DNA of 64,000 bases, from positions 25,544,001 to 25,608,000 of the forward strand of contig NC_135811.1 of NCBI RefSeq assembly GCF_964213995.1. The letters are read 5' to 3'. Source of the DNA: Mustelus asterias. Taxonomy: Eukaryota. The notes below the pieces were generated by a model. The model did no database searches and had not been told where the DNA came from. It saw only the letters and a list, made by a program, of their open reading frames with translations. A program made the position numbers and the translations under genes. This document shows, in pieces, positions 1-64,000 of the stretch (positions are counted from its first letter, which is position 1; each line of letters opens with the position of its first letter).

Positions 1-1174
1 AGAACTCTGCAGACTATCTCACCACACTCAGGGAAATGTAGGGCTCCAGGAATAAGCAGGTGTCTCTGGGTGATGTCGAACATTTGAACAACAGTTCACA
101 CCTCAATGATTGCAGGTTCAAAACCTGTGGTCGGGGGCATTTTAACCAGCTTACCAAAAATGTTTGATGATTTTTTTTATTTCCCTGGGGTGAAATATTT
201 TTCTTCAAGTCCTATAATGGACATCTGATCCATGAGGGCATCAGAGATATTGCAAACCGTGGGTAATTATTCCCTTCCCTTTCCTGTCTAGAGCAGAGTT
301 AGTGCAAGTGCACCGGACCATAATATGGTTAAAAGAGAAGGAGCAGGAAAGATTATCAAAAAAAGAATTGTGTGGCCATTATAACTATACTACGAATCTT
401 TGGGGGCTTTTTTTTTGAAACACAGGAGAACTCTGCATTGTTTATTGTAATTTATGACCTGTTATTCAATTGCAAGAATGTACAGTTTTAAAATCTGCTA
501 TTCCCAAAAATATGGCTTTGTTTCCTGTGATAAATAACAGCCAATCATCACACACCTGCATCAGCAATCTTTTGAAGCTTCTCAAACAGCTGAACCACTC
601 TTAGCTGGCCTGTACGATGAAGAATTCATTAATTCCACCGGAGAGGCTGCATTTCTTCCAGGATAATGGTTCTTAAGAAAAGACTAGTTTGATGGCCAGA
701 CTCTGTGCATGCCGGTATCCCTTAGTAATGAAGCATTGCAAGAACGCTTTGCAGATGGTGAGGGTTAGGGAGGACTCATTGTTGTGACGCATCACCCACC
801 ATAACTTCAGCAGCAGCTTGACATGTTAAACTGAGGGTCAGATAAGCTTTGCAACAGATTTTTCTGATGGCCTGCATGGTAAAGTATGAAGCCTTCACCG
901 GCATCAAACAAAGCCGCTGCCGTGGGAAGGGATGGGACTGAGAGCAGATCGCTCCCACTCAGGCTCACGAAGCAATGGGTAGAACATTGTCAGACACTAC
1001 ACCAAGGACATCGGCCAACCAAATGGCAGCAGTGGGCCTAAAGGCCTAAATTTCCACATAAAAAGGGTAACTTGTTTTAAAAATGTTTTGCGGTCTGCCA
1101 AAAAAAGTAGTCCGTGTTACGCATGGGGACAACTGTGATAGAAAAATATAGAAACATAGAAACTAGAAGAAGGA

Positions 1175-1262
1175 GATTAGCATGGCTTTAGTGGTACTTA
1201 TTGTCAGTGCAGACTTGATGGGCCGAAGGGTCTTTTCAGCACTGTGTGACTCTGACTCTATG
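1175..1262 (+). mobile_element. CR1-type LINE 3' tail fragment
   Basis: GTGCAGACTTGATGGGCCGAAGGG...CACTGTGTGACTCTGACTCTATGA resembles the CR1/HER1 3' stem-loop and repeat tail seen elsewhere in the window. Confidence 0.55.
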
Positions 1263-1297
1263 ACCTCCTTCACCCTGTAACTTGTTCTGTTTTGCAT

Positions 1298-1298
1298 G

Positions 1299-1329
<31 letters not shown>

Positions 1330-1372
1330 TGCGCGTGTGTGCCTATGTGTGTGTGTCTGCGTGTGTGCGCGC
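1298..1372. repeat. (TG)n/(CG) microsatellite
   Basis: Direct read of the dinucleotide run. Confidence 0.95.
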
Positions 1373-2119
1373 GTTGGGACATATTTTTCCCTTTTAATTG
1401 GTCATACTTTTATCTGAACGAGTTTAGCAATAAAACTAACTCCTTACTTGTTAACTCAAGAGATCTGACTGGCCTATTTTTGTATATAACATTACATGCC
1501 GACAAGTACATAGTGAATTGAAAAATCACAATTATTTAAAAATTCAAACTCTGTTATAATTCCTCAGAAGTGGAAGAAAGAGGAATTTATTTGCCCCACT
1601 GGACTTAGTCATAACATATTCAGTTGGATCATGTTTAATCTATAGTCTAGCTTCATCAACTCACCTTGGTTCTAAAGTCCTTAATACACCCTTGCCTATC
1701 AAAAGACTATTAATCAGTTCTGACAAAAGCACACTGACCTGAAACTTTAACTCTGTTGCTGTTTCCAAAGATGGTCCCAGACCAGCCGAGTATTTCCAGC
1801 ATTTTCTGTATATATATGAGAGTGTCTGCACTGTTCTGCTTTTGTACCAATTAAACTGCTTTTCACAATTTTCAGTTGGCCCTCAACCTTTTTTGGGAAA
1901 AGAGCCTGAATCTCCCAACGTACTGCTGCTCCTCTGTGTGTGCCTAATAGATCACTGTTCTAGTGTACTGACACAATTGTATGTGTTTCTAGGATGCCTG
2001 ATTCTGCTGTAGTGTTTTGGGCAGAGACTTGTCATACATTATTCAACTCACTCAACACTTCCTATTGATACTGATTTTTTAGCATTGAGTCTCCACTCAG
2101 AATGGAGATTTTTATAATT

Positions 2120-2690
2120 CATTTTACAGGACGTGAGGATCGCTGCTGTTTCCATTTCACCCTAACTGCCCTCCAAACCTTTTTACCCAGAGGGTGCTGA
2201 CAGTCTGGAACACGCAGCCTGGGAGGGTGGGTTACCTCACATCCTTTTAAATAGTGTGAGTTCCCTCACATCCTTTTAAATAGTACCGGGATGAGCACTT
2301 GGCACATCCTAACATTCAAGGCTATGGGCCAAGTGCTGGGAAGTGGGATTAGGGTGGGAGGTCAGGTGTTTCTCACGTGTTGGTGCAGACTCGATGGGCT
2401 GAAGGGCCTCTTGTGCACTCATTTCAGAGGGCACTTAAGAGTCAACCACATTGCTGTGGATCTAGAGTCACATGGAGGCCAGACCAGGTAAGGACAGCAG
2501 GTTTCCTTCCCTAAAGGACATTAGTGAACCAGATTTGTACAACAATCAACAATGTATGACAATGTATCCAGATTTTTAATGAATTCAAATTTCACCATCT
2601 GCCGTGGTGGGATTTGAACCTGGGTCCTCAGATGTTGCTCGGGACCTCTGGATTACCGGTGTCAATACCACTGCGCCACTGCCTCCCCTA
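2120..2690 (-). mobile_element. tRNA-derived SINE (family also at 12790 and 59900), interrupted by a plus-strand CR1 3' fragment at ~2178-2412
   Basis: Reverse complement of GGGTTCAAATCCCACCACGGCAGATGGTGAAATTTGAATTC head; the insert carries TTTTTACCCAGAGGGTG and GGTGCAGACTCGATGGGCTGAAGGGCC, typical CR1 3' sequence. Confidence 0.65.
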
Positions 2691-5600
2691 AGATGGAAGA
2701 CTTCGCTGCAAAGTTAGGGTGGATGTAGACTTGAGACTTGCACTTCAGCTTTGATACATAGAGGAACCATTTTGTTTTATTTGAAGTCTAAGATTAGTAA
2801 GGAAAAAAAAAATGGCCCCAGATCTTTGGCTTGAAATTCCTCATGAACATCATTGTTAGGAACACACCCCCAATGTATGTTTTTATTTAACAAAGCTAAC
2901 ACGCAAATTATCATTTCAATAACATTGTGCTCCATATTTAGACCTGCAACTATAACCAACATTAGCAAAAACCAATCAGAACGACAAAAACAAACTGCGT
3001 CAATTATATAGAACTTATTTTTCTCAATAGTTCAACCACGAGCACAAATTGAAGGCAATAGAGCACATTAAAACAAAGCAGGGCTAGTGTGGTCAGATAA
3101 CAGCACCATGCTCCCAAACAAAGGTCTGCTGTTAACTCCACAGCTCTAATTATGATGGCAGATCTCATCTTCCGTAAGCATGGCTACAAATCAGACAATT
3201 TTTTGCTGTTACCTTAACAGCATTATCAAATAATTTCACAATTAAAATAATTTAACCAAGCGATGTCTAAGCAATCCGATAGAGTCTGCAACAACGACGC
3301 AATGACGTCTGCATTCACTGGAGATGGAAAAGCCTGTGAAAGAAAAAATTAAAGTTTCAATCCTGTTGTTGTAAGGGATATATTTCCTGCAGTAGGCATT
3401 AGGGTATGAGCTTGAGGCGTCTATTGATGGAAATAACATGGATCATTGATCTACGGTGCTTAATATGTCTGCCAGGCGAAATCTGGACCAATCACCCAAG
3501 CAAGCTGATCTATGTCAGTGAAATTCTGCAGCATTCATCCAGATAAGCCTGGAATGTCAACCTGGCATGTCTGGAGCTGAAGAAACCCAACTGTCCTTAA
3601 AAAACCTGTGTGTGCGTATTTTATAATGCTTTCTTAAGGAGATTGATATGGCATATTTTTCTGATCTGATGGAGAGATGGAATAGTTTTGGGTCCCTATA
3701 GATTTGATTTCACCTAGCAGCTCTTAATTGTGCTCTTAAGGGCAGATGTAGTGATAGATACAGCAAAAGAAAAACATTTTTGGCACATCATTTGATGGAG
3801 TTGAGTGGAACCAAAAGCAATTGCATCCTCTAAACCCAAGCAGATTCACTTAACCTCTTTAATTCATACATCCGAACATTAGAATTCGGAGCAGGAGTAA
3901 CCACTGTCCCCCTGGAGCCCATTTCACCATCCAATAAGATCATGGTTGATCCACATTCCCACTTACCCCCACTAAGATTTCACCACCAAGAGGTAAATTC
4001 CTCACTAGAGCAAAAAGCTGCCACACAAACAAGTCTTTTCTACACCGTGAGGAGTGAAAGGGCTTGGGTCCAGGTCAATAATGTGATCAGTAGTGATTGG
4101 TGGGGGAGATATATATAACCATCTAACCCCCCTCCACCCCCCACTCCACACCTTACTGGAACAGGAGAAAGGCACCTCATTGGTACAGCAGAAAGGATAC
4201 AAGTTGTTTTCATATGATTTTATTTTTGTATTAAATTTTATCCAAATTCATAAAGAAGTAAAGTAATACACACTAGCAAACAGTGGATGGAGTGATGAGC
4301 AGAGAATAAAAGAAACATATGTGAACTTGAGAAGGAGAAATAGAAGCAAGAAAACAGAGAGACTTGACAACAGATAACCCCTATGCTTTTACTCTACACA
4401 TCTACATTAATATCTCCAGAGCAAACTGAATAAAAATTGTTGTTCTCCAAAGATAAAATGGTCCTTCTAATTATGATTTTTTATGAAAATTGTGACACTG
4501 CATTAACCCATTTAAAGTGCCTACATTTTAGGCCATAATTTGGGCTAATTTTATCCCAAGGGTTGATAGGTGAGCTTTTATCTTACGCAGAGAAATGTTA
4601 AAAGAGTAAGAATTTCAGAAGTTAAATAAATTAAACAGGATCACAATTTTAAAAATAGGCAAAGAGTGCAATTTAACCCTCTGAAGGCGGCAGATGTGCG
4701 AATTGCGCTCTGGACAAAACATCTGTACGGCTTCTAAAAACGGATTCAGAGAGCAGGTGGAATTGTTCATGTGGTGGATATGAATCTTAGGCTGGTCTTT
4801 CTGATAGTCATGTTACAAACGTGGAGAGAGTCATTGCTACAAACTGTAAAAGGTGGGCAGTGGGGGGAGGGAGGTACTTTTGAAAGCTATAGAGCACACT
4901 CATTCTACAGTGGATTGAAGAGCAAAACTGTTTCTATTTTAAGGTTAACAGAAAATGTTTTGTATGTTCCAGCCAGGAGAGTTCAGTGGAATGACTCAAG
5001 TTCAACTATGTTTATTCACTAAGTTCAGCTATTTAGTGCCCAGAGTAAACATTTATTTATTTTATGAAAAATAAATAATTGGCAAACTGTACTCCACTGT
5101 GACATGGTTTGACCTTCAGGGTGGTTGGTGTACGCTTTCCAAAGCACAGGGACCTTTTTTTGTTGAAGCAGTGATACTAAACGGGTATTGAAATGGAATT
5201 TAATAGCAGCCCACGTTTCAGAACTAGTGTAGTGGTTGCAAAGTAAAGGTTTAACCTTTGTGTCGAATTTTATTTAATTGGGGATTCTCCCAGGTTATGT
5301 TATCAGTAGGCTCTCTGTCTCAGAACAGCAGACTTACAAAAAAAGCACACTTGTTTGTCTAGCTCTCTGTAGCAGTAAAAAATAAATGACTTGTTAGGTG
5401 CCATTATATATGTTACAAATTGTTGTATGAATATACATAGCAAGGGCCAACGGGTCACTCAATGTTATTTCTTATCATAAACAAGAAAGGATTTTCAGCT
5501 TTCGCATGTTCATTGAATTGCGGCATGAATAACATTCTAAAGCCAATAACAGGACGCAGTTTTACTAAAGTCTGTTCTGTTGTGGCTTAGGAAAAATGCT

Positions 5601-5826
5601 GAGCTCCTTTATGTGATACTGATAATGCAACAATGGGTGGAATTCTCTATTCTGAAGACCAAGTGCAGTGGCGGGCAGTTCCGGCGGTCTCTCTCCTGCT
5701 GCCCAGAATGGGGGATCCTGCTCCAGATTCTGCACTTACAAGCTTACTAATTATGCACAGGTGGGTTCCCCTCTGAGTTACCTGCCGTCAGCTGGGTTCG
5801 AAGGTCCTGGTGCCATATTTAAAACC

Positions 5827-6555
5827 CAATTCCCCCCTTTTCCCTCCCTCCCAATCCCCCCTTTTCCCTCCCTCTCATTCCCCCCTTTTCCCTCCCTCCC
5901 ACTCCCCCCTTTTCCCTCCCTCCCACTCCCCCCTTTTCCCTCCCTCCCACTCCCCCCTTTTCCCTCCCTCCCAATCCCCCCTTTTCCCTCCCTCCCACTC
6001 CCCCCTTTTCCCTCCCTCCCACTCCCTCTTTTCCCTCCCTCCCACTCCCCCCTTTTCCCTCCCTCCCAATCCCCCCTTTTCCCTCCCTCCCACTCCCCCC
6101 TTTTCCCTCCCTCCCACTCCCCCCTTTTCCCTCCCTCCCACTCCCCCCTTTTCCCTCCCTCCCACTCCCCCCTTTTCCCTCCCTCCCACTCCCCCTTTTC
6201 CCTCCCTCCCACTCCCCCCTTTTCCCTCCCTCCCACTCCCCCCTTTTCCCTCCCTCCCACTCCCCCCTTTTCCTTCCCTCCCACTCCCCCCTTTTCCCTC
6301 CTCCCACTCCCCCCTTTTCCCTCCCTCCCACTCCCCCCTTTTCCCCCTCCCTCCCACTCCCCCCTTTTCCCTCCCTCCCACTCCCCCCTTTTCCTTCCCT
6401 CCCACTCCCCCCTTTTCCCTCCTCCCACTCCCCCCTTTTCCCTCCCTCCCACTCCCCCCTTTTCCTTCCCTCCCACTCCCCCCTTTTCCTTCCCTCCCAC
6501 TCCCCCCTTTTCCCTGCCTCACACTTCCCCCTTTTCCCTCCCTCCCACTCCCACT
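5827..6555. repeat. 24-bp polypyrimidine minisatellite (TCCCCCCTTTTCCCTCCCTCCCAC)n, about 30 copies
   Basis: Direct read; explains the 8-aa periodic Pro-rich and Gly-rich ORFs in several frames. Confidence 0.95.
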
Positions 6556-6844
6556 GGAGTCGCAAACTGTTCAGACCCAGCAGAGTGGCATTCAGAAACA
6601 CATGATCAGTGGCGCAGCGCTACGGCAGGTACGTCACATTGCACTCACCTCGAAGGCTTGAGTGAACTGAGATCCGCCTGGTGCATATCACTCTTTTTCA
6701 AACTGGTCTGATGCCAATGTAATTTCCCGCTTGTGTGACGCAAGATCGGAAGGCCTGACGATATTTCGGCAATCAGCTATTTTAATGAGCATTCATGAGA
6801 TGCAAATTAATGGAAATTCCAAACACACCACTAGCGGGAGAACC

Positions 6845-7400
6845 AACCCGCCATTAACCCGCCATTAACCCCCCATTAACTCGCCATTAACCCATCATTA
6901 ACCCACCATTAATCCACCATTAACCCACCATTAACCTGCCATTAACCCACCATTAACCTGCCATTAACCCGCCATTAACCCACCATTAACCCACCATTAA
7001 CCCACCATTAACCAACCATTAACCCACCATTAACCCACCATTAATTTGCCATTAACCTGCCATTAACCCATCATTAACCCACCATTAACCCACCATTAAT
7101 CAACCATTAACCCACCATTAATCCACCATTAACCCACCATTAACCCATCATTAACCCACCATTAACCCACCATTAACCCACCATTAACTTGCCATTAACC
7201 TACCATTAACCCATCATTAACCCACCATTAATCCACCATTAACCAACCATTAACCCGCCATTAATCCACCATTAACCAACCATTAACCCATCATTAACTC
7301 ACCATTAACCCACTATTAGCCCACCATTAACCCACCATTAAAGTACAATTAACCTGCCATTAATCCACCATTAACCCACCCTTAACCCACCACTAATCTG
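6845..7400. repeat. 12-bp minisatellite (CCACCATTAACC)n
   Basis: Direct read of tandem units. Confidence 0.95.
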
Positions 7401-7807
7401 CCAGTGGGAGAATTACAAGCTGTTTTTTCTCTGGCATGTTTCTGTCTCCTGTTTGATTCCCGCTTACCACCAAACCCGCCATGGTGAGGATGGGAGAATT
7501 CAATCTAATGTGCTTTCTGTTTCAGGAGAATGTCTTTTTTCAATCTCCAGAATTCCAATGTTGATTCTCATGAAGCTAAGGCATCCAGTGGTGCTAAAGC
7601 TTCTTGCTGAGATACATTTCCAAACCTGTCTCTTACTCATTCCTGATTATCATCACTCCATCAATAGCAACCATGCCTTCAGCTGCCTAGGCCCCAAACA
7701 CTGGAATTCCTTCACTAAATAATTCTACCTCTGCCTCCTCCTTTAAGACACTCCTTAAAACTCATCTTTCTGATAAAGCCTGACCGAATATCTCCTTCAG
7801 TGGCTTG

Positions 7808-8284
7808 GTTTAGAAACATAGAAAATAAGGACAGGAATGGGCCATTCAGTCCCTCAAGCCTGCTCTGCCATTCAATATGATCACAGCTAATCCTCTATGT
7901 CAACACCATGCTCCTGCTCTCTCCCCATATCCCTTGACGCCTTTGGTGTCTTGAAATCTGTCTATTTCATTCTTGAGTCTATTCAGTTACTTGGCCCTCA
8001 CAGCCTTCCGTGGTAGAAAATTCCATAGGTTCATCACCCTCCAAGTGAAGAAACTTCTCCTAATCTCAGTCCTAAATGGCATACCCTGTATCCTGAGACT
8101 GTGATTCCCTTGTTCTCGACTCCTTCAGCCAGTGGAAACAACATCCCTATATCAAGTCTGTCCAGCCCTGTCAGAATTTTATGCACTTGAATTAGATCCA
8201 TTCTTATTCTTCTAAACTCCAGTGAATACAGGCCTAGTCGATCCGATCTCTCCTCATACGACAACCCTGCCATCCCAGGAACCA
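7808..8284 (-). mobile_element. CR1 LINE 3' fragment
   Basis: ORF 8034-8345 contains PGMAGLSYEERSDRLGLYSLEFRRIRMDLIQVHKIL, the typical CR1 ORF2 C-terminus. Confidence 0.85.
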
Positions 8285-8370
8285 TTGATTTAATTATGTT
8301 CCTTTGCAGAACTTTGTGACCCCATGAAAAGTAGCAAGCTGTCATTGTGCAGAACTTTGGACGGGATACT

Positions 8371-8690
8371 GCGGCATGGTGGCACAGTGGTTAGCACTGC
8401 TGCTTCACAGCGCCAAGGACCCGGGTTCGATTCCCGGCTTGGGTCACTGTCTGTGTGGAGTTTGCACATTTTCCCCATGTCTCCGTGGGATTCCTCCGGG
8501 TGCTCCGGTTTTCTCCCACAGTCCAAAGATATGCGGGTTAGGTGGATTGGCCATGCTAAATTCCCCTTAGTGTAAGGATGAATGGTTAGGGTAAATGCAT
8601 GGGGTTATGGGGATAGGACTTGGGTGGGATTGTGGTCGGTGCAGACTCGATGGGCCAAATGGCCTCCTTCTGCACTGTAGGATTCTATGA
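8371..8690 (+). mobile_element. HE1-like V-SINE with CR1-type tail
   Basis: A box GGTGGCACAGTGGTTAGC, B box GGTTCGATTCCC, V-domain TGTGGAGTTTGCAC...CCTCCGGGTGCTCCGG, tail GATTCTATGA. Confidence 0.9.
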
Positions 8691-8807
8691 TTTTCCGGTC
8701 CCGCTCACCCCAATGCCGGAAAATCTGCCCGAGATCAACGGACTTTTGCATAGTCTGTGTCCCCCCGCTAGGATTCTCATGGCAGGCGGGACAGGAAAAT
8801 TCCACCC
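8691..8807. mobile_element. Short MITE-like element (TIR consensus about GGGCGGGATTTTCC)
   Basis: Similar 90-230-bp copies at ~9925-10010, 13255-13490, 32050-32172, 34581-34670, 37075-37258, 41546-41680 and 63950-64000 share GGAAAATCC(C/T)GCCCGAGGTCAACGGACC. Confidence 0.6.
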
Positions 8808-9114
8808 TTTATGTCATTCCCATGGAACTGATATCGCTCGGTGATTAACTTTCCAATGGTTTAAATTTCTGGAATATGCATTCTGAAGCAGGAGTATAAC
8901 GCAAAAGAAAACCTTCTACAGAAGTGGGTAGAATTCCTGCTTTGGGTACAGTCTTCAATTCTGGCGCAAATTATGCCAGTTCTGAAAAGTAGTTCTTTTT
9001 TTCCTGAGTTTCCACTCAAACATATTCCATCAAACACAAAAGCTGCCATGAGCGACTGCAATGGGGCAGCAATTAAGAGCATAATTTTAAAAGAAACATT
9101 GCTTTAAAAAATGT

Positions 9115-9345
9115 TCAGAGAATCAAAGAGCAATACGGCTGGTCCCAGCCCTGCAAATTTTCTCTCTTCAGCTAATTATCCCATTCCCTTTTGAAAGCCA
9201 CGATTGAATCAGCCTCCACCTCATTCGCAGGCAATGCATTCCATATCCTAACCACTTGCTGAGTAAAAAAATATTTCCACCTATCGCCCATGTTGCTCTT
9301 TTTGCATGAAATCAGTGTCCTCTGGTTCTCAACCCTTCTGCCAAC
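9115..9345 (-). mobile_element. CR1 LINE 3' fragment
   Basis: FFTQQVVRIWNALPANEVEADSIVAFKREWD in ORF 9172-9420. Confidence 0.8.
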
Positions 9346-10754
9346 GGGAACACATTTGATGTGTTTGTGTGTGATAACTTGGTAAAATCTGATTCCCACA
9401 ATTGGACATTTCTTCACCACAGAGAAATAGTTGCATCTGTGAGTAACCTGCTTTTAAACGACTGAAAGGGAGTGTAAATCAAAATGCAGAGAACTATTTT
9501 CTATTTGATTGGGGTACGGTAGTCAGTTCCTCTCGTCCATTTCAAAACCTTTCAAAACCCTGAAGTATCCATAAAGATCCAGCTTAATCCTTGCAGCGTT
9601 CGCGGCATTCTGTAATCGATGTAGTCACCAGAAATTCCCAAAAGTGGTTAATTCACCCTGGCGGCCTGACCAGTTATGTATCCAGGGCTTGTTTCTAGCA
9701 TAGTATTCATTTAAAATAGTACAAAAGATCATGTTTCACTGGACGCCATTCACACTTAATGTTCTGCTATCTTACATTGAAATTGGAGGTACTGTGCCAA
9801 CAATACCAATGCAATTAAACAGAAAGTCCGAGTCAAGATGCATTATCTCTTTGAGAATAAAGCTGTAGGCATCAGAAATGTAAGTAACAATACAGTTGTG
9901 CCTGAACGTTGCATTACCATGTGGTGGAATTGGGCGGGGCTGGAAAATCCCATTGACTTTGGCAGGATTGGAAGATCTCGCCAGCGGCAGGAGCAGGAAA
10001 ATCCTGCCCTTTGTTTTGAAAAATGAGGGTGGCAGTTTCAAAAAAGCGAAAATGCAGCTTTATTCGAAAGAAGTCAGATTGTACTCGAAACATTGACTGT
10101 TTCTCTCTCCACAGATGCTGCCAGACCTGCTGGGTTTTTCCAGCAATTTCTGCTTTTATTTCTGATCTCCATCTGGAGCACTGCTTAGGCCACTGGTTAA
10201 TCACTGATTGGTGGGACGGAAAATCAGGAAAGTGTAGAATAAAAGTAAGGAAAAGCATAAAAGAAAGAGAGTAATGGATCGATGGAGCAGGGGAAGTAAA
10301 AAATAAAGAGCAGAGAGATGAAAAAGGAGAAAAAAAAGTGAGAAAAATAACAAAGGAGGAGCAGGGACATGAAAAGGAGAATGAGTGGGGAGCGAGAAAG
10401 AGAGAGAAAGTACATTGTTGTGGCAAATTTGATTATTTGGAGAAACATTACGCAGGATAAAGGGGAGAAAATGCAGGGAAATGGGTTGCATACAGGAAGA
10501 ATGTAATCATGATAGATTGATTCTGGGTTATTTAATTTCCGTATATAAACAGTAGAGTTCCTTGGGTGAGGAACTGTAATAAATCAAGAGCGACACAACC
10601 CTTCAAAGGGCCAGGCTACCACAGAAGCAACAGTACAAACATATGATGCGGGATCTCTGCTGCCTTTACATTGCCCTAGGATTTTCCATGTATCCCTGAG
10701 TGGGATTGGAATATCTGCACCTGGCCGGATACAACCAGTCTAAGCTAATATCAG

Positions 10755-11065
10755 TAAGTTTTAAGTTTAAGTTTACTTATTTATCAGTTTCACAAGTAGG
10801 CTTACATTAACACTGCAATGAAGTTACTGTGAAAATCCCCTAGTCGCCACACTCCTGCGCCTGTTCATGTCGACTGAGGGAGAATTTAGCATAGCCAATG
10901 CACCTAACCAGCATATCTTTCGGACTGTGGGAGGAAATCGGAGCCCTCAGAGAAAACCCACACAAGGGGAGAACCTGCAGACTTTGCAAGGACAATGACC
11001 CAAGCCAGGAATCGAACCTGGGTTCATGGCGCTGTGAGGCAATAGTGCTAACCACTATGCCACCC
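10755..11065 (-). mobile_element. HE1-like V-SINE with alternative tail
   Basis: Same head and V-domain as 8371 but tail GTGTGGCGACTAGGGGATTTTCACAGTAACTTCATTGCAGTG...AATAA. Confidence 0.85.
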
Positions 11066-12267
11066 AAGAGGAATATTTCACTGTCTCTGCTCTCATTTCC
11101 CTTCCCCAATACTAAATGAGTGCCCTTCAGAAAAGGAACCCTGAAGAAATGGGCATTAGGCACTGCACTCAGCTCCCTCAAATCACAAAGCCTGTGGAGG
11201 CCACCATTATTCCAGGATCGATAGGCACACTCAGGACTGGCAGCAGCCAGCAAGTTCCAGCTAGCATTCATTAGCACCATTCGTTTCCATTTTGAGACAC
11301 ACAGCCCTACCAGAAGGTGAACTTGACAGTGGGCCAAATGGCCCCTTCTACCTGCTCCACCATTCAAACATCATGACTGACTTTCTGCCTCAGCTGCACT
11401 TTTCCAGCCTATTCCCTGATCACCTCACTCTGTGGGTTTAGGTCGCCTCAGCAGGAGCACACTTAATCTGTGCTGCACCTGACTTGCATCCGGTGAAGGG
11501 GAAGGTGAGCTGATTTCATTTTTAAAGGACCTGGGAGGCCTTGGCACCAAGTACAAAGCCAGCTCAGGTCCTCACATTATTCTTGTCCTGTCACCAATAA
11601 TCCCACGTCTAATCCATTAAATACCCCATTATAGCTAATGCCCCAACTTCCACAATGCTAACAGCTCACAAGGATATCGACTCACATCACTCCACACTAC
11701 TTCAGAACCAAATGGATTTGACATAAAAATAAATTGCTTAAAACAAATCTGTAAAGGTTATTTGATGGAACAGTGAATATACTTTTTATTATAGTTCAGA
11801 GTCAATTCTAAATAATTAGGTTATAATACATCAGGTGATCAAAAAGATTTTCTTCACTATTCCCATCACTTATTCTTCATCTATGTATTGTTTTAAGTTA
11901 TAGAAAATCAGTCCCTCTTGTTTAAGATAATGGTGAAATAAAATGTTGTTCACGCTCATTCCAGATGCCTTTTTACCTTCTAACATGTGTACATGTGCGT
12001 TACTTGGTTAAATTAATTGTTAGTTAAAAGAAAACAAATGCTTGACTTACTGAGAGTCCTGGGAATCACTCATGGAAGATCGCAGTGCTGACGTCTTGCC
12101 TTAAATCTGATTCCACAATCTCTAGAATTTAATTCATCTCTCCAAAAATCCATTAATAAAAGAAGAGACGCAACAGATAATTTGCAACCACGAATGCAAG
12201 ATTGTAGTCAAGTCTCAGTAAATGTTTCCAATCAGAAAGAAAAATAACTGCACTTGACTAAAGCTTA

Positions 12268-12415
12268 CTTGGCTCAGTTGGTAACACTCTTGCTTTTGAA
12301 GACATTGGGATCAAAGTCCCACTACAGACTTGAGTGTATAATTGAGAATAGCACTTCAGTGCAGTTTTGAAAGAGTACTGTATGGTTGTAGGCGCTGTCT
12401 TTCATTTGGAATGTC
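12268..12415 (+). mobile_element. Decayed DeuSINE (SacSINE1-like) 5' part
   Basis: GGCTCAGTTGGTAACACTCTTGC...AAGTCCCACT...ACTTCAGTGCAGT resembles the recalled SacSINE1 head. Confidence 0.5.
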
Positions 12416-12789
12416 CTATGGCGCATGATTTGCAAAGCTCACATTTTTCTTATGCCAGAAGCATAGAATAGCACCAATTACAGAAAGTAGAAATGTTTCT
12501 AACTACTTAACTTTGACTTCTGAATTCATTCTTGAACTTTAAGATGTTCTTGTGGGGCACTCATTATAGTTCAAACTTTATTATCAAGACAAGGCTATCG
12601 TCATTCAGTGGATCTTAATCTAACAGTCGCTGGGAAAGTCTCACTGCATTGTAAAGGCATTTCCTTCCCTTTTGACTGCATACTGTGGATTCCTCTCATT
12701 TTCCATCTCCAGCTTGCACGGGCTATATCATTCAGAAATCCTGAGTGGGAATTTGGCATTCCAACCAAAACTCCATCCACTTCGAGGAG

Positions 12790-13075
12790 AGGGTGGCACA
12801 GTAGCATTGTCGCTGGACAAGTATTCCAGAGACCCAGTGTAATGGGTTCAAATCCCACCATGGCAGATGGTGAAATTTGAATTCAGTAAAAATCGTGAAA
12901 CCATTATCATGAAAACCCATCTGCCCTTTAGAGAAAGAAATCTGCCATCCTTACCCAGTCTGGCCTACATTTGACTCCAGGCCTCTGAAATGGCCTAACA
13001 AGCCACTCAGTTCAAGGGCAATTAGGAATGAGTAATAAATGCTGGCCCAGCCAGTGACACCTAGATCCCATGAAT
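12790..13075 (+). mobile_element. tRNA-derived SINE
   Basis: GGGTTCAAATCCCACCATGGCAGATGGTGAAATTTGAATTC head and AATAAATGCTGGCC...CCCATGAAT tail; other copies at 2415-2690, 33845-34020 and 59900-60450. Confidence 0.75.
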
Positions 13076-13159
13076 TAAAAAAAAGCTTTCAGTGGAAAAA
13101 TCTCAGAAAAAGTTTGGTCCTGTTTGACAGCGATATTATTGCATTTGAGAATGTAACCA

Positions 13160-13975
13160 GCAGCATAGATAAAAGAAATCCAGTAAATGTGGTATACCTG
13201 GATTTCTAAAAGGCATTTGCAAAGAACTCCCACAAAGACAAGATAACAAGATAAGGGGTGGGATTTTTCAACACTCCCACCACCACCCCCCTCCTGTTTT
13301 GCAGAATGGACGTGGCCTGCCATTTGTCGGTGGCAGGATAATTTGGTCCCGCTGCTGTCAATGGGTTTCTCCGTTGTTCACACCCTGTGCCACTAGGAAA
13401 CCGTGGTGGGGAATGGGTGGGAGGGTGGGGTTGCCGTTGACGGGATCGGAAGATCCTGCAGGCAGGACCAGCCGGAAAATTTCAGCCAGGAACTAATGGA
13501 GTTGTGAATAATCTAGTTGGCATAAATGGGCCTTCACATGTGGGCAGCCGAGTGGAATGCCACAAGCATCAGTACTGGGGCTGCAGCTATTTCCAACGGC
13601 ATTAATGATTTAGACAAAAAGAGTAATATTTCCAATTTTGCTGACGATACAAAGCTAAGAAGAAATGTAAATTATGAGGCGGGCATAGAGAGACTGCAAA
13701 GAGATACAGATAGTTTAAGTGAGTGTGCAACAAGATGGCAGGTGGAATATAACACGGGCCAGTGAGGGTCTATTCAGTTTGTGCGCAAGAATAGAAAAGC
13801 TGAATATTTAGGCATGAAACTTGTAAACATTGATGTTCAGAGAGACTCAAATACGCTTGTACAAAGATCTCAGAAGTTAGCATGCAGATACAGCAAGCAA
13901 TTACGTCTTGACAGCAAGAGGATTGGAGTACAGGAATAAAGGGGTCTTGTTACAATTGGCACAGGGCTTTGATGA
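13160..13975 (+). mobile_element. Decayed CR1 LINE RT region with a MITE inserted at ~13255-13490
   Basis: INDLDKKSNISNFADDTKL...LQRDTDSLSECATRWQVEYN in ORF 13526-13765. Confidence 0.8.
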
Positions 13976-14457
13976 GAGGTGGAATTTATTATGGGCAGCA
14001 GAGATCCCAACATCTGAAACCAAAACTGGTGCCAGCCCCACCGACCCAAACCCTGGAAGACCTGACGGAATGAAGTGCCTAATTGGCAGCCACCAGCTTC
14101 CCAGCACTACAGAGTACATTAACTTGCAGTGCCATTCAGTGTGTGGCGCATGTTCCGTCCCTGAGAACTGCTGGCCTATCAGAAGTCAGCTTCTCCAGTA
14201 CTGACAACGCCACCAGGAGCAGTGGCCACTGCTGGTACTGTACTGGGGCCCAATGCATGGAACATCAACAGAGCCTTCAAAAGAGGTAAGTCGGGTGGGA
14301 TGGGCGGGGGGGCTCATCTGAGGGGAGAAGGGTGTCCCTATAGAAAGGTCAGGGGTGTGGTTTCATCCAGCTCCCCATTTTCCTTCCTGGTGTCAAGTCC
14401 TGCATTCAAGAACAGAGTGCTTGAGTAAAAGGAACCCAACAGGGTTTGCTGTGTGGT

Positions 14458-14590
14458 TGATGCGCGATTAATCCACTCGGGAGGCTAGATCGTACCCGGG
14501 AATAAAGGCTTTTATTAGCAACAAGAATAGAGCATACTGCTTAACAATACAATCCCAGACTAAGGGGTCACTGGGAAGTGCAGTGACCTT
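14458..14590 (-). repeat. Gypsy 3' LTR remnant (R-U5 side only, truncated at the TATA box by the ERV LTR)
   Basis: 133 bp matching the 5' LTR with 4 mismatches; contains minus-strand AATAAA at ~14511-14516. Confidence 0.9.
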
Positions 14591-15362
14591 TGAAGTCGGA
14601 AAATATACCTCTTGAGGCTGGTATGAGTCAAAATACAGTCAGGCTTTATTCTCACAAGCTTGAGGGAGAACCTGACCCCTTGAAAGCGGAAGCCAAAGTT
14701 CTCTCTGAACACAAGAAGCGTGGATATTTATACATCAGGGTTCCCAATACAAGCCATAAAACAAAGTCCAGTTAACAGTCCTTGATCATAAATTATAGTT
14801 CCTTTCACAGCTTCTGATAGTCTCTGGATCATGGTTAGAGACCATCTGGTATCCTTGGGTCATAAAGCACAATTCTCCTGGTCGTCGTAGCCAAGGTGCC
14901 ACCTCTGGTCCCCTGCTCTTCCCGCAGCTTTTCCTTTGAAGTGACTGAGTACGAGTGCAGCTGTCCCAGTGGGAGTCCTCCTTCAAACGGCCATTCTCGC
15001 ACTCTACCATTTGGTAGCTGCTTCCTTTGTTTAAATCATAGACAAGCCTACGGGAAAGAAAGACTAACATCTATATTCAACTGTCTGTTTTATCAGAATG
15101 ATATAAACAAGCGAGGGAACCATGAACAAATGGCTTATACTAAAAGTAAAAGATGAAACCAAGAACAAATGGCTTATACTACTAAAACTAAAAGATGAAA
15201 GATATGAACAAATGGCTTATACTACTACCAGGAGCAATATAAACAAAGGGGAGACTAGCCATAAGGAAGAGTTATGTTTGTGATACATTCCAGGTACAAA
15301 GTTCAACCTTTTAGGTACAAAATACATTGAGTACAAAAAACATTAACCCTTTCCCTTCTTCA
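14591..15362 (-). repeat. ERV 3' LTR (772 bp)
   Basis: Inverted termini TGAAG...CTTCA; preceded on the minus strand by PPT AAAAGGGGGG-AT (15363-15374); TATAAAT ~14726-14732; AATAAA ~14645-14650; three U3 direct repeats GAACAAATGGCTTATACTA at 15124-15225. Confidence 0.88.
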
Positions 15363-15412
15363 ATCCCCCCTTTTGGTCAGAGGCCAAGTGCAAACATGGC
15401 CCCATGACCAAT

Positions 15413-17125
15413 TTAGAGCCAAATGTTACCAGCATATGGGCCTACCCCCTTTGTCAGGAAGTCTGCCCTTTCTGCCTGCACGCTTGCACTTGGCATAATC
15501 CGGGCTGTTACCGTTTTACAACAAGCGTTCAATAACGCCATACAAATACAACATGCGATAACAATGACAATTAATACAATTAACCCGTGCATCAAGTATG
15601 ATCCCCACGACCCAAACCATTGCCCCAGCCATCCCGGAGGGTTATAATTATGATATTGGCTCCCTTCACCTTGTATTGTCATCGCCACTCATTTGATATG
15701 ATCTGCCAAACGAGTTATATTTTCCGAACCATCTGGGATATATGTGCAGCATTCAGATCCAATTACAGCGCGCGCTCCTCCCTGAGAAGCCAACACATAA
15801 TCGAGTGCCAATCGGTTCTGTAAAGCAACAGTCCGGATAGCTACAACTTCGGCTGATACTTCAGAGATGGCAGTGCTCACCTCCCCGAACCCGTCTCTAG
15901 TTTCATTCGCAATTCTCTCTAAGGTCGAGGCCATATGTATAAGTTCCTGAGCTGCTTTTGCTGTCCCGTAAAGTGGGAAAGCTATCATGAAGAACCGTTC
16001 TGTCTCAGTAATGGCTCGCTTAGTCCTAAGCAGGTGTATCTCGGGGTGGTCCCGTAAGTCGGTGTAATGGTGAATATAGGGTACCACATATGCCAAATAA
16101 CATGATCCTGCCCAATCCCAAGGAAGCCATGGGTAGGCATTGTTCCCGCAAACAAAATAGGTACCATTATATGCAGTCGTGCTGTTCATATAAGTAGAGG
16201 AGAGGCTGACCAGGACGTCAGCAGTGGGGCAATGGACTGTAATCTGTTGCACCAAAAGCCAGGCACCACTGGTGACATTAATCTGCTGGGTACAGTAGCT
16301 ATGGCCCACAGGTATGGTTCCATTCCTTACCAGGCAGATAGATCCCCCTTGTCGATTTTCCACAATGAAGTGGGGTGGGGAATCTGATCTATCATAGCTA
16401 GGCTGGTAATGGTTCGTAAAGGCTGAAAGAGTGCATCCTCCGCCTCCTAACCCCAAAACAGCATCGCTGTCGCTGACATTGAAAGTACCTTGCATAGTAG
16501 TACCTGATGGGGTTTTAAATGCGACTTTCCTTGTCCCGTTCTGGGTTCCATTTTGATTCAAAACCCACTCCACCATTTCCGGAGTTGACAAAGGGATAGG
16601 GAATAAAGGACTTCCCCCATTTCCTCCGTGCGTGGGAATGTGTGAGCAGACCCAGCACTTGCTCAAATTTGACTGTAATGCATGCAAGTGAGACATATAC
16701 ATGAAAGTGTTCACAGGATGGGGCCTGATTTTAGAGGATTGGTACAATGAGCGCTTGGATCGGCCAAATCTCGTGTTACTGTACTCATCCTCCCGAGCCT
16801 TCCGCTGATGCCGGGTACAGGTTGATCCCAGTCGCTCAGCCAAACACCGAAAATTCCAGATACACCAAGTTACATTGCATGGGAAACCCTAATCACCTTG
16901 CCCCTCCAACAGAGTTGGCAACATGGTATGGTTAAGAAATCCTGAGCAGTGGTCCCTACGGGTAACCTCCCAGGGACCTATTCCATGTGTCGGAAGGTTA
17001 CAATAGACAGACTCATCGTTACAGAGATGCTTGCGATGCTCTGCCCCCAAGTCTACACAACTCCACCTATACTTCCCCTCCGTAACTAGCAGGGCAAGGG
17101 TCGTGAGAAGCAGCAAGAAAATCAT
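15413..17125 (-). pseudogene. env: ERV envelope glycoprotein (gamma-type env) with one frameshift and one nonsense codon
   Basis: Signal peptide MIFLLLLTTLALLVT (17125); frameshift ~16850-16900; SU CWVC motif; furin site RTKR then fusion peptide; immunosuppressive domain LQNRLALDYVLA; CX6CC degenerate as RAVIGSECC; in-frame TGA at 15689-15691; TM anchor LIVLIVIVIACCIC. Confidence 0.9.
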
Positions 17126-17219
17126 CCTGTCACTTAACTAATAACCCGCGCGACTGTTATACAATGGTCCAAAGGCTATACCGCCCGCGCGCCACTGCCC
17201 GCGAACCCGTTCAGCTTGC

Positions 17220-17949
17220 TTAGAGGTCAACCGTCTCGTGTATCTGTGAATTGAGCACATTACATAATTTTTTGCATTTGGCACTGGTATATTCTTTTAA
17301 TTGAGTCCAATGTTTCCAGACACCCCTGCCCTGCATATCCACACAGGCACAAGTATCGCCACTAATTATGACCTTATAGGGGCCATTCCATTTGGGGGCG
17401 AACCCAGGTTTCCCAGGTAACGTCTTCACCATAACCTTGCTGCCCGCCGGAGGTACCTCAGGGGTCTGTTCTAATTTATTTTGCTCATCCTTCACTACTT
17501 GGTTTTCCCTTACTGCTTTTCACATATCCTTCAGTTGGGCGCTTAATTCTAAAACATATCGTCTAATTCTATCCCGTAATGGGCCTACATCCGCCCCACC
17601 GGTAATAATGGACTCGGGCAGTTGCATAGCCCTTCCGGTCATTAACTCATATGGTGTCAACCCAGTGGTTCGATTCGTAGTGGCTCTAAGCTTCATTAAT
17701 ATAATGGGTAACACCTCGGTCCATCCCTTTCCTGAGTCCTGCATGGCCTTAGCTAGGGAGGTCTTGAGTGTTCTATTCATACGCTCCACCATTCCCGAAC
17801 TTTGAGGATGGTAGGGTATGTGAAATTTCTGTTTTATCCCCATAAGTTGACAAATGGTTTTTACTACCCTTCCCATGAAGTGGGTGCCCTGATCAGAGTC
17901 TATTTGTAACGGTACCCCCCACCTTGGGATAACTTCCTCAGCTAATATT
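17220..17949 (-). pseudogene. pol: ERV pol integrase C-terminal half (5'-truncated)
   Basis: ILAEEVIPRWGVPLQIDSDQGTHF...HIPYHPQSSGMVERMNRTLK...GLTPYELMTGR; in-frame TGA at ~17520; GPY/F motif PKWNGPYKV. Confidence 0.9.
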
Positions 17950-20900
17950 GTGACCGTGGTGTTCCTCTCTCCAAGGTGGTGACCAGTGACTCCTCCAGTT
18001 CCTCACGCACGGGTGGACCTCGAGGTGGCAACAATCTCCTGGACTCAGGCAAGCTGTACACGGGAGTAAGAGGATTAAGTGGAGGTCCCGATACTGCCCG
18101 CGCCGTGTCAGGGGGGGAGAGAATGGGCAAAGGAACCCTAACCAGGGGTGCGGGAGTGACGGGGGTTTCCAGGTCCCCTGCAGGCGCCAGATCTCGGATA
18201 GAGACCATGTCCTCTCGCCCGTCAGGATATGCTACATAGGCATATTGAGAGTTGGCGTGGAGGAGGTGGACCTGTTCAACCAAAGGGTCGGACTTGCGGG
18301 TCCTAACATGCCGCCACAGGAGGACAGGTCCTGAGTACATCAACCAAGACGGCAGGGAGGTCCCAGAGGAAGACTTCCTAGGGAAGGTAAACATCCGCTC
18401 ATGTGGGGTAGCATTGGTTGCCGTACACAGGAGGGACCGGATTGAATGGAGCGCATCAGAAAGTACCTCTTGCCAACGGGAGACTGGAAGACCCCTAGAC
18501 CTTAACGCCAGTAAGACAGCCTTCCAGACTGTAGCGTTTTCTCTTTCGACCTGCCCGTTACCCCTGGGGTTGTAACTCGTAGTCCTACTTGAGGCAATTC
18601 CTTTAGAGAGCAGGTATTGGCTCAAGTCGTCGCTCATAAACGACGAACCCCTATCACTGTGGATATAACTGGGGTAGCCGAACAGGGTAAAAAGTCTCCG
18701 CAGGGCTTTGATGACCGTGGCAGCGGACATGTCAGAACAGGGAATGGCAAAAGGGAATCGGGAGTACTCGTCAACCACGTTGAGGAAATACACATTCCGA
18801 TCTGTTGAAGGAAGGGGGCCCTTGAAATCAACACTCAGTCGTTCAGCAGGGCGAGTGGCCTTAATGAGGTGTGCCCTGTCAGGTCGGTAGAAGTGCGGCT
18901 TGCATTCAGCACATACCTGGCAGCTTCGAGTTATCGACCTGACATCCTCCACTGAGTAGGGCAGATTCCGGGCCTTTACAAAATGGAAGAGCCGAGTGAT
19001 CCCCGGATGGCAGAGATCATTGTGGAGGGCCTGTAGCCGGTCCTCCTGCACACTGGCACATGTTCCACGCGACAGGGCATCTGAGGACTCATTGAGCTTC
19101 CCCGGACGGTACAGGATATCATAGTTGTAGGTGGAGAGTTCGATTCTCCACCTCAAGATTTTATCATTCTTAATTTTACCCCTTAAAGTGTTGTTGAACA
19201 TGAATGCCACGGACCGCTGGTCCGTGAGCAGGATAAATCGTTTTCCAGCCAAATAATGGCGCCAATGCCGTACGGCCTCCACAATGGTCTGAGCCTCTTT
19301 TTCCACAGAGGAGTGCCGAATTTCAGGGCCTTGGAGGGTGCGAGAGAAAAAGGCGACGGGCCTGCCTGCCTGGTTAAGTGTGGCAGCCAGGGCGAAATCA
19401 GATGCATCACTCTCCACCTGGAAGGGGATGGACTCATCGACAGCTTTTATCCCTTCAAAGGCTAAGCGAGCCTCTGCTGTTAGGGGAAAAGAGGTAGATT
19501 TTATGAGCGGACGGGCTTTGTCCGCATAATTGGGAACCCACTCGTAATACGAGAAGAAGCCTAAGCATCTTCTCAGTGCTTTGATGCTAGTGGGTAGGGG
19601 AAGTTCAAGGAGGGGACGGATACGGTCTGGATCGGGGCCGATGTCCCCGTTTTCCACCACGTATCCGAGGATTGCTAGGCGGTGCTTGCTGAATACACAC
19701 TTCTCCCTGTTATAGGTCAGATTCAGGCGAGACGCAGTGCGTAAAAACTTCAGGAGGTTGGCGTCGTGGTCCTGCTGGTCATGGCCGCAGATAGTGACGT
19801 TGTCCAGGTACGGGAAGGTAGCCCGTATCCCGTTTTGGCCCACCATTCGGTCCATCTCACGCTGGAAGACCGAGACCCCATTAGTGACGCCAAAAGGGAC
19901 CCTTAAGAAGTGGTAGAGACGGCCATCCGCCTCAAAGGCCGTGTATTTTCGGTCCTCTGGGCGAATGGGGAGCTGGTGGTAGGCTGACTTCAAGTCGATG
20001 GTGGAGAACACCCGGTACTGCGCAATCTGGTTGACCATGTCAGATATGCGTGGGAGAGGGTACATGACCAGCTGCGTGTACCTATTAATGGTCTGACTAT
20101 AGTCTATGACCATCCGGGGCTTGTCTCCAGTCTTAACCACCACGACTTGTGCTCTCCATGGGCTAGTGCTAGGTTGAATGATCCCTTCCCTGAGGAGCCA
20201 CTGAACCTCAGATCGAATAAAGATCCGATCTTCAGCACTGTAACGCCTGCTCTTAGTTGCGATGGGCTTGCAGCCTGGCACGAGATTTTCAAATAAAGAA
20301 GGCGGGGTAATTTTGAGTGTCGAGAGACTGCACGTGGAGCACGTTGGGCAATTTGGAGGCTGCTGTTCTCCCACTGAAAGTGGAGGGAGTGGCCCATCGT
20401 ACTGCAGGGTCACACTCCTCAGGTGGACCAAAAAGTCTAGTCCCAGGAGTACCGGAGCGCAAAGGTGCGGTAACACGAGGAGCCTGAAGTTCTCATAAAC
20501 TGTGCCCCGCACCGTTAGAGTTACCACGCAGCTCCCAAGAACGGTAACAGATCGGGACCTCGACGCCATAGAGATTGTCTGCCTGACAGTTTGTACGCGG
20601 AGAGCGCACCGTTTCACGGTATCCGGATGAATGAAACTCTCCGTGCTCCCGCTGTCAAACAGACAATGTATCAGGCGTCCATTTACCTCTATGTCCATCA
20701 TGGACTTGTCGAGTCTGTGAGGCTTGGCCTGGTCCAGGATGATTGACGCCACTGTTGGATCCCGAGTACAACTGCAGGCAGCTGAGATGGTCGACGATGA
20801 GGACCCCTGCTGGTCGTCTGCGGCCGGTGTCGACCAAAATGGCTGCGCCCATGGATTGCACGTGGTCGATGGCATTGAAAGTGGCGGCACCCGCAGGTCG

Positions 20901-21807
20901 CACGTGTTTTGCGTCGTCGTCATCAGGAATGGCGGCGCCCGTGAATCGCACGTGGTTGAAGACATCGACGAAGCTGGAGACGAGGAGACGGATCCTGGGG
21001 AGTCACACGCAGCACTGTTTGGCTTCGAAGGGGGCTTCGCTCGGCACACTTTAGCATAGTGCCCTTTCTTTCCACAAGCGGAGCAAAATACCGTCCTGGC
21101 CAGACATCTCTGGCGAGGGTGCTTCGCCAATCCACAGAAATAGCACCGTGGGCCTCCTGGAGTTGCCGCAGCCGTCAGGTCCGAGGTTGAAAGCACGATC
21201 GCGCAGTTCCTAGGAGTCGCTGGGTAGAGTTGAGTCGGTGGCTGTACTTCCCACGATGTTCCCACGTGGTCGGTGGGGTAAGTTTCAAGACTTCTGGAGG
21301 CCGTTTCCATCGCATCAGCCAATTCAACCGTCTTAGCTAGGTCCAAGTTACCCTGCTCTAGCAGCCGCAGGCGAATATAGGATGAGCCGATTCCCGCCAC
21401 GAACGCATCTCGGATCAGATCGTTAGTGTATTGAGTAGTCGACACTGGCTTGCAATTGCAGGCTCTGGCTGCTGCTGAAGTTCGCGCTGGTACTGTCCCG
21501 TCGTTTCGCCGGGCTGCCGCCGTCGAGTGGCTAGTAGGTGACGAGCATGAATCTCGTTTGGCGGTTTATGGTACAGCTTCTTGAGTAATTCGATGGCCTC
21601 TTTGTAGTCTTGGGAATCACGGATTGTTGCATATACAGTGTCACTTACCCTTGCGTGGAGGACCCGCAATTAATCGGCGTCGTTTTGGACTGCTGTTGAG
21701 GCGTCGATATAATCCTGGAAACACTTCAACCAATGGTCGAAAGTGTTCGACGCTCCAGCGGCACGCGGATCTAAGGTTAGCCGATCGGGTTTCAGCATCT
21801 GCTCCAT
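17942..21807 (-). pseudogene. gag-pol: Gypsy gag-pol polyprotein (capsid, 2x CCHC, protease, RT, RNase H, integrase), with an 1167-aa open segment
   Basis: ATG at 21807 (MEQMLKPDRL...); TAA at ~21670-21672; frameshift ~21470; then ORF 17942-21445 with CYFC..H..C and CSAC..H..C, LFDSGS protease, RT (DLKSAYHQ, PFG, YLDN), RNase H (ESDAS, EKEA), IN (HNDLCH..C..C, VDFKGP, SDRG, VERE); PR-RT-RH-IN order. Confidence 0.95.
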
Positions 21808-21842
21808 TTTTTTTTCAAAACAAAATTTGTTGCTCATAAAAT

Positions 21843-22279
21843 TGATGCACGATTAATCCACTCGGGAGGCTAGATCGTACCCGGGAATAAAGGCTTTTAT
21901 CAGCAACAAGAATAGAGCATACTGCTTAACAATACAATGTTTGTGAACAGAATTCCCACTCACCTGAAGAAGGGGCTAAGAGCTCCGAAAGCTTGTGTGG
22001 CTTTTGCTACCAAATAAACCTGTTAGACTTTAACCTGGTGTTGTTAAACTTCTTACTAACAATACAATCCCAGACTAAGGGGTTACTAGGAAGTGCAGTG
22101 ACCTTTATACTCCTATAGGAAGGCGGAGCCAACCGGAGTGTACCACAGAACAATGCTAACAGGTGGAACACCCCAACCCTAACCCCAACAGTAACAAGAG
22201 TAACATATGTACAAGTACCCATAGTGATAACCATCTATGGTTCAGTACCCATAGTGGTAACCATCTATGGTTCACCACA
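21843..22279 (-). repeat. Gypsy 5' LTR, interrupted by a Penelope fragment
   Basis: TGTGGTGAACC...GTGCATCA on the minus strand; TATAAA ~22104-22109; 30-bp tandem duplication at 22214-22273. Confidence 0.9.
21939..22056 (+). mobile_element. Penelope-like pLTR fragment with minimal hammerhead ribozyme
   Basis: TSD TAACAATACAAT (21927-21938 and 22057-22068); CAC-CTGAAGA-AGGGGCTAAGAGCTCC-GAAA-GCTT-GTG; absent from the 3' LTR copy. Confidence 0.85.
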
Positions 22280-22659
22280 GTGGTTAACTAGCATAATAAG
22301 TCACCTTGAATGTGTTAATTAATGTGCAAAGCAATAACCGGGAACTGCTTCAGTCACACAATTATCAACTCAGTTTATGGTTTCAGTTTCCTGGAATAAA
22401 ATATTTAATGCTGTGGTAAATGCATATTGGAACATGAAAAACTGGCAAATCAGACTTATTGCCGAGGAATATGTTCTACAAGTCATGGTTTAAAATTACT
22501 GGCACCTAAAGCAGCCCCAGATGCTTCATTAATTCATAATCGAGAAATTGGTTCATGGCAACTTGAGGGTGTGAACTGAGCTCAGGATCCAATGAAGGAC
22601 CGTGCTCCTGTGACAATAACTCATTTTATAAAGTGGCCCTTTGGCAAGCACTAGGTCCC

Positions 22660-24410
22660 TAATTGGCACATGCAAGGGACCCAATGCCTGTGTTAAGTCT
22701 CCACCTCAGACCCCTGGAAAATGGGGACCACAAATTTAGCAATGGGACCAAGAGTCGATCTGATATCACCTCATACAACAACTTACAAAATTCTAACAGG
22801 ATTAGAAATAATGGGGGCGATTCTCCCATTGCAACCCGCACCTTTTCTGGCAGGTCGGGCTGGGAGATGCGTGTCATTGGCCATTTTCTGGGATTTGCGC
22901 ATACGCCGGGAACACATGCGCATCTCCCAGAGCCGGAGAATAATCGGAGTCCAGACCATGCTGGAAACCGGCGGGGAGAGAGGTAAGTCATTTGTATATT
23001 TTTTTAATGTAGTTTAAATATGTTTAGCATTTCATTTTCGGGAACTTATCGGTCCCGATTGAATCTCCCACCCCACCAGGAGTACTTCATTCCGGTGGGG
23101 TTTAGAATAGCTCCCCACATTCGGGGAACTAGCGAGAGACCCCGCCGGAATGAAGGGGGCGCAATCAGGGCCCCCCAGGGGGTCGGGCAGCGGGGGGGGG
23201 TTAGTGCCCCTTGGGCACGGGGACCCTGGCAGTGCCAGCCTGTGCCCCCTGACACTGCCCAAGGGCAAAGTGCCCATGCTGAGGGGGCACCTTGGCACTG
23301 CCCATCAGACATTGGGCAGCGTCAAGAGGCTGGGGCCAATTGTGGGCGGGGCCTAGGGGCAATCAGTGGGGATGGGGGGTCCCGCTGCCACTCTGGATTG
23401 GGATCAGTCTGGGCTGGATGGAGGCCAGGTATTGAGGCAGGCTGGGGGGGTGGTCTGTTTGGGGAGGGGCCTGCCTCATGGGGGGGGGGCTCTGACCCCG
23501 GGGGGGTCAGTGAGGGAGGATTCTGCCAGGGTGAGGGGTTGGGGGGATTGCCACTGCTAGGTGTGGGGGGGCTGGACATCGGGGCGCTCCAGGGCGGAGG
23601 GGGTCAGGGCTGGCCCGGGAATTGCTGTGGGGGCCGCGATAGGCCCCGTGGGGGAGGGGCTGGAGGGGCAGCACTGCAGGGGTCCCGGGCTGGCCAGCAA
23701 ATGGGAAGACTGACAGAGTGGGACCACTGCTAAATTTGTGGTGCCCATTTTCCAGGGGTCTGAGGTGGAGACTTAACTCAGGCATTGGGTCCCTCTGTGC
23801 ACAGAGTTCCAGAACTGTCAGACTCCGATGTGAATAGGCCCCGCCTCCTGGGTTTTTAATGAGATTCACAATTGTGACCTCTGCAGTGCACAGCGTCGGG
23901 AGATTTGAGTGTGAAGTTGAATTCAGAAAGCGGTCGTAATCTAGAACAGCTTTCCCACCAATTCAGTACTTTTGGCCAGACCATTCTCTGTGGGGGGAGG
24001 AGGGAGTGAGGCCAGATCGTTGTCTTGGGGGGGAGGAGGGAGGTGGGTAAGATGTATCTCAGGGAGGTGGGCGGCAGATGGATCTCTGGTGGGGGGGCAG
24101 GGGGGTCCACTGCCACTCTGCGGGTGATCAGTGGGGGGGATGGGGGAAGGGGTGGTGATCGGTCTGGGTAGTGGGGAGGGGTGAATAAGGGACGCACACA
24201 CACATCACTGTCCCCCTTATCCACCACCCCCCACTACCCAGACCGATCGCCACCCCTGCCCCTCTCCCCCCCACCGATCACCCACAGAGTGGCAGCGGAC
24301 CCCCCTGCACCCCCCGCACCCCCACCAGAGATGCACCTGCCCCCTCCACCAGAGATCCACCTGCACTCCCTGCCCCCCCCCCCCCCCCCCCGCTCCGAGA
24401 TACACCCAAA
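22660..24410. mobile_element. GC-rich non-autonomous DNA-transposon-like region with internal inverted repeats
   Basis: GGGGGCGATTCTCCC terminus at ~22813 shared with 31402; shared internal TGGCAGTGCCAGCCTGTGCCCC; inverted repeats at 22675-22750/23719-23793 and ~24050-24190/24210-24400. Confidence 0.5.
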
Positions 24411-24535
24411 ATTGTCCTATGCCTTTTTGATAATGGCCATATTTCAGCTATCTATAGCTGGTAAATCATGATCATTTTTTTCCACACATTTCCCAGTCAG
24501 AAAACAGGCAAAACAAGAAAAAAATCTTTCTCTTT

Positions 24536-25315
24536 TGTGATGATACTGTGTCTTTAATAAATGTGTTTATATTATGTTTCTTGTGAAGAATATGTTTAGA
24601 AGTTAACTCCATTTACACGGTGCCAATTTGTCTGTACCAGGCAGTCTACATGTTGCGAATGCAGGAGAATAATTGTTTGACGTAATGGGATGTTTCTTTT
24701 AATCTGTGTTCATGCATTTTGTGTATTTTAGAGTTTCCCCCTGGGATTTTCGAGTAGGGTTTAATTAAGTTGATTGACAAGAGACAGAGTCATGTGAATG
24801 GGTGGAACTATTCTCATAGGGAAAAAAAGTTTAGTTTCTGCTTGATCCTGAAAGAAGCGAGAGGTGGTTCTCTCTCTCTATCTTTCTCTGGAGGCTGCTA
24901 TTTGAGTCAGAAGACAGGTCTCTCTCTCTTGCTTTCTCTCTCTCTCTCTCTCAATGGCTCTAGGACTAATAACAAGTGAAAACACAAAGCATCTGTTGTT
25001 TGCAAACTGGTTTTGAAGAGGAGTTTAAGTCTATGAAGAATATTGTTTAAATTGGAACTAATCGAGATAGGTTAGCTGTTAAGAATTGTATCTGGTCATG
25101 ATCAATTATTCCAATTGGTAAAAGTTAAGCAAATTAATTTGTTACATTTAGACTGTATTTCTAAAATAAACTTTGATAAAAAGCTTCCTAATGCGTCAAT
25201 AGAATCACACTAGGAGTGAAACACCTTTCCCTCACACTAATGCCAAATTAAAATAGAGTTGGAGTCAAGTCTAACTTCATAATATATCTTGGGGTTTCTA
25301 ATCTGGTCCCTAACA
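24536..25315 (+). mobile_element. Probable solo LTR
   Basis: TGTGA start and CTGGTCCCTAACA end, (CT)n tract, AATAAA ~25165; TSD ambiguous (CTTT/TTTT). Confidence 0.4.
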
Positions 25316-26740
25316 TTTTCTATCTTTGAATAAACTAAAGAATGTTCAAAACTCACAAGAGCTAAACAGCTTAAGCCTGGAATTCATATAAAACATGCTA
25401 TAGAACCTCATCTTTTTCACATCAGGGACTAGGGGTTGAATCCAATCCAGACAGATGGAATGTTCATTTCTCTGCTGAAAGTTTATGTGAAGTTTGGAGA
25501 GTCTCAGCACAGGACAGAAGTCTACAGAAAAATGCCCCCAAATTTAGCACCATTCACTGCTGTCTTTCTCAGAGTGACAGCCAAATTTCAGTGGATGGGA
25601 AGGGAACAGCACACATTATTGCAGTAGATGCAGATTTCTGAATCTGGGGTTCAACTCCCCAAAACAGGAGGTTCCGTTCTGCATCTGACCTATTATATGT
25701 GTGACTTGCGAGTGTTTGATGACACCACAGAGTGTAAAATGCCTTTTTTAACCCCAGCATCCTTCATGTTGACAAACGCTTCCATCTAGCCAAGAGTACC
25801 CTTGCCTCCACCAAAGTTTTTATCATCCGCATCTATTACTTACATAAGCCTGACACAGCTACATACGGTGGGCAGAATTCAATGCCTACAGAAAACTCAG
25901 AAATCAATTTTATTTGTTTGGAATGACAACATGCGTCTTGGAAGAGCAATAAACTGGAACTTAGAGCTCCCTTTAATTTTGCAAGAGGGGAAACAGAGGA
26001 ATTTGAATTTAAAGGCAATTTGTAGGGCTCAACAGTGAATCATTTTAGATCTTTGTCAGCCAGGGTTGGAACACAATCCAGTCAGATATGACGTAAATGG
26101 GTTTTGTTTTTCACTGACACCTGTTGAAGATCCCAAGCGAAATGAGTTTATGGAAGCTCAGCCCAACTCCCAGCGGACCTGATCCCACAGTATAAAATTA
26201 CTCTCCCATCAGACCTTAATTGGCACAAGCTCAGCAATTTTGCTGAGAAAACTGCAAGCCACAGAGTGCAGGATATGAAAAGATTTCATTGCAACAGTAG
26301 GGGATATCTTTAAGGACAAGGAAAAAAATTGACAGGGCAATGCAGGCCCTGACCTTTAGCGTACCTGGGTGGCAGAGGTCTAGGATGAATCTTCCTCAAA
26401 AATAAATCTAAAGAATAGGAGCAAACCACCTCTGCAGAGCGTCATTGTGGGACTGATACCCTCTTAAGAGTCCTCAATGCTATTCTTGATGGCAAAAATG
26501 GGAAATGAAAAACTAAAATAGCTTCATTTGTCAGCGGTCATTACAATGAGTACACGTGTTAAACAAATTTACAAAGTGTACACATTAACCTTGTTTTTAG
26601 CTCTCTTGTGTATTTGTTTGGATGCAATGAGAGAGCATCTTTAGCCTGGTTCTCACAGCAAATATTTTACATGCATTGTTCGGTAAGGCAGTATGGCTTT
26701 GTTTCTGGAAATGCATTTTATGGTGCGATAGGGCAGTAAG

Positions 26741-27745
26741 TCCAGGATGGGATAGTGCAATATGTCCCCGGTGGGATAGTGCAGTATGTCCGGGGATGGG
26801 ATAGTGCAGTATGTCCGGGGATGGGATAGTGCAGTATGTCCGGGGAGGGATAGTGCAGTATGTCCAGGATGGGATAGTGCAGTATGTCCCCGGTGGGATA
26901 GTGCAGTATGTCCGGGATGGGATCGTGCAGTATGTCCGGAATGGGATAGTGCAGTATGTCCGGGGTGGGATAGTGCAGTATGTCCGGGGAGGGATAGTGC
27001 AGTATGTCCTGGGAGGGATCGTGCAGTATGTCCAGGGTGATATAGTGCAGTATGTCCAGGATGGGATAGTGCAGTATGTCCGGGGTGGGATAGTGTAGTA
27101 TGTCCAGGATGGGATAGTGCAGTATGTCCGGGGTGGGATAGTGCAGTATGTCCAGGATGGGATAGTGCAGTATGTCCAGGATGGGATAGTGCAGTATGTC
27201 CGGGATGGGATAGTGCAGTATGTCCAGGATGGGATAGTGCAGTATGTCCGGGGTGGGATAGTGCAGTATGTCCAGGATGGGATAGTGCAGTATGTCCGGG
27301 ATGGGATAGTGCAGTATGTCCGGGGTGGGATAGTGCAGTATGTCCGGGGTGGGATAGTGCAGTATGTCCAGGGTGATATAGTGCAGTATGTCCGGGGTGG
27401 GATAGTGCAGTATGTCCAGGATGGGATAGTGCAGTATGTCCGGGATGGGATAGTGCAGTATGTCCAGGATGGGATAGTGCAGTATGTCCAGGATGGGATA
27501 GTGCAGTATGTCCAGGGTGATATAGTGCAGTATGTCCGGGGTGGGATAGTGCAGTCTGTCCGGGGTGGGATAGTGCAGTATGTCCGGGATGGGATAGTGC
27601 AGTATGTCCGGGATGGGATAGTGCAGTATGTCCAGGATGGGATCGTGCAGTATATCCGGGGAGGGATAGTGCAGTATGTCCAGGATGGGATCGTGCAGTA
27701 TATCCGGGGAGGGATAGTGCAGTATGTCTGGGGTGGGATATTGTA
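26741..27745. repeat. 24-bp minisatellite (GGGATAGTGCAGTATGTCCRGGRT)n, about 41 copies
   Basis: Direct read; source of the GIVQYVRG repeat ORFs. Confidence 0.95.
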
Positions 27746-29239
27746 GACTGTGATATATTTAAAAAGGATTGGAAGGTTGCTTTTAAGAGCTGATCACATG
27801 ATTTGATGGTGATGTCATCAGGGTGTGCCCTCTGGCTGCTGTTTTACTTTCAGTTTTGTATTCAGATGCAGAGGAGAGAGCAGCTCTTCAATAAACACGT
27901 TGTGTTTTAGTTTGAATCTACTTGCGAAAACCAAGTCTTTTGTTTTTCTGTTAAAACCCGCAACCCCTAACATAGTTAGGACATTACAAAAAGAGAATTA
28001 GTGGTGAGTCAGGATTTTGTTTCACCGAGAACATCGAGAAAAGATCCTGAGAGAAAAATTGTGGGTCCTCACACTTCAAATACTAGAAACTGGTGAAAAG
28101 CAACAACAAGGTTAAAGATTGAACTGCCAGTGCCAGGAAGACCAAGTAAGAAAAAGCTGTCTGTGTGATTAAAAGAGTGGGTTTTACTGATCTGAGAGAA
28201 TCAGATTCCAGGCAGTATTTGGCATACTTGAAAAGAATGGATGCTTTGCTGTACAGCTGGGGCTAATTGAAAAAAAAAGTACATAATGTACAAAAATATA
28301 TACTGAGTCACTAGTGCCTGCAAGAGAAATGGCAGGTCAGTTAGGATCAATTCAGGAAATGAATCATAGAGTTCCTACATAGAGCATCTTCAGTGCTTTA
28401 TACAAGCAAATAAAATTGAAAACTAATTGCTCATACTTGCTTTTCTCAGTGCAATAGTATGTAAAGCCCTAATTTGCTCTGAAGCTTGGTTCATCCAGTA
28501 AAGTTAAGAAACCAAAACCTACAATGACTTGACAAAGATCCTTGAAGAACTTTACTCCCCAAAGCCACTGATCATCACGGAATGGTTCTGGTACCTCCGA
28601 AGGAATCAAGTGGTGGCGAAAGCATTGCTCACTTGGTAGCAACCTTAAAAAGGGGGGGCTGGCACAGCATTGTAAGTTTGGTGAGTCGTTAGAAGATTCT
28701 CTTTGAGATTGTCTAGTTTGTGAACTCCAAAATGAGGCTATCCAAAGAAGATTGCTTACTGAACATTTTGAATAATATAAAGGCGTTTTGTCATTAGCTG
28801 TTAGTCGATTGCAAAGCTGGCCACTGTTCCTATCTGCACATTCATATGATTTAAAGTATCATCAATCAAAATGCCATGCTAATGCTGATGCATTATTACG
28901 CTTACCTTTACCTATTGAGTAGATACCATCAACTAGTTTCACTAATATTCTTTATTTTTTACTAGTAGATCATTTACCTGTGACAGCTTTTCAAGTTCAG
29001 GGACCTGCCAGCAATAATCCCATGATGGGGAAGGTGATGGATATAGAACTGGAACTATAGCTGGAAAACCTCGTCTGCATCCTGATTTAAAACTATATGT
29101 GCCAAGAAAGCTTGAGTTGGCCGTCCAAAGTGGGTGCCTATTGTGGGGAATCCAAATGATCGTTCCTCCTAGTCTGCATGGAAGAGTTCTTGAACAACGA
29201 CATGCCATCATCCTTATATAGTCTGGATGAAGAAATTAG

Positions 29240-29606
29240 TCATGATGTGGAGATGCCGGCGTTGGACTGGGGTAAACACAGTAAGAGTTTTAACAACACC
29301 AGGTTAAAGTCCAACAGGTTTATTTGGTAGCAAATGCCATTGGCTTTCGGAGCACTGCTCCTTCGTCAGATGGAGTGGAAATGTGCTCTCAAACAGGGTA
29401 CAGAGACACAAAATCAAGTTATAGAATACTGATTAGAATGCGAATCTCTATAGCCAACCAGGTCTTAAAGATACAGACAATGTGAGTGGAGTTTGAGAGC
29501 ACATTTCCACTCCATCTGACGAAGGAGCAGTGCTCCGAAAGCTAATGGCATTTGCTACCAAATAAACCTGTTGGACTTTAACCTGGTGTTGTTAAAACTC
29601 TTACTG
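29240..29606. mobile_element. Palindromic Penelope-like insertion with hammerhead motifs in both arms
   Basis: Inverted arms; plus-strand HHR CCAT-CTGACGA-AGGAGCAGTGCTCC-GAAA-GCTA-ATGG at ~29512-29549; TSD TGA(A/C)GAAATTAG at 29228-29239 and 29607-29618. Confidence 0.85.
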
Positions 29607-29863
29607 TGACGAAATTAGCACATAGTTATTTTTGGTGGCCGGGTCTGGATGCTCAGATTGAAGAAAACATAGGGACTGTCAATCCTGTGAATGAATAAGA
29701 AATACACCACAGTTGTCTCCTTTATATCCTTGGGAATGGCCCAAATTCCATGGCAATGTATATTCGTAGATTTTGTTGGTCCGTTTGATGGTTACGTGTT
29801 CTTAGCCATGATCGATACACACTCAAAGTGGCCAGAAGTTATCATGACATCTATTAAACTCAA

Positions 29864-30389
29864 ACGGAGCACCCAGAGGAAACCCATGCAGGCATGGCCT
29901 CCCCGTAAAATAAAGTAAAGTTTATTTATTAGCCACAAGTAAGGCTTAGATTAACACTGCATTAAAGTTACTGTGAAATTCCCCTAGTCGCCACAATCCG
30001 GTGCCAGTTCGGGTCAATGCATCTAACCAGCATGTCTTTCAGAATGTGGGAGGAAACCAGAGCACCCGGAGGAAACCCATGCAGACACGGGGAGAATGGG
30101 CAGACTCCACACAGACAGTAACCCAAGCCGGGAATCAAACCCAGGTCCCTGGCCCTGTGAGGCAGCAGTGCTAACCACTGTGATACTGTGCCGCCCATTG
30201 TCTGCATGGGTTTCCTCCGGTTTCCTCCCACTGTCCGAAAGACATGCTGGTTAGATGCGTTAGCTGTGCTAAATTCTCCCTCAGTTACCCGAACAGATGC
30301 TGGAGTGTGGCGACAGGGGAATTTTCACAGTAACTTCATTGCAGTGTTAATGTAAACCTATTTGTGATACTAATAAATAAACTTTAAAC
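29864..30389. mobile_element. Inverted pair of HE1-like SINEs (alternative tail)
   Basis: Full minus-strand copy ~29912-30196 followed by a 5'-truncated plus-strand copy ~30198-30389, inside the Gypsy integrase relic. Confidence 0.8.
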
Positions 30390-30774
30390 TGAAAAATTTG
30401 ATGACATTTTTGCAAGATCTGGGAAACCAAAACAGATTGTTAACAATAATGGTTCACAGTTTACTTCACAAGAGTTTGAGGATTATCTCAAAGTAAACGG
30501 TATTCAGCATTTAAAATCTGCACCTTATCATCTATCAACCAATTAGCTGAAAGATTCAAACAATCCTTGAAACATGCATTAAAAGCTTTAAAAGAGCAAG
30601 TTTCGTTATCACGTTGTCTGAATAGCTTTTTAGCCTCTAACAGAAACACTACTCATCCGACTACCCAAAGTTCACTTGCATTACTATTCTTAGGGAGCAA
30701 GTTGCAAACTATGTTTAATCTGTTATTACCCCCAGAAACCTAAGAGACAGTAGAGCATCAAAACGATCTCCAGT

Positions 30775-31035
30775 TCATAGAAATCATAGAAACCCTACAG
30801 TACAGAAAGAGGCCATTCGGCCCATCGAGTCTGCACCGACCACAATCCCACCCAGGCCCTACCCCCATATCCCTACATATTTTACCCGCTAATCCCTCTA
30901 ATCTACGCATCCCAGGACACTAAGGGGCAATTTTTTAGCATGGCCAATCAACCTAACCCGCACATCTTTGGACTGTGGGAGGAAACCGGAGCACCCGGAG
31001 GAAACCCACGCAGACACGAGGAGAATGTGCAAACT
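30775..31035 (-). mobile_element. HE1-like V-SINE, 5'-truncated, CR1-type tail
   Basis: TCATAGAAATCATAGAAACCC tail and V-domain reverse complement. Confidence 0.85.
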
Positions 31036-31401
31036 GTTGCCAGATGAGAAGTGAGAGCAAAAGAAGATGAACTAGTTTGGCAATGCCATGCTGACCAATT
31101 GTTATCATCTCCAAATGATTTCTCATTATCACCTCCAGAGGTACTAAATTCTTTAGTCCCTAGTGTGAACAGTACTATGGAAGATTTAGCTGAACCGGAG
31201 TTGCCCGAAGATCATGTCTATGCTACTATACCGGTGAGAATAATAAAGGATAAGAGAAAAACTGTCCACTGAGGTTCCAAATCATTTCTAGGGTCAAGGA
31301 CAGCCAAAACCCACATACAACCAAAGAGAAATACGTGTCCACCTGATGCAGAGTAGAGAACAGCTTTCAATAAAACCTGCTGTGTGTTAGTTCGAGTCTA
31401 T

Positions 31402-32172
31402 GGGGGCGATTCTCCCATCCCACTGCGCTAATTGTTTAGTGCAGCGGGCCTGGAGATTTCAATGGGGCCTGATCCGTGGGATTCAGGCTGGGCATCCAGC
31501 CCAAAGTGTGGCTCCCAGCATGGGTTTCCAGTGCCATCAGCTCCACGCCGGAAACAGACACGGAGCTGCATTAGGCATGCAGAGGAGCATGCATATCTGA
31601 TTTAAATGTAATTAGTGGACCTGGGACTGAAGTCTCCAGGCCTGCTAGCCTCTTCCCCCCTTCCCCCCTCCAGGGGTATTTCACTCCAGCGGGGTTTACA
31701 GTAGCTCCCTACTTTCGGGGAGCTAGCAGTTCAACCCCGCTGGAGTGAAGGGGGGGTGCCCCCTGAGCATTGGCACCCTGGCAGTGCCAGCCTGTGCCCC
31801 ATCACTGCCCAAGGGGCAAAATGCCAATGTCTAGCCCCAATCACTGTCCTCCCTCCCTCTGCTCGCGATGTATGCAGAGTTGCAGTGGGACCCCCCATCC
31901 CACCCCCACCAATTGCCCCCAGAGGCCCGGCCCCCACTAGGGCCCCACCCCATTAGGCCCTGCCCCATTGGCACTGCCCTATGCCCAATGGGCAGTGCCG
32001 AGGCTCCCTGGGCATTGGCACTTTGCCCCTTGGGCAGTGCCAGGGGCCTAGGATTTTCCAGCCGCGCTCGCCCTAATGCTGGAAAATCCCGCCTGAGGTC
32101 AGCAGACCTTTGCATGATCCGTGTCCCACCCGCTACAATTCCCGTGGTGAGCGGGATGGGAGAATTCTGCCC
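31402..32172. mobile_element. GC-rich non-autonomous TIR element plus short MITE
   Basis: GGGGGCGATTCTCCC start; internal similarity to 23090-23310; ends GGGAGAATTCTGCCC. Confidence 0.5.
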
Positions 32173-32349
32173 TTGTATCACTGTGAGGCGAGGGTTCAGT
32201 GTAAACAGTCTGACGACCAAGTTAGTGAAGTAAAGAGATCCCAATGGAGAACCATCATCAATGATCAAGTTTGACAGTTGGCACTTGTACCTCACACCGA
32301 AAGGAGGACATGCAATGATATTGGATATTTTCACATCTCTCATCCTATT

Positions 32350-32610
32350 CTTTTGTAGTTATGTTGACCAAATCTGGCAGCTATATTGTGCATGGCCATG
32401 TGCCACAAAGGTAGAATCAAGTGAATAAATAAGTAATCTGTTTCTGAGTGTTGATTGCATGAAGAATGTTGGCGAGGAAACTCAGAAATCTCCCCACCTG
32501 CCTTTGATTCCTTAAGGGCCTCCTGAACTACTGGAATCGCAAAGAGGGTCAGATCGTATGAAGGGCAGCATATCTGAAAGAGGAGTGCTCCCTCAACGCT
32601 GTACAGTGAA
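32350..32610 (-). mobile_element. Decayed DeuSINE relic
   Basis: Reverse complement resembles the Deu domain and head also seen at 52010 and 58540. Confidence 0.4.
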
Positions 32611-35207
32611 GAACAGCAGTGCCACTAATAACTGAGGAGGTCAAATTCAATCAAAACAAAGCAATAGACATTACTTTCTTTATTTGGCTGAGAATTTGGG
32701 AGTAATGTTGAATATTCCATTAACACTACAGGATCCACAGGACAAAATGTACTCTCATTTTCCTCCCGCCTGCCCTGGTTATGAGCTGTAATCGTGATAT
32801 GCCAAAAAAAACGGCATGCAGCTTCTTGAATATAAGTTACATCTTTGTGAGTTTTTATTGCCAAAACGAGCTTCATACACCTCGAAGAACTTTTCTTTAA
32901 AAAACGAACTTATCCCAAAAGGAGCTTTCTTGTGAAGTCACTGCATATTACAGCCTGCAGCTGGCCATGTGTCAGACTGCTGCACGCCCCCAGCTAATAA
33001 TGCCTCGTCATCCAGTGACAGGATTATGCGCTCACCACAGCTTCACATGTCACAAGTAATTGGACTCATTGCTTATCATATTGAAGTTGTCAGGACCTTC
33101 ATACAGCTATAATTTGTGCGGGTTGATCATACCTTAGCAAATCAGCAGGCTCTAACCTTTCACCTTTACCCTGTGTTGTAGGTACAGGCCAAGTATGACC
33201 TACAAATCTTTTGACAGGGGTGGCATTGGCTGTTTGAGCGGTTCAATTGTCTTTGTCCGTCAGCTGGTATTGTGAAAGTGGTTATTAGGGAGCCTTGCTG
33301 TCGACACAAAGGATGTTCACTGCCAAGAAGTGTTACCATAGTGAAACCTCCTCCAATTACATGGGTGGGGTATTGCTTTACTGCAAATTTGTTTTTAAAC
33401 TTGGTGAATCATTAAATGTGCCCTTTGCATGTAGTACATCAATGGTAAGCAAGAAAATCATGTAATTTATTATTACCCACTCCGCATTTAGAAATTTACT
33501 CCGGATACATAATATGCAGGATTTAAACAGTGACTGAATAAAATGAGACAAGTTTTGCACACTTCATAACACAGAAGTATTACATTTTTGTGTGTGACTT
33601 ATGAAGGCCTCTTGCAGTTAGAAACTGCTTAGCACTCCCTTTCTTGTGTCTGCACCGTCTTGTGTATTTTGGCAATCATGAAATAAAATGAATAGCAATA
33701 TCAGTTTCATGTGAAATAACACGGGGTACTTTTCAATATAGGAGCCGACATATCTGCAGGCAATTAGATTCCCAGTTAGCCCTCCCACTGAACTATTGTT
33801 CATTGAGCACTGCTGGGATTTTACCATCCTCTTGGAGACATACTTGGTTCACCAATGTCCTTTAAGGAAGGAAATCTGCCATCCTTACCTGGTGTGGCCT
33901 ACATGTGACTCCAGGGCCACAGCAATGTGGTTGACTCTCAACTGCCCTCTGGGAACTAAGGATGGGCAATAAATGCTGGCCAGCCAGCAACGCCCATGTT
34001 CCACATGAATGAATGAAAAAAAAAGGCAGAACGACTGGCAAGATGGCTGCAGAAGACTGTAGTGGTAATTGCCACCTTAGTGACTATGACGCCATCAATG
34101 AACGATCCCCCCACCGCCACTCACTCCGATTACCGGAACTTACCTCCGTCTCTGTCTTTGAAATAAATAAATAAAATGAAAGTGCTCTGATGGACAAATT
34201 CCAGGAGACATCAGAGCCTAAAGATCACTGTTGATGAAATTAGCAAGCAAGTGCTTCATATATTCATCTGAAATTCCTCTGATTGATATTGTAGTGGCTA
34301 TTTCCCCAACTTAAAATGAAAAGATTAATCTTTATGCTGAACTAATGGTTAAGGAATATTATAGGAATGTAATAAGCTTGTAGACGAATATTGGTGTTGC
34401 CAATCTTGGATATGGTTTAGATATTCTCTCCAGTCACTGTCAGCACCTTCTCCCATAAGCCGACCTCAGATACCTGTTGATCAGGAGTTTACCTTGACTG
34501 TCTAATATCTCGTCCTATAATAGTGTGCTCAGGGGTCATAACAACAATGAATTCTGAAGAAGATTCATATTAGACTCGAAGGGCGGGGTTTTCCAGCCGC
34601 GCTGGCCCCAAGACCGGAAAATCCTGCCAGAGGTCAACTGACATTTGCACGGTCTGCCTCCACCTGCCATGTGTTAAAAAGTGTTAACTCTGTTTCCCTC
34701 TCTACTGATGCTGCCAGATCCGCTGAATATTTAACGTGCTTTCTGTTTTTATGTCTTAACAATAAAACTCCACATGAGGCAAACTGGATACTGTGGTCAC
34801 ACAAATTGACCCATGTATGACGCTCATGACTTCTGGAAAATGGACTGGCTGCCACTTAATGGGATTATACAATTATAGGGCAAGCTGATTAATGATACAA
34901 ATAGAATGTAAATAAAAAAGGACAATGGATCTTAACAAATTTCACAATGCTCGGGTAATGTAGAAAAATAACAAAGTTGAATCATTGTCTCAGTTCTTGA
35001 GCCAAGTGCAAATTGCTGATGAGTAATTTTTCCGAAAATGGTTATTGCTGCACTTAGAGGAGAGAGCTTTGTCTGGTTCTCACCCAGGACTGTCTCTTCA
35101 GACTGCGCCTTTCTTAGCTATACAGGAAGCAACAGCTTCAACTCTGACTCATTCCTTCCTCTTCATGCTTGAGGAATGCCCAATTGAATTGCTGCTCTTG
35201 CTAAAGG

Positions 35208-35452
35208 TTTGCAACTAAAACAGAAAAAGCTGGAAAATCTCAGCAGGTCTGGCAGCATCTGTGCAGAGAGAACAGAGTCAGAGATTTGAGTCTAGATGAC
35301 CCTTTGTCAACTCCGATGAAGGGTCACCTCAGGGCCAGAGCTGACAAAGGGTAATCCAGACTCGAAATTTTGGCTCTATTCTCTCCCCTCAGACGTGCTG
35401 AGATTTTCCAGCATTTTGTTTCAGTTCCCAGTATCTGCAGTATTTTGCTTTT
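35208..35452. mobile_element. Palindromic Penelope-like relic (second family) with degenerate hammerhead
   Basis: Inverted arms GCTGGAAAATCTCAGCA / TGCTGAGATTTTCCAGC; CTGACAAAGGGTAATCCAGACTCGAAA core; related pieces at ~1718-1810, 10070-10170, 34553-34750, 43655-43840 and 55415-55490. Confidence 0.65.
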
Positions 35453-35910
35453 ATAAAGGTTTGCAGCTATTACCTTCTGAGCTCAAATAAACTGGACCAT
35501 CCCAGCACACTAAGCATGAAAGTTTATTGAGATTCCTACCACCGTTTTACCTATTAGTTTGTTTAGACCTAATATGCAGAGTCAGTGTATAGCTCTTCTC
35601 TGATTTTAATCATTTTTTAACTAAAACTTAATTCATTTGTCTTTTAAAATGTTGTAAAATTCTTCAATGGCCAAATTGACAAATTTTCTTGACTATCAGC
35701 ACGTCATTGATAAGCTTATAACACAAACTACAAATTGTGTAGGATTTGGTGCACGTGGATTTGTACTTATTCAGAGTAATGAAAAAGCTGCAGAAAGAAC
35801 AGTTACTTTGAATTGAAGGAATAAAACAGTTTGAAAGTGTAAGAATACTTCAGAAACATTTTCTTTTAGTCAGTATCCCATCAATTCTACAACTTTTATG
35901 GGAATAACTG

Positions 35911-36683
35911 CGAAGTGATGCATTTTGGAAGAAATAATGTAGGGAGGAGTTATACAATAAATGGCAGAGTCATCAGGAGTATAGAAACACAGAGGGACCT
36001 AGGTGTGCAAGTCCACAAATCCTTGAAGGTGGCAACACAGGTGGAGAAGGTGGTGAAGAAGGCATATGGTATGCTTGCCTTTATAGGACGGGGTATAGAG
36101 TATAAAAGCTGGAGTCTGATGATGCAGCTGTATAGAACGCTGGTTAGGCCACATTTGGAGTACTGCGTCCAGTTCTGGTCGCCGCACTACCAGAAGGACG
36201 TGGAGGCGTTGGAGAGAGTGCAGAGAAGGTTTACCAGGATGTTGCCTGGTATGGAGGGTCTTAGCTATGAGGAGAGATTGGGTAGACTGGGGTTGTTCTC
36301 CTTGGAAAGACGGAGAATGAGGGGAGATCTAATAGAGGTGTACAAGATTATGAAGGGTATAGATAGGGTGAACAGTGGGAAGCTTTTTCCCAGGTCGGAG
36401 GTGACGATCACGAGGGGTCACGGGCTCAAGCTGAGAGGGGCGAAGTATAACTCAGACATCAGAGGGACGTTTTTTACACAGAGGGTGGTGGGGGCCTGGA
36501 ATGCGCTGCCAAGTAGGGTGGTGGAGGCAGGCACGCTGACATCGTTTAAGACTTACCTGGATAGTCACATGAGCAGCCTGGGAATGGAGGGATACAAACG
36601 ATTGGTGTAGTTGGACCAAGGAGCGGCACAGGCTTGGAGGGCCGAAGGGCCTGTTTCCTGTGCTGTACTGTTCTTTGTTCTTT
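35911..36683 (+). mobile_element. Young 5'-truncated CR1/HER1 LINE with an open ORF2 C-terminus (35915-36610)
   Basis: RDLGVQV..LYRTLVRPHLEYCVQFWSP..LERVQRRFTRM..FFTQRVVGAWNALP; 3' UTR stem-loop and (TGTTCTT)n tail; possible TSD TAACTG. Confidence 0.93.
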
Positions 36684-37528
36684 AACTGGATCCTCAGTTA
36701 GGCAATGCTGTCTCTGTTGTGCCTCCAGTATTGTTAAAACATAGTGACCTCAATCAATGCTTCTTAATTAACATTTATTAAAGTGAATATTCAAAGACTT
36801 ATTAGTTAAGCCATTCTATGTTTAAAGCAGCCAGGCTAGCTTCTCCTTGTGATTACTAAAAGAACTTTAGGAGAGGATAATACACTTAGTGTGATCGCTC
36901 TCTCTTCAGGTACCATAACCTAAGAGGCCATGGATTTCCATGTGTCAGGCCATGGTTATGCCTGGCAAGGTACTGCAGTGGTTTGCCATTGCCTCCGTGC
37001 TGGCTTTATCAAGTCCAGTAGACTCTCCTGCCTGCCAGTGGCATATTGATAAAATTTGCAAGTTGGTACTCAACGGGCGGGATTTTCTGGCCGTGCTCGG
37101 CCCAAGACCGGAAAATCCTGCCCAAGGTCAATGGCCCTTTGCATGGTCTGCCCCCCCAACCCCTCCACCCCTCCACCCCCTCCACCTCTCCACTCCCCTC
37201 CCCCCCCCCACCCCCGCCCACTATGATTCCCATGGCGGGTGGGATGGGAAAATTCCGCAGAATGTGTTTGATCGCATTATGAACGCAACCTCCTTCATCA
37301 TCAGGTCCCAAAATGGAACTCAAACAGAGCTTCTGTTTCAGAGTTAGGGATGCCACCCACTGGGCCACAAGTTCTCTTGGCATAACATCTCATTAAGGTT
37401 ACCCTAGAAGGGTACTTGATCACAAATTGTACTCAGGAGATGTTTACATTTCAAGAAGTTCGAGGACGTCCGATTTTAACAACATTTTGGAAAACAAACA
37501 ATTGATTCCACCACTGGCCTATTAAAAG

Positions 37529-37798
37529 CATGATGTGGAGATGCCGGCGTTGGACTGGGGTGAACACAGTAAGAGTTTTAACAACACCAGGTTAAAGTCC
37601 AACAGGTTTATTTGGTAGCAAATACCATTTGCTTTCGGAGCGCTGCTCCTTCGTCAGATGGAGTGGAAATGTGCTCTCCCTTTCCACATGTGCACATTTC
37701 CACTCCATCTGACGAAGGAGCAGCGCTCCGAAAGCTAATGGTATTTGCTACCAAATAAACCTGTTGGATTTTAACCTGGTGTTGTTAAAACTCTTACT
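37529..37798. mobile_element. Palindromic Penelope-like insertion with hammerhead motifs
   Basis: Near-perfect inverted arms; HHR CCAT-CTGACGA-AGGAGCAGCGCTCC-GAAA-GCTA-ATGG; duplication CTATTAAAAGCAT at 37519-37531 and 37797-37809. Confidence 0.87.
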
Positions 37799-38665
37799 AT
37801 TAAAAGCATCCAATCTTCATAATATCAATTGGGAAAATGACTGTCACTATTTTGTTTATTAAATTAAACCAGACAAAGTGCATGCCAAACTTGAAGATAT
37901 TAAACTAATTCAATCTCATGGATTCTATCATAAATTTTAAATAGATTTTTGAACAACTTAAAGCATAAAATAAAGCTAGGCTGACCTGGCACTGCCTGTG
38001 GTAATCTTATTGCCCTTGTTATTGCCGGTAAGATTATTTCAGTTCTAATCCTGCTTTTGGCATAATTATCACAAGTTAGTGTTTCCATATTTAATTAAAT
38101 CTAGCTGTAATGGATTATCTCAATGCCTGCAAAATCAATTATATCACAAAGAAAGGGTAGGGGGGGTTTGATTTGCCAGGCCAAACTTCAGTTTTTGTTT
38201 TGCTTTTGCGCTCTGAGCATGTGAACTAATGGTCATGTTTGATGGAAGGCAACTATGATATTGTGATTAATACTTAGTCACACATTTCACTTGTGTATCC
38301 CACTATACAAAAAACTGCTGGGATTTAAGCAGTCATAAGGATTCATTAACACAGTCTACCAGCAATCACACAAGTGTTCTTTTGACTTGAAAGCACTTCA
38401 TTTTGATTCAAAAGGCATTTTTAAAAAGCCTTCTCTCGCTACATCATATTAAAGAAGTGAGTCAAAGTTGCACAGTTTAATTAGGCTTTATTTTTTTTTT
38501 AATTCAAAGAATTGCTGCAATGCTTGTTTTTATTATTTTCGAGCAAAACGATCAAATTTGTTCGGTAACTTTACTGATCACAATTTTTTAAATGGTATTT
38601 GGTGATTGTGGTGCTAAATGAAGAATAAGTTAGGATAGCATTAAAATGAAGTGATTTTCATAAAA

Positions 38666-38977
38666 ATCATAGAATCCCGACAGTGGAGAAGGAGGCCATT
38701 TGGCCCATCGAGCCTGCACCAACAACAATCCCACACAGGCCCTATCCCTGTAATCCCATGTATTTACCCTGCTAATTCCCCTGGCATTAAGGGGCAATTT
38801 AGCACAGCCAGTCAATCTAACCTGCACACCTTCGGAATGTGGGAGGAAACTAGAGCACCCGGAGGAAACCCACACGGACACAGGGAGAACTCCACACAGT
38901 GACCCGCGGCCAGAATTGAGCCTGGGTCCCTGGTGCTGTCAAGCAGCAGTGCTAACCATTGTACCACCATGTCGCCC
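38666..38977 (-). mobile_element. HE1-like V-SINE, CR1-type tail
   Basis: Full-length reverse complement of the 8371-type SINE. Confidence 0.88.
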
Positions 38978-39079
38978 TGATAGTTTTAGTAATATTAGGG
39001 ATAGGTTTGGACAATAATTAATGGGAACAAGTTTAAAGGGAATGCCGGAATCAAAAGGTTGGGGTTACCATACACAATC

Positions 39080-39640
39080 CCTGACAGTGGCTGGCCAAAT
39101 TGATATTTTGTTAAAAAAAATACATGAGATTGTTGGCTTTATAAGTAGAGGCAGAATGGACAAAAGTATGGAACTTTTGCAGTACATTAGAGATCACTGC
39201 TTAGGCTTCAGCAAGGGCATGGTGTGCAATTTTGGATACCACATTTTCGGGTGGATGTCAGGAGTTGGGAGAATTAGGTGGTGACACTAACAATTCTGGG
39301 ATTGTTTTCTTAAAGCAGAGAAGAGGTTAAGAGAAGAGGTGTTCAAAAGGAGAGACCATTTCCAACGGCAGAATGATTGATAACCAGCGAACACAGGTTT
39401 TAAATAATTGATTTTAAAAAGTGTGGAGATGAGGGTTTTTTGTAATAATTAATTGTTATAATCTGGAATACATTGCCTGAAAGAGTGGTGGAAGCAGATT
39501 CAATGTATATATTTTTAATGAAATTGAATATACACTTGAAGGGGAAGATGTAAAGGGCATGGAGTGAGGCAAATTGTATAGCTCTTTCAAAGAATGAGAT
39601 GGGCTAAATGGCCTCTTTGTGAGTGCATGATTCTATGATT
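39080..39640 (+). mobile_element. Decayed CR1 LINE 3' region
   Basis: CTGGAATACATTGCCTGAAAGAGTGGTGGAAGCAG and GATGGGCTAAATGGCCTC...ATGATTCTATGATT tail. Confidence 0.65.
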
Positions 39641-41779
39641 TTATTAACTATGCATGATCAATGCACAGTTACCAAAAAGTTACTTTCCTATCTAGAGATA
39701 TGATGATACAACTAAAACTTACAATCAAAGAGATTGACATTAACCTGCAGTAGATTGGATCCTTTAAGCTGACTCAGTCAATTTGCTTCCTTTTGTAACG
39801 TGATGCCTGGTACTTATAAATTTTAAAAGTTTAATTATTAGTGTCACAAGTAGGCTTACATTAACATGGTAATGAAGTTTCTGTGAAAATCCCTTAGTCG
39901 CCACACTCCAGCACCTGTTCGGGTACACTGAGGGAGAATTTAGCATGGCCAATACCCTTGTCCCTTATTCTGCTGTTATTGTCCAAGAGTGGTGCTTCTA
40001 ATTCTCTGGAGTCTGTTTCTCCTTCAGATATCTGTACCTATTTTGCCAACATCACCAAGAAACACGCATGCAAATAAAACTGTTAGAAATAATCTGAACA
40101 GTTATCAGCTTTTATAGATTAACTTCAGATTTCCATACAAATAATTCATATTTTTGTGTTCACACCACTTATGCGAAAATAACTCATCCAAACACTAATT
40201 TACCTTTCTTGTGTTTGGACCTCGAGGAAATATATAATCCATAATATTAATAGTCAGAAAAGAACAAAATGTTGCTGTTGTTGCAATAGATAAGGTACCA
40301 CTACAGCCACTACATGAGCAGCCACTACATGAATTAACTTTGGGACAAAGCACATTGCCCTCAGCTTTACAAATAATACCAGTGAATTAGATCACATGTC
40401 ACACAGGTCAACTATAGCACAGATTATGGTGATCTAACTTGAACATTAGACAATGACTGGTTAGGTTGCTCACTGCAGCTAATGCTCACAATAAAACAAA
40501 CTGTATGCAGTAGCCCTGCCTGTGACATTTGTACATCAAGGGTCCATCATGTTTACAGCAGCTGTGGGTCCCAATTAATGTCAGTTCCTGGAGGTCAATA
40601 TTAATATACTTGTCAAAGATGATTTGTCATGAGAAATGCGGTATTAAAAGATCTCCTCCCACCTAATAAGCCAGGACGATGCGAGTGTCCGTTTCCCAGG
40701 AGGCTTTAACAATGTATGTTTAGGAACAATTTCATTCCAAAGTCCTGTCATGTTTATGTGGGATGTAAGCATCGCTGAACGCTTAACTGACTGAATTAAC
40801 ATTTGCCACAAAATGTAATTCCCATCTATCTTTACACATTGACATTAAAACACTATCAGATTGTATACTTTATTATTCTCCTCACTATAATTTCAAGTGT
40901 GCAATATGTGACCTAATTTTCCAAATGGGTTATATTTAGGCTTTTCTTTTAGTCAGTAAGGGTAGGTTAGTCGCAGTTATTTTTGATGGTTTTGTGTTTT
41001 TTTTACTATGAGATAAATTAATCGAATTATGAGAACTGATTTTACAAACTTGCGTTCTCAGCGCAGAGTTTCTTCGCCCAACAGGAGCACATACAGAAGG
41101 ATCCTTCTCATTAATATTAATAGTCAAAAACCTTGTGGGACCTGCTGACCTCCATGTCTGAATTCCTGATAAGCACTCCCCATGGGTGATCCCATAATAA
41201 ATGGTTCAAATAGGGGTAAGGATGTGTTGGAGAAATAGGTTAAATGCTTTCATACTCACACCAAGAGCATTAGGGATAAATAATAATATCATCATTCAGT
41301 CCATCACTCTCGTCGTTTTATGAAGTCAGCTGAACTCACCGAGACACCTTTCCTGTAACTATTGTCCATTATCCAAGATAATAAACATGATCGCGCAAAA
41401 GTGCATTTAGCATCCACAATTCTCTCATTAATTCCTTCAACTCACTTTTCAGGCGCTACATCTTTTACTTTAGCACTTGACGAAAGCATTCCATTGTACT
41501 GCTTTGATGTTCTACAAAAATAATACAATACGTCGGAGTCAATTGGACAGGATTTTCCAACCCCGCCCGCTCCAAGACCGGAAACTCCTGCCCGAGGTCA
41601 ACGGACCTTTAAATGGTCCACCAAATCGTCCGTCCTCCCCAGGATTATTCCTGAGGTGGGTGGAACTGGAAATTCTTCCCCAAAAAGTTGAAGCTGCATT
41701 CAAACATACTTTAGACAAGTCAGATGAAATTCCCGTTGTGAAAGTTATTAAATGTCCAGCTCCTTGGGAGCTAAAGCCT

Positions 41780-42558
41780 GAAGCTACTTACAAAGAACAA
41801 AGAACAAAGAAAATTAAGGCACAGGCCCTTCGGCCTCCAAGCCTGCACCAACCATGCTGCCTGACTGAACTAAAACTTCCTACCCTTCCCAGGACTATAT
41901 CCCTCTATTCCCATCCTACTCATGTATTTGTCAAGATGCCTCTTAAAACTCACTATCGTATCCTGATACCTAATGACCCCCATACCAGGCAACATCCTGG
42001 TAAATTCACTTGGATAAAGTTTAAAGTAAGGAAGTTAAAACTAGAGGACACAGCCTCAAAATAAAGGGGGGTCGGTTTAAGACAGAGTTGAGGAGGAACT
42101 TCTTCTCCCAGAGGGTGGTGAATCTCTGGAATTCTCTGCCCACTGAGGTGGTGGAGGCTACCTCGCTGAATATGTTTAAAGCGCGGATGGATGGATTCCT
42201 GATCGGTAAGGGAATTAAGGGTTATGGGGATCAGGCGGGTAAGTGGTACTGATCCACGTCAGATCAGCCATGATCTTATTGAATGGCGGGGCAGGCTCGA
42301 GGGGCTAGATGGCCTACTCCTGCTCCTATTTCTTATGTTCTTATGTTCTTATGTAAATCTTTTCTGTACCCTCTCCAAAGCCTCCACATCTTTCTGGTAG
42401 TGTGGCGACCAGAATTGAACACTATATTCCAAGTGCGGCTTGACTAAGGTTCTATAAAGCTTCAACACGACTTGCCAATTTTCAACTCAATGCGCCGGCC
42501 GATGAAGGCAAGCATGCCGTATGCCTTCTTGACTACCTTCTCCACCTGCGTTGCCACT
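41780..42558. mobile_element. Nested CR1 LINEs: minus-strand copy (~41780-41960, 42354-42558) split by a plus-strand 3' fragment (~42020-42353)
   Basis: (AAGAACA)n tail; inner copy with TTCTCCCAGAGGGTGGTGAATCTCTGGAATTCTCTGCC and (TTCTTATG)n tail. Confidence 0.8.
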
Positions 42559-43654
42559 ACAATTCAACACTGATTGATACCATCACTTGACAATCTCACA
42601 ATTTGAAGGCACAAGACTGACAAACCCAGTCCAAATTTGCATGAATGTTAGGACTTGCTGTAAACTTTATCCTCTTGGCTGCAGTGTCATTAGAATTGTG
42701 TAGACCTTCATTCCTGAGAAGATCTCTAAAGATTCTGCATCCAAGTGAATTTCAATGATGCAAGCTTTACTTCAGCTTTTGGTATTCACAACTTCATTTC
42801 TTGGTGATTGCATGAACCCCTTTGGAAAACACCCCGATTAAAAGAATGTCATCATGTCACAGCTTCCTATGTTCCAAAGGATGCGGGGACATATGAGGCT
42901 GGGGTAAGGGGAAGCTAATTAAATATCTCTATTAATGCATCAGAAGTAACTGTGATCTTCTGGTCCTTACTCGATTTCTTTCTGCAGTCGCAAAAGAGTT
43001 TTGCAGAGTTTCATCTGAAATCGACCTTATCGTTTTTCTTTGCCTTCTCTGGGAGTAAGTGTTATCAGAGATGTAATTGGAGATTATGGTCTGGATTTCC
43101 TTCACCAAAGCGGGTAATGGGAGTCAGGAAAATTCCCAGCATGGCCCACCAGCCTCAGGAGAAAGTATCCACAAAGACGGGATCTTCATTGCTGGAGGGA
43201 CAGGTGAAAGCTGCAGAAACGAACTCTGAGGCAGTCACACAGTGCTGAGAACAGAGTGTTTAAAAGGCCTGCCTCAGTGCTGTGGGACTTTGCCCCAGTT
43301 AAAATAAAAATAGAAAGGCCCTCCAGCCTTCACCTCTCACTCCTCTCACACCCCACAATCTCCCTTTGCAACCATCTGTGCCACCTCATGCTCCTTGCAC
43401 CCACCCCCATTGTCCCTCATGTCCCCTGTGCAAAGCTATGGCATGCATTCCACCCCCTTGGCACCTCATGCTGCCTATGCCATGCTATGACACTTCCATG
43501 CCCATTGACCAACTGTAGACTATATAGAACCGATGAACCTTGTTGTAACAGGAAGATGCGTTTTAAAAATAGCTTTAAACATCATTCAATCATTACTTTC
43601 CACCATGTTAAAAACATGATTTCACTGCAGGGCAATAGAAGCATGAACCATCCA

Positions 43655-43840
43655 GAAGGAGAGAAAAGAGCTGACGTTTCGAGTCCAGATGACCCTTTGT
43701 CAAAGCTTTGATAAAGGCTCATCTGGACTCGAAATGTCAGCTATTTTCTCCCCTTACAGGTATTGGCAGACCTTCTGAGACTTTCCAGCATTTTCTCTTT
43801 TGGTTTCAGATTCCAGCATCCACAATAATTTGCTTTTATC
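43655..43840. mobile_element. Palindromic Penelope-like relic (second family)
   Basis: GCTGACGTTTCGAGTCCAGATGACCCTTTGTCAAAG / CTTTGATAAAGGCTCATCTGGACTCGAAATGTCAGC hairpin. Confidence 0.7.
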
Positions 43841-44599
43841 CAGTGTGAACCATCCAGAACCTTTAAATTAAATTGAAACCGCAAGCACTTGCGAGCCTCA
43901 TTATGTATGCTTGGCTGAGAGCCCAAAAAGTCCTTTACTCTTGTTGGAACATCTGAGCCCCAGAGAAAACATTGTTTGATTGACAGCTCAGGCTATCTGA
44001 TCTCTGCTGTCAATTTCACAATGTTAATTTGCAAAAGGTTAAGTGATTTCAAGGGCTTGCCATGTCTATTATTAAAATCCCCTAGTGTCAGGGGATTAGC
44101 AGAGTAAATATGTGGGGTTGCGGGGATGAGGCCTGGGTGGGATTGTGATCGGTGCAGACTCGATGGGCCAAATGGCCTCCTTCTGCACTGTGGGAATTCT
44201 ATGACTATTGTTGTCAGAATGTCGTCGGGCCCATAGCCTTTGCAGTATCCAGTGCCTTCAACCATTTTTTGGTATCATGTGGAGTGAATCAAATTGGCTG
44301 GAGACTAACATCTGTGACACGGGGACCACTGGAGGAGGCCGAGATGGATCATACACTCGGCATTCAGCACTATATAAGGGTAAACATTGATAAGCCAGTT
44401 ACTTGTAGATAGTAAACTGTAATTTTGCTGTCTTATTTTACAGTTGTGAACTTTACCCCACCTTTTCTTAAAAGTTTCCAATTGTAATTACACACCGCAT
44501 GCCTCAACAACGCTTAAAACAAGTTATAACTAACGACAACTACATGAGCCATTTAGCAACTTCTGTTATATTACACATATGGAAGTAAAGATTGCAAGA

Positions 44600-45255
44600 C
44601 CATAAGATGTATAAGCCATGAAATACTTGAAGTAGGCCATTCGGCCCATCAAGTTTGCTCCATCATTCAATGTGATCGTAGAATCATAGAATCCCTACAG
44701 CACAGGAGGCCTTGATTGATCTGATGTGAGAATCCTCCACTCCACCTTCCCACCTTATCCCCATAATCCTTGATTCCCTTCCTGATTAAAAACCTGTCAA
44801 GCTCAACCTTGAACATATTTAATGACCCAATATCTTCAGCCCTCTGCAGTAAAGAATTCCACCGATTCACTACCCTCCAAGAGAAGAAATTCCTCCTCAT
44901 CTGTCTTAAATGGGTGACCCTTTACTCTGAGATTATGCTCTCTGGTTCTAGACTCTCCCAGAGGGAGAAACAACCTCTTCACATTTACTCTGTCAAGCCC
45001 CCTGAGAATCCTATGTGTCTCATTCTTCTAAACTCCAATGAGTACAGGCCCAACCTACTCAACCTCTCCTCATAAAAAAATCCCTCCATACCCAGGATTA
45101 ACCTGGTGAACCTTCTCCAGACTGCCTCCAATACCAATATATTTGTCCTTAGATAAGGGGACTGAAGCCATTCACGGTATTCCAGATGTGGTCTAACACA
45201 TGCCTGGTATAGTTTTAGCTCCACTTCCCTATTTTTATAGTCCATTCCTTTTGAA
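44600..45255 (-). mobile_element. CR1 LINE 3' fragment
   Basis: ORFs 44985-45245 (RPHLEY..RRFTRLI..YEERLSRLGLYSLE) and 44667-44900 (NFFSWRVVNRWNSL). Confidence 0.88.
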
Positions 45256-45754
45256 AAGGAAGCTCTGCCTTGTTTTTCACTTTCATTGTGAATCTTCTCC
45301 CGTTCTCCTTTTTCGAATATGTTGACTCCTTTCTAGCATTGATTTGATGTATTAGTGAATGCAACGTTATGCCCTGGTGCCCCTATTGGGAATTTGAGTG
45401 TGCAGGTCAGTGCATCCCACATGATGGCCTGTCACTAATGGGCAGAGAATCATGTAGGGAATGCTCACATCTGGACCTGAATTACTGGGTTGTTCTCCCA
45501 ACATGCAATTGGAGGTACACTGACCCTCGTACCCAAGTTCCCAGAATATGCTCCTGTCACAAAATAGTGCTGTGTGCTCAGAGCGCTATTTTGTAAAATT
45601 TCTCCCCTGGTTCTGTCAAACACAGGTTCCTGTCCGATACTTAGCCAAGTGACTATTACTGATATATAGCCTTGATGGGGAGTGTAGAGAGACTATCCAA
45701 ATGCGAATCACCTGACAGCCAGACCCAATCATGTCAGCTTCCAATGTCCACAGA

Positions 45755-46680
45755 GGTGGGGGCATGATCAGTAAGTTTGCAGATAACATAAAAATTGGTG
45801 CTGTAGTAAATAGCGAAGAGGAAAGCCTTATGCTATAGGACAATGGGCTGATCAGATGGGCAGAACAGTGGCAAATGGAAATTAACCCTGAAAAGTGTGA
45901 GGTGCTGCATTTTGGGAGGGCAAAAAGGCATGGGAATACACAATGGATGGTAGGATGCTAGGAAGTACAAAGGACCAGAGGGACCTTGGGATGTATGTCT
46001 AAGAATCCCTGAAGGCAGCACGACAGGGAACTAAGGCGGTTAAGAAGGCATATGGGATACTTGCCTTTATTAGCCGAGGCATAGCGTATAAGAGAAGGGA
46101 GGTTGTGATGGGGCTGTATAAAACCCTCTTCAGGCCACAGCTAGAGCACTGTGTGTAGTTCTGGTCACCACAGTATGTAGGAAAGATGTGATTGCACTAG
46201 AGGAACTGCAGAGAAGATTCACCAGGATGTTGCCTGGGCTAGAGCATGAAGAGAGGCTGGATAGGCTGGGGTTGTTTGCCTTAGAGCAGAGAAGGCTGAT
46301 GGGGGAATCTCATCGAGGTGTAAAAATCTATGAGGATATAGATAAGATAGATAGGAAGGAACGTTTCCCATTGGTGGAGATGTCAATAGCCCGGGGGGCT
46401 CAGATTTAAGGTAAGAAGAAGGATATTTGTAGGGGTTTTGAGGAAAAGCTTTTTTACCCAGAGGGTGGAGGGAATCTGGAACTCACTGCCTGAAAGGGTG
46501 ATAGAGGCAGGAACCCTCACAACATTGAAGAAGCATTTAGATGAGCATTTGAAACGCCATGGCATACAAGGCTACGGACCAAGTGCTGGAAAATGGGATT
46601 CAAATAGATAAGTGCCTGATAGCTGGCATAGAAATGATGGGCCAAAGGGCCTCATTCTGTGCTGCAAAACTCTCTATGAT
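45755..46680 (+). mobile_element. CR1 LINE 3' fragment
   Basis: ISKFADN.KIG at ~45767; LEELQRRFTRMLPGL..EERLDRLGLFALEQRRL; 3' tail. Confidence 0.88.
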
Positions 46681-47119
46681 TACTTATTGGTCAGGAACAG
46701 GAAGCCTGAGCTGATCTTTCCATTCCTAACTCAGAGGTCCTGAGGCCATTTGCAGTGCTCTGGCTGAGGACTGAACCTGGAACTGCCCTGGGTTTTGAGT
46801 CTCAGCTCGTCACTGAATAAACTTGTTGAGCTCTAGGGGATGTGGAAGCAAAATCTCCAGTTCAACTGTGGGTCTGCATTGTGATCCAGATACCACACCA
46901 AATAAAACAAATATATTATCATTTCTGCTACGCGGCAACGCTGGAGTCACAGATAAAGGTGAATTTAAATCGGCTTTTAATAACAGTGCAAAAATATTCT
47001 AATTCCCTAACAGGAACATCAGTAAATACATTGTTGAAGTTGTTTAGATTTTGTTTTCAGTATTCTCTCTGTTGAGTATGGTGGAACATGGCACACACAC
47101 CATTGTGATCTTTAACCAA

Positions 47120-47428
47120 ACTTTAAGTTTTAAGTTTAAATTTATTTATTGGTGTCACAAGTAGGCTTACAACAAAATTGCAATGACGTTGCTGCGAAAG
47201 TCCCTTAGTCACCACACTCCGGAGCCTGTTCGGGTACACTGAGGGAGAATTTAGCACAGCCAATGCACCTAACCAGCACGTCTTTCAGACAGTGGGAGGA
47301 AACTTGAGCATCCGGAGGAAACCCACGCAGACACTGGGAGAACGTGCAGACTCCACACAGACAGTGACCCAAGCCGGGAATTGAACTCAGGTCCTGTGAG
47401 GCAGCAATGCTAACCACTAGGCCACCAT
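47120..47428 (-). mobile_element. HE1-like V-SINE with alternative tail
   Basis: Same structure as 10755-11065. Confidence 0.85.
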
Positions 47429-48706
47429 GAAACTTACTTCATCATGATTTGAATCAATATGATTCCTCCTTTCCTAGTGCACTGGGGAGAACCGATTCTT
47501 TTCTGAATGAGGTTCTGGGTTATTATTGGAGTAAAGCATGTAGAGGGAGGTCGAGATTTTATGTGACCCTCCGGTGTATTGGATCATAGAAGGGTTTGAT
47601 TCACCAGCAGCGTAACTCGGAATGTCTGGTCAATTAGGTTCACAGATAACAAACAATGTCCACCCTGCCCACTGTCTTTAGGCCCCAAAGGGTTAATTGT
47701 GGTTCCGTTCTGTCAACTGTGAGCCAACTTCTCACAGGCAATCAAAACAAGGTTTTTGTTCTCTAAAGAAATTAGATGTAATTCATCCATTTTCCTGCAA
47801 GGTAACATTACTGAAAAGTTAGCAAACTGGTACCAGCAGGAAAGCTGTGTTTTTCAAGAGAATGGATTAGCCCGGTGCTGTTCTAATTACCTGTTAGGCA
47901 AATGTGAAAAATGAGCACTCCACTCCGCAAAAAAAATTGGAATTGACTACTGATGTGTAGGCAGGCAAGTGGCTTCTGATTAGCTGAATCTAAAACATAC
48001 TTTCGAGCTGAACAGGGATATAAATCAGTGTTTGAAAATGCCATTTAGTGTTAACTTGTCCCAAGATTGGAAATTATTGGCTTCACAATGAAAAGCACAT
48101 GTTGTGTTCTTTATCTGGGGAATAATAATGAAGTGAGACGGAAGTTCTCCAGCTCTACACTGCCCTCTCTCTCCTCTTTATTTCCCATTGAAAAATAATT
48201 ACTCTATACATGAGGGAATATTTCTGTCATTGTGCCGATAACTGCGGCCACATTTGTTCTCCATAAGCCGTGCCGTTCCTTCCTGAGCAGAGGGCTTGAT
48301 TTATGATGGAAATAGCTGGCAAATTGTGATGTCCACCTTGACTGATGGCACCTTTTGGGCCATTTTGCTGATCATATACAAGTTAATATCCTTGGTGGTG
48401 TTTACAATTGATGAGGCTGCTGAGGAACTGCTGTTGTGTGAAGAGTTTTTCAGTGTGGACTCATGTGTATATGCATGTGAGCATACATGAGTGCTGTGTG
48501 TGTGCATGCATGTGTGTGTATGTGTGTGTGCATACATGTGTGCAGGTGCATGCGTGCATGCTCCTTGAATTAAAGGACTGGCTCTCAATAGGATGATTCG
48601 AGCATTGTCATGCCAATAAAACAAGTTAAGAGCATGGGGTTAGATAGAAAATAAAATTGCGAGTTGAATATGAGCCGCGATTGGGGTGACAATTAAAGCC
48701 ACTAAA

Positions 48707-49020
48707 GCGACACGGTGGCACAGTGGTTAGCACTGCTGCCTCACAGTGCCAGGGACCCGGGTTCAATTCCAGCCTTCGGTGACTGTCTATGTGGAGTTTG
48801 CACATTCTCCCCATTTCTGCGTGGGTTTCCTCCGGGTGCTCCAGTGTCCTCCCACAATCTAAAGATGTGTGGGTTAGGTTGATCGGCCATGCTCAAATTG
48901 CCCCTTAGTATCGGGGATTAGCAGGGTAAATACGTAGGGTTATGGGGATAGGGCCTGGATGGGATTGTTGTTGGTGCAGGCTTGATGAGCCAAATGGCCT
49001 CTTTCTGCACTGTAGGGATT
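48707..49020 (+). mobile_element. HE1-like V-SINE, CR1-type tail
   Basis: A and B boxes, V-domain and tail as at 8371. Confidence 0.88.
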
Positions 49021-51115
49021 TTATCCATCCAAGGTGAGAAAGTGAGAGCGAATGCATTGCAGAAGTAAAATTATGCACACGAGCAAAAGAATGTATGATG
49101 TTAGACCGAAAACTTCCAGTGGAATTGTGCGGAGTTGTCATATAGCTGTCAGCCACTTTTTTTTTTAGCAGAAACTTGCTGTTCTGGCACTTTCTCTAGA
49201 AATCTGTCAGGATCCTTTTTTCATTAGAAAAGAGCCCTCTGTTATCAGGAGTAGATTGCTTGAAGCAAAAAGAAGTTAACAAACAGTGCCATGCATAATA
49301 TACTTATTGTAAAATATATACATATTTCTTCTTTTTTTAACTGATTTCACTTGCAGATTGCTGATGGCTGTTTGTAAAAACAGATGCACTCTCAATTACA
49401 GCGAAGTACAGGGGGACTTGACAGTGGAACAATTGCCTAACTGGCTATTCCTGTCACCAAACCTCCTAATGCTGCATTTGGATTACAGCCCTGCTACAAC
49501 TAGATAATGCCCAATATTTTGGGCTGCTGGTGTGGCTGAAGTCTCCTTTTGATTGTGAACTGGGGATCCCACAGCACCACCAGGGATGGGCAAACAACTG
49601 AGCATGTCCCAGATTGCAAGCGCGAACTTGTTTGAAAGTTTTCAATTGCATTCGCAGCTACTGGATGTTCCTTAGGAAGATCCATAAAAGTGAGTAACTA
49701 TCGAATCATGGTAGCTGCCAGCTTCAAACATAGCGGTCAGATAGCTGTCTCTGAAGGTATAAGGGAAGCCCCCTTCCTTCTCCAAGTCTCCGCTCCTCCA
49801 AGGAAAGCTGCACATCCAGTTTATTTATTTAAGTGAAAGAAAACTTTTAAGTGCTGCTGCCATCGCAAAGACTTACTCCCCCCTCCCCTGCATTGTGCCT
49901 CCTCCCCAAACGCCCCCCCCCCCCCCCCCCCCCCCCCCCCATAGAGCTTAATCTACTCTCAACCCATTCTAATCGTCTTTTGAATGGGGATTCAGACCAT
50001 TTCTTGGCTGCAAGTCTGAATGAGAATTGGTGACTCTCAATCCAGGGGCCCTGTTTTGGGAGTTCGGAGGAATAATTAGGGATTGACAGGATCCCATCTC
50101 TCCACAGATTTTGGAACTTGGACATATTCCATCAAGGGTCATGGTGGACCCCTGTCTGAGATGTCACCTATCCTGAAGCTGTTTCTTATTTCGCAATGAG
50201 TCCTCTCCACGGCCTCTCCGTGGGGGTCACTTGGTTTTGTACAAGTATCTAATACACTCCAGGTGTTTAGAACAAATGAAGTGATATGTGTCTGATGGAA
50301 ACAATGCCTGAACATTCAGCAGGGGAAAAAACATAAAATGTGTGGTTCGGGGCTGATTTATCAACATCATTACTGAAGTAATTACGCTTTTTAGAATGGG
50401 CTTAGATTTATTCAACCAGATTCAAGTAATTAATAAGTTGCAATTCAGTTGAAATAAAAATAGCACCTTAGTCTAACTGTGAAAGTTTTTAAATGAAATT
50501 TAACAGGAGTATTTCAAAGTTGTCTAAATCGTTTGACATGTAACTTCTAGCGGAGGCACTGAGATTATGACCGTTCTTCCGTTTTCTTGCTGTAACTTGA
50601 GTAACTGTAAAAGCCAACAGAAATTGTTCAGTTTACATGCCAAAAAAAAGAGAGCTTGGTCTCACATATTACTACAATACAAATCTAATTTGCTGTACAA
50701 ACGCTATTAAAGTATTGACCTTCATTTGCTCTAATTAGTATAATTACTTCTAATTGTAGGCACACATGGAAATATAATTGGCAACCTCCCCAAATTCTGG
50801 TTCCGATTGATATATACAAGAGGGTGCTTGTGACATTTCTCCGGCGTTGTGTTCAACTCGGTTTAGCTTCAATTAAGGATGTGTTTATACTGCAATATTG
50901 GTATCAGTGCAAAACAATTCACACTTTGCATCAATGCTGCACTGTCAACACAAATCTTGCGTTCAGGAGAGACAAGGAACCTTGAGTGAGGCGGATGGAG
51001 TGTGAGTCCCTGGGGGAGCTAGTCTGATGCCACTTCAGCTTGACACCGCATAGGGTGCAGAAACATGCAAACACTTTGGCAAATCCGGCTTTGCGAAGAT
51101 ATTCACAAGATAGAT

Positions 51116-51635
51116 CAGCATTGCTGTCTCACAGTGCCAGGGGCCCAGGTTCGATTCCGGCCTCGGGTCGCTGTCTGTGTGGAGTTTGCACGTTCTCCCC
51201 GTGTCTCCGTGGGTTTCGTCCGGGTGCTCCGGTTTCCTCCCACAGTCCAAAGATGTGCGGGTTAGGTTGATTGGCCATGCTAAATTGCGCCTTAGTGTCA
51301 GGGGGATTAGCTCGGGTAAATACGTGGGGTTACGGGGACAGGGCCTGGGTGGAATTGTTGGTCATGATGTGGAGATGCCGGCGTTGGACTGGGGTAAGCA
51401 CAGTAAGAAGTCTCACAACACCAGATTAAAGTCCAACAGGTTTATTTGGTAGCAAATACCATAAGCTTTCGGAGCAATGCTCCTTCGTCAGGTGGAGTGG
51501 TCTCTGTTCTCAAACAGGGCACAGACACAGAATTCTGTAATTTAACCTGGTGTTGTGAGACTTCTTACTGGAATTGTTGGTGCAGACTCAATGGGCCGAA
51601 TGGCCTCTTTGTGTACTGTAGGGATTCTATGATTC
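51116..51635 (+). mobile_element. HE1-like V-SINE interrupted by a Penelope-like insertion (51363-51568)
   Basis: Insert flanked by 13-bp TSD TGGAATTGTTGGT (51350-51362 and 51569-51581); minus-strand HHR core CTGACGA-AGGAGCATTGCTCC-GAAA-GCTT. Confidence 0.88.
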
Positions 51636-52009
51636 TATTATTTCTGAAAGTTATAAATTTAAACAAGCATTATTAGGTCTTTCTTTTCTTCAGAAGTCTT
51701 TAACATAGAACTCCCTGAAGATTTTATAAATAAATACCTTTAATTTAAATAAACAGTGAGAGGAGATCCTTCCCTCTCTGTTCTTTAGATTTCTCACTTT
51801 CCTCACTAATTTCGATTTCTCACTCTTGGTTGATGGCATGAGCCAAGGTGGACGGTTAAAATTCCAGTTAGACAGAAGCCAAAGCTTTGCTGCAACCAGA
51901 ACTGCGGCTACTTGCTGGAGGGTAATTGTATCCTAATTAGTTGCTATGTGAGCACGTAGCAGACCCTGCCAGTTAAGCAGATACAAAAATACCTATTGGC
52001 TGTTGTACT

Positions 52010-52232
52010 TGGTTGTCCTGGCTAATAATCCTCTCACAACCACCAGCACCAAAAACAAACTGACCATTCATTCGATTGTTGTCTATGGGATCCTGCTGTG
52101 TGCTAAATAGCTGCTGCGATTCTCTTGCTAATTTTGTCACTGCATCTCATTTAAAAGTCATTGTTTGGTGCAGAGTACTTGGAGATGTTTCTGAGAAACA
52201 TAATGCCCACTGTAAATACAAGTTCTTTCTTA
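52010..52232 (+). mobile_element. DeuSINE relic (Deu domain and tail)
   Basis: TGTCCTGGCTAATAATCCTCTCACAACC...TATGGGATCCTGCTGTGTGCTAAATAGCTGCTGCG...AAATACAAGTTCTTTC; similar relic at 58540-58872. Confidence 0.55.
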
Positions 52233-52732
52233 AAACAGGCATAAGCTAGCATTGAGGGGGAGCCATTCATTCCCATCCTTGTTTATATACAGCTCCTTGT
52301 GAATTAGTTACGAAACTCCATTGACAGTGGGCAGGATATTTTGGGGGGTGGGGGGGGGGGGGCGCGGCGGTGGTGTTGGACAGCTTCCCTCCCCCCCCAC
52401 TGAGGTGTGAATCAGCGTGGAGTCCGCCCCGCAGCCATGACGCACTGTGGGTGGGCTCACTTGGAGGAAGTCCCACCCTCAGGAGCTGCCAGCCAATCCG
52501 ACTGGCTGGCAGCACCACCAGTCCAGGAGCACCAAGAGAGCATTAGTGGGCATTGCCGGGACTGCAATGAAGAAGAAAAAGGCCCGATGGATCCCAGAGG
52601 CTGCTCGGTCTGGGGTCTGTGCAGGGAAGGTTTGGGCCGGTTAAGGCAGGGGAGTGGGTGTGCTGGGTTAAATACAGTAAGAAGTTTAACAACACCAGGT
52701 TAAAGTCCAACAGGTTTATTTGGTAGCAAAAG

Positions 52733-52777
52733 CCACACAAGCTTTCGAGGCTCTGAGCCCCTTCTTCAGGTGAGTGG
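52733..52777 (-). ncRNA. Minimal type I hammerhead ribozyme (copy 1)
   Basis: CCACUCAC-CUGAAGA-A-GGGGCU(CAG)AGCCUC-GAAA-GCUU-GUGUGG: conserved core, 6-bp stem II, palindromic AAGCUU stem III. Confidence 0.8.
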
Positions 52778-53069
52778 GAATTCTGTTCACAAACAGAACT
52801 TATAAGACACAGACTCAATTTACATGAATAATGGTTGGAATGCGAATACTTACAACTAATATCTTGTCTGCTTTCTTGCATCTTTGTAGAAACTTGATGT
52901 CTGTGTCGATATGCGCGATCTTCTTGGCGATCCTCTCCACTTGGAGCCGGCAGTTTGCGGTGTCTATGGTAGTCATGATGTGGAGATGCCGGCGTTGGAC
53001 TGGGGTAAACACAGTAAGAAGTTTAACAACACCAGGTTAAAGTCCAACAGGTTTATTTGGTAGCAAAAG

Positions 53070-53114
53070 CCACACAAGCTTTCGAGGCTCTGAGCCCCTT
53101 CTTCAGGTGAGTGG
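53070..53114 (-). ncRNA. Minimal type I hammerhead ribozyme (copy 2)
   Basis: Identical to copy 1, +337 bp. Confidence 0.8.
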
Positions 53115-53406
53115 GAATTCTGTTCACAAACAGAACTTATAAGACACAGACTCAATTTACATGAATAATGGTTGGAATGCGAATACTTACAACTAATATC
53201 TTGTCTGCTTTCTTGCATCTTTGTAGAAACTTGATGTCTGTGTCGATATGCGCGATCTTCTTGGCGATCCTCTCCACTTGGAGCCGGCAGTTTGCGGTGT
53301 CTATGGTAGTCATGATGTGGAGATGCCGGCGTTGGACTGGGGTAAACACAGTAAGAAGTTTAACAACACCAGGTTAAAGTCCAACAGGTTTATTTGGTAG
53401 CAAAAG

Positions 53407-53451
53407 CCACACAAGCTTTCGAGGCTCTGAGCCCCTTCTTCAGGTGAGTGG
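53407..53451 (-). ncRNA. Minimal type I hammerhead ribozyme (copy 3)
   Basis: Identical to copy 1, +674 bp. Confidence 0.8.
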
Positions 53452-53914
53452 GAATTCTGTTCACAAACAGAACTTATAAGACACAGACTCAATTTACATG
53501 AATAATGGTTGGAATGCGAATACTTACAACTAATATCTTGTCTGCTTTCTTGCATCTTTGTAGAAACTTGATGTCTGTGTCGATATGCGCGATCTTCTTG
53601 GCGATCCTCTCCACTTGGAGCCGGCAGTTTGCGGTGTCTATGGTAGTCATGATGTGGAGATGCCGGGTAGCAAGAAAGGGAGTGTTCTCTCTTAAGGGAG
53701 GGAACACCACCTGATCTGAAAAAACACAGCCCCTGAAAAAAGGGCACCGCTTTCCTTCCCACATTCTGAATTGCTTTTAAAACTGGGCTGCCCGCTACAA
53801 CCCAACGGTCCCCGTCAACCATGTTATGACAGGGGCAATGTATTATGGGGGTCACTTGGCTTGAAAACAAATCCTGTTGATCTTTGATTATCTATTTCCA
53901 TATGAGGAGCAGGT

Positions 53915-55130
53915 TAACCACTGAGGGACCATGGGAAGCGGGGACAGGGGGAGTTAGCCACTGGGGGACCATGGGAAGTGGGGGGTGGGGTGGGGGGGGG
54001 GAATTAGCCACTGGAGGACCATGGGGAGTAGGGGTGAGGAGGGGAACTAGCCACTGGGGGACCATGGAAAGTGGGGGGTGAGGGGGGGAATTAGCCACGG
54101 GGGAACCATGGGGAGTGGGGCAAGGGAGGAATTAGCCACTGGGGGACCATAGGGAGTGGGGGGCTGAGGGGGGGATTAACCACTGGGGGACTACGGGAAG
54201 TGGGGGTGAGGGGGGAATTAGGCACTGGGGGACCATGAGAAGTGGGGGGTGAGGGGGTCAATTAGCCACTGGAGGACCATGGGGAGTAGGGGTGAGGAGG
54301 GGAACTAGCCACTGGGGGACCATGGAAAGTGGGGGGTGAGGGGGGGAATTAGCCACGGGGGGACCATGGGGAGTGGGGCAAGGGAGGAATTAGCCACTGG
54401 GGGACCATAGGGAGTGGGGGGCCGAGGGGGGGATTAACCACTGGGGGACTACGGGAAGTGGGGGTGAGGGGGGAATTAGGCACTGGGGGACCATAAGAAG
54501 TGGGGGGTGAGGGGGTCAATTAGCCACTGGAGGACCATGGGAAGTGGGGCGTGAGGGTGGAATTAGTCACTGGGGGACCATGGGGAGTGGGGGGGTGAGG
54601 GGGGAATTAGCCATTGGGGAGCCATGGGAAGTGGGGCGAGAGAGGGAATTAGCCACTGGGTGACAATGGGAAGTGGGGGGCCGAGGAGGGAGATTAGCCA
54701 CTGAGGGACCATGGGAAGTGGGGGGCCGAGGAGGGAGAATTAGCCACTGGTGGACCCTAGGGTGTGGGGGGGGGGGGGGGGACTTAGTCACTGGGGGACC
54801 ATAGGGAGTGGGGGGCGGGGGGAATTAGCCACTGGGGGACCATGGGGAGTGGGGGCCAAGGAGGGGGAATTAGCCACTGGGGACCATGGGGAGTGGGGGA
54901 GTGAGGGGGGAGATTAGCCACTGGGGGACCATGGGAAGTGAGGGGTGAGGGGGAGTGGGGAGCTAAGGGGGGAAATTAACCATTGGGGAGCAATGGGAAG
55001 TGGGAGGTGAGGGGGGGATTAGCCATTAGGGGGCCATGGCAGGTGGGGGGTGAGGGGGGGATTAGCCACTGGGGGGCCATGGCGGATGGGGGGTGATTAG
55101 CCACTGGGGAGCAATGGGGAGTGGGGGCAG
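53915..55130. repeat. G-rich ~37-bp minisatellite (GGAATTAGCCACTGGGGGACCATGGGAAGTGGGGGGTGAG-like) with a 258-bp higher-order duplication
   Basis: Direct read; AATTAGCCACTGGAGGACC recurs at 54002, 54260 and 54518. Confidence 0.9.
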
Positions 55131-55244
55131 TGGGAGGGCAGGGGTGGTGTTGGCATTGGGGGTGTTGAAAACCCGTGAGGTGGCTGGGTGAAAGATCACT
55201 GTGAAGGGTGTGTGAGGATGTGCAGCGGGAGATATCAGGAGGCA

Positions 55245-55365
55245 GACTTGCCCTGGCTGCATGAAGAAGCTCATTCATCATCTTGCGGCACTGTTGTCCT
55301 GTCCTCTGCTGCAGCGCACTGGCACTCACATTCGCAGCCACTGCCTCCCAGAGGGCTGGAGACCT
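55245..55365 (-). pseudogene. PIF/Harbinger-type Myb/SANT DNA-binding domain relic
   Basis: WEAVAANVSASALQQRTGQQCRKMMNELLHAAR fits the W..VA..V.....RT..QC.K...DL pattern. Confidence 0.6.
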
Positions 55366-56119
55366 TGGTGGAGAACATGTGGGTCACATACTGGCCAGAT
55401 CAGGTGAGAAAGGCAGGTCTGAAGATCAATCATTTTGGACTCAAAACATGAACTCTGTTTCTCCCACACCTTCCTGTTTGAGATATCATTTTGTATCAGA
55501 GATTTAGCTGGTGAAAGATCAATTTGTGACAAACCTATTCAATCTTTAATTGGTTGGATTATCAGCTCATTGAGCCTGTTTGTACCAGATAAAGAAAACA
55601 GGTAAGGTGTTTTACGGCACAAAGTTTGGATTAGTAAGGGTGATGGTGCCATGGAAACTGGAGGTCCTCTGAGTGGGTAACACTGCTCCTCTCAGTATGT
55701 GACGGGCAGCTCGTGCTGGGGAGGTGCTGGTGTCCTCATCCCTTTTGTTCACCAGCAGCCTCTGAAGCGATGCTGACATGCAGCCCTGCCAACTGATCGG
55801 ATGCTGCGTGTGCGACCTTGGGCCACACAGGTCCATCTTTAACCTATTCACTTGCCGCTCACCAAATTTCCAGTGTTCAGGTGCAAGAGGGACCCAGTGG
55901 AGTGGTTTTAGCGGGTCGCGGTGAGTTCTTGGATTTGGCAGGAAGAGTCACTGCGAGAATTGGTGACCTGTCCACGCAAACAACAGGTACGGACAGGGTA
56001 ATAGCTGCAGTATCTCCAGTTCATCAAAGTCTTCACCTGAGTCCCCTGAAGCAGAAAACATCTGCAACCTTCCCTGCTGACACACAAACTATACTTGCCT
56101 GTTGACCCTAGTTGCAGCC

Positions 56120-56450
56120 TGTGATGAACCATCGTTGGTTCCCACCAGGTAGTACTGAGCCAGGGTCTGGCCAGTACTATGAGTCTGTATATATGTTACT
56201 GTTGGGGTTAGGGTTGGGCTGTTCTACATGTTACTGTTGGGGTTAGGGTTGGGCTGTTCTACCTGTAATATAGTTATTATGGTACATCCCAGTCGGGCTC
56301 CGCCTCCTGGGAGAGGTATAAAGGTCACTGCTCTGTCTGGGACCCTTCAGTCTGGGATCGTGTACTATATATGGTAGCTCTATTGTAGTAGTCAATAAAA
56401 GCCTTTATTTCCTCGAGCATCTCTAGCCTCGTGAGTTATATCGCGCATCA
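56120..56450 (+). mobile_element. Solo LTR related to the 14458-22279 Gypsy family
   Basis: TGTGATGAACCAT...TATAAAGGTCACTGC...AATAAAAGCCTTTAT...CGCGCATCA, colinear with the 5' LTR; TSD CAGCC/CAGCT (4/5). Confidence 0.88.
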
Positions 56451-57169
56451 CAGCTCATTACTGTTCAACACCTCCTCTTGTACAGATTCCAACTCTAGAC
56501 CAACCTCTAAGATACATGCAGTGCCAGCCAGAGTGGCTAACTTTTGAGGGATTGTCTAAGGGACGCCTTTTGTCCCTTATTTCTAGTTCATTTGGTCACC
56601 AGCACCCAACTGTCCCAGTCCCGTGGCCGATGTCTACCTTATTTTATTTTATGAGTGTTAGTTACCCTTGTGCTAGTCACTGCAAGTGTTAGATCAAGTG
56701 CCTCTTCTACGCTGTTCCTCTCTCCCCTCCTCCTGAGTGTGCTGTGGGCAGGCAGGCAGGAAATCAGAAAGGGGAAGGTTAGAGTGCAGGGAGTGGGCTA
56801 GGCAGGTGACCAGGAGATCCATGGTCATACCCTCTGCAGCTTTCATTATCTATCAGATAGCAGGAGGTTAAACCAAGTGTTGTGAATGGGCAGGATGTAA
56901 AGAATGGGGCAAACCACCCCTCCATAGCATTCAGGTGATCCAGACGTACTTGTCCCCAACCAGTTCTGCTCTTTCTAAAATGTGCGGCCTATGAGAGAAG
57001 GAGCAGAATGTCAATCATTTCCATTGCACTGTGTTTGGGTGTTATGCCTTCCACTACCAGATAGCAGCTGGAGATACGTGAGAGCAGCAGGACCTGTGTG
57101 AAGCCGGCATCAATGGAACATGTGTGAATGTGAGATGGAGTATCTGGATGTTAGGCATGAATCCTGAGT

Positions 57170-57192
57170 AAGAAGTCTCACAACACCAGGTT
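57170..57192 (-). mobile_element. 23-bp Penelope pLTR micro-insertion
   Basis: AAGAAGTCTCACAACACCAGGTT flanked by 13-bp duplication ATGAATCCTGAGT (57157-57169 and 57193-57205). Confidence 0.75.
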
Positions 57193-57289
57193 ATGAATCC
57201 TGAGTGCCAGGGATTGTTGCTGGGTGAGTGATGGAGTTGAGGTACATTGAGCAGCATGAGAGGCTGGGAGAATGTGATGATGCATTCAC

Positions 57290-57460
57290 TGCCCTTGACC
57301 ACTAGTATGAGGGCATTATACATCTTGTGACACTGCAGCCGTGTCCTCGAGGCCAGGCTCTGGGTATTGACCACTCTGGCCTTCTGAGGGCTTCTTGGCC
57401 CGGTGTGAGACCATGTGAGACGTCTGTCCATCTCCAGCATTAAGGCCTCACATCTGTAGA
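57290..57460 (-). pseudogene. Second Harbinger-type Myb/SANT relic
   Basis: ARVVNTQSLASRTRLQCHKMYNAL in ORF 57054-57581. Confidence 0.45.
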
Positions 57461-58140
57461 CATGGGTACCGTCTCTCTGCCCTGGTGTTCCACTTGCCAT
57501 CTTCAGAATTGCAGCAATTGTACTCAGTAACAGCCTTTTGTGATTCAGTGTGGTGTTGATAGCTAAAAGAAGGTTTATCATTCTTCTGTTATTGTGGGGT
57601 TATCTTATTGACGAGATCTTGCTGGAGGCAATGGTCTTTTGTTCAAAAACATTTATTTACATGCTAACTATTTACAAAGGTTAAATAAGACCAAAACACA
57701 GTTGGAGCTTGCCTCTGATATCCTTCACACACTCTCCTCTCAGTGAGTGAAATCACTGTGCCATAGTTGGTTATGTAGCTGCTCAGTAACAAGCATCAGA
57801 GTAAACCCTTCACTCTACATCACCCCTTGACTCTTTATCCGCCATACTATTATACACACGCTCTCCTACAATTGTAACATTGACGATCCTGAATTTCCTT
57901 GGGCATTTTGGTTTCTCCAGAAATGTAAATAAGACACCTCCCCTTCCTCCATTTATGTGCAAATAGGGTTTTCACTGCGCTTCCAGCAAATTTACAACAG
58001 CAGAAAGTTCAAGAAATTCAATGTGCTAGTTTGTTTCAACATGACAGTGCAAAGCCTCTTACAAAATCCAGCCAGGGAGCCTCAGGTTTCTTTTGAATTC
58101 CTTCCTGGTGCAAGGATTAAAATTTGCCAGAGCTTTTCCA

Positions 58141-58466
58141 GGGTGGCACGGTGGCACAGTGGTTAGCACTGCTGCCTCATAGCGCCAGGGACCCGGTTTC
58201 AATTCCTGGCTCGAGTCACTGTCTGTGCGGAGTTTGCAGGTTCTCCCTGTGTCTGCGTGGATTTCCACTGGGTGCTCCGGTTTCCGCCCACAGTCCAAAA
58301 ATGTGCGGATTAGGTTGATTGGCCTTGCTAAATTGCCCCGTAGTGTCAGGGGCACTAGCAGGGTAAATGTGGATACGGGGATAGGACCTGGGTGGGATTG
58401 TGGTCGGTGCAGACACGATGGGCCAAATGGCCTCCTTCTGCACTGTAGAGATTCTATGATTCTATG
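58141..58466 (+). mobile_element. HE1-like V-SINE, CR1-type tail
   Basis: Full length, ends GATTCTATGATTCTATGA. Confidence 0.9.
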
Positions 58467-59899
58467 AAATGCCCTAACCTGAAAATCCAATATTTTCACT
58501 CACGGAATAAGAGGACTTCCAGCTTGACTTTGTTGGTGGTATCCCTGCTCTCTAACTCAGGAGGTTGTAGGAGCTTGAACACATGACAGAGTCAGAGACA
58601 GTTCAGTGCAGTACTGTGGCTGTAAAACATTCTGCCGTTCAAAGAGCAAGATGTTCTTTTGGTGCCCTGACCAAAATTACTCTCTCACCTAATGACATCA
58701 AAAGCAAATTGCTTGGTCATTCATTCATTTCAGATGTGTGGGGGTCTTGCTATTGTAAATTGATTGCAGCAGTTAGTTACATAGCTACACTTCACTTTGT
58801 AACTAACCCAATAGTTCTAAAGCAGGTTGAGATGTCCGGAGAATGCAATAAGATGATGTATAAAAGCATGTTATGTCCTTGAGTCAACTTATGGACTATG
58901 AATATCGTACATCTTAATAATGTCCTTATCAATCTTCCGTAGTGATGAGATGGGGGCTCAAAACCAAGTGCCATACTTGGGTGAAGAAGAATTAGAGACC
59001 AGGGGTGTAACTGAACCAAGTGAAGCACAGGAAGTATGGAATGCATGAGGAGAAGGATGAGAGGAAAATGGAGAGCATGGGTGAAGTGAGAGAGGAGGAG
59101 AGCTAGAGACACGACTAGGAGAAGCAAGATGGGATCATGAAAGAGGAAAGGGAAAAGAAAGACACAATGAGGATGGAAGGAGGAGCCGAGATGATACAAA
59201 TTTCTGAATGAGGCTAAGAATTTCAATTCAAGCAAAAGTGGCAAAATGGAACTGCTTCAGGGCATTTTTCCAGATCTAGAATTTCCTCCTTGTGGACTTG
59301 TAGCATAACTGTGGTGTTGGAACATGGGTGGTGGCATTAATCATTACCCATTGTACCTACTGGCTTTTATCAAGGCCAGTGGTACTGCTCCATGCTTCCC
59401 ATAAATCCTGCTCCATACTCTTAAAAGTCAGTCCGTCCTTTTAATGGGCAATGGGGTTTTCATTGGACACTCCAACCCCACCTCCAACCCCACCCTCTCC
59501 CAGTGTTCGGTCCCTTGATCGGGCACTGAATACTTTTGTATGAGGGGGCACCCCGAAAGACCACAAGCAACCACAATAGGATTTGTTTTTCCAGCTTCCT
59601 GCATGGCGAGTCCCCCACCCTCCGTTGGATGAATACCAGTGATGGCAGGATGAGACCCTAAAAGGGGCATTCATTTCTCAATTCAGAGCCTCAATTGACA
59701 GAGTGATGAGAAGGCTGACTGCAAACTTTCCCACCATAGATGTCATCTGGACAGCGGTGAGAAAGCAGCGGGGTCCCCAGCTTTCACCCTCCGACCAGAC
59801 TAAACGCCCCCCTATCACCAACCTCACCATAGGATAGGGCATTAAATTCTCCCCATAATGGTTTTTGCATTGGTTCATTTTGTTGCTATTTGCAACAAG

Positions 59900-60452
59900 G
59901 AGAGGTGATGGCCTAGTGGTATTATCGCCAGACTATTAATCCAGAAACCCAGCTAATGTTCTGGGGACCCGGGTTCAAATCCCACCATGGCAGATGGTGG
60001 AATTTGAAATCAATTTTTAAAAAGTCTGGAATTAAGAATGTACTAATGACCATTGTCAATCTTGGGAAAAGCACATCTGGTTCATTAGCACCCTTTAGGG
60101 AAGAAAACCTGCCATCCTTACCAGATCTGGACTACATGTGACTCCAGAGCCATAGCAATGTCCTTGGGTGACTAGGGATAGAACCATAGAAAATTACACC
60201 TCAGAAACAGGCCTTTTGGCCTTTCTTGTCTGTGCCGAACCATTTTATGCCTAGTCCCACTGACCTGCACTTGGACCATATCCCTCCACACCCCTCTCAT
60301 CCATGAACCCGTCCAAGTTTTTCTTAAATGTTATAGAACCATAGAAAAATGGGCTACACTGATGGGCAGTGATGGGCAGGAAGGGCAGTGATGGGCAGGA
60401 TGGGCAATAAATTCTGGCCAGCCAGCAACGCCCATGTCCCATGAATGAATAC
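59900..60452 (+). mobile_element. tRNA-derived SINE interrupted by a minus-strand CR1 3' end (~60178-60345)
   Basis: Head as at 12790; ATAGAACCATAGAAAA occurs at both ends of the insert. Confidence 0.75.
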
Positions 60453-61253
60453 AAAAAAGGAAGGCATTAATAATTAATTGGGAATTACTTTAATTATGAG
60501 AGATCATCAGTCTCAATTTGCACATTGCAGTTACACTAAATCACAGTACATGTGACGTTTATCCTTCAATTCTGCTTTTTAAATGCATTGAGGTAGACAC
60601 AGGAGGTTTGTTCGTGCATTCACTGAGGTAAATGTTCAAACTACTTTTCCTAAATTCCAAGTAAGACGAATGCAAAACCAGTACTGGGGACTGTCACACA
60701 ACATTAGTTGAACACCATTGTACTTAATGGGCCACATTGCAGAACACTCGCATTAGGTTTTACATCCTGCACAGTACTTCTCTGAATTGCACAATTAAGC
60801 CGGGCACAATGAGCAGGGTCGATTGACTTTCTAATCGATACAAGCAAGGGAGTTTGACACAAATAATGTACAGTTAAAGCTGGAGGATCTAATACTTACC
60901 TGCGTAACCGCATTTGCAAGTTAGCATGACTCAAGCTAGGCTTATGGGGTTCATAAGCCGATACAGAAGGCAGATGTCCACTGTATAGCTGAAGACATAT
61001 TTGGAAACTTAACAAAAAGGCTGGTGTTAGGCATTACCAGGCGTTTGGATATGTCGCCTAATGCCTATGTATCCAATGTTCGGTGTCTATCATGATTAAG
61101 CTCCAAAGATGGAAGCAGTTGCTGTTGCAGATGTGTACTTCCAGCTGGTGAAGCGACCATTTAACAGAAGATGGTATGTGTCCATGCTTTGGCAGGAGGG
61201 TGATGGCAATGTATTTTTACACTTTGGGGTCGATTTTGACATGCATATATTTG

Positions 61254-61547
61254 GGTGGCACGGTGGCACAATGTTTAGCACTGCTGCCTCACAGCACCAG
61301 GGACCTGGATTCGATTCCCGGCTTGGGTCACTGTCTGTGCGGAGTCTGCCCATTCTCCCCATGGCTGCGTGGCTTTCCTCAGGCTTCCTCCCACAGTTTG
61401 AAAGACGTGCTGGTTAGGTGCTTTGGCCATGCTAAATTCTCCCTCAGTGTAGCCGAACAGGTGCTGGTGTGTGGTGACTAGGGGATTTTCACAGTAATTT
61501 CAATGCAGTGTCAATGTAAACCTACTTGGGACACTAATAAATAAACT
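61254..61547 (+). mobile_element. HE1-like V-SINE with alternative tail
   Basis: Head, V-domain and GACTAGGGGATTTTCACAGTAA...CTAATAAATAAAC tail. Confidence 0.88.
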
Positions 61548-64000
61548 AATATACTTACCATCGTATTAATGCCAATGCTTTATCTACTGCCATTTTAATG
61601 GAGCTGGACACAGAGGCAACCAAAGTGCCCAGCAGTGATAGGCCAATTTATTATGCAAATTGAGGTTCTATAATGTACAGTGGATGTTAAATGGCATTCT
61701 GGGAAATGGCTGGTTGGAGTGTGCAGCATACATGTTTGAGTGCTTTTATAGCAGAGGAAGTCCCAAAAAAGATGAAAATTATATTTGTGGGGCCGAGAGG
61801 AGGCGGAATGCTCCTTCAGGCCCCATAAAAAGGCTCACCCTTCCCATACAAAATCTAAACATGTGGATCGTGCAGTAGTTCTGTTTGGAGACACCGAAAG
61901 TGGCTGGAATTGTCAGGTATCTGAGTCACCACATTAAAAAGGAGGTTCCACTAACAAGAGTAATTTCCTCTCACCACAGGGTCACTGAAAGAAACCTTTA
62001 ACTCCTGTAGGTTTTAGTCACCTTCTTTTCTGAAATCCCGATGGTCCCACGGAGTAAATCTCTTCCAGTGGTTGGCAGTAAATCATTCATAGAGACATGA
62101 GAGATGGATGATACTTTGAACTGGAGTACGGTTTTTACAACTAGCCCTGTGGGGAGCCAAGTAAAATTCATAATCTAAAGAGGAAAAATGAAGAAGTTCA
62201 TATTCAGTGCAAAATCCAGTCCAGGAATTGTATTGCAAGAAAGAAATGTACAATATTTATCACTTTTCAACAAAATAACTGCTTCAGAAAACCTATTTGG
62301 TTTAAAACTAAGGCTGGCACATTCTAACAATAATCTTCCAGGTTATTTCTTCCATGGTTTTGGATTTTGGATTAGGCATTTTCTTTTCCCCTGTGATTTT
62401 GCAATACTTTGCTGCAATTTATTCCTTTATGACAGACTGCCGCAGTTCAATACACTTGTGAATATCAGTTGTCTTTTATCACAATGAAGGGACACACTAT
62501 ACAATAGCTTCCCAATGTTTACCAGCAAACTTGACTGACTGCTCATGAATGCAACTTATTTATTTTTCTTTCATTCAGCTGCAGCTGTGCAGAGCACCAA
62601 TTCGGAGAAGCATCACTTTTTGTGTGCAATTTATATATATTCTGTTAATTAGAATTCTAATGGACTTACTTTGTGATGTTATTTTCTACATACAGTACGG
62701 GAATAACCTTGGTAAACCGACAAAATTAGTGTCAGAACAAGGGAAGCAGAGTCGCTTCAGCACCACCTAGTTAATTATTAATCGAATAAATGCATCCTTT
62801 CTTATCGTGGATTGTTATTAAATATGCGCAGAGTCTAAACTTGGCAGCAAGTGGCGATAGGAAACTTCCATTTAATCGAATACAGAAAATCACAGCCCAT
62901 TTATTTACACGGTGGATTTAATGTTTCTGACTGTCAAATTTCAAAAAGGAGATAGGTGTCAACTGCAAAGTTTCCCAGATGTGGTGAAATGTTGCTTGAA
63001 AATGTGTCCATCCCTCCTCAAACATTCGGAGACACGCAGCTATAATGCTTGTTTCAGAATCGAGTAAGGCAAGCATTGCAAAAGCTAGCGCAGAGTGGGA
63101 AAGACGTCGAGGAGGATTGACAGCTGTTGGCATGATCAGCCACACACCAGCTCAACCTGTTCTTTAAGCAACTGGTCATGTGTGACCTGAGAAACAGAGA
63201 GAGGCTGGGATTTCAGTCAAACTTCGACAAAAGAAAAATTTAAAGCAGCTTAGTTTCAGAAATCTGCAAAAATAAAATCATTAAGTTGTGCCTTCCATTA
63301 CCTGTGGTATTGAAAGCAAATTATTCAATGTATCTTTTGTGCATTAATGAAACACATCATAATCGAAATGGATCATCCGCTAGGCAAACATAACGTACTG
63401 AATTCTGCATCTAATCATCATTTATAACTAACATCAATTAACGTCAAGCCCCAGAGTTATTGTTATTCACAAACATGACATCCTAATTTTCAAGAAAAAA
63501 TTGAAGTAGTTGGATTAAAGCCTTTGTCACAATAGGAATGGTGCTGTTCGAATGTTTAGATAATTTCAAGGCATTTAACATTCACTTTTAAAATAGTGAA
63601 AATAATTGTCATGGAACCTTATGGTTTGGAAATGTCAGGATATCGGTGGTCTGATCCTGCCTAATAAAACATTCCTGCGCTGCTTGTCTATGGAATCCAG
63701 AGACTAAAAACTGACAAAGTTTGCAGCTGCGAGCTATAAAAGTTTGTAGAACTGTGATCTTACAAGTCTGAAGAATTTAACCTCGGAATAAACCTGCATT
63801 TAATCATTTGGCTTTTGTGTTTTACTTTTATGGAGCAGGGAACTCTGCCAAGGAGAAAAATGTCAAACATTTGAAAAACATGATTTAAAAATGCAATGTG
63901 AACCAAAAAAAATACAATGGAGAAATAAAGAACAATTTCCAAATTGCAAGAAGACTTTGGATTCTCCGATCTCGTCCATGGCTGGGATTCGCCAGTCCCG

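Follow-up and report, generated by a model that had tools for sequence, protein, structure and literature searches.

The hybrid retroelement at positions 14458-22279 of the window (the whole stretch of DNA that was analysed, 64,000 nucleotides) is most probably a one-off, dead composite, built stepwise in the chromosome by nested insertion and deletion. The 5' LTR and gag-pol of a Gypsy element are followed by an integrase fragment, env, polypurine tract (PPT) and LTR of an ERV, and by a remnant of the Gypsy 3' LTR. All pieces are co-oriented on the minus strand, and one 5-bp TSD, GTGGT on the plus strand, encloses the whole. A first-pass annotation had described this layout, which we recover with the same coordinates and orientation. 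The insert in the 5' LTR, the gag stop and frameshift, the two in-frame deletions in RT/RNase H and the two env stops are additions to that description:

22280-22284, strand not assigned: Gypsy TSD, upstream copy (GTGGT on plus)
21843-22279, minus: Gypsy 5' LTR, TG...CA, ~305 nt without the insert
21938-22057, minus: 120-nt insert in the Gypsy 5' LTR, a dispersed-repeat piece
21895-21909, minus: LTR arm that matches the primer-site arm by complementarity; made up of 8 nt and the poly(A) signal
21827-21841, minus: arm at the primer-binding position, candidate self-priming site, pairs 14/15 with the LTR arm
21566-21807, minus: start of Gypsy gag (ATG at 21807)
17950-21565, minus: remainder of Gypsy gag-pol (zinc-knuckle region, PR, RT, RNase H, IN core)
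17949-17950, minus: Gypsy/ERV deletion junction, blunt, without microhomology, single copy
17220-17949, minus: C-terminal half of ERV integrase, out of frame with Gypsy pol
15413-17125, minus: ERV env, gamma type (SU CXXC, furin site, ISD)
15363-15374, minus: ERV PPT
14591-15362, minus: ERV 3' LTR, TG...CA, 772 nt (poly(A) signal at 14650)
14458-14590, minus: Gypsy 3' LTR remnant, 133 nt, beginning in the TATA-like box, where the ERV integrated
14453-14457, strand not assigned: Gypsy TSD, downstream copy (GTGGT on plus)

The annotation had also noted that the Gypsy PPT and U3 and the ERV 5' LTR, gag and RT are absent, and this is borne out. The missing sequence amounts to ~310 nt of Gypsy (the last ~20-24 codons, PPT and U3) and 5.5-6.1 kb of ERV.

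The left part of the composite is a Ty3/gypsy element by its PR-RT-RNase H-IN order, Ty3-like RT, TG...CA LTRs and 5-bp TSD. An open frame of 1207 codons (21565-17942) contains protease, RT, RNase H and integrase domains (Pfam), has Ty3 Gag-Pol as its best match in the PDB (E 5e-55) and terminates, as the annotation stated, at a TAG within the ERV DNA. This long frame lacks a gag start because gag is broken twice: its codon 46 is a stop (21672-21670), and the frame shifts near 21470. Relative to four of four relatives, the RT/RNase H region carries two in-frame deletions, near 19542 and 19444. The RT motif YLDN is family-wide, and our literature search found no paper on this motif in retrotransposons. 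The 5' LTR has a TATA-like box at ~22110 and a mutated poly(A) hexamer, and the 120-nt repeat insertion, possibly 'Penelope-like', is flanked by a 12-nt duplication (22058-22069 and 21926-21937); Pfam searches of the frames near this repeat gave no identification. The family is very abundant, with 8835 PPT-LTR sites (3' ends) in the 3.68-Gb assembly, and its elements are ~4.7 kb long; relatives of the window copy have the PPT. Comparison with a protein atlas did not place the Gypsy clade.

The right part derives from a gag-pro-pol-env provirus of 8.8-10 kb, represented in the assembly by 260 LTR ends and 148 env sites. Its MLV-like RT with connection and RNase H domains, gamma-type env and PBS of tRNA type (by its TGG) are those of a class I ERV. 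The closest solved structure to the RT is that of MLV (E 2e-89), ahead of foamy virus (1e-37) and Ty3 (3e-24); together with the env motifs, these matches suggest a class I-like (gamma/epsilon-like) parent. Class I fish ERVs of clade Mu, e.g. CmiERV II/III, share with it the gag-pro-pol-env organization, an RT closest to MLV, gamma-type env motifs, a TGG-type PBS and a 5-bp TSD, as far as the excerpts of the two source papers go (PMC4422223; PMC6001957). At nine of nine loci among the matches listed the LTR ends are identical to those in the window, and 5-bp TSDs are common at solo LTRs. The window env, recognized as TLV_coat (Pfam, E 7e-13), is interrupted by two stops (16889-16891 and 15689-15691), and the integrase half by one (17520-17522). 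The TM cysteine motif is non-canonical in the window and reads CX6CC in two relatives. The gag and env breaks are absent from relatives whose env frame is open (583 aa in locus L044). Separately, the many env sites lying only ~3.7 kb from a PBS were considered as a chimeric family and rejected, as 20/20 loci had no Gypsy DNA or protein match; most represent a pol-less ERV subfamily.

Both joints are exact, and each is found once. The internal joint falls precisely at 17950|17949 with no bases shared between the parents. Microhomology was dropped as the basis for joining, since the longest word common to the 25-nt surroundings of the two breakpoints (6 nt) lies off the joint. At the other joint the ERV LTR runs to precisely its terminal CA, which lies in the TATA-like box of the Gypsy LTR; this marks an integrase reaction, and Gypsy sequence resumes without a gap. 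In the 3.68-Gb assembly searched, junction 17950|17949 is spanned by the window alone among the 40 candidates scored out of 1277, and a 26-nt pattern with one mismatch allowed has a single match genome-wide. Likewise, junction 14591|14590 is spanned by the window alone among the 40 candidates scored out of 2103, with one genome-wide pattern match. No hybrid LTR was found elsewhere in the assembly. Gypsy pol was found upstream of env at none of 48 other env loci (49 of 148 env sites were examined, window included; for most of one 30-locus set the upstream sequence covered was 1.5 kb).

With joints that are unique, parents that are abundant and separate, and frames that are dead, the locus is best read as a nested insertion with deletion and not as env capture. 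The first-pass annotation had itself named single-locus junctions, with parental Gypsy and ERV existing separately, as the outcome that would mark a dead nested insertion, and this is what we observe. Its simplest history, ERV integration into the Gypsy 3' LTR followed by a deletion, is thereby supported. Its wider proposals, a 'snapshot of env capture' and a mobile chimeric family that the locus would template or belong to, are not supported: both junctions are unique in the assembly, the parents exist as many separate copies, no hybrid LTR turned up at another place in the assembly, and gag and env are broken.

A mobile Gypsy-env chimera, of which the locus would be a member or founder, could have arisen if reverse transcription switched templates between co-packaged RNAs, or the locus could be capable of being copied by read-through to the Gypsy R. 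The order LTR-gag-pol-env-PPT-LTR is present, and the Gypsy poly(A) signal lies 134 nt past that of the ERV, so that a read-through RNA would have matching R ends. However, the element is single-copy, its LTRs are unequal, its gag and env are broken, and the ERV poly(A) signal precedes the Gypsy R. The joint between ERV LTR and Gypsy is that of an integration and not of a template switch, and a copied product would probably offer an ERV U3 end to the Gypsy integrase. In addition, excerpts of a survey report no intact vertebrate homologues of the env-bearing invertebrate Gypsy elements (PMC13524379). We consider such an origin very unlikely and the mobile reading already largely refuted here. 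There is an equally slim chance that a Gypsy element which took its env from a vertebrate class I retrovirus was copied as a unit and that the locus represents its founder or its last surviving copy, with sisters in other individuals, related species or unassembled sequence.

The ends of the composite bear on the same question. Reverse transcription makes both ends of an element alike. Here, the 5' LTR consists of Gypsy sequence only, and the ERV LTR and the Gypsy remnant make up the 3' end, from which it follows that the composite has never been copied in one piece. Judged from its reading frames, the composite cannot make full-length Gag or Env; at most, non-productive transcripts may start from the Gypsy 5' LTR or the ERV LTR.

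The nested history has the marks of its kind: an inner att end within the outer element, an intact outer TSD, separate parents and unique joints. A copy of the abundant Gypsy family integrated with the 5-bp TSD that is still present. Its 3' LTR would then have received a class I provirus in the same orientation, at the TATA-like box, where the right end of the provirus is preserved. A deletion of ~5.8-6.4 kb, which left the observed junction, would have followed and was probably repaired by blunt end joining; it removed the end of the Gypsy coding region with PPT and U3, and from the ERV the 5' LTR, PBS, gag, pro, RT and N-terminal half of integrase. Neutral decay and the small repeat insertion may have come last. 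The Gypsy LTR pair has 4 differences in 133 nt and ERV LTR pairs differ by 1.0-2.8%, which is compatible with an ERV of the same age as the Gypsy copy or younger, 133 nt being too short for firm ordering.

Alternatively, the ERV may have been truncated in a single aberrant integration, in which integrase inserted the right end and host repair joined a shortened left end ~310 nt upstream, with concurrent deletion of target DNA; the same dead composite would result. This fits the two sides of the insert, of which one has an intact att end and the other a blunt, homology-free joint, and aberrant HIV integrations with adjacent host deletions are described under integrase inhibition or mutation (PMC5041404). 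However, that precedent involves impaired integrase, the 5.5-6.1 kb of viral DNA must also have been absent at integration, and deletions and rearrangements after insertion are common among the ERV copies examined. We regard the one-step route as improbable, and prefer integration followed by deletion.

The junctions could also stem from a chimeric join made during assembly. Four read runs (three from the best-matching organism, one from another) were available as short contigs only, and among the contigs listed none bridges either junction by 31 nt; one covers the unique right flank plus 22 nt of the Gypsy 5' LTR. Against an artefact stand the matching TSD in the flanks, the exact ERV att end, the lack of any sequence common to the parents at either joint on which an assembler could slip, and the ~3-4% difference of both halves from their nearest relatives examined. 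The flank beyond the upstream TSD is single-copy in the assembly (1/1 candidates), and neither a second haplotype nor an empty site was found there (1/1 candidates). We regard misassembly as highly unlikely.

Some nesting of the two families is to be expected: by chance, ~1.7-2.9 ERV insertions would fall inside this Gypsy family, and mutual nests at two other loci (L056 and L146) speak for the nested history. Counting against it, exact co-oriented insertions in a 3' LTR are expected only ~0.06-0.10 times, for this family pair alone and before any deletion, making the event an uncommon one. No undeleted intermediate, i.e. a full provirus in a Gypsy 3' LTR, was found in the assembly. One candidate analogue with a related Gypsy followed by a full ERV (C257) was rejected: its Gypsy is complete and the ERV lies ~140 nt beyond, in satellite.

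Insertion of one LTR element into another, followed by deletion, is a general and long-known pattern. The window conforms to it: a younger element sits in an older LTR, the outer TSD survives, the deletion has taken one copy of the inner TSD, and the composite is single-copy with decayed frames. It differs in that its pieces are by chance ordered as in an infectious retrovirus genome. Errantiviruses and other env-bearing Ty3-gypsy elements likewise place env and PPT-LTR after a Gypsy-type pol but are, in the excerpts of the survey, families that replicate and whose LTRs match and frames are intact (PMC13524379). The window, in contrast, holds one copy with unequal LTRs and broken gag and env, and its env comes complete from a class I-like ERV resident in the vertebrate genome. 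Env-swapped recombinant ERVs also unite a pol with an env of separate ancestry; according to the passages available, they are products of template switching after co-packaging and go on to spread (PMC10536682), whereas the joint in the window is chromosomal and unspread. None of the titles listed by our literature search (titles and some passages) concerned a Gypsy-env chimera of vertebrates or the present Gypsy family.

Broken and found at one genomic place, the hybrid looks like an ordinary accident rather than a new infectious element, and as found it is of little consequence. Nesting plus deletion can nevertheless bring a Gypsy pol beside the env of a retrovirus and in this way supply starting material for env capture. 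Such composites are also a trap for annotation schemes in which a pol followed by env suffices to define an ERV; a rule of this type appears in the excerpts of PMC4422223. Were sister copies to exist, they would constitute a vertebrate Gypsy carrying an env of retroviral origin, which the available passages of the survey do not report (PMC13524379).

An observation apart concerns priming in the Gypsy family, which has no tRNA primer site: the arm at the primer position has no tRNA-type TGG start. Instead, this 15-nt arm pairs with the family's own LTR, at 14 of 15 positions in the window copy. Among loci with a gag ATG following (27/30 kept), 7.4 of 8 variable positions are paired between the two arms. 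L102, L104 and L107 were dropped for want of a recognized gag start; the L104 sequence belongs to an inverted LTR rather than to a primer site. For 13 arm types, 7.2 positions are paired versus 4.4 +/- 0.5 after permutation (maximum 6.3 in 5000 permutations), and slid controls gave 1.3-4.6. These compensatory changes suggest Tf1-like self-priming. The family, with thousands of copies in which a self-complementary primer site covaries, forms a large natural data set on tRNA-independent priming, which is of more use than the hybrid itself. Pfam detects no chromodomain in the truncated window frame. As in Tf1/sushi elements, the primer site is complementary to the element's own LTR, but the paired LTR arm of the Gypsy parent includes the poly(A) signal and its RT reads YLDN, unlike what the available passages describe (PMC4600332). 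In many Gypsy subfamilies, the LTR arm lies ~20 nt downstream of a TATA-like motif.

The composite block lies on the minus strand between copies of a 5-bp duplication (22279-14458, 7822 nt) and comprises three pieces in this order: Gypsy (4330 nt), ERV (3359 nt) and Gypsy again (133 nt). This confirms the layout claimed by the first-pass annotation, with a single target-site duplication (TSD) pair around all three parts. The coding content is:

21565-17942, minus strand: long Gypsy frame with aspartyl protease, RT, RNase H and integrase domains
ERV part of the block, minus strand: integrase fragment and TLV_coat env

The nearest solved structure to the Gypsy frame is Ty3 Gag-Pol. Full-length relatives of the ERV part are gag-pro-pol-env proviruses of 8.8-10 kb, and because their RT is nearest to that of MLV, the ERV parent appears class I-like.

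With nine Gypsy and six ERV relatives aligned to the window, Gypsy switches cleanly to ERV at 17950/17949, with zero overlap. At 14591/14590 the ERV LTR ends with the same CA terminus as in all nine ERV loci compared, and Gypsy restarts in the middle of the TATA-like box of its LTR. As 5-bp TSDs are common among ERV solo LTRs, one copy of the ERV target site probably survives as the first five bases of this Gypsy remnant. Missing are ~137 nt of internal Gypsy sequence, ~174 nt of Gypsy U3 and 5457-6091 nt of ERV (measured against three reference copies).

It is highly probable that an ERV integrated into the Gypsy 3' LTR and that a blunt deletion then fused Gypsy pol to the ERV integrase part, the simplest history proposed earlier; the att-end joint and the purely Gypsy 5' LTR support it. 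Two negative results count against it: no undeleted intermediate was found in the one assembly searched, and no contig bridging either joint was among the short read contig matches listed. Mis-assembly is very improbable. One-step aberrant integration of the ERV, for which there is a precedent (PMC5041404, in part), is unlikely.

Both junctions are single-copy. DNA searches gave one spanning match each, the window itself, among the best 40 of 1277 candidates scored for 17950/17949 and the best 40 of 2103 for 14591/14590. Complete counts over the whole assembly, with one mismatch allowed, also gave 1 match each (the reversed control of the 14591/14590 pattern gave 3). The parents are common, with 8835 Gypsy PPT-LTR sites, 5315 exact Gypsy 5' LTR-primer sites (all subfamilies together), 260 ERV LTR ends, 148 ERV env sites and 47 ERV LTR-PBS sites. 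Chimeras with other junctions were sought at 49 of the 148 env places, window included (30 places with 1.5 kb of upstream sequence; 20 selected loci, 8-9.5 kb long, two overlapping the 30; one earlier locus), and among these Gypsy pol precedes env in the window alone.

Reverse transcription renders both LTRs alike. The 5' LTR is pure Gypsy and the 3' end is ERV plus Gypsy; therefore, the composite has not been copied as a unit since its formation. The ERV poly(A) signal lies 134 nt ahead of that of Gypsy, and RNA from the Gypsy promoter would usually stop in the ERV R, mismatched to the Gypsy R. RNA reading through to the Gypsy signal might in principle serve as a template in trans, yielding hybrid LTRs at both ends, as expected of a mobile Gypsy-env chimera; however, the 14591/14590 pattern (one mismatch, whole assembly) revealed no hybrid LTR elsewhere, and such a chimera is very improbable.

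In the Gypsy gag, the frame is stopped at codon 46 and shifted near 21470. Two in-frame deletions in pol are absent from all four relatives; the catalytic motifs checked are present. The env is interrupted by two internal stops, and its TM cysteine motif is altered (583 codons are open in the env of L044, another locus of the assembly). With junctions single-copy, LTR ends unequal and gag and env broken, the env-capture reading is unsupported: the locus is an ordinary dead nested insertion.

Comparison of the Gypsy LTR ends shows 4 differences in 133 positions, four ERV LTR pairs diverge by 1.0-2.8%, and both halves are ~3-4% from the nearest relatives compared. This fits Gypsy inserting first and the ERV later or near-simultaneously, the 133-nt LTR overlap being too short for tight ordering. 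The slow substitution rate assumed in PMC4422223 (in part) would give tens of millions of years.

Likeness to errantiviruses is limited to gene order; all three testable features (multi-locus junction, equal LTRs, open gag-pol and env) are lacking. According to PMC13524379 (in part), vertebrates yielded no intact elements homologous to invertebrate env-bearing Gypsy elements. Retroviral env exchange is described as requiring co-packaging and template switching (PMC10536682, in part), whereas the window joint is an att site without such a sign; the comparison literature also includes parts of PMC3601003 and PMC6001957. Both parent families may already be described in Repbase-type libraries.

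At ~4.7 kb per copy the Gypsy family makes up ~1.1% of the genome, so that of 150-260 ERV insertions 1.7-2.9 are expected to fall within the family, and 0.06-0.10 to lie co-oriented in a 3' LTR (all inputs being lower bounds). Given this low expectation, the exact layout is uncommon for the Gypsy/ERV pair, yet unremarkable over many family pairs. A small sample of loci holds a solo Gypsy LTR inside ERV pol (L056), a Gypsy-type LTR inside env (L146) and LINE-like frames inside ERVs; at L167:7590-9499 a LINE with a GDSL esterase-like ORF1 and an endonuclease frame lies inside ERV env. The loci L063, L056, L057 and L058 (G000:C257:481500-504500) hold a complete Gypsy of a related kind (76% alike), a solo ERV LTR and a full but rearranged ERV with an internal inversion and the solo Gypsy LTR in pol, all embedded in simple-repeat satellite.

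In the Gypsy parent, a family of thousands of copies with the RT motif YLDN, a primer site of TGG type is lacking. Its 5' LTR is followed by 15 nt that pair with a stretch of its own LTR made up of 8 nt and the poly(A) signal:

21841-21827, minus strand: primer-site arm, pairing with the LTR arm at 21909-21895

In the first 30 of the 5315 loci (L095-L124), mean pairing was 7.7 over 10 variable positions, against 4.8 +/- 0.4 with permuted partners; when the 3 rows in which no gag start was recognised are left out, it is 7.4 of 8 variable positions. For 13 arm types it was 7.2 against 4.4 +/- 0.5 (maximum 6.3 of 5000 permutations), where the helix's invariant half is set by the search pattern and permutation ignores relatedness; slid controls gave 1.3-4.6. 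At six helix positions Watson-Crick pairs are exchanged for different ones among these types. The arm pairing fits Tf1-type self-priming, which has been linked before to elements of hosts ranging from fungi to vertebrates (PMC4600332, in part); the family rather likely self-primes without tRNA. Alternatively, the arm may mask the 5' poly(A) signal that it pairs with. A TATA-like motif precedes the arm by 18-23 nt in 17 of 27 copies and is absent in the window's own subfamily. At one locus (L104), Gypsy LTRs inverted head-to-head mimic the primer site.

A multi-copy ERV subfamily lacks pol (L155-L169, L171, L172 and L174; e.g. G000:C1:100451758-100458354). Its order is LTR, gag (375 codons, often open), a conserved AT-rich stretch of 1.5 kb (32% GC; 93-100% identity in 40 of 40 scored matches), integrase remnant, degraded env and LTR, with LTR pairs 0.4-2.6% different. 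It is this derivative that actually spread, presumably in trans.

A small, possibly Penelope-like repeat was inserted three independent times at one 12-nt Gypsy LTR site (window 21938-22057 and the loci L054 and L020), with differing length and arrangement; the site is a target hot spot. The repeat also lies within three 337-nt tandem units, 99% alike, at 52663-53666. Long open frames in the following minisatellite arrays are probably repeat artefacts:

5831-6552: 24-nt unit
6845-7396: 11-nt unit
26727-27740: 24-nt unit
53914-54953: ~44-nt unit

Follow-up and report, generated by a model that had tools for sequence, protein, structure and literature searches.

A young tandem array of an internally deleted Penelope-like element, with a hammerhead motif in each unit, in the genome of Mustelus asterias

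A recent insertion of 2.9 identical units

In the window, by which we mean the whole 64,000-nt stretch of Mustelus asterias DNA analyzed here, Tandem Repeats Finder places a repeat at 52663-53666 with a period of 337, 3.0 copies and 99% matches. Units 2 and 3 form the identical pair, and unit 1 deviates at 52668 and 52673 only, close to the array edge. These two differences are target DNA and not mutations. Of the four read runs compared at this locus, X1 is the only one that covers both flanks, and it contains the empty site in a 1,437-nt contig that reads 52350-52677, two letters and 53662-53900, with zero differences otherwise. An empty allele thus exists, the site is apparently polymorphic, and the true insert is not 52663-53666 but 52678-53661 (minus strand), which amounts to 984 nt or 2.92 identical 337-nt units. 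The earlier note had described about three identical 337-nt tandem units, and the period stands within these narrower limits. None of the listed read contigs bridges flank and array, and the filled allele and its unit number are those of the assembly.

With the ends set by the X1 contig, we find no target-site duplication at the array, and microhomology is present at both ends instead. At 52663-52677 (plus strand), the target DNA resembles the element tail at 13/15 bases; this is the end at which reverse transcription likely started, about -38 from the ATG, and one of the two usual insertion 3' ends of the Penelope-like element (PLE) family. At the 5' junction, the X1 contig and a comparison of the ends reveal a GCCGG common to target and element (53662-53666, plus strand). 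The units had been described as permuted; the array does start and end mid-unit, but its 3' end is the normal one of the family rather than the product of an arbitrary permutation.

Each unit joins the first 39 codons of a PLE ORF to 3'-end sequence on the minus strand (53534-53650, 53197-53313 and 52860-52976 for copies 1 to 3). At the junction, ORF position +117 meets position -221 of the 3' UTR, in the 3' pLTR, via one common A (53534, 53197 and 52860, respectively). An AATAAA follows in every unit (53389-53394, 53052-53057 in unit 2, and 52715-52720). Both features had been noted previously, with the codon number, given then as about 39, now exact. A possible 71-nt intron, GTAAGT...ACAG, occurs once per unit and ends just before the hammerhead motif (53120-53190, minus strand); it is a candidate by analogy with the 75-bp intron described for the Penelope 5' UTR (PMC8557442, PMC4209133). 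The GC content of the unit is 43.9%, below 50%.

Five other PLE pLTR fragments lie in the window, at 21938-22057, 29237-29608, 37529-37798, 51361-51570 and 57167-57193. Three of them are inverted pairs, and most come from older subfamilies whose stems I and II are different. A G-rich minisatellite at 53914-55127, 250 nt from the array, has repeats of about 43-44 nt and a higher-order 258-nt period. Two open frames on the minus strand, at 17945-21565 (1,207 codons) and 15692-16888 (399 codons), are putative LTR retroelement parts by their look.

The parent element and its subfamilies

The PLE origin claimed for the unit is borne out by an exact match: the unit equals bases 1-134 plus 2895-3097 of a parent element (equality test true). 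This parent is a tandem 3097-bp PLE with an intact 893-aa ORF at G000:C10:36.79 Mb (L128, G000:C10:36.786-36.793 Mb), and the array is a young insert in which this PLE, internally deleted, is present in 2.9 copies. The parent protein matches RVT_1 (E 4.3e-10), and its closest named relatives are shark proteins. GIY-YIG is detected only below the cut-off (E 3.4e-4), on an older relative, and also among homologues. The parent agrees with an EN+ PLE, a type marked by a single ORF with RT and C-terminal GIY-YIG and by pLTRs, partial tandems, an inverted 5' arm and a 30-40-bp tail, and it probably belongs to the Penelope/Poseidon clade.

We observe a second near-complete open PLE frame at G000:C1:2.16 Mb (L089) and three tandem near-full-length units at G000:C4:69.47 Mb (L170), the latter with a period of 2991, about 106 nt below the 3097-bp reference. 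The family looks currently active. Subfamily A, with the 29-nt hammerhead motif of the array, has 9,228 exact matches, and subfamily B, with a sister variant of this motif, has 4,725. A further abundant subfamily (L223-L242) has the hammerhead end GCUA or GCUC before GUGG, with about 13,500 matches of one motif. Across the family, 3' ends gather near -38 and +2, and tandem and inverted arms are common. Given these 3' ends, we judge the correspondence of +111/+117 to anole initiation sites to be a coincidence.

The hammerhead motif in each unit

On the minus strand, each unit has the layout CUGAAGA, an extra A, a 6-bp stem II, GAAA and GCUU followed directly by GUG, with a stem I of 3 bp and the predicted cut after GCUU. 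The cores start at 53443, 53106 and 52769. In transcript order, copy 1 of this minimal type I hammerhead spans 53406-53452 (predicted cut between 53413 and 53412, from motif and stem pairing), copy 2 spans 53069-53115 (core 53106-53100, GAAAGCUU at 53083-53076, predicted cut between 53076 and 53075), and copy 3 spans 52732-52778 (predicted cut between 52739 and 52738, from the motif). The layout is that of the minimal PLE hammerhead in PMC4209133, and in helix sizes and loop 1-2 contacts it is not the canonical type I. The ATG follows about 100 nt downstream of the motif, and the predicted 3' cleavage product starts at -99.

The proposal of a minimal, dimer-type hammerhead on the minus strand agrees with the pairing of its stems. 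Stems I and II hold in 8 copies, with 98% of cells paired compared to 32-52% when slid, and 2/7 stem pairs are altered on both sides, in a sample of 8 hand-picked copies that are few and related. For one pattern among the fetched loci, stem II has at least 4 bp in 11/11 distinct versions versus 0.45 when shuffled. A search of Rfam, including the Hammerhead_1 check that had been suggested, gives zero matches at E<=1 over 50000-57000. The motif region folds at -15.6 kcal/mol, and its MFE fold differs from the hammerhead fold. When the dimer is folded, stem II forms between the two units; a rough model puts the cost of the active fold at about 19 kcal/mol. The fold predicted for the circular 337-nt monomer is unremarkable (MFE -80.1, z -1.54 vs 100 shuffles, 55% paired).

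The array junction is present at one other locus

With up to 2 mismatches allowed, the junction 24-mer has four matches in the assembly, three in the array and one at C3:79.15 Mb. The genome search that the earlier note recommended thus finds the junction not only here, yet it does not reveal a dispersed family. At C3, the copy is flanked by a 13-nt target duplication, comes with an inverted arm and one direct hammerhead, and differs from the array at 8 sites. Six of these differences fall in its UTR part, where five are alleles of subfamily B; in the ORF part, the array carries subfamily A alleles and the C3 copy the majority non-A allele at the single site seen in reads. Since the only other copy of the junction comes from a different subfamily, these alleles suggest that the two junctions probably arose independently, and we judge it unlikely that the C3 copy is a donor or daughter of the array. 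With the junction at 2 loci only, in different subfamilies, the array is a one-off and not part of a dispersed retrozyme family. The same search of the assembly found no same-subfamily donor with the array junction.

Back-splicing was rejected as the source of the junction, which is not flanked by GT/AG. Nor is -221 supported as a transcription start: genome-wide, 0.57% of copies end there (21/25 fetched matches scored), compared to 0.95% at a control position, and the ORF-start sample described below contains a weak excess of such ends (4/62, array included). Without such a start, that two subfamilies have one and the same junction must be put down either to chance or to a bias of the local sequence.

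Sibling minis and a second array

Relatives were sampled with the exact subfamily A ORF-start motif, which has 232 matches; the first 100 represent 93 loci after tandem members are merged. At 26/93 of these loci, array included, the ORF start is joined to the 3' end, and we refer to such copies as minis. Junction points vary among them, with landings mostly at +55 to +120. Short solo ORF-start pieces (L133, L154, L191, L193, L194 and L195) end at +68 to +98, which suggests that these are real RNA 3' ends in the range of the junction landings.

The count of arrays covers only the first 100 listed of the 232 matches; there, 2/26 minis are multi-unit: the 337-nt array and a second array at G000:C1:152.232 Mb (L137-L139). 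The latter is of the same subfamily and consists of 3.5 copies of a 214-nt unit. Every full unit contains a hammerhead, and a junction different from that of the 337-nt array (ORF +57 to -157) appears three times, unchanged. Both arrays stop away from their own junction, which in each of them recurs cleanly and without variation, with 0 or 1 shared base. Target duplications of 12-15 nt are present at 12/17 chosen loci; neither array has one, nor an inverted arm.

In 8/23 minis, no more than 3 nt separate the 5' end of the insertion from the entry point of the junction, versus 0.72 minis expected on a circle (P 2.4e-7); these 23 have their entry point in the pLTR or 3' UTR, and the 3 minis entering within the ORF were left out. 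One extra base is found at the junction in 7/26 sampled minis, and L132 takes off at -248 twice, with two different landings. L101, L176 and L004 each have an identical junction in both inverted arms, and the L101 junction is found at the L101 locus only, so that both strands were templated by a single RNA molecule whose ends were fixed, or else by a circle. A mini at G000:C2:64.15 Mb (L148) has two direct hammerheads about 286 nt apart and is a candidate seed for hammerhead-cut circles.

Insertion ends at the predicted cut

Among the 93 sampled loci, 9/62 5' ends fall within 3 nt of -99, versus 1.44 expected (P 1.3e-5), and 4 fall within 1 nt. In L152, L172 and L185, -99 is junction point and 5' end alike. 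Genome-wide, a non-canonical base precedes -99 in 2,376/50,385 copies, and 16/21 of those inspected are true ends, which gives about 3.6%. The value is 0.95% at the upstream control, -139 (431/34,054; 15/20 true ends, one row corrected by hand), and, as given above, lower still at the second control, -221. Family 5' ends are thus about fourfold enriched at the predicted cut relative to the upstream control.

The enrichment does not resolve into a sharp single-base peak: a control two bases downstream, itself confounded by another subfamily (13,499 matches), is nearly as high, with 6 versus 9 true ends in a hand count of C/G-preceded matches over the first 23.4 Mb of C1. In a 37-locus sample chosen for intact hammerheads, 0/30 ends lie within 1 nt of the cut. 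The positions of the -99 ends hint that the hammerhead may cleave in vivo in the PLE family, with RT stalling at the structure as a possible alternative source. In the anole study, no RNA reads ended at the cut site and cleavage needed protein (PMC11167929).

How the array arose

At least two copies of the array junction arrived with the insertion itself, by reverse transcription. Had the array begun as a single-junction insert with the ends seen today, that insert would have lacked any direct repeat; moreover, the tail copies inside the array are not the same as the target sequence. Duplication at the DNA level alone can therefore not have begun the array. On this point, the earlier claim that reverse transcription passed the junction more than once is upheld, with at least two passes by RT.

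We favor, with about even confidence, an origin in one retrotransposition, in which the PLE RT went over a single short linear RNA some three times by self-jumping. This template would have spanned -221 to +117 relative to the ATG. Priming would have occurred at about -38, aided by the likeness of the target to the element tail; the RT would then have jumped from the RNA 5' end back to its own 3' end, for about three passes, and synthesis would have ended via the GCCGG microhomology. A later read-through transcript could form dimeric hammerheads and release 337-nt monomers, which would make the array a potential retrozyme seed and not retrozyme offspring. The signature of a linear template comes from the one-jump minis, from which we infer it for the arrays. 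The 5' ends at the entry point in 8/23 minis argue for linear RNA and end-to-end template jumping, and these ends, the extra bases and the double landing of L132 are marks of RT run-off and jumping on linear RNA. End-to-end jumping at RNA 5' ends with non-templated bases is described for the R2 RT (PMC4117753, PMC3414825), and PMC3846280 invokes template jumps for other PLE structures; in the literature searched, we found no demonstration of template jumping by a PLE RT.

A covalent circle predicts the clean, identical junctions and the off-junction ends of the arrays at least as well as jumping does. One such circle would be a ligated PLE fragment closed at the ORF/3'-UTR junction and copied by rolling circle, with its lone hammerhead uncut inside. 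The three identical clean junctions in both arrays, the array 5' ends off the junction and the identical junctions in both arms of L101, L176 and L004 are consistent with it, and RtcB circularizes retrozyme RNA in vitro (PMC7229834). We nevertheless regard this circle as unlikely, as ligation cannot give the stops at the entry point in 8/23 minis, the extra bases in 7/26 or the two landings of L132, and its modeled fold (z -1.54, 55% paired) is unremarkable. The earlier note instead pointed to a 337-nt circle cut by the hammerhead and re-ligated. Here, following a model proposed in PMC4209133 and PMC7229834, an unseen donor mini with two hammerheads 337 nt apart would be transcribed, cut as a dimer, circularized at the cut and copied by rolling circle. 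Two-hammerhead minis such as L148 exist, the predicted cut has an excess of family 5' ends and serves L152, L172 and L185 as both junction and 5' end, and a single assembly can miss a donor. This route is not the likeliest, however, because it needs a donor with the junction between two hammerheads and the assembly holds none of this subfamily: outside the array, the junction is found only at C3, in a copy of the other subfamily with 8 differences and one direct hammerhead. The related minis point to linear templates, and stem II of the dimer pairs across units at the modeled cost of about 19 kcal/mol for the active fold. Li, Clavereau and Pollet (2026; 10.64898/2026.07.22.740005) report in vitro cleavage for only 1/9 Xenopus dimers, and cleavage by the PLE hammerhead of the anole depends on protein (PMC11167929). 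We consider it unlikely.

That the array grew mainly by DNA-level tandem amplification after a simpler insertion, a satellite-birth route proposed for retrozymes in 10.64898/2026.07.22.740005, would account for the identity of the units, and the third unit could have come in this way. As the main process it is improbable, given that the ends set by the empty allele leave a one-junction precursor repeat-less, that identity to a young subfamily is 100% and that the site is apparently polymorphic. An assembly artefact would explain why contigs showed the empty allele only and why no listed piece joined flank to array, but contigs drop such links. We find it very improbable, as alleles of one subfamily lie on both sides of the junction in a form seen nowhere else, the 3' end is a normal initiation site, and the array is not alone: there is a second one, and minis are numerous, with target duplications of 12-15 nt seen at 12/17 chosen loci.

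Beyond the origin of this one array by self-jumping, we advance, with rather less than even confidence, a broader reading: that the PLE RT routinely re-copies its own short RNAs end-to-end, such that hammerhead arrays, as retrozyme seeds, are born in one insertion without a circle, and that insertions starting exactly at the cut are a record of in vivo cleavage. In the literature searched, outside which most subscription papers lie, we found neither PLE mini-arrays ascribed to self-jumping nor insertions described as ending at the hammerhead cut.

Relation to known systems

The retrozyme-like layout ascribed to the locus, with 337-nt head-to-tail units and a hammerhead in each, is confirmed. 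Non-LTR retrozymes, as defined by Cervera and de la Pena 2020 (PMC7229834), are head-to-tail repeats whose units measure 150-450 bp and each contain a type I hammerhead, and they share with the array a GC content below 50%, the lack of LTR features and an origin from PLE pLTRs (PMC7229834, 10.64898/2026.07.22.740005). In the 2020 definition, retrozymes also self-cleave, occur as linear and circular RNA and have a highly self-paired circular monomer; for the array unit, the predicted circular fold is 55% paired. The array also has the three units and the hammerhead motif of the 2026 operational definition (10.64898/2026.07.22.740005). It is therefore of an already known kind, PLE-derived non-LTR retrozyme repeats, and a very young example. 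It differs from the retrozymes of PMC7229834 in that its hammerhead is minimal and not, as in most described retrozymes, canonical and in that it is a single young locus rather than a dispersed multi-copy family, and 39 codons are retained in it that match the parent ORF at 100% identity. It also has no target duplication; in retrozymes, these are optional and, when present, longer than 4 bp (PMC7229834).

The family of the array resembles EN+ PLEs, probably Penelope/Poseidon (PMC4209133; anole PAc, PMC11167929), in its pLTR with a minimal hammerhead, its two 3' ends about 40 nt apart, its partial tandem and inverted arms and its single RT-EN ORF. Compared to a full EN+ PLE, the array unit is without 2,760 of 3,097 bp and is repeated three times, and the hammerhead of the family lies about 100 nt 5' of the ATG, whereas that of PAc lies over the ATG (PMC11167929). 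The MRC1-type non-autonomous PLEs of Chlamys (PMC8557442) are likewise short derivatives, often multicopy and head-to-tail, but the MRC1 clade is described there as without canonical hammerheads and as established families, in contrast to the apparently private junctions here. R2 SIDEs (PMC3414825) are also short and internally deleted, with ribozyme and 3' end kept; unlike the array, they belong to another RT class, have an HDV-like ribozyme and occur as single units in rDNA, and their authors favored recombination as the origin (PMC3414825).

Li, Clavereau and Pollet (10.64898/2026.07.22.740005) report retrozymes in 20/31 vertebrates, among them one chondrichthyan whose mean consensus length is 363 bp, and derive non-LTR retrozymes from PLE pLTRs. 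Of the Penelope-to-retrozyme transition in a shark that the earlier note had proposed here, the PLE link holds, but the link itself, one chondrichthyan included, was already drawn in that work, which leaves the origin step open between local amplification and rolling circle. What this locus contributes, together with its siblings, is a parent that is both young and intact plus some two dozen recent derivatives, which show how repeats of this kind arise; the array is likely a snapshot of retrozyme birth. Evidence of cleavage in vivo, a question on which the -99 ends bear, is not reported in the PLE hammerhead papers. The intact 893-aa protein and the defined short RNAs make the questions of origin and cleavage directly testable in vitro.
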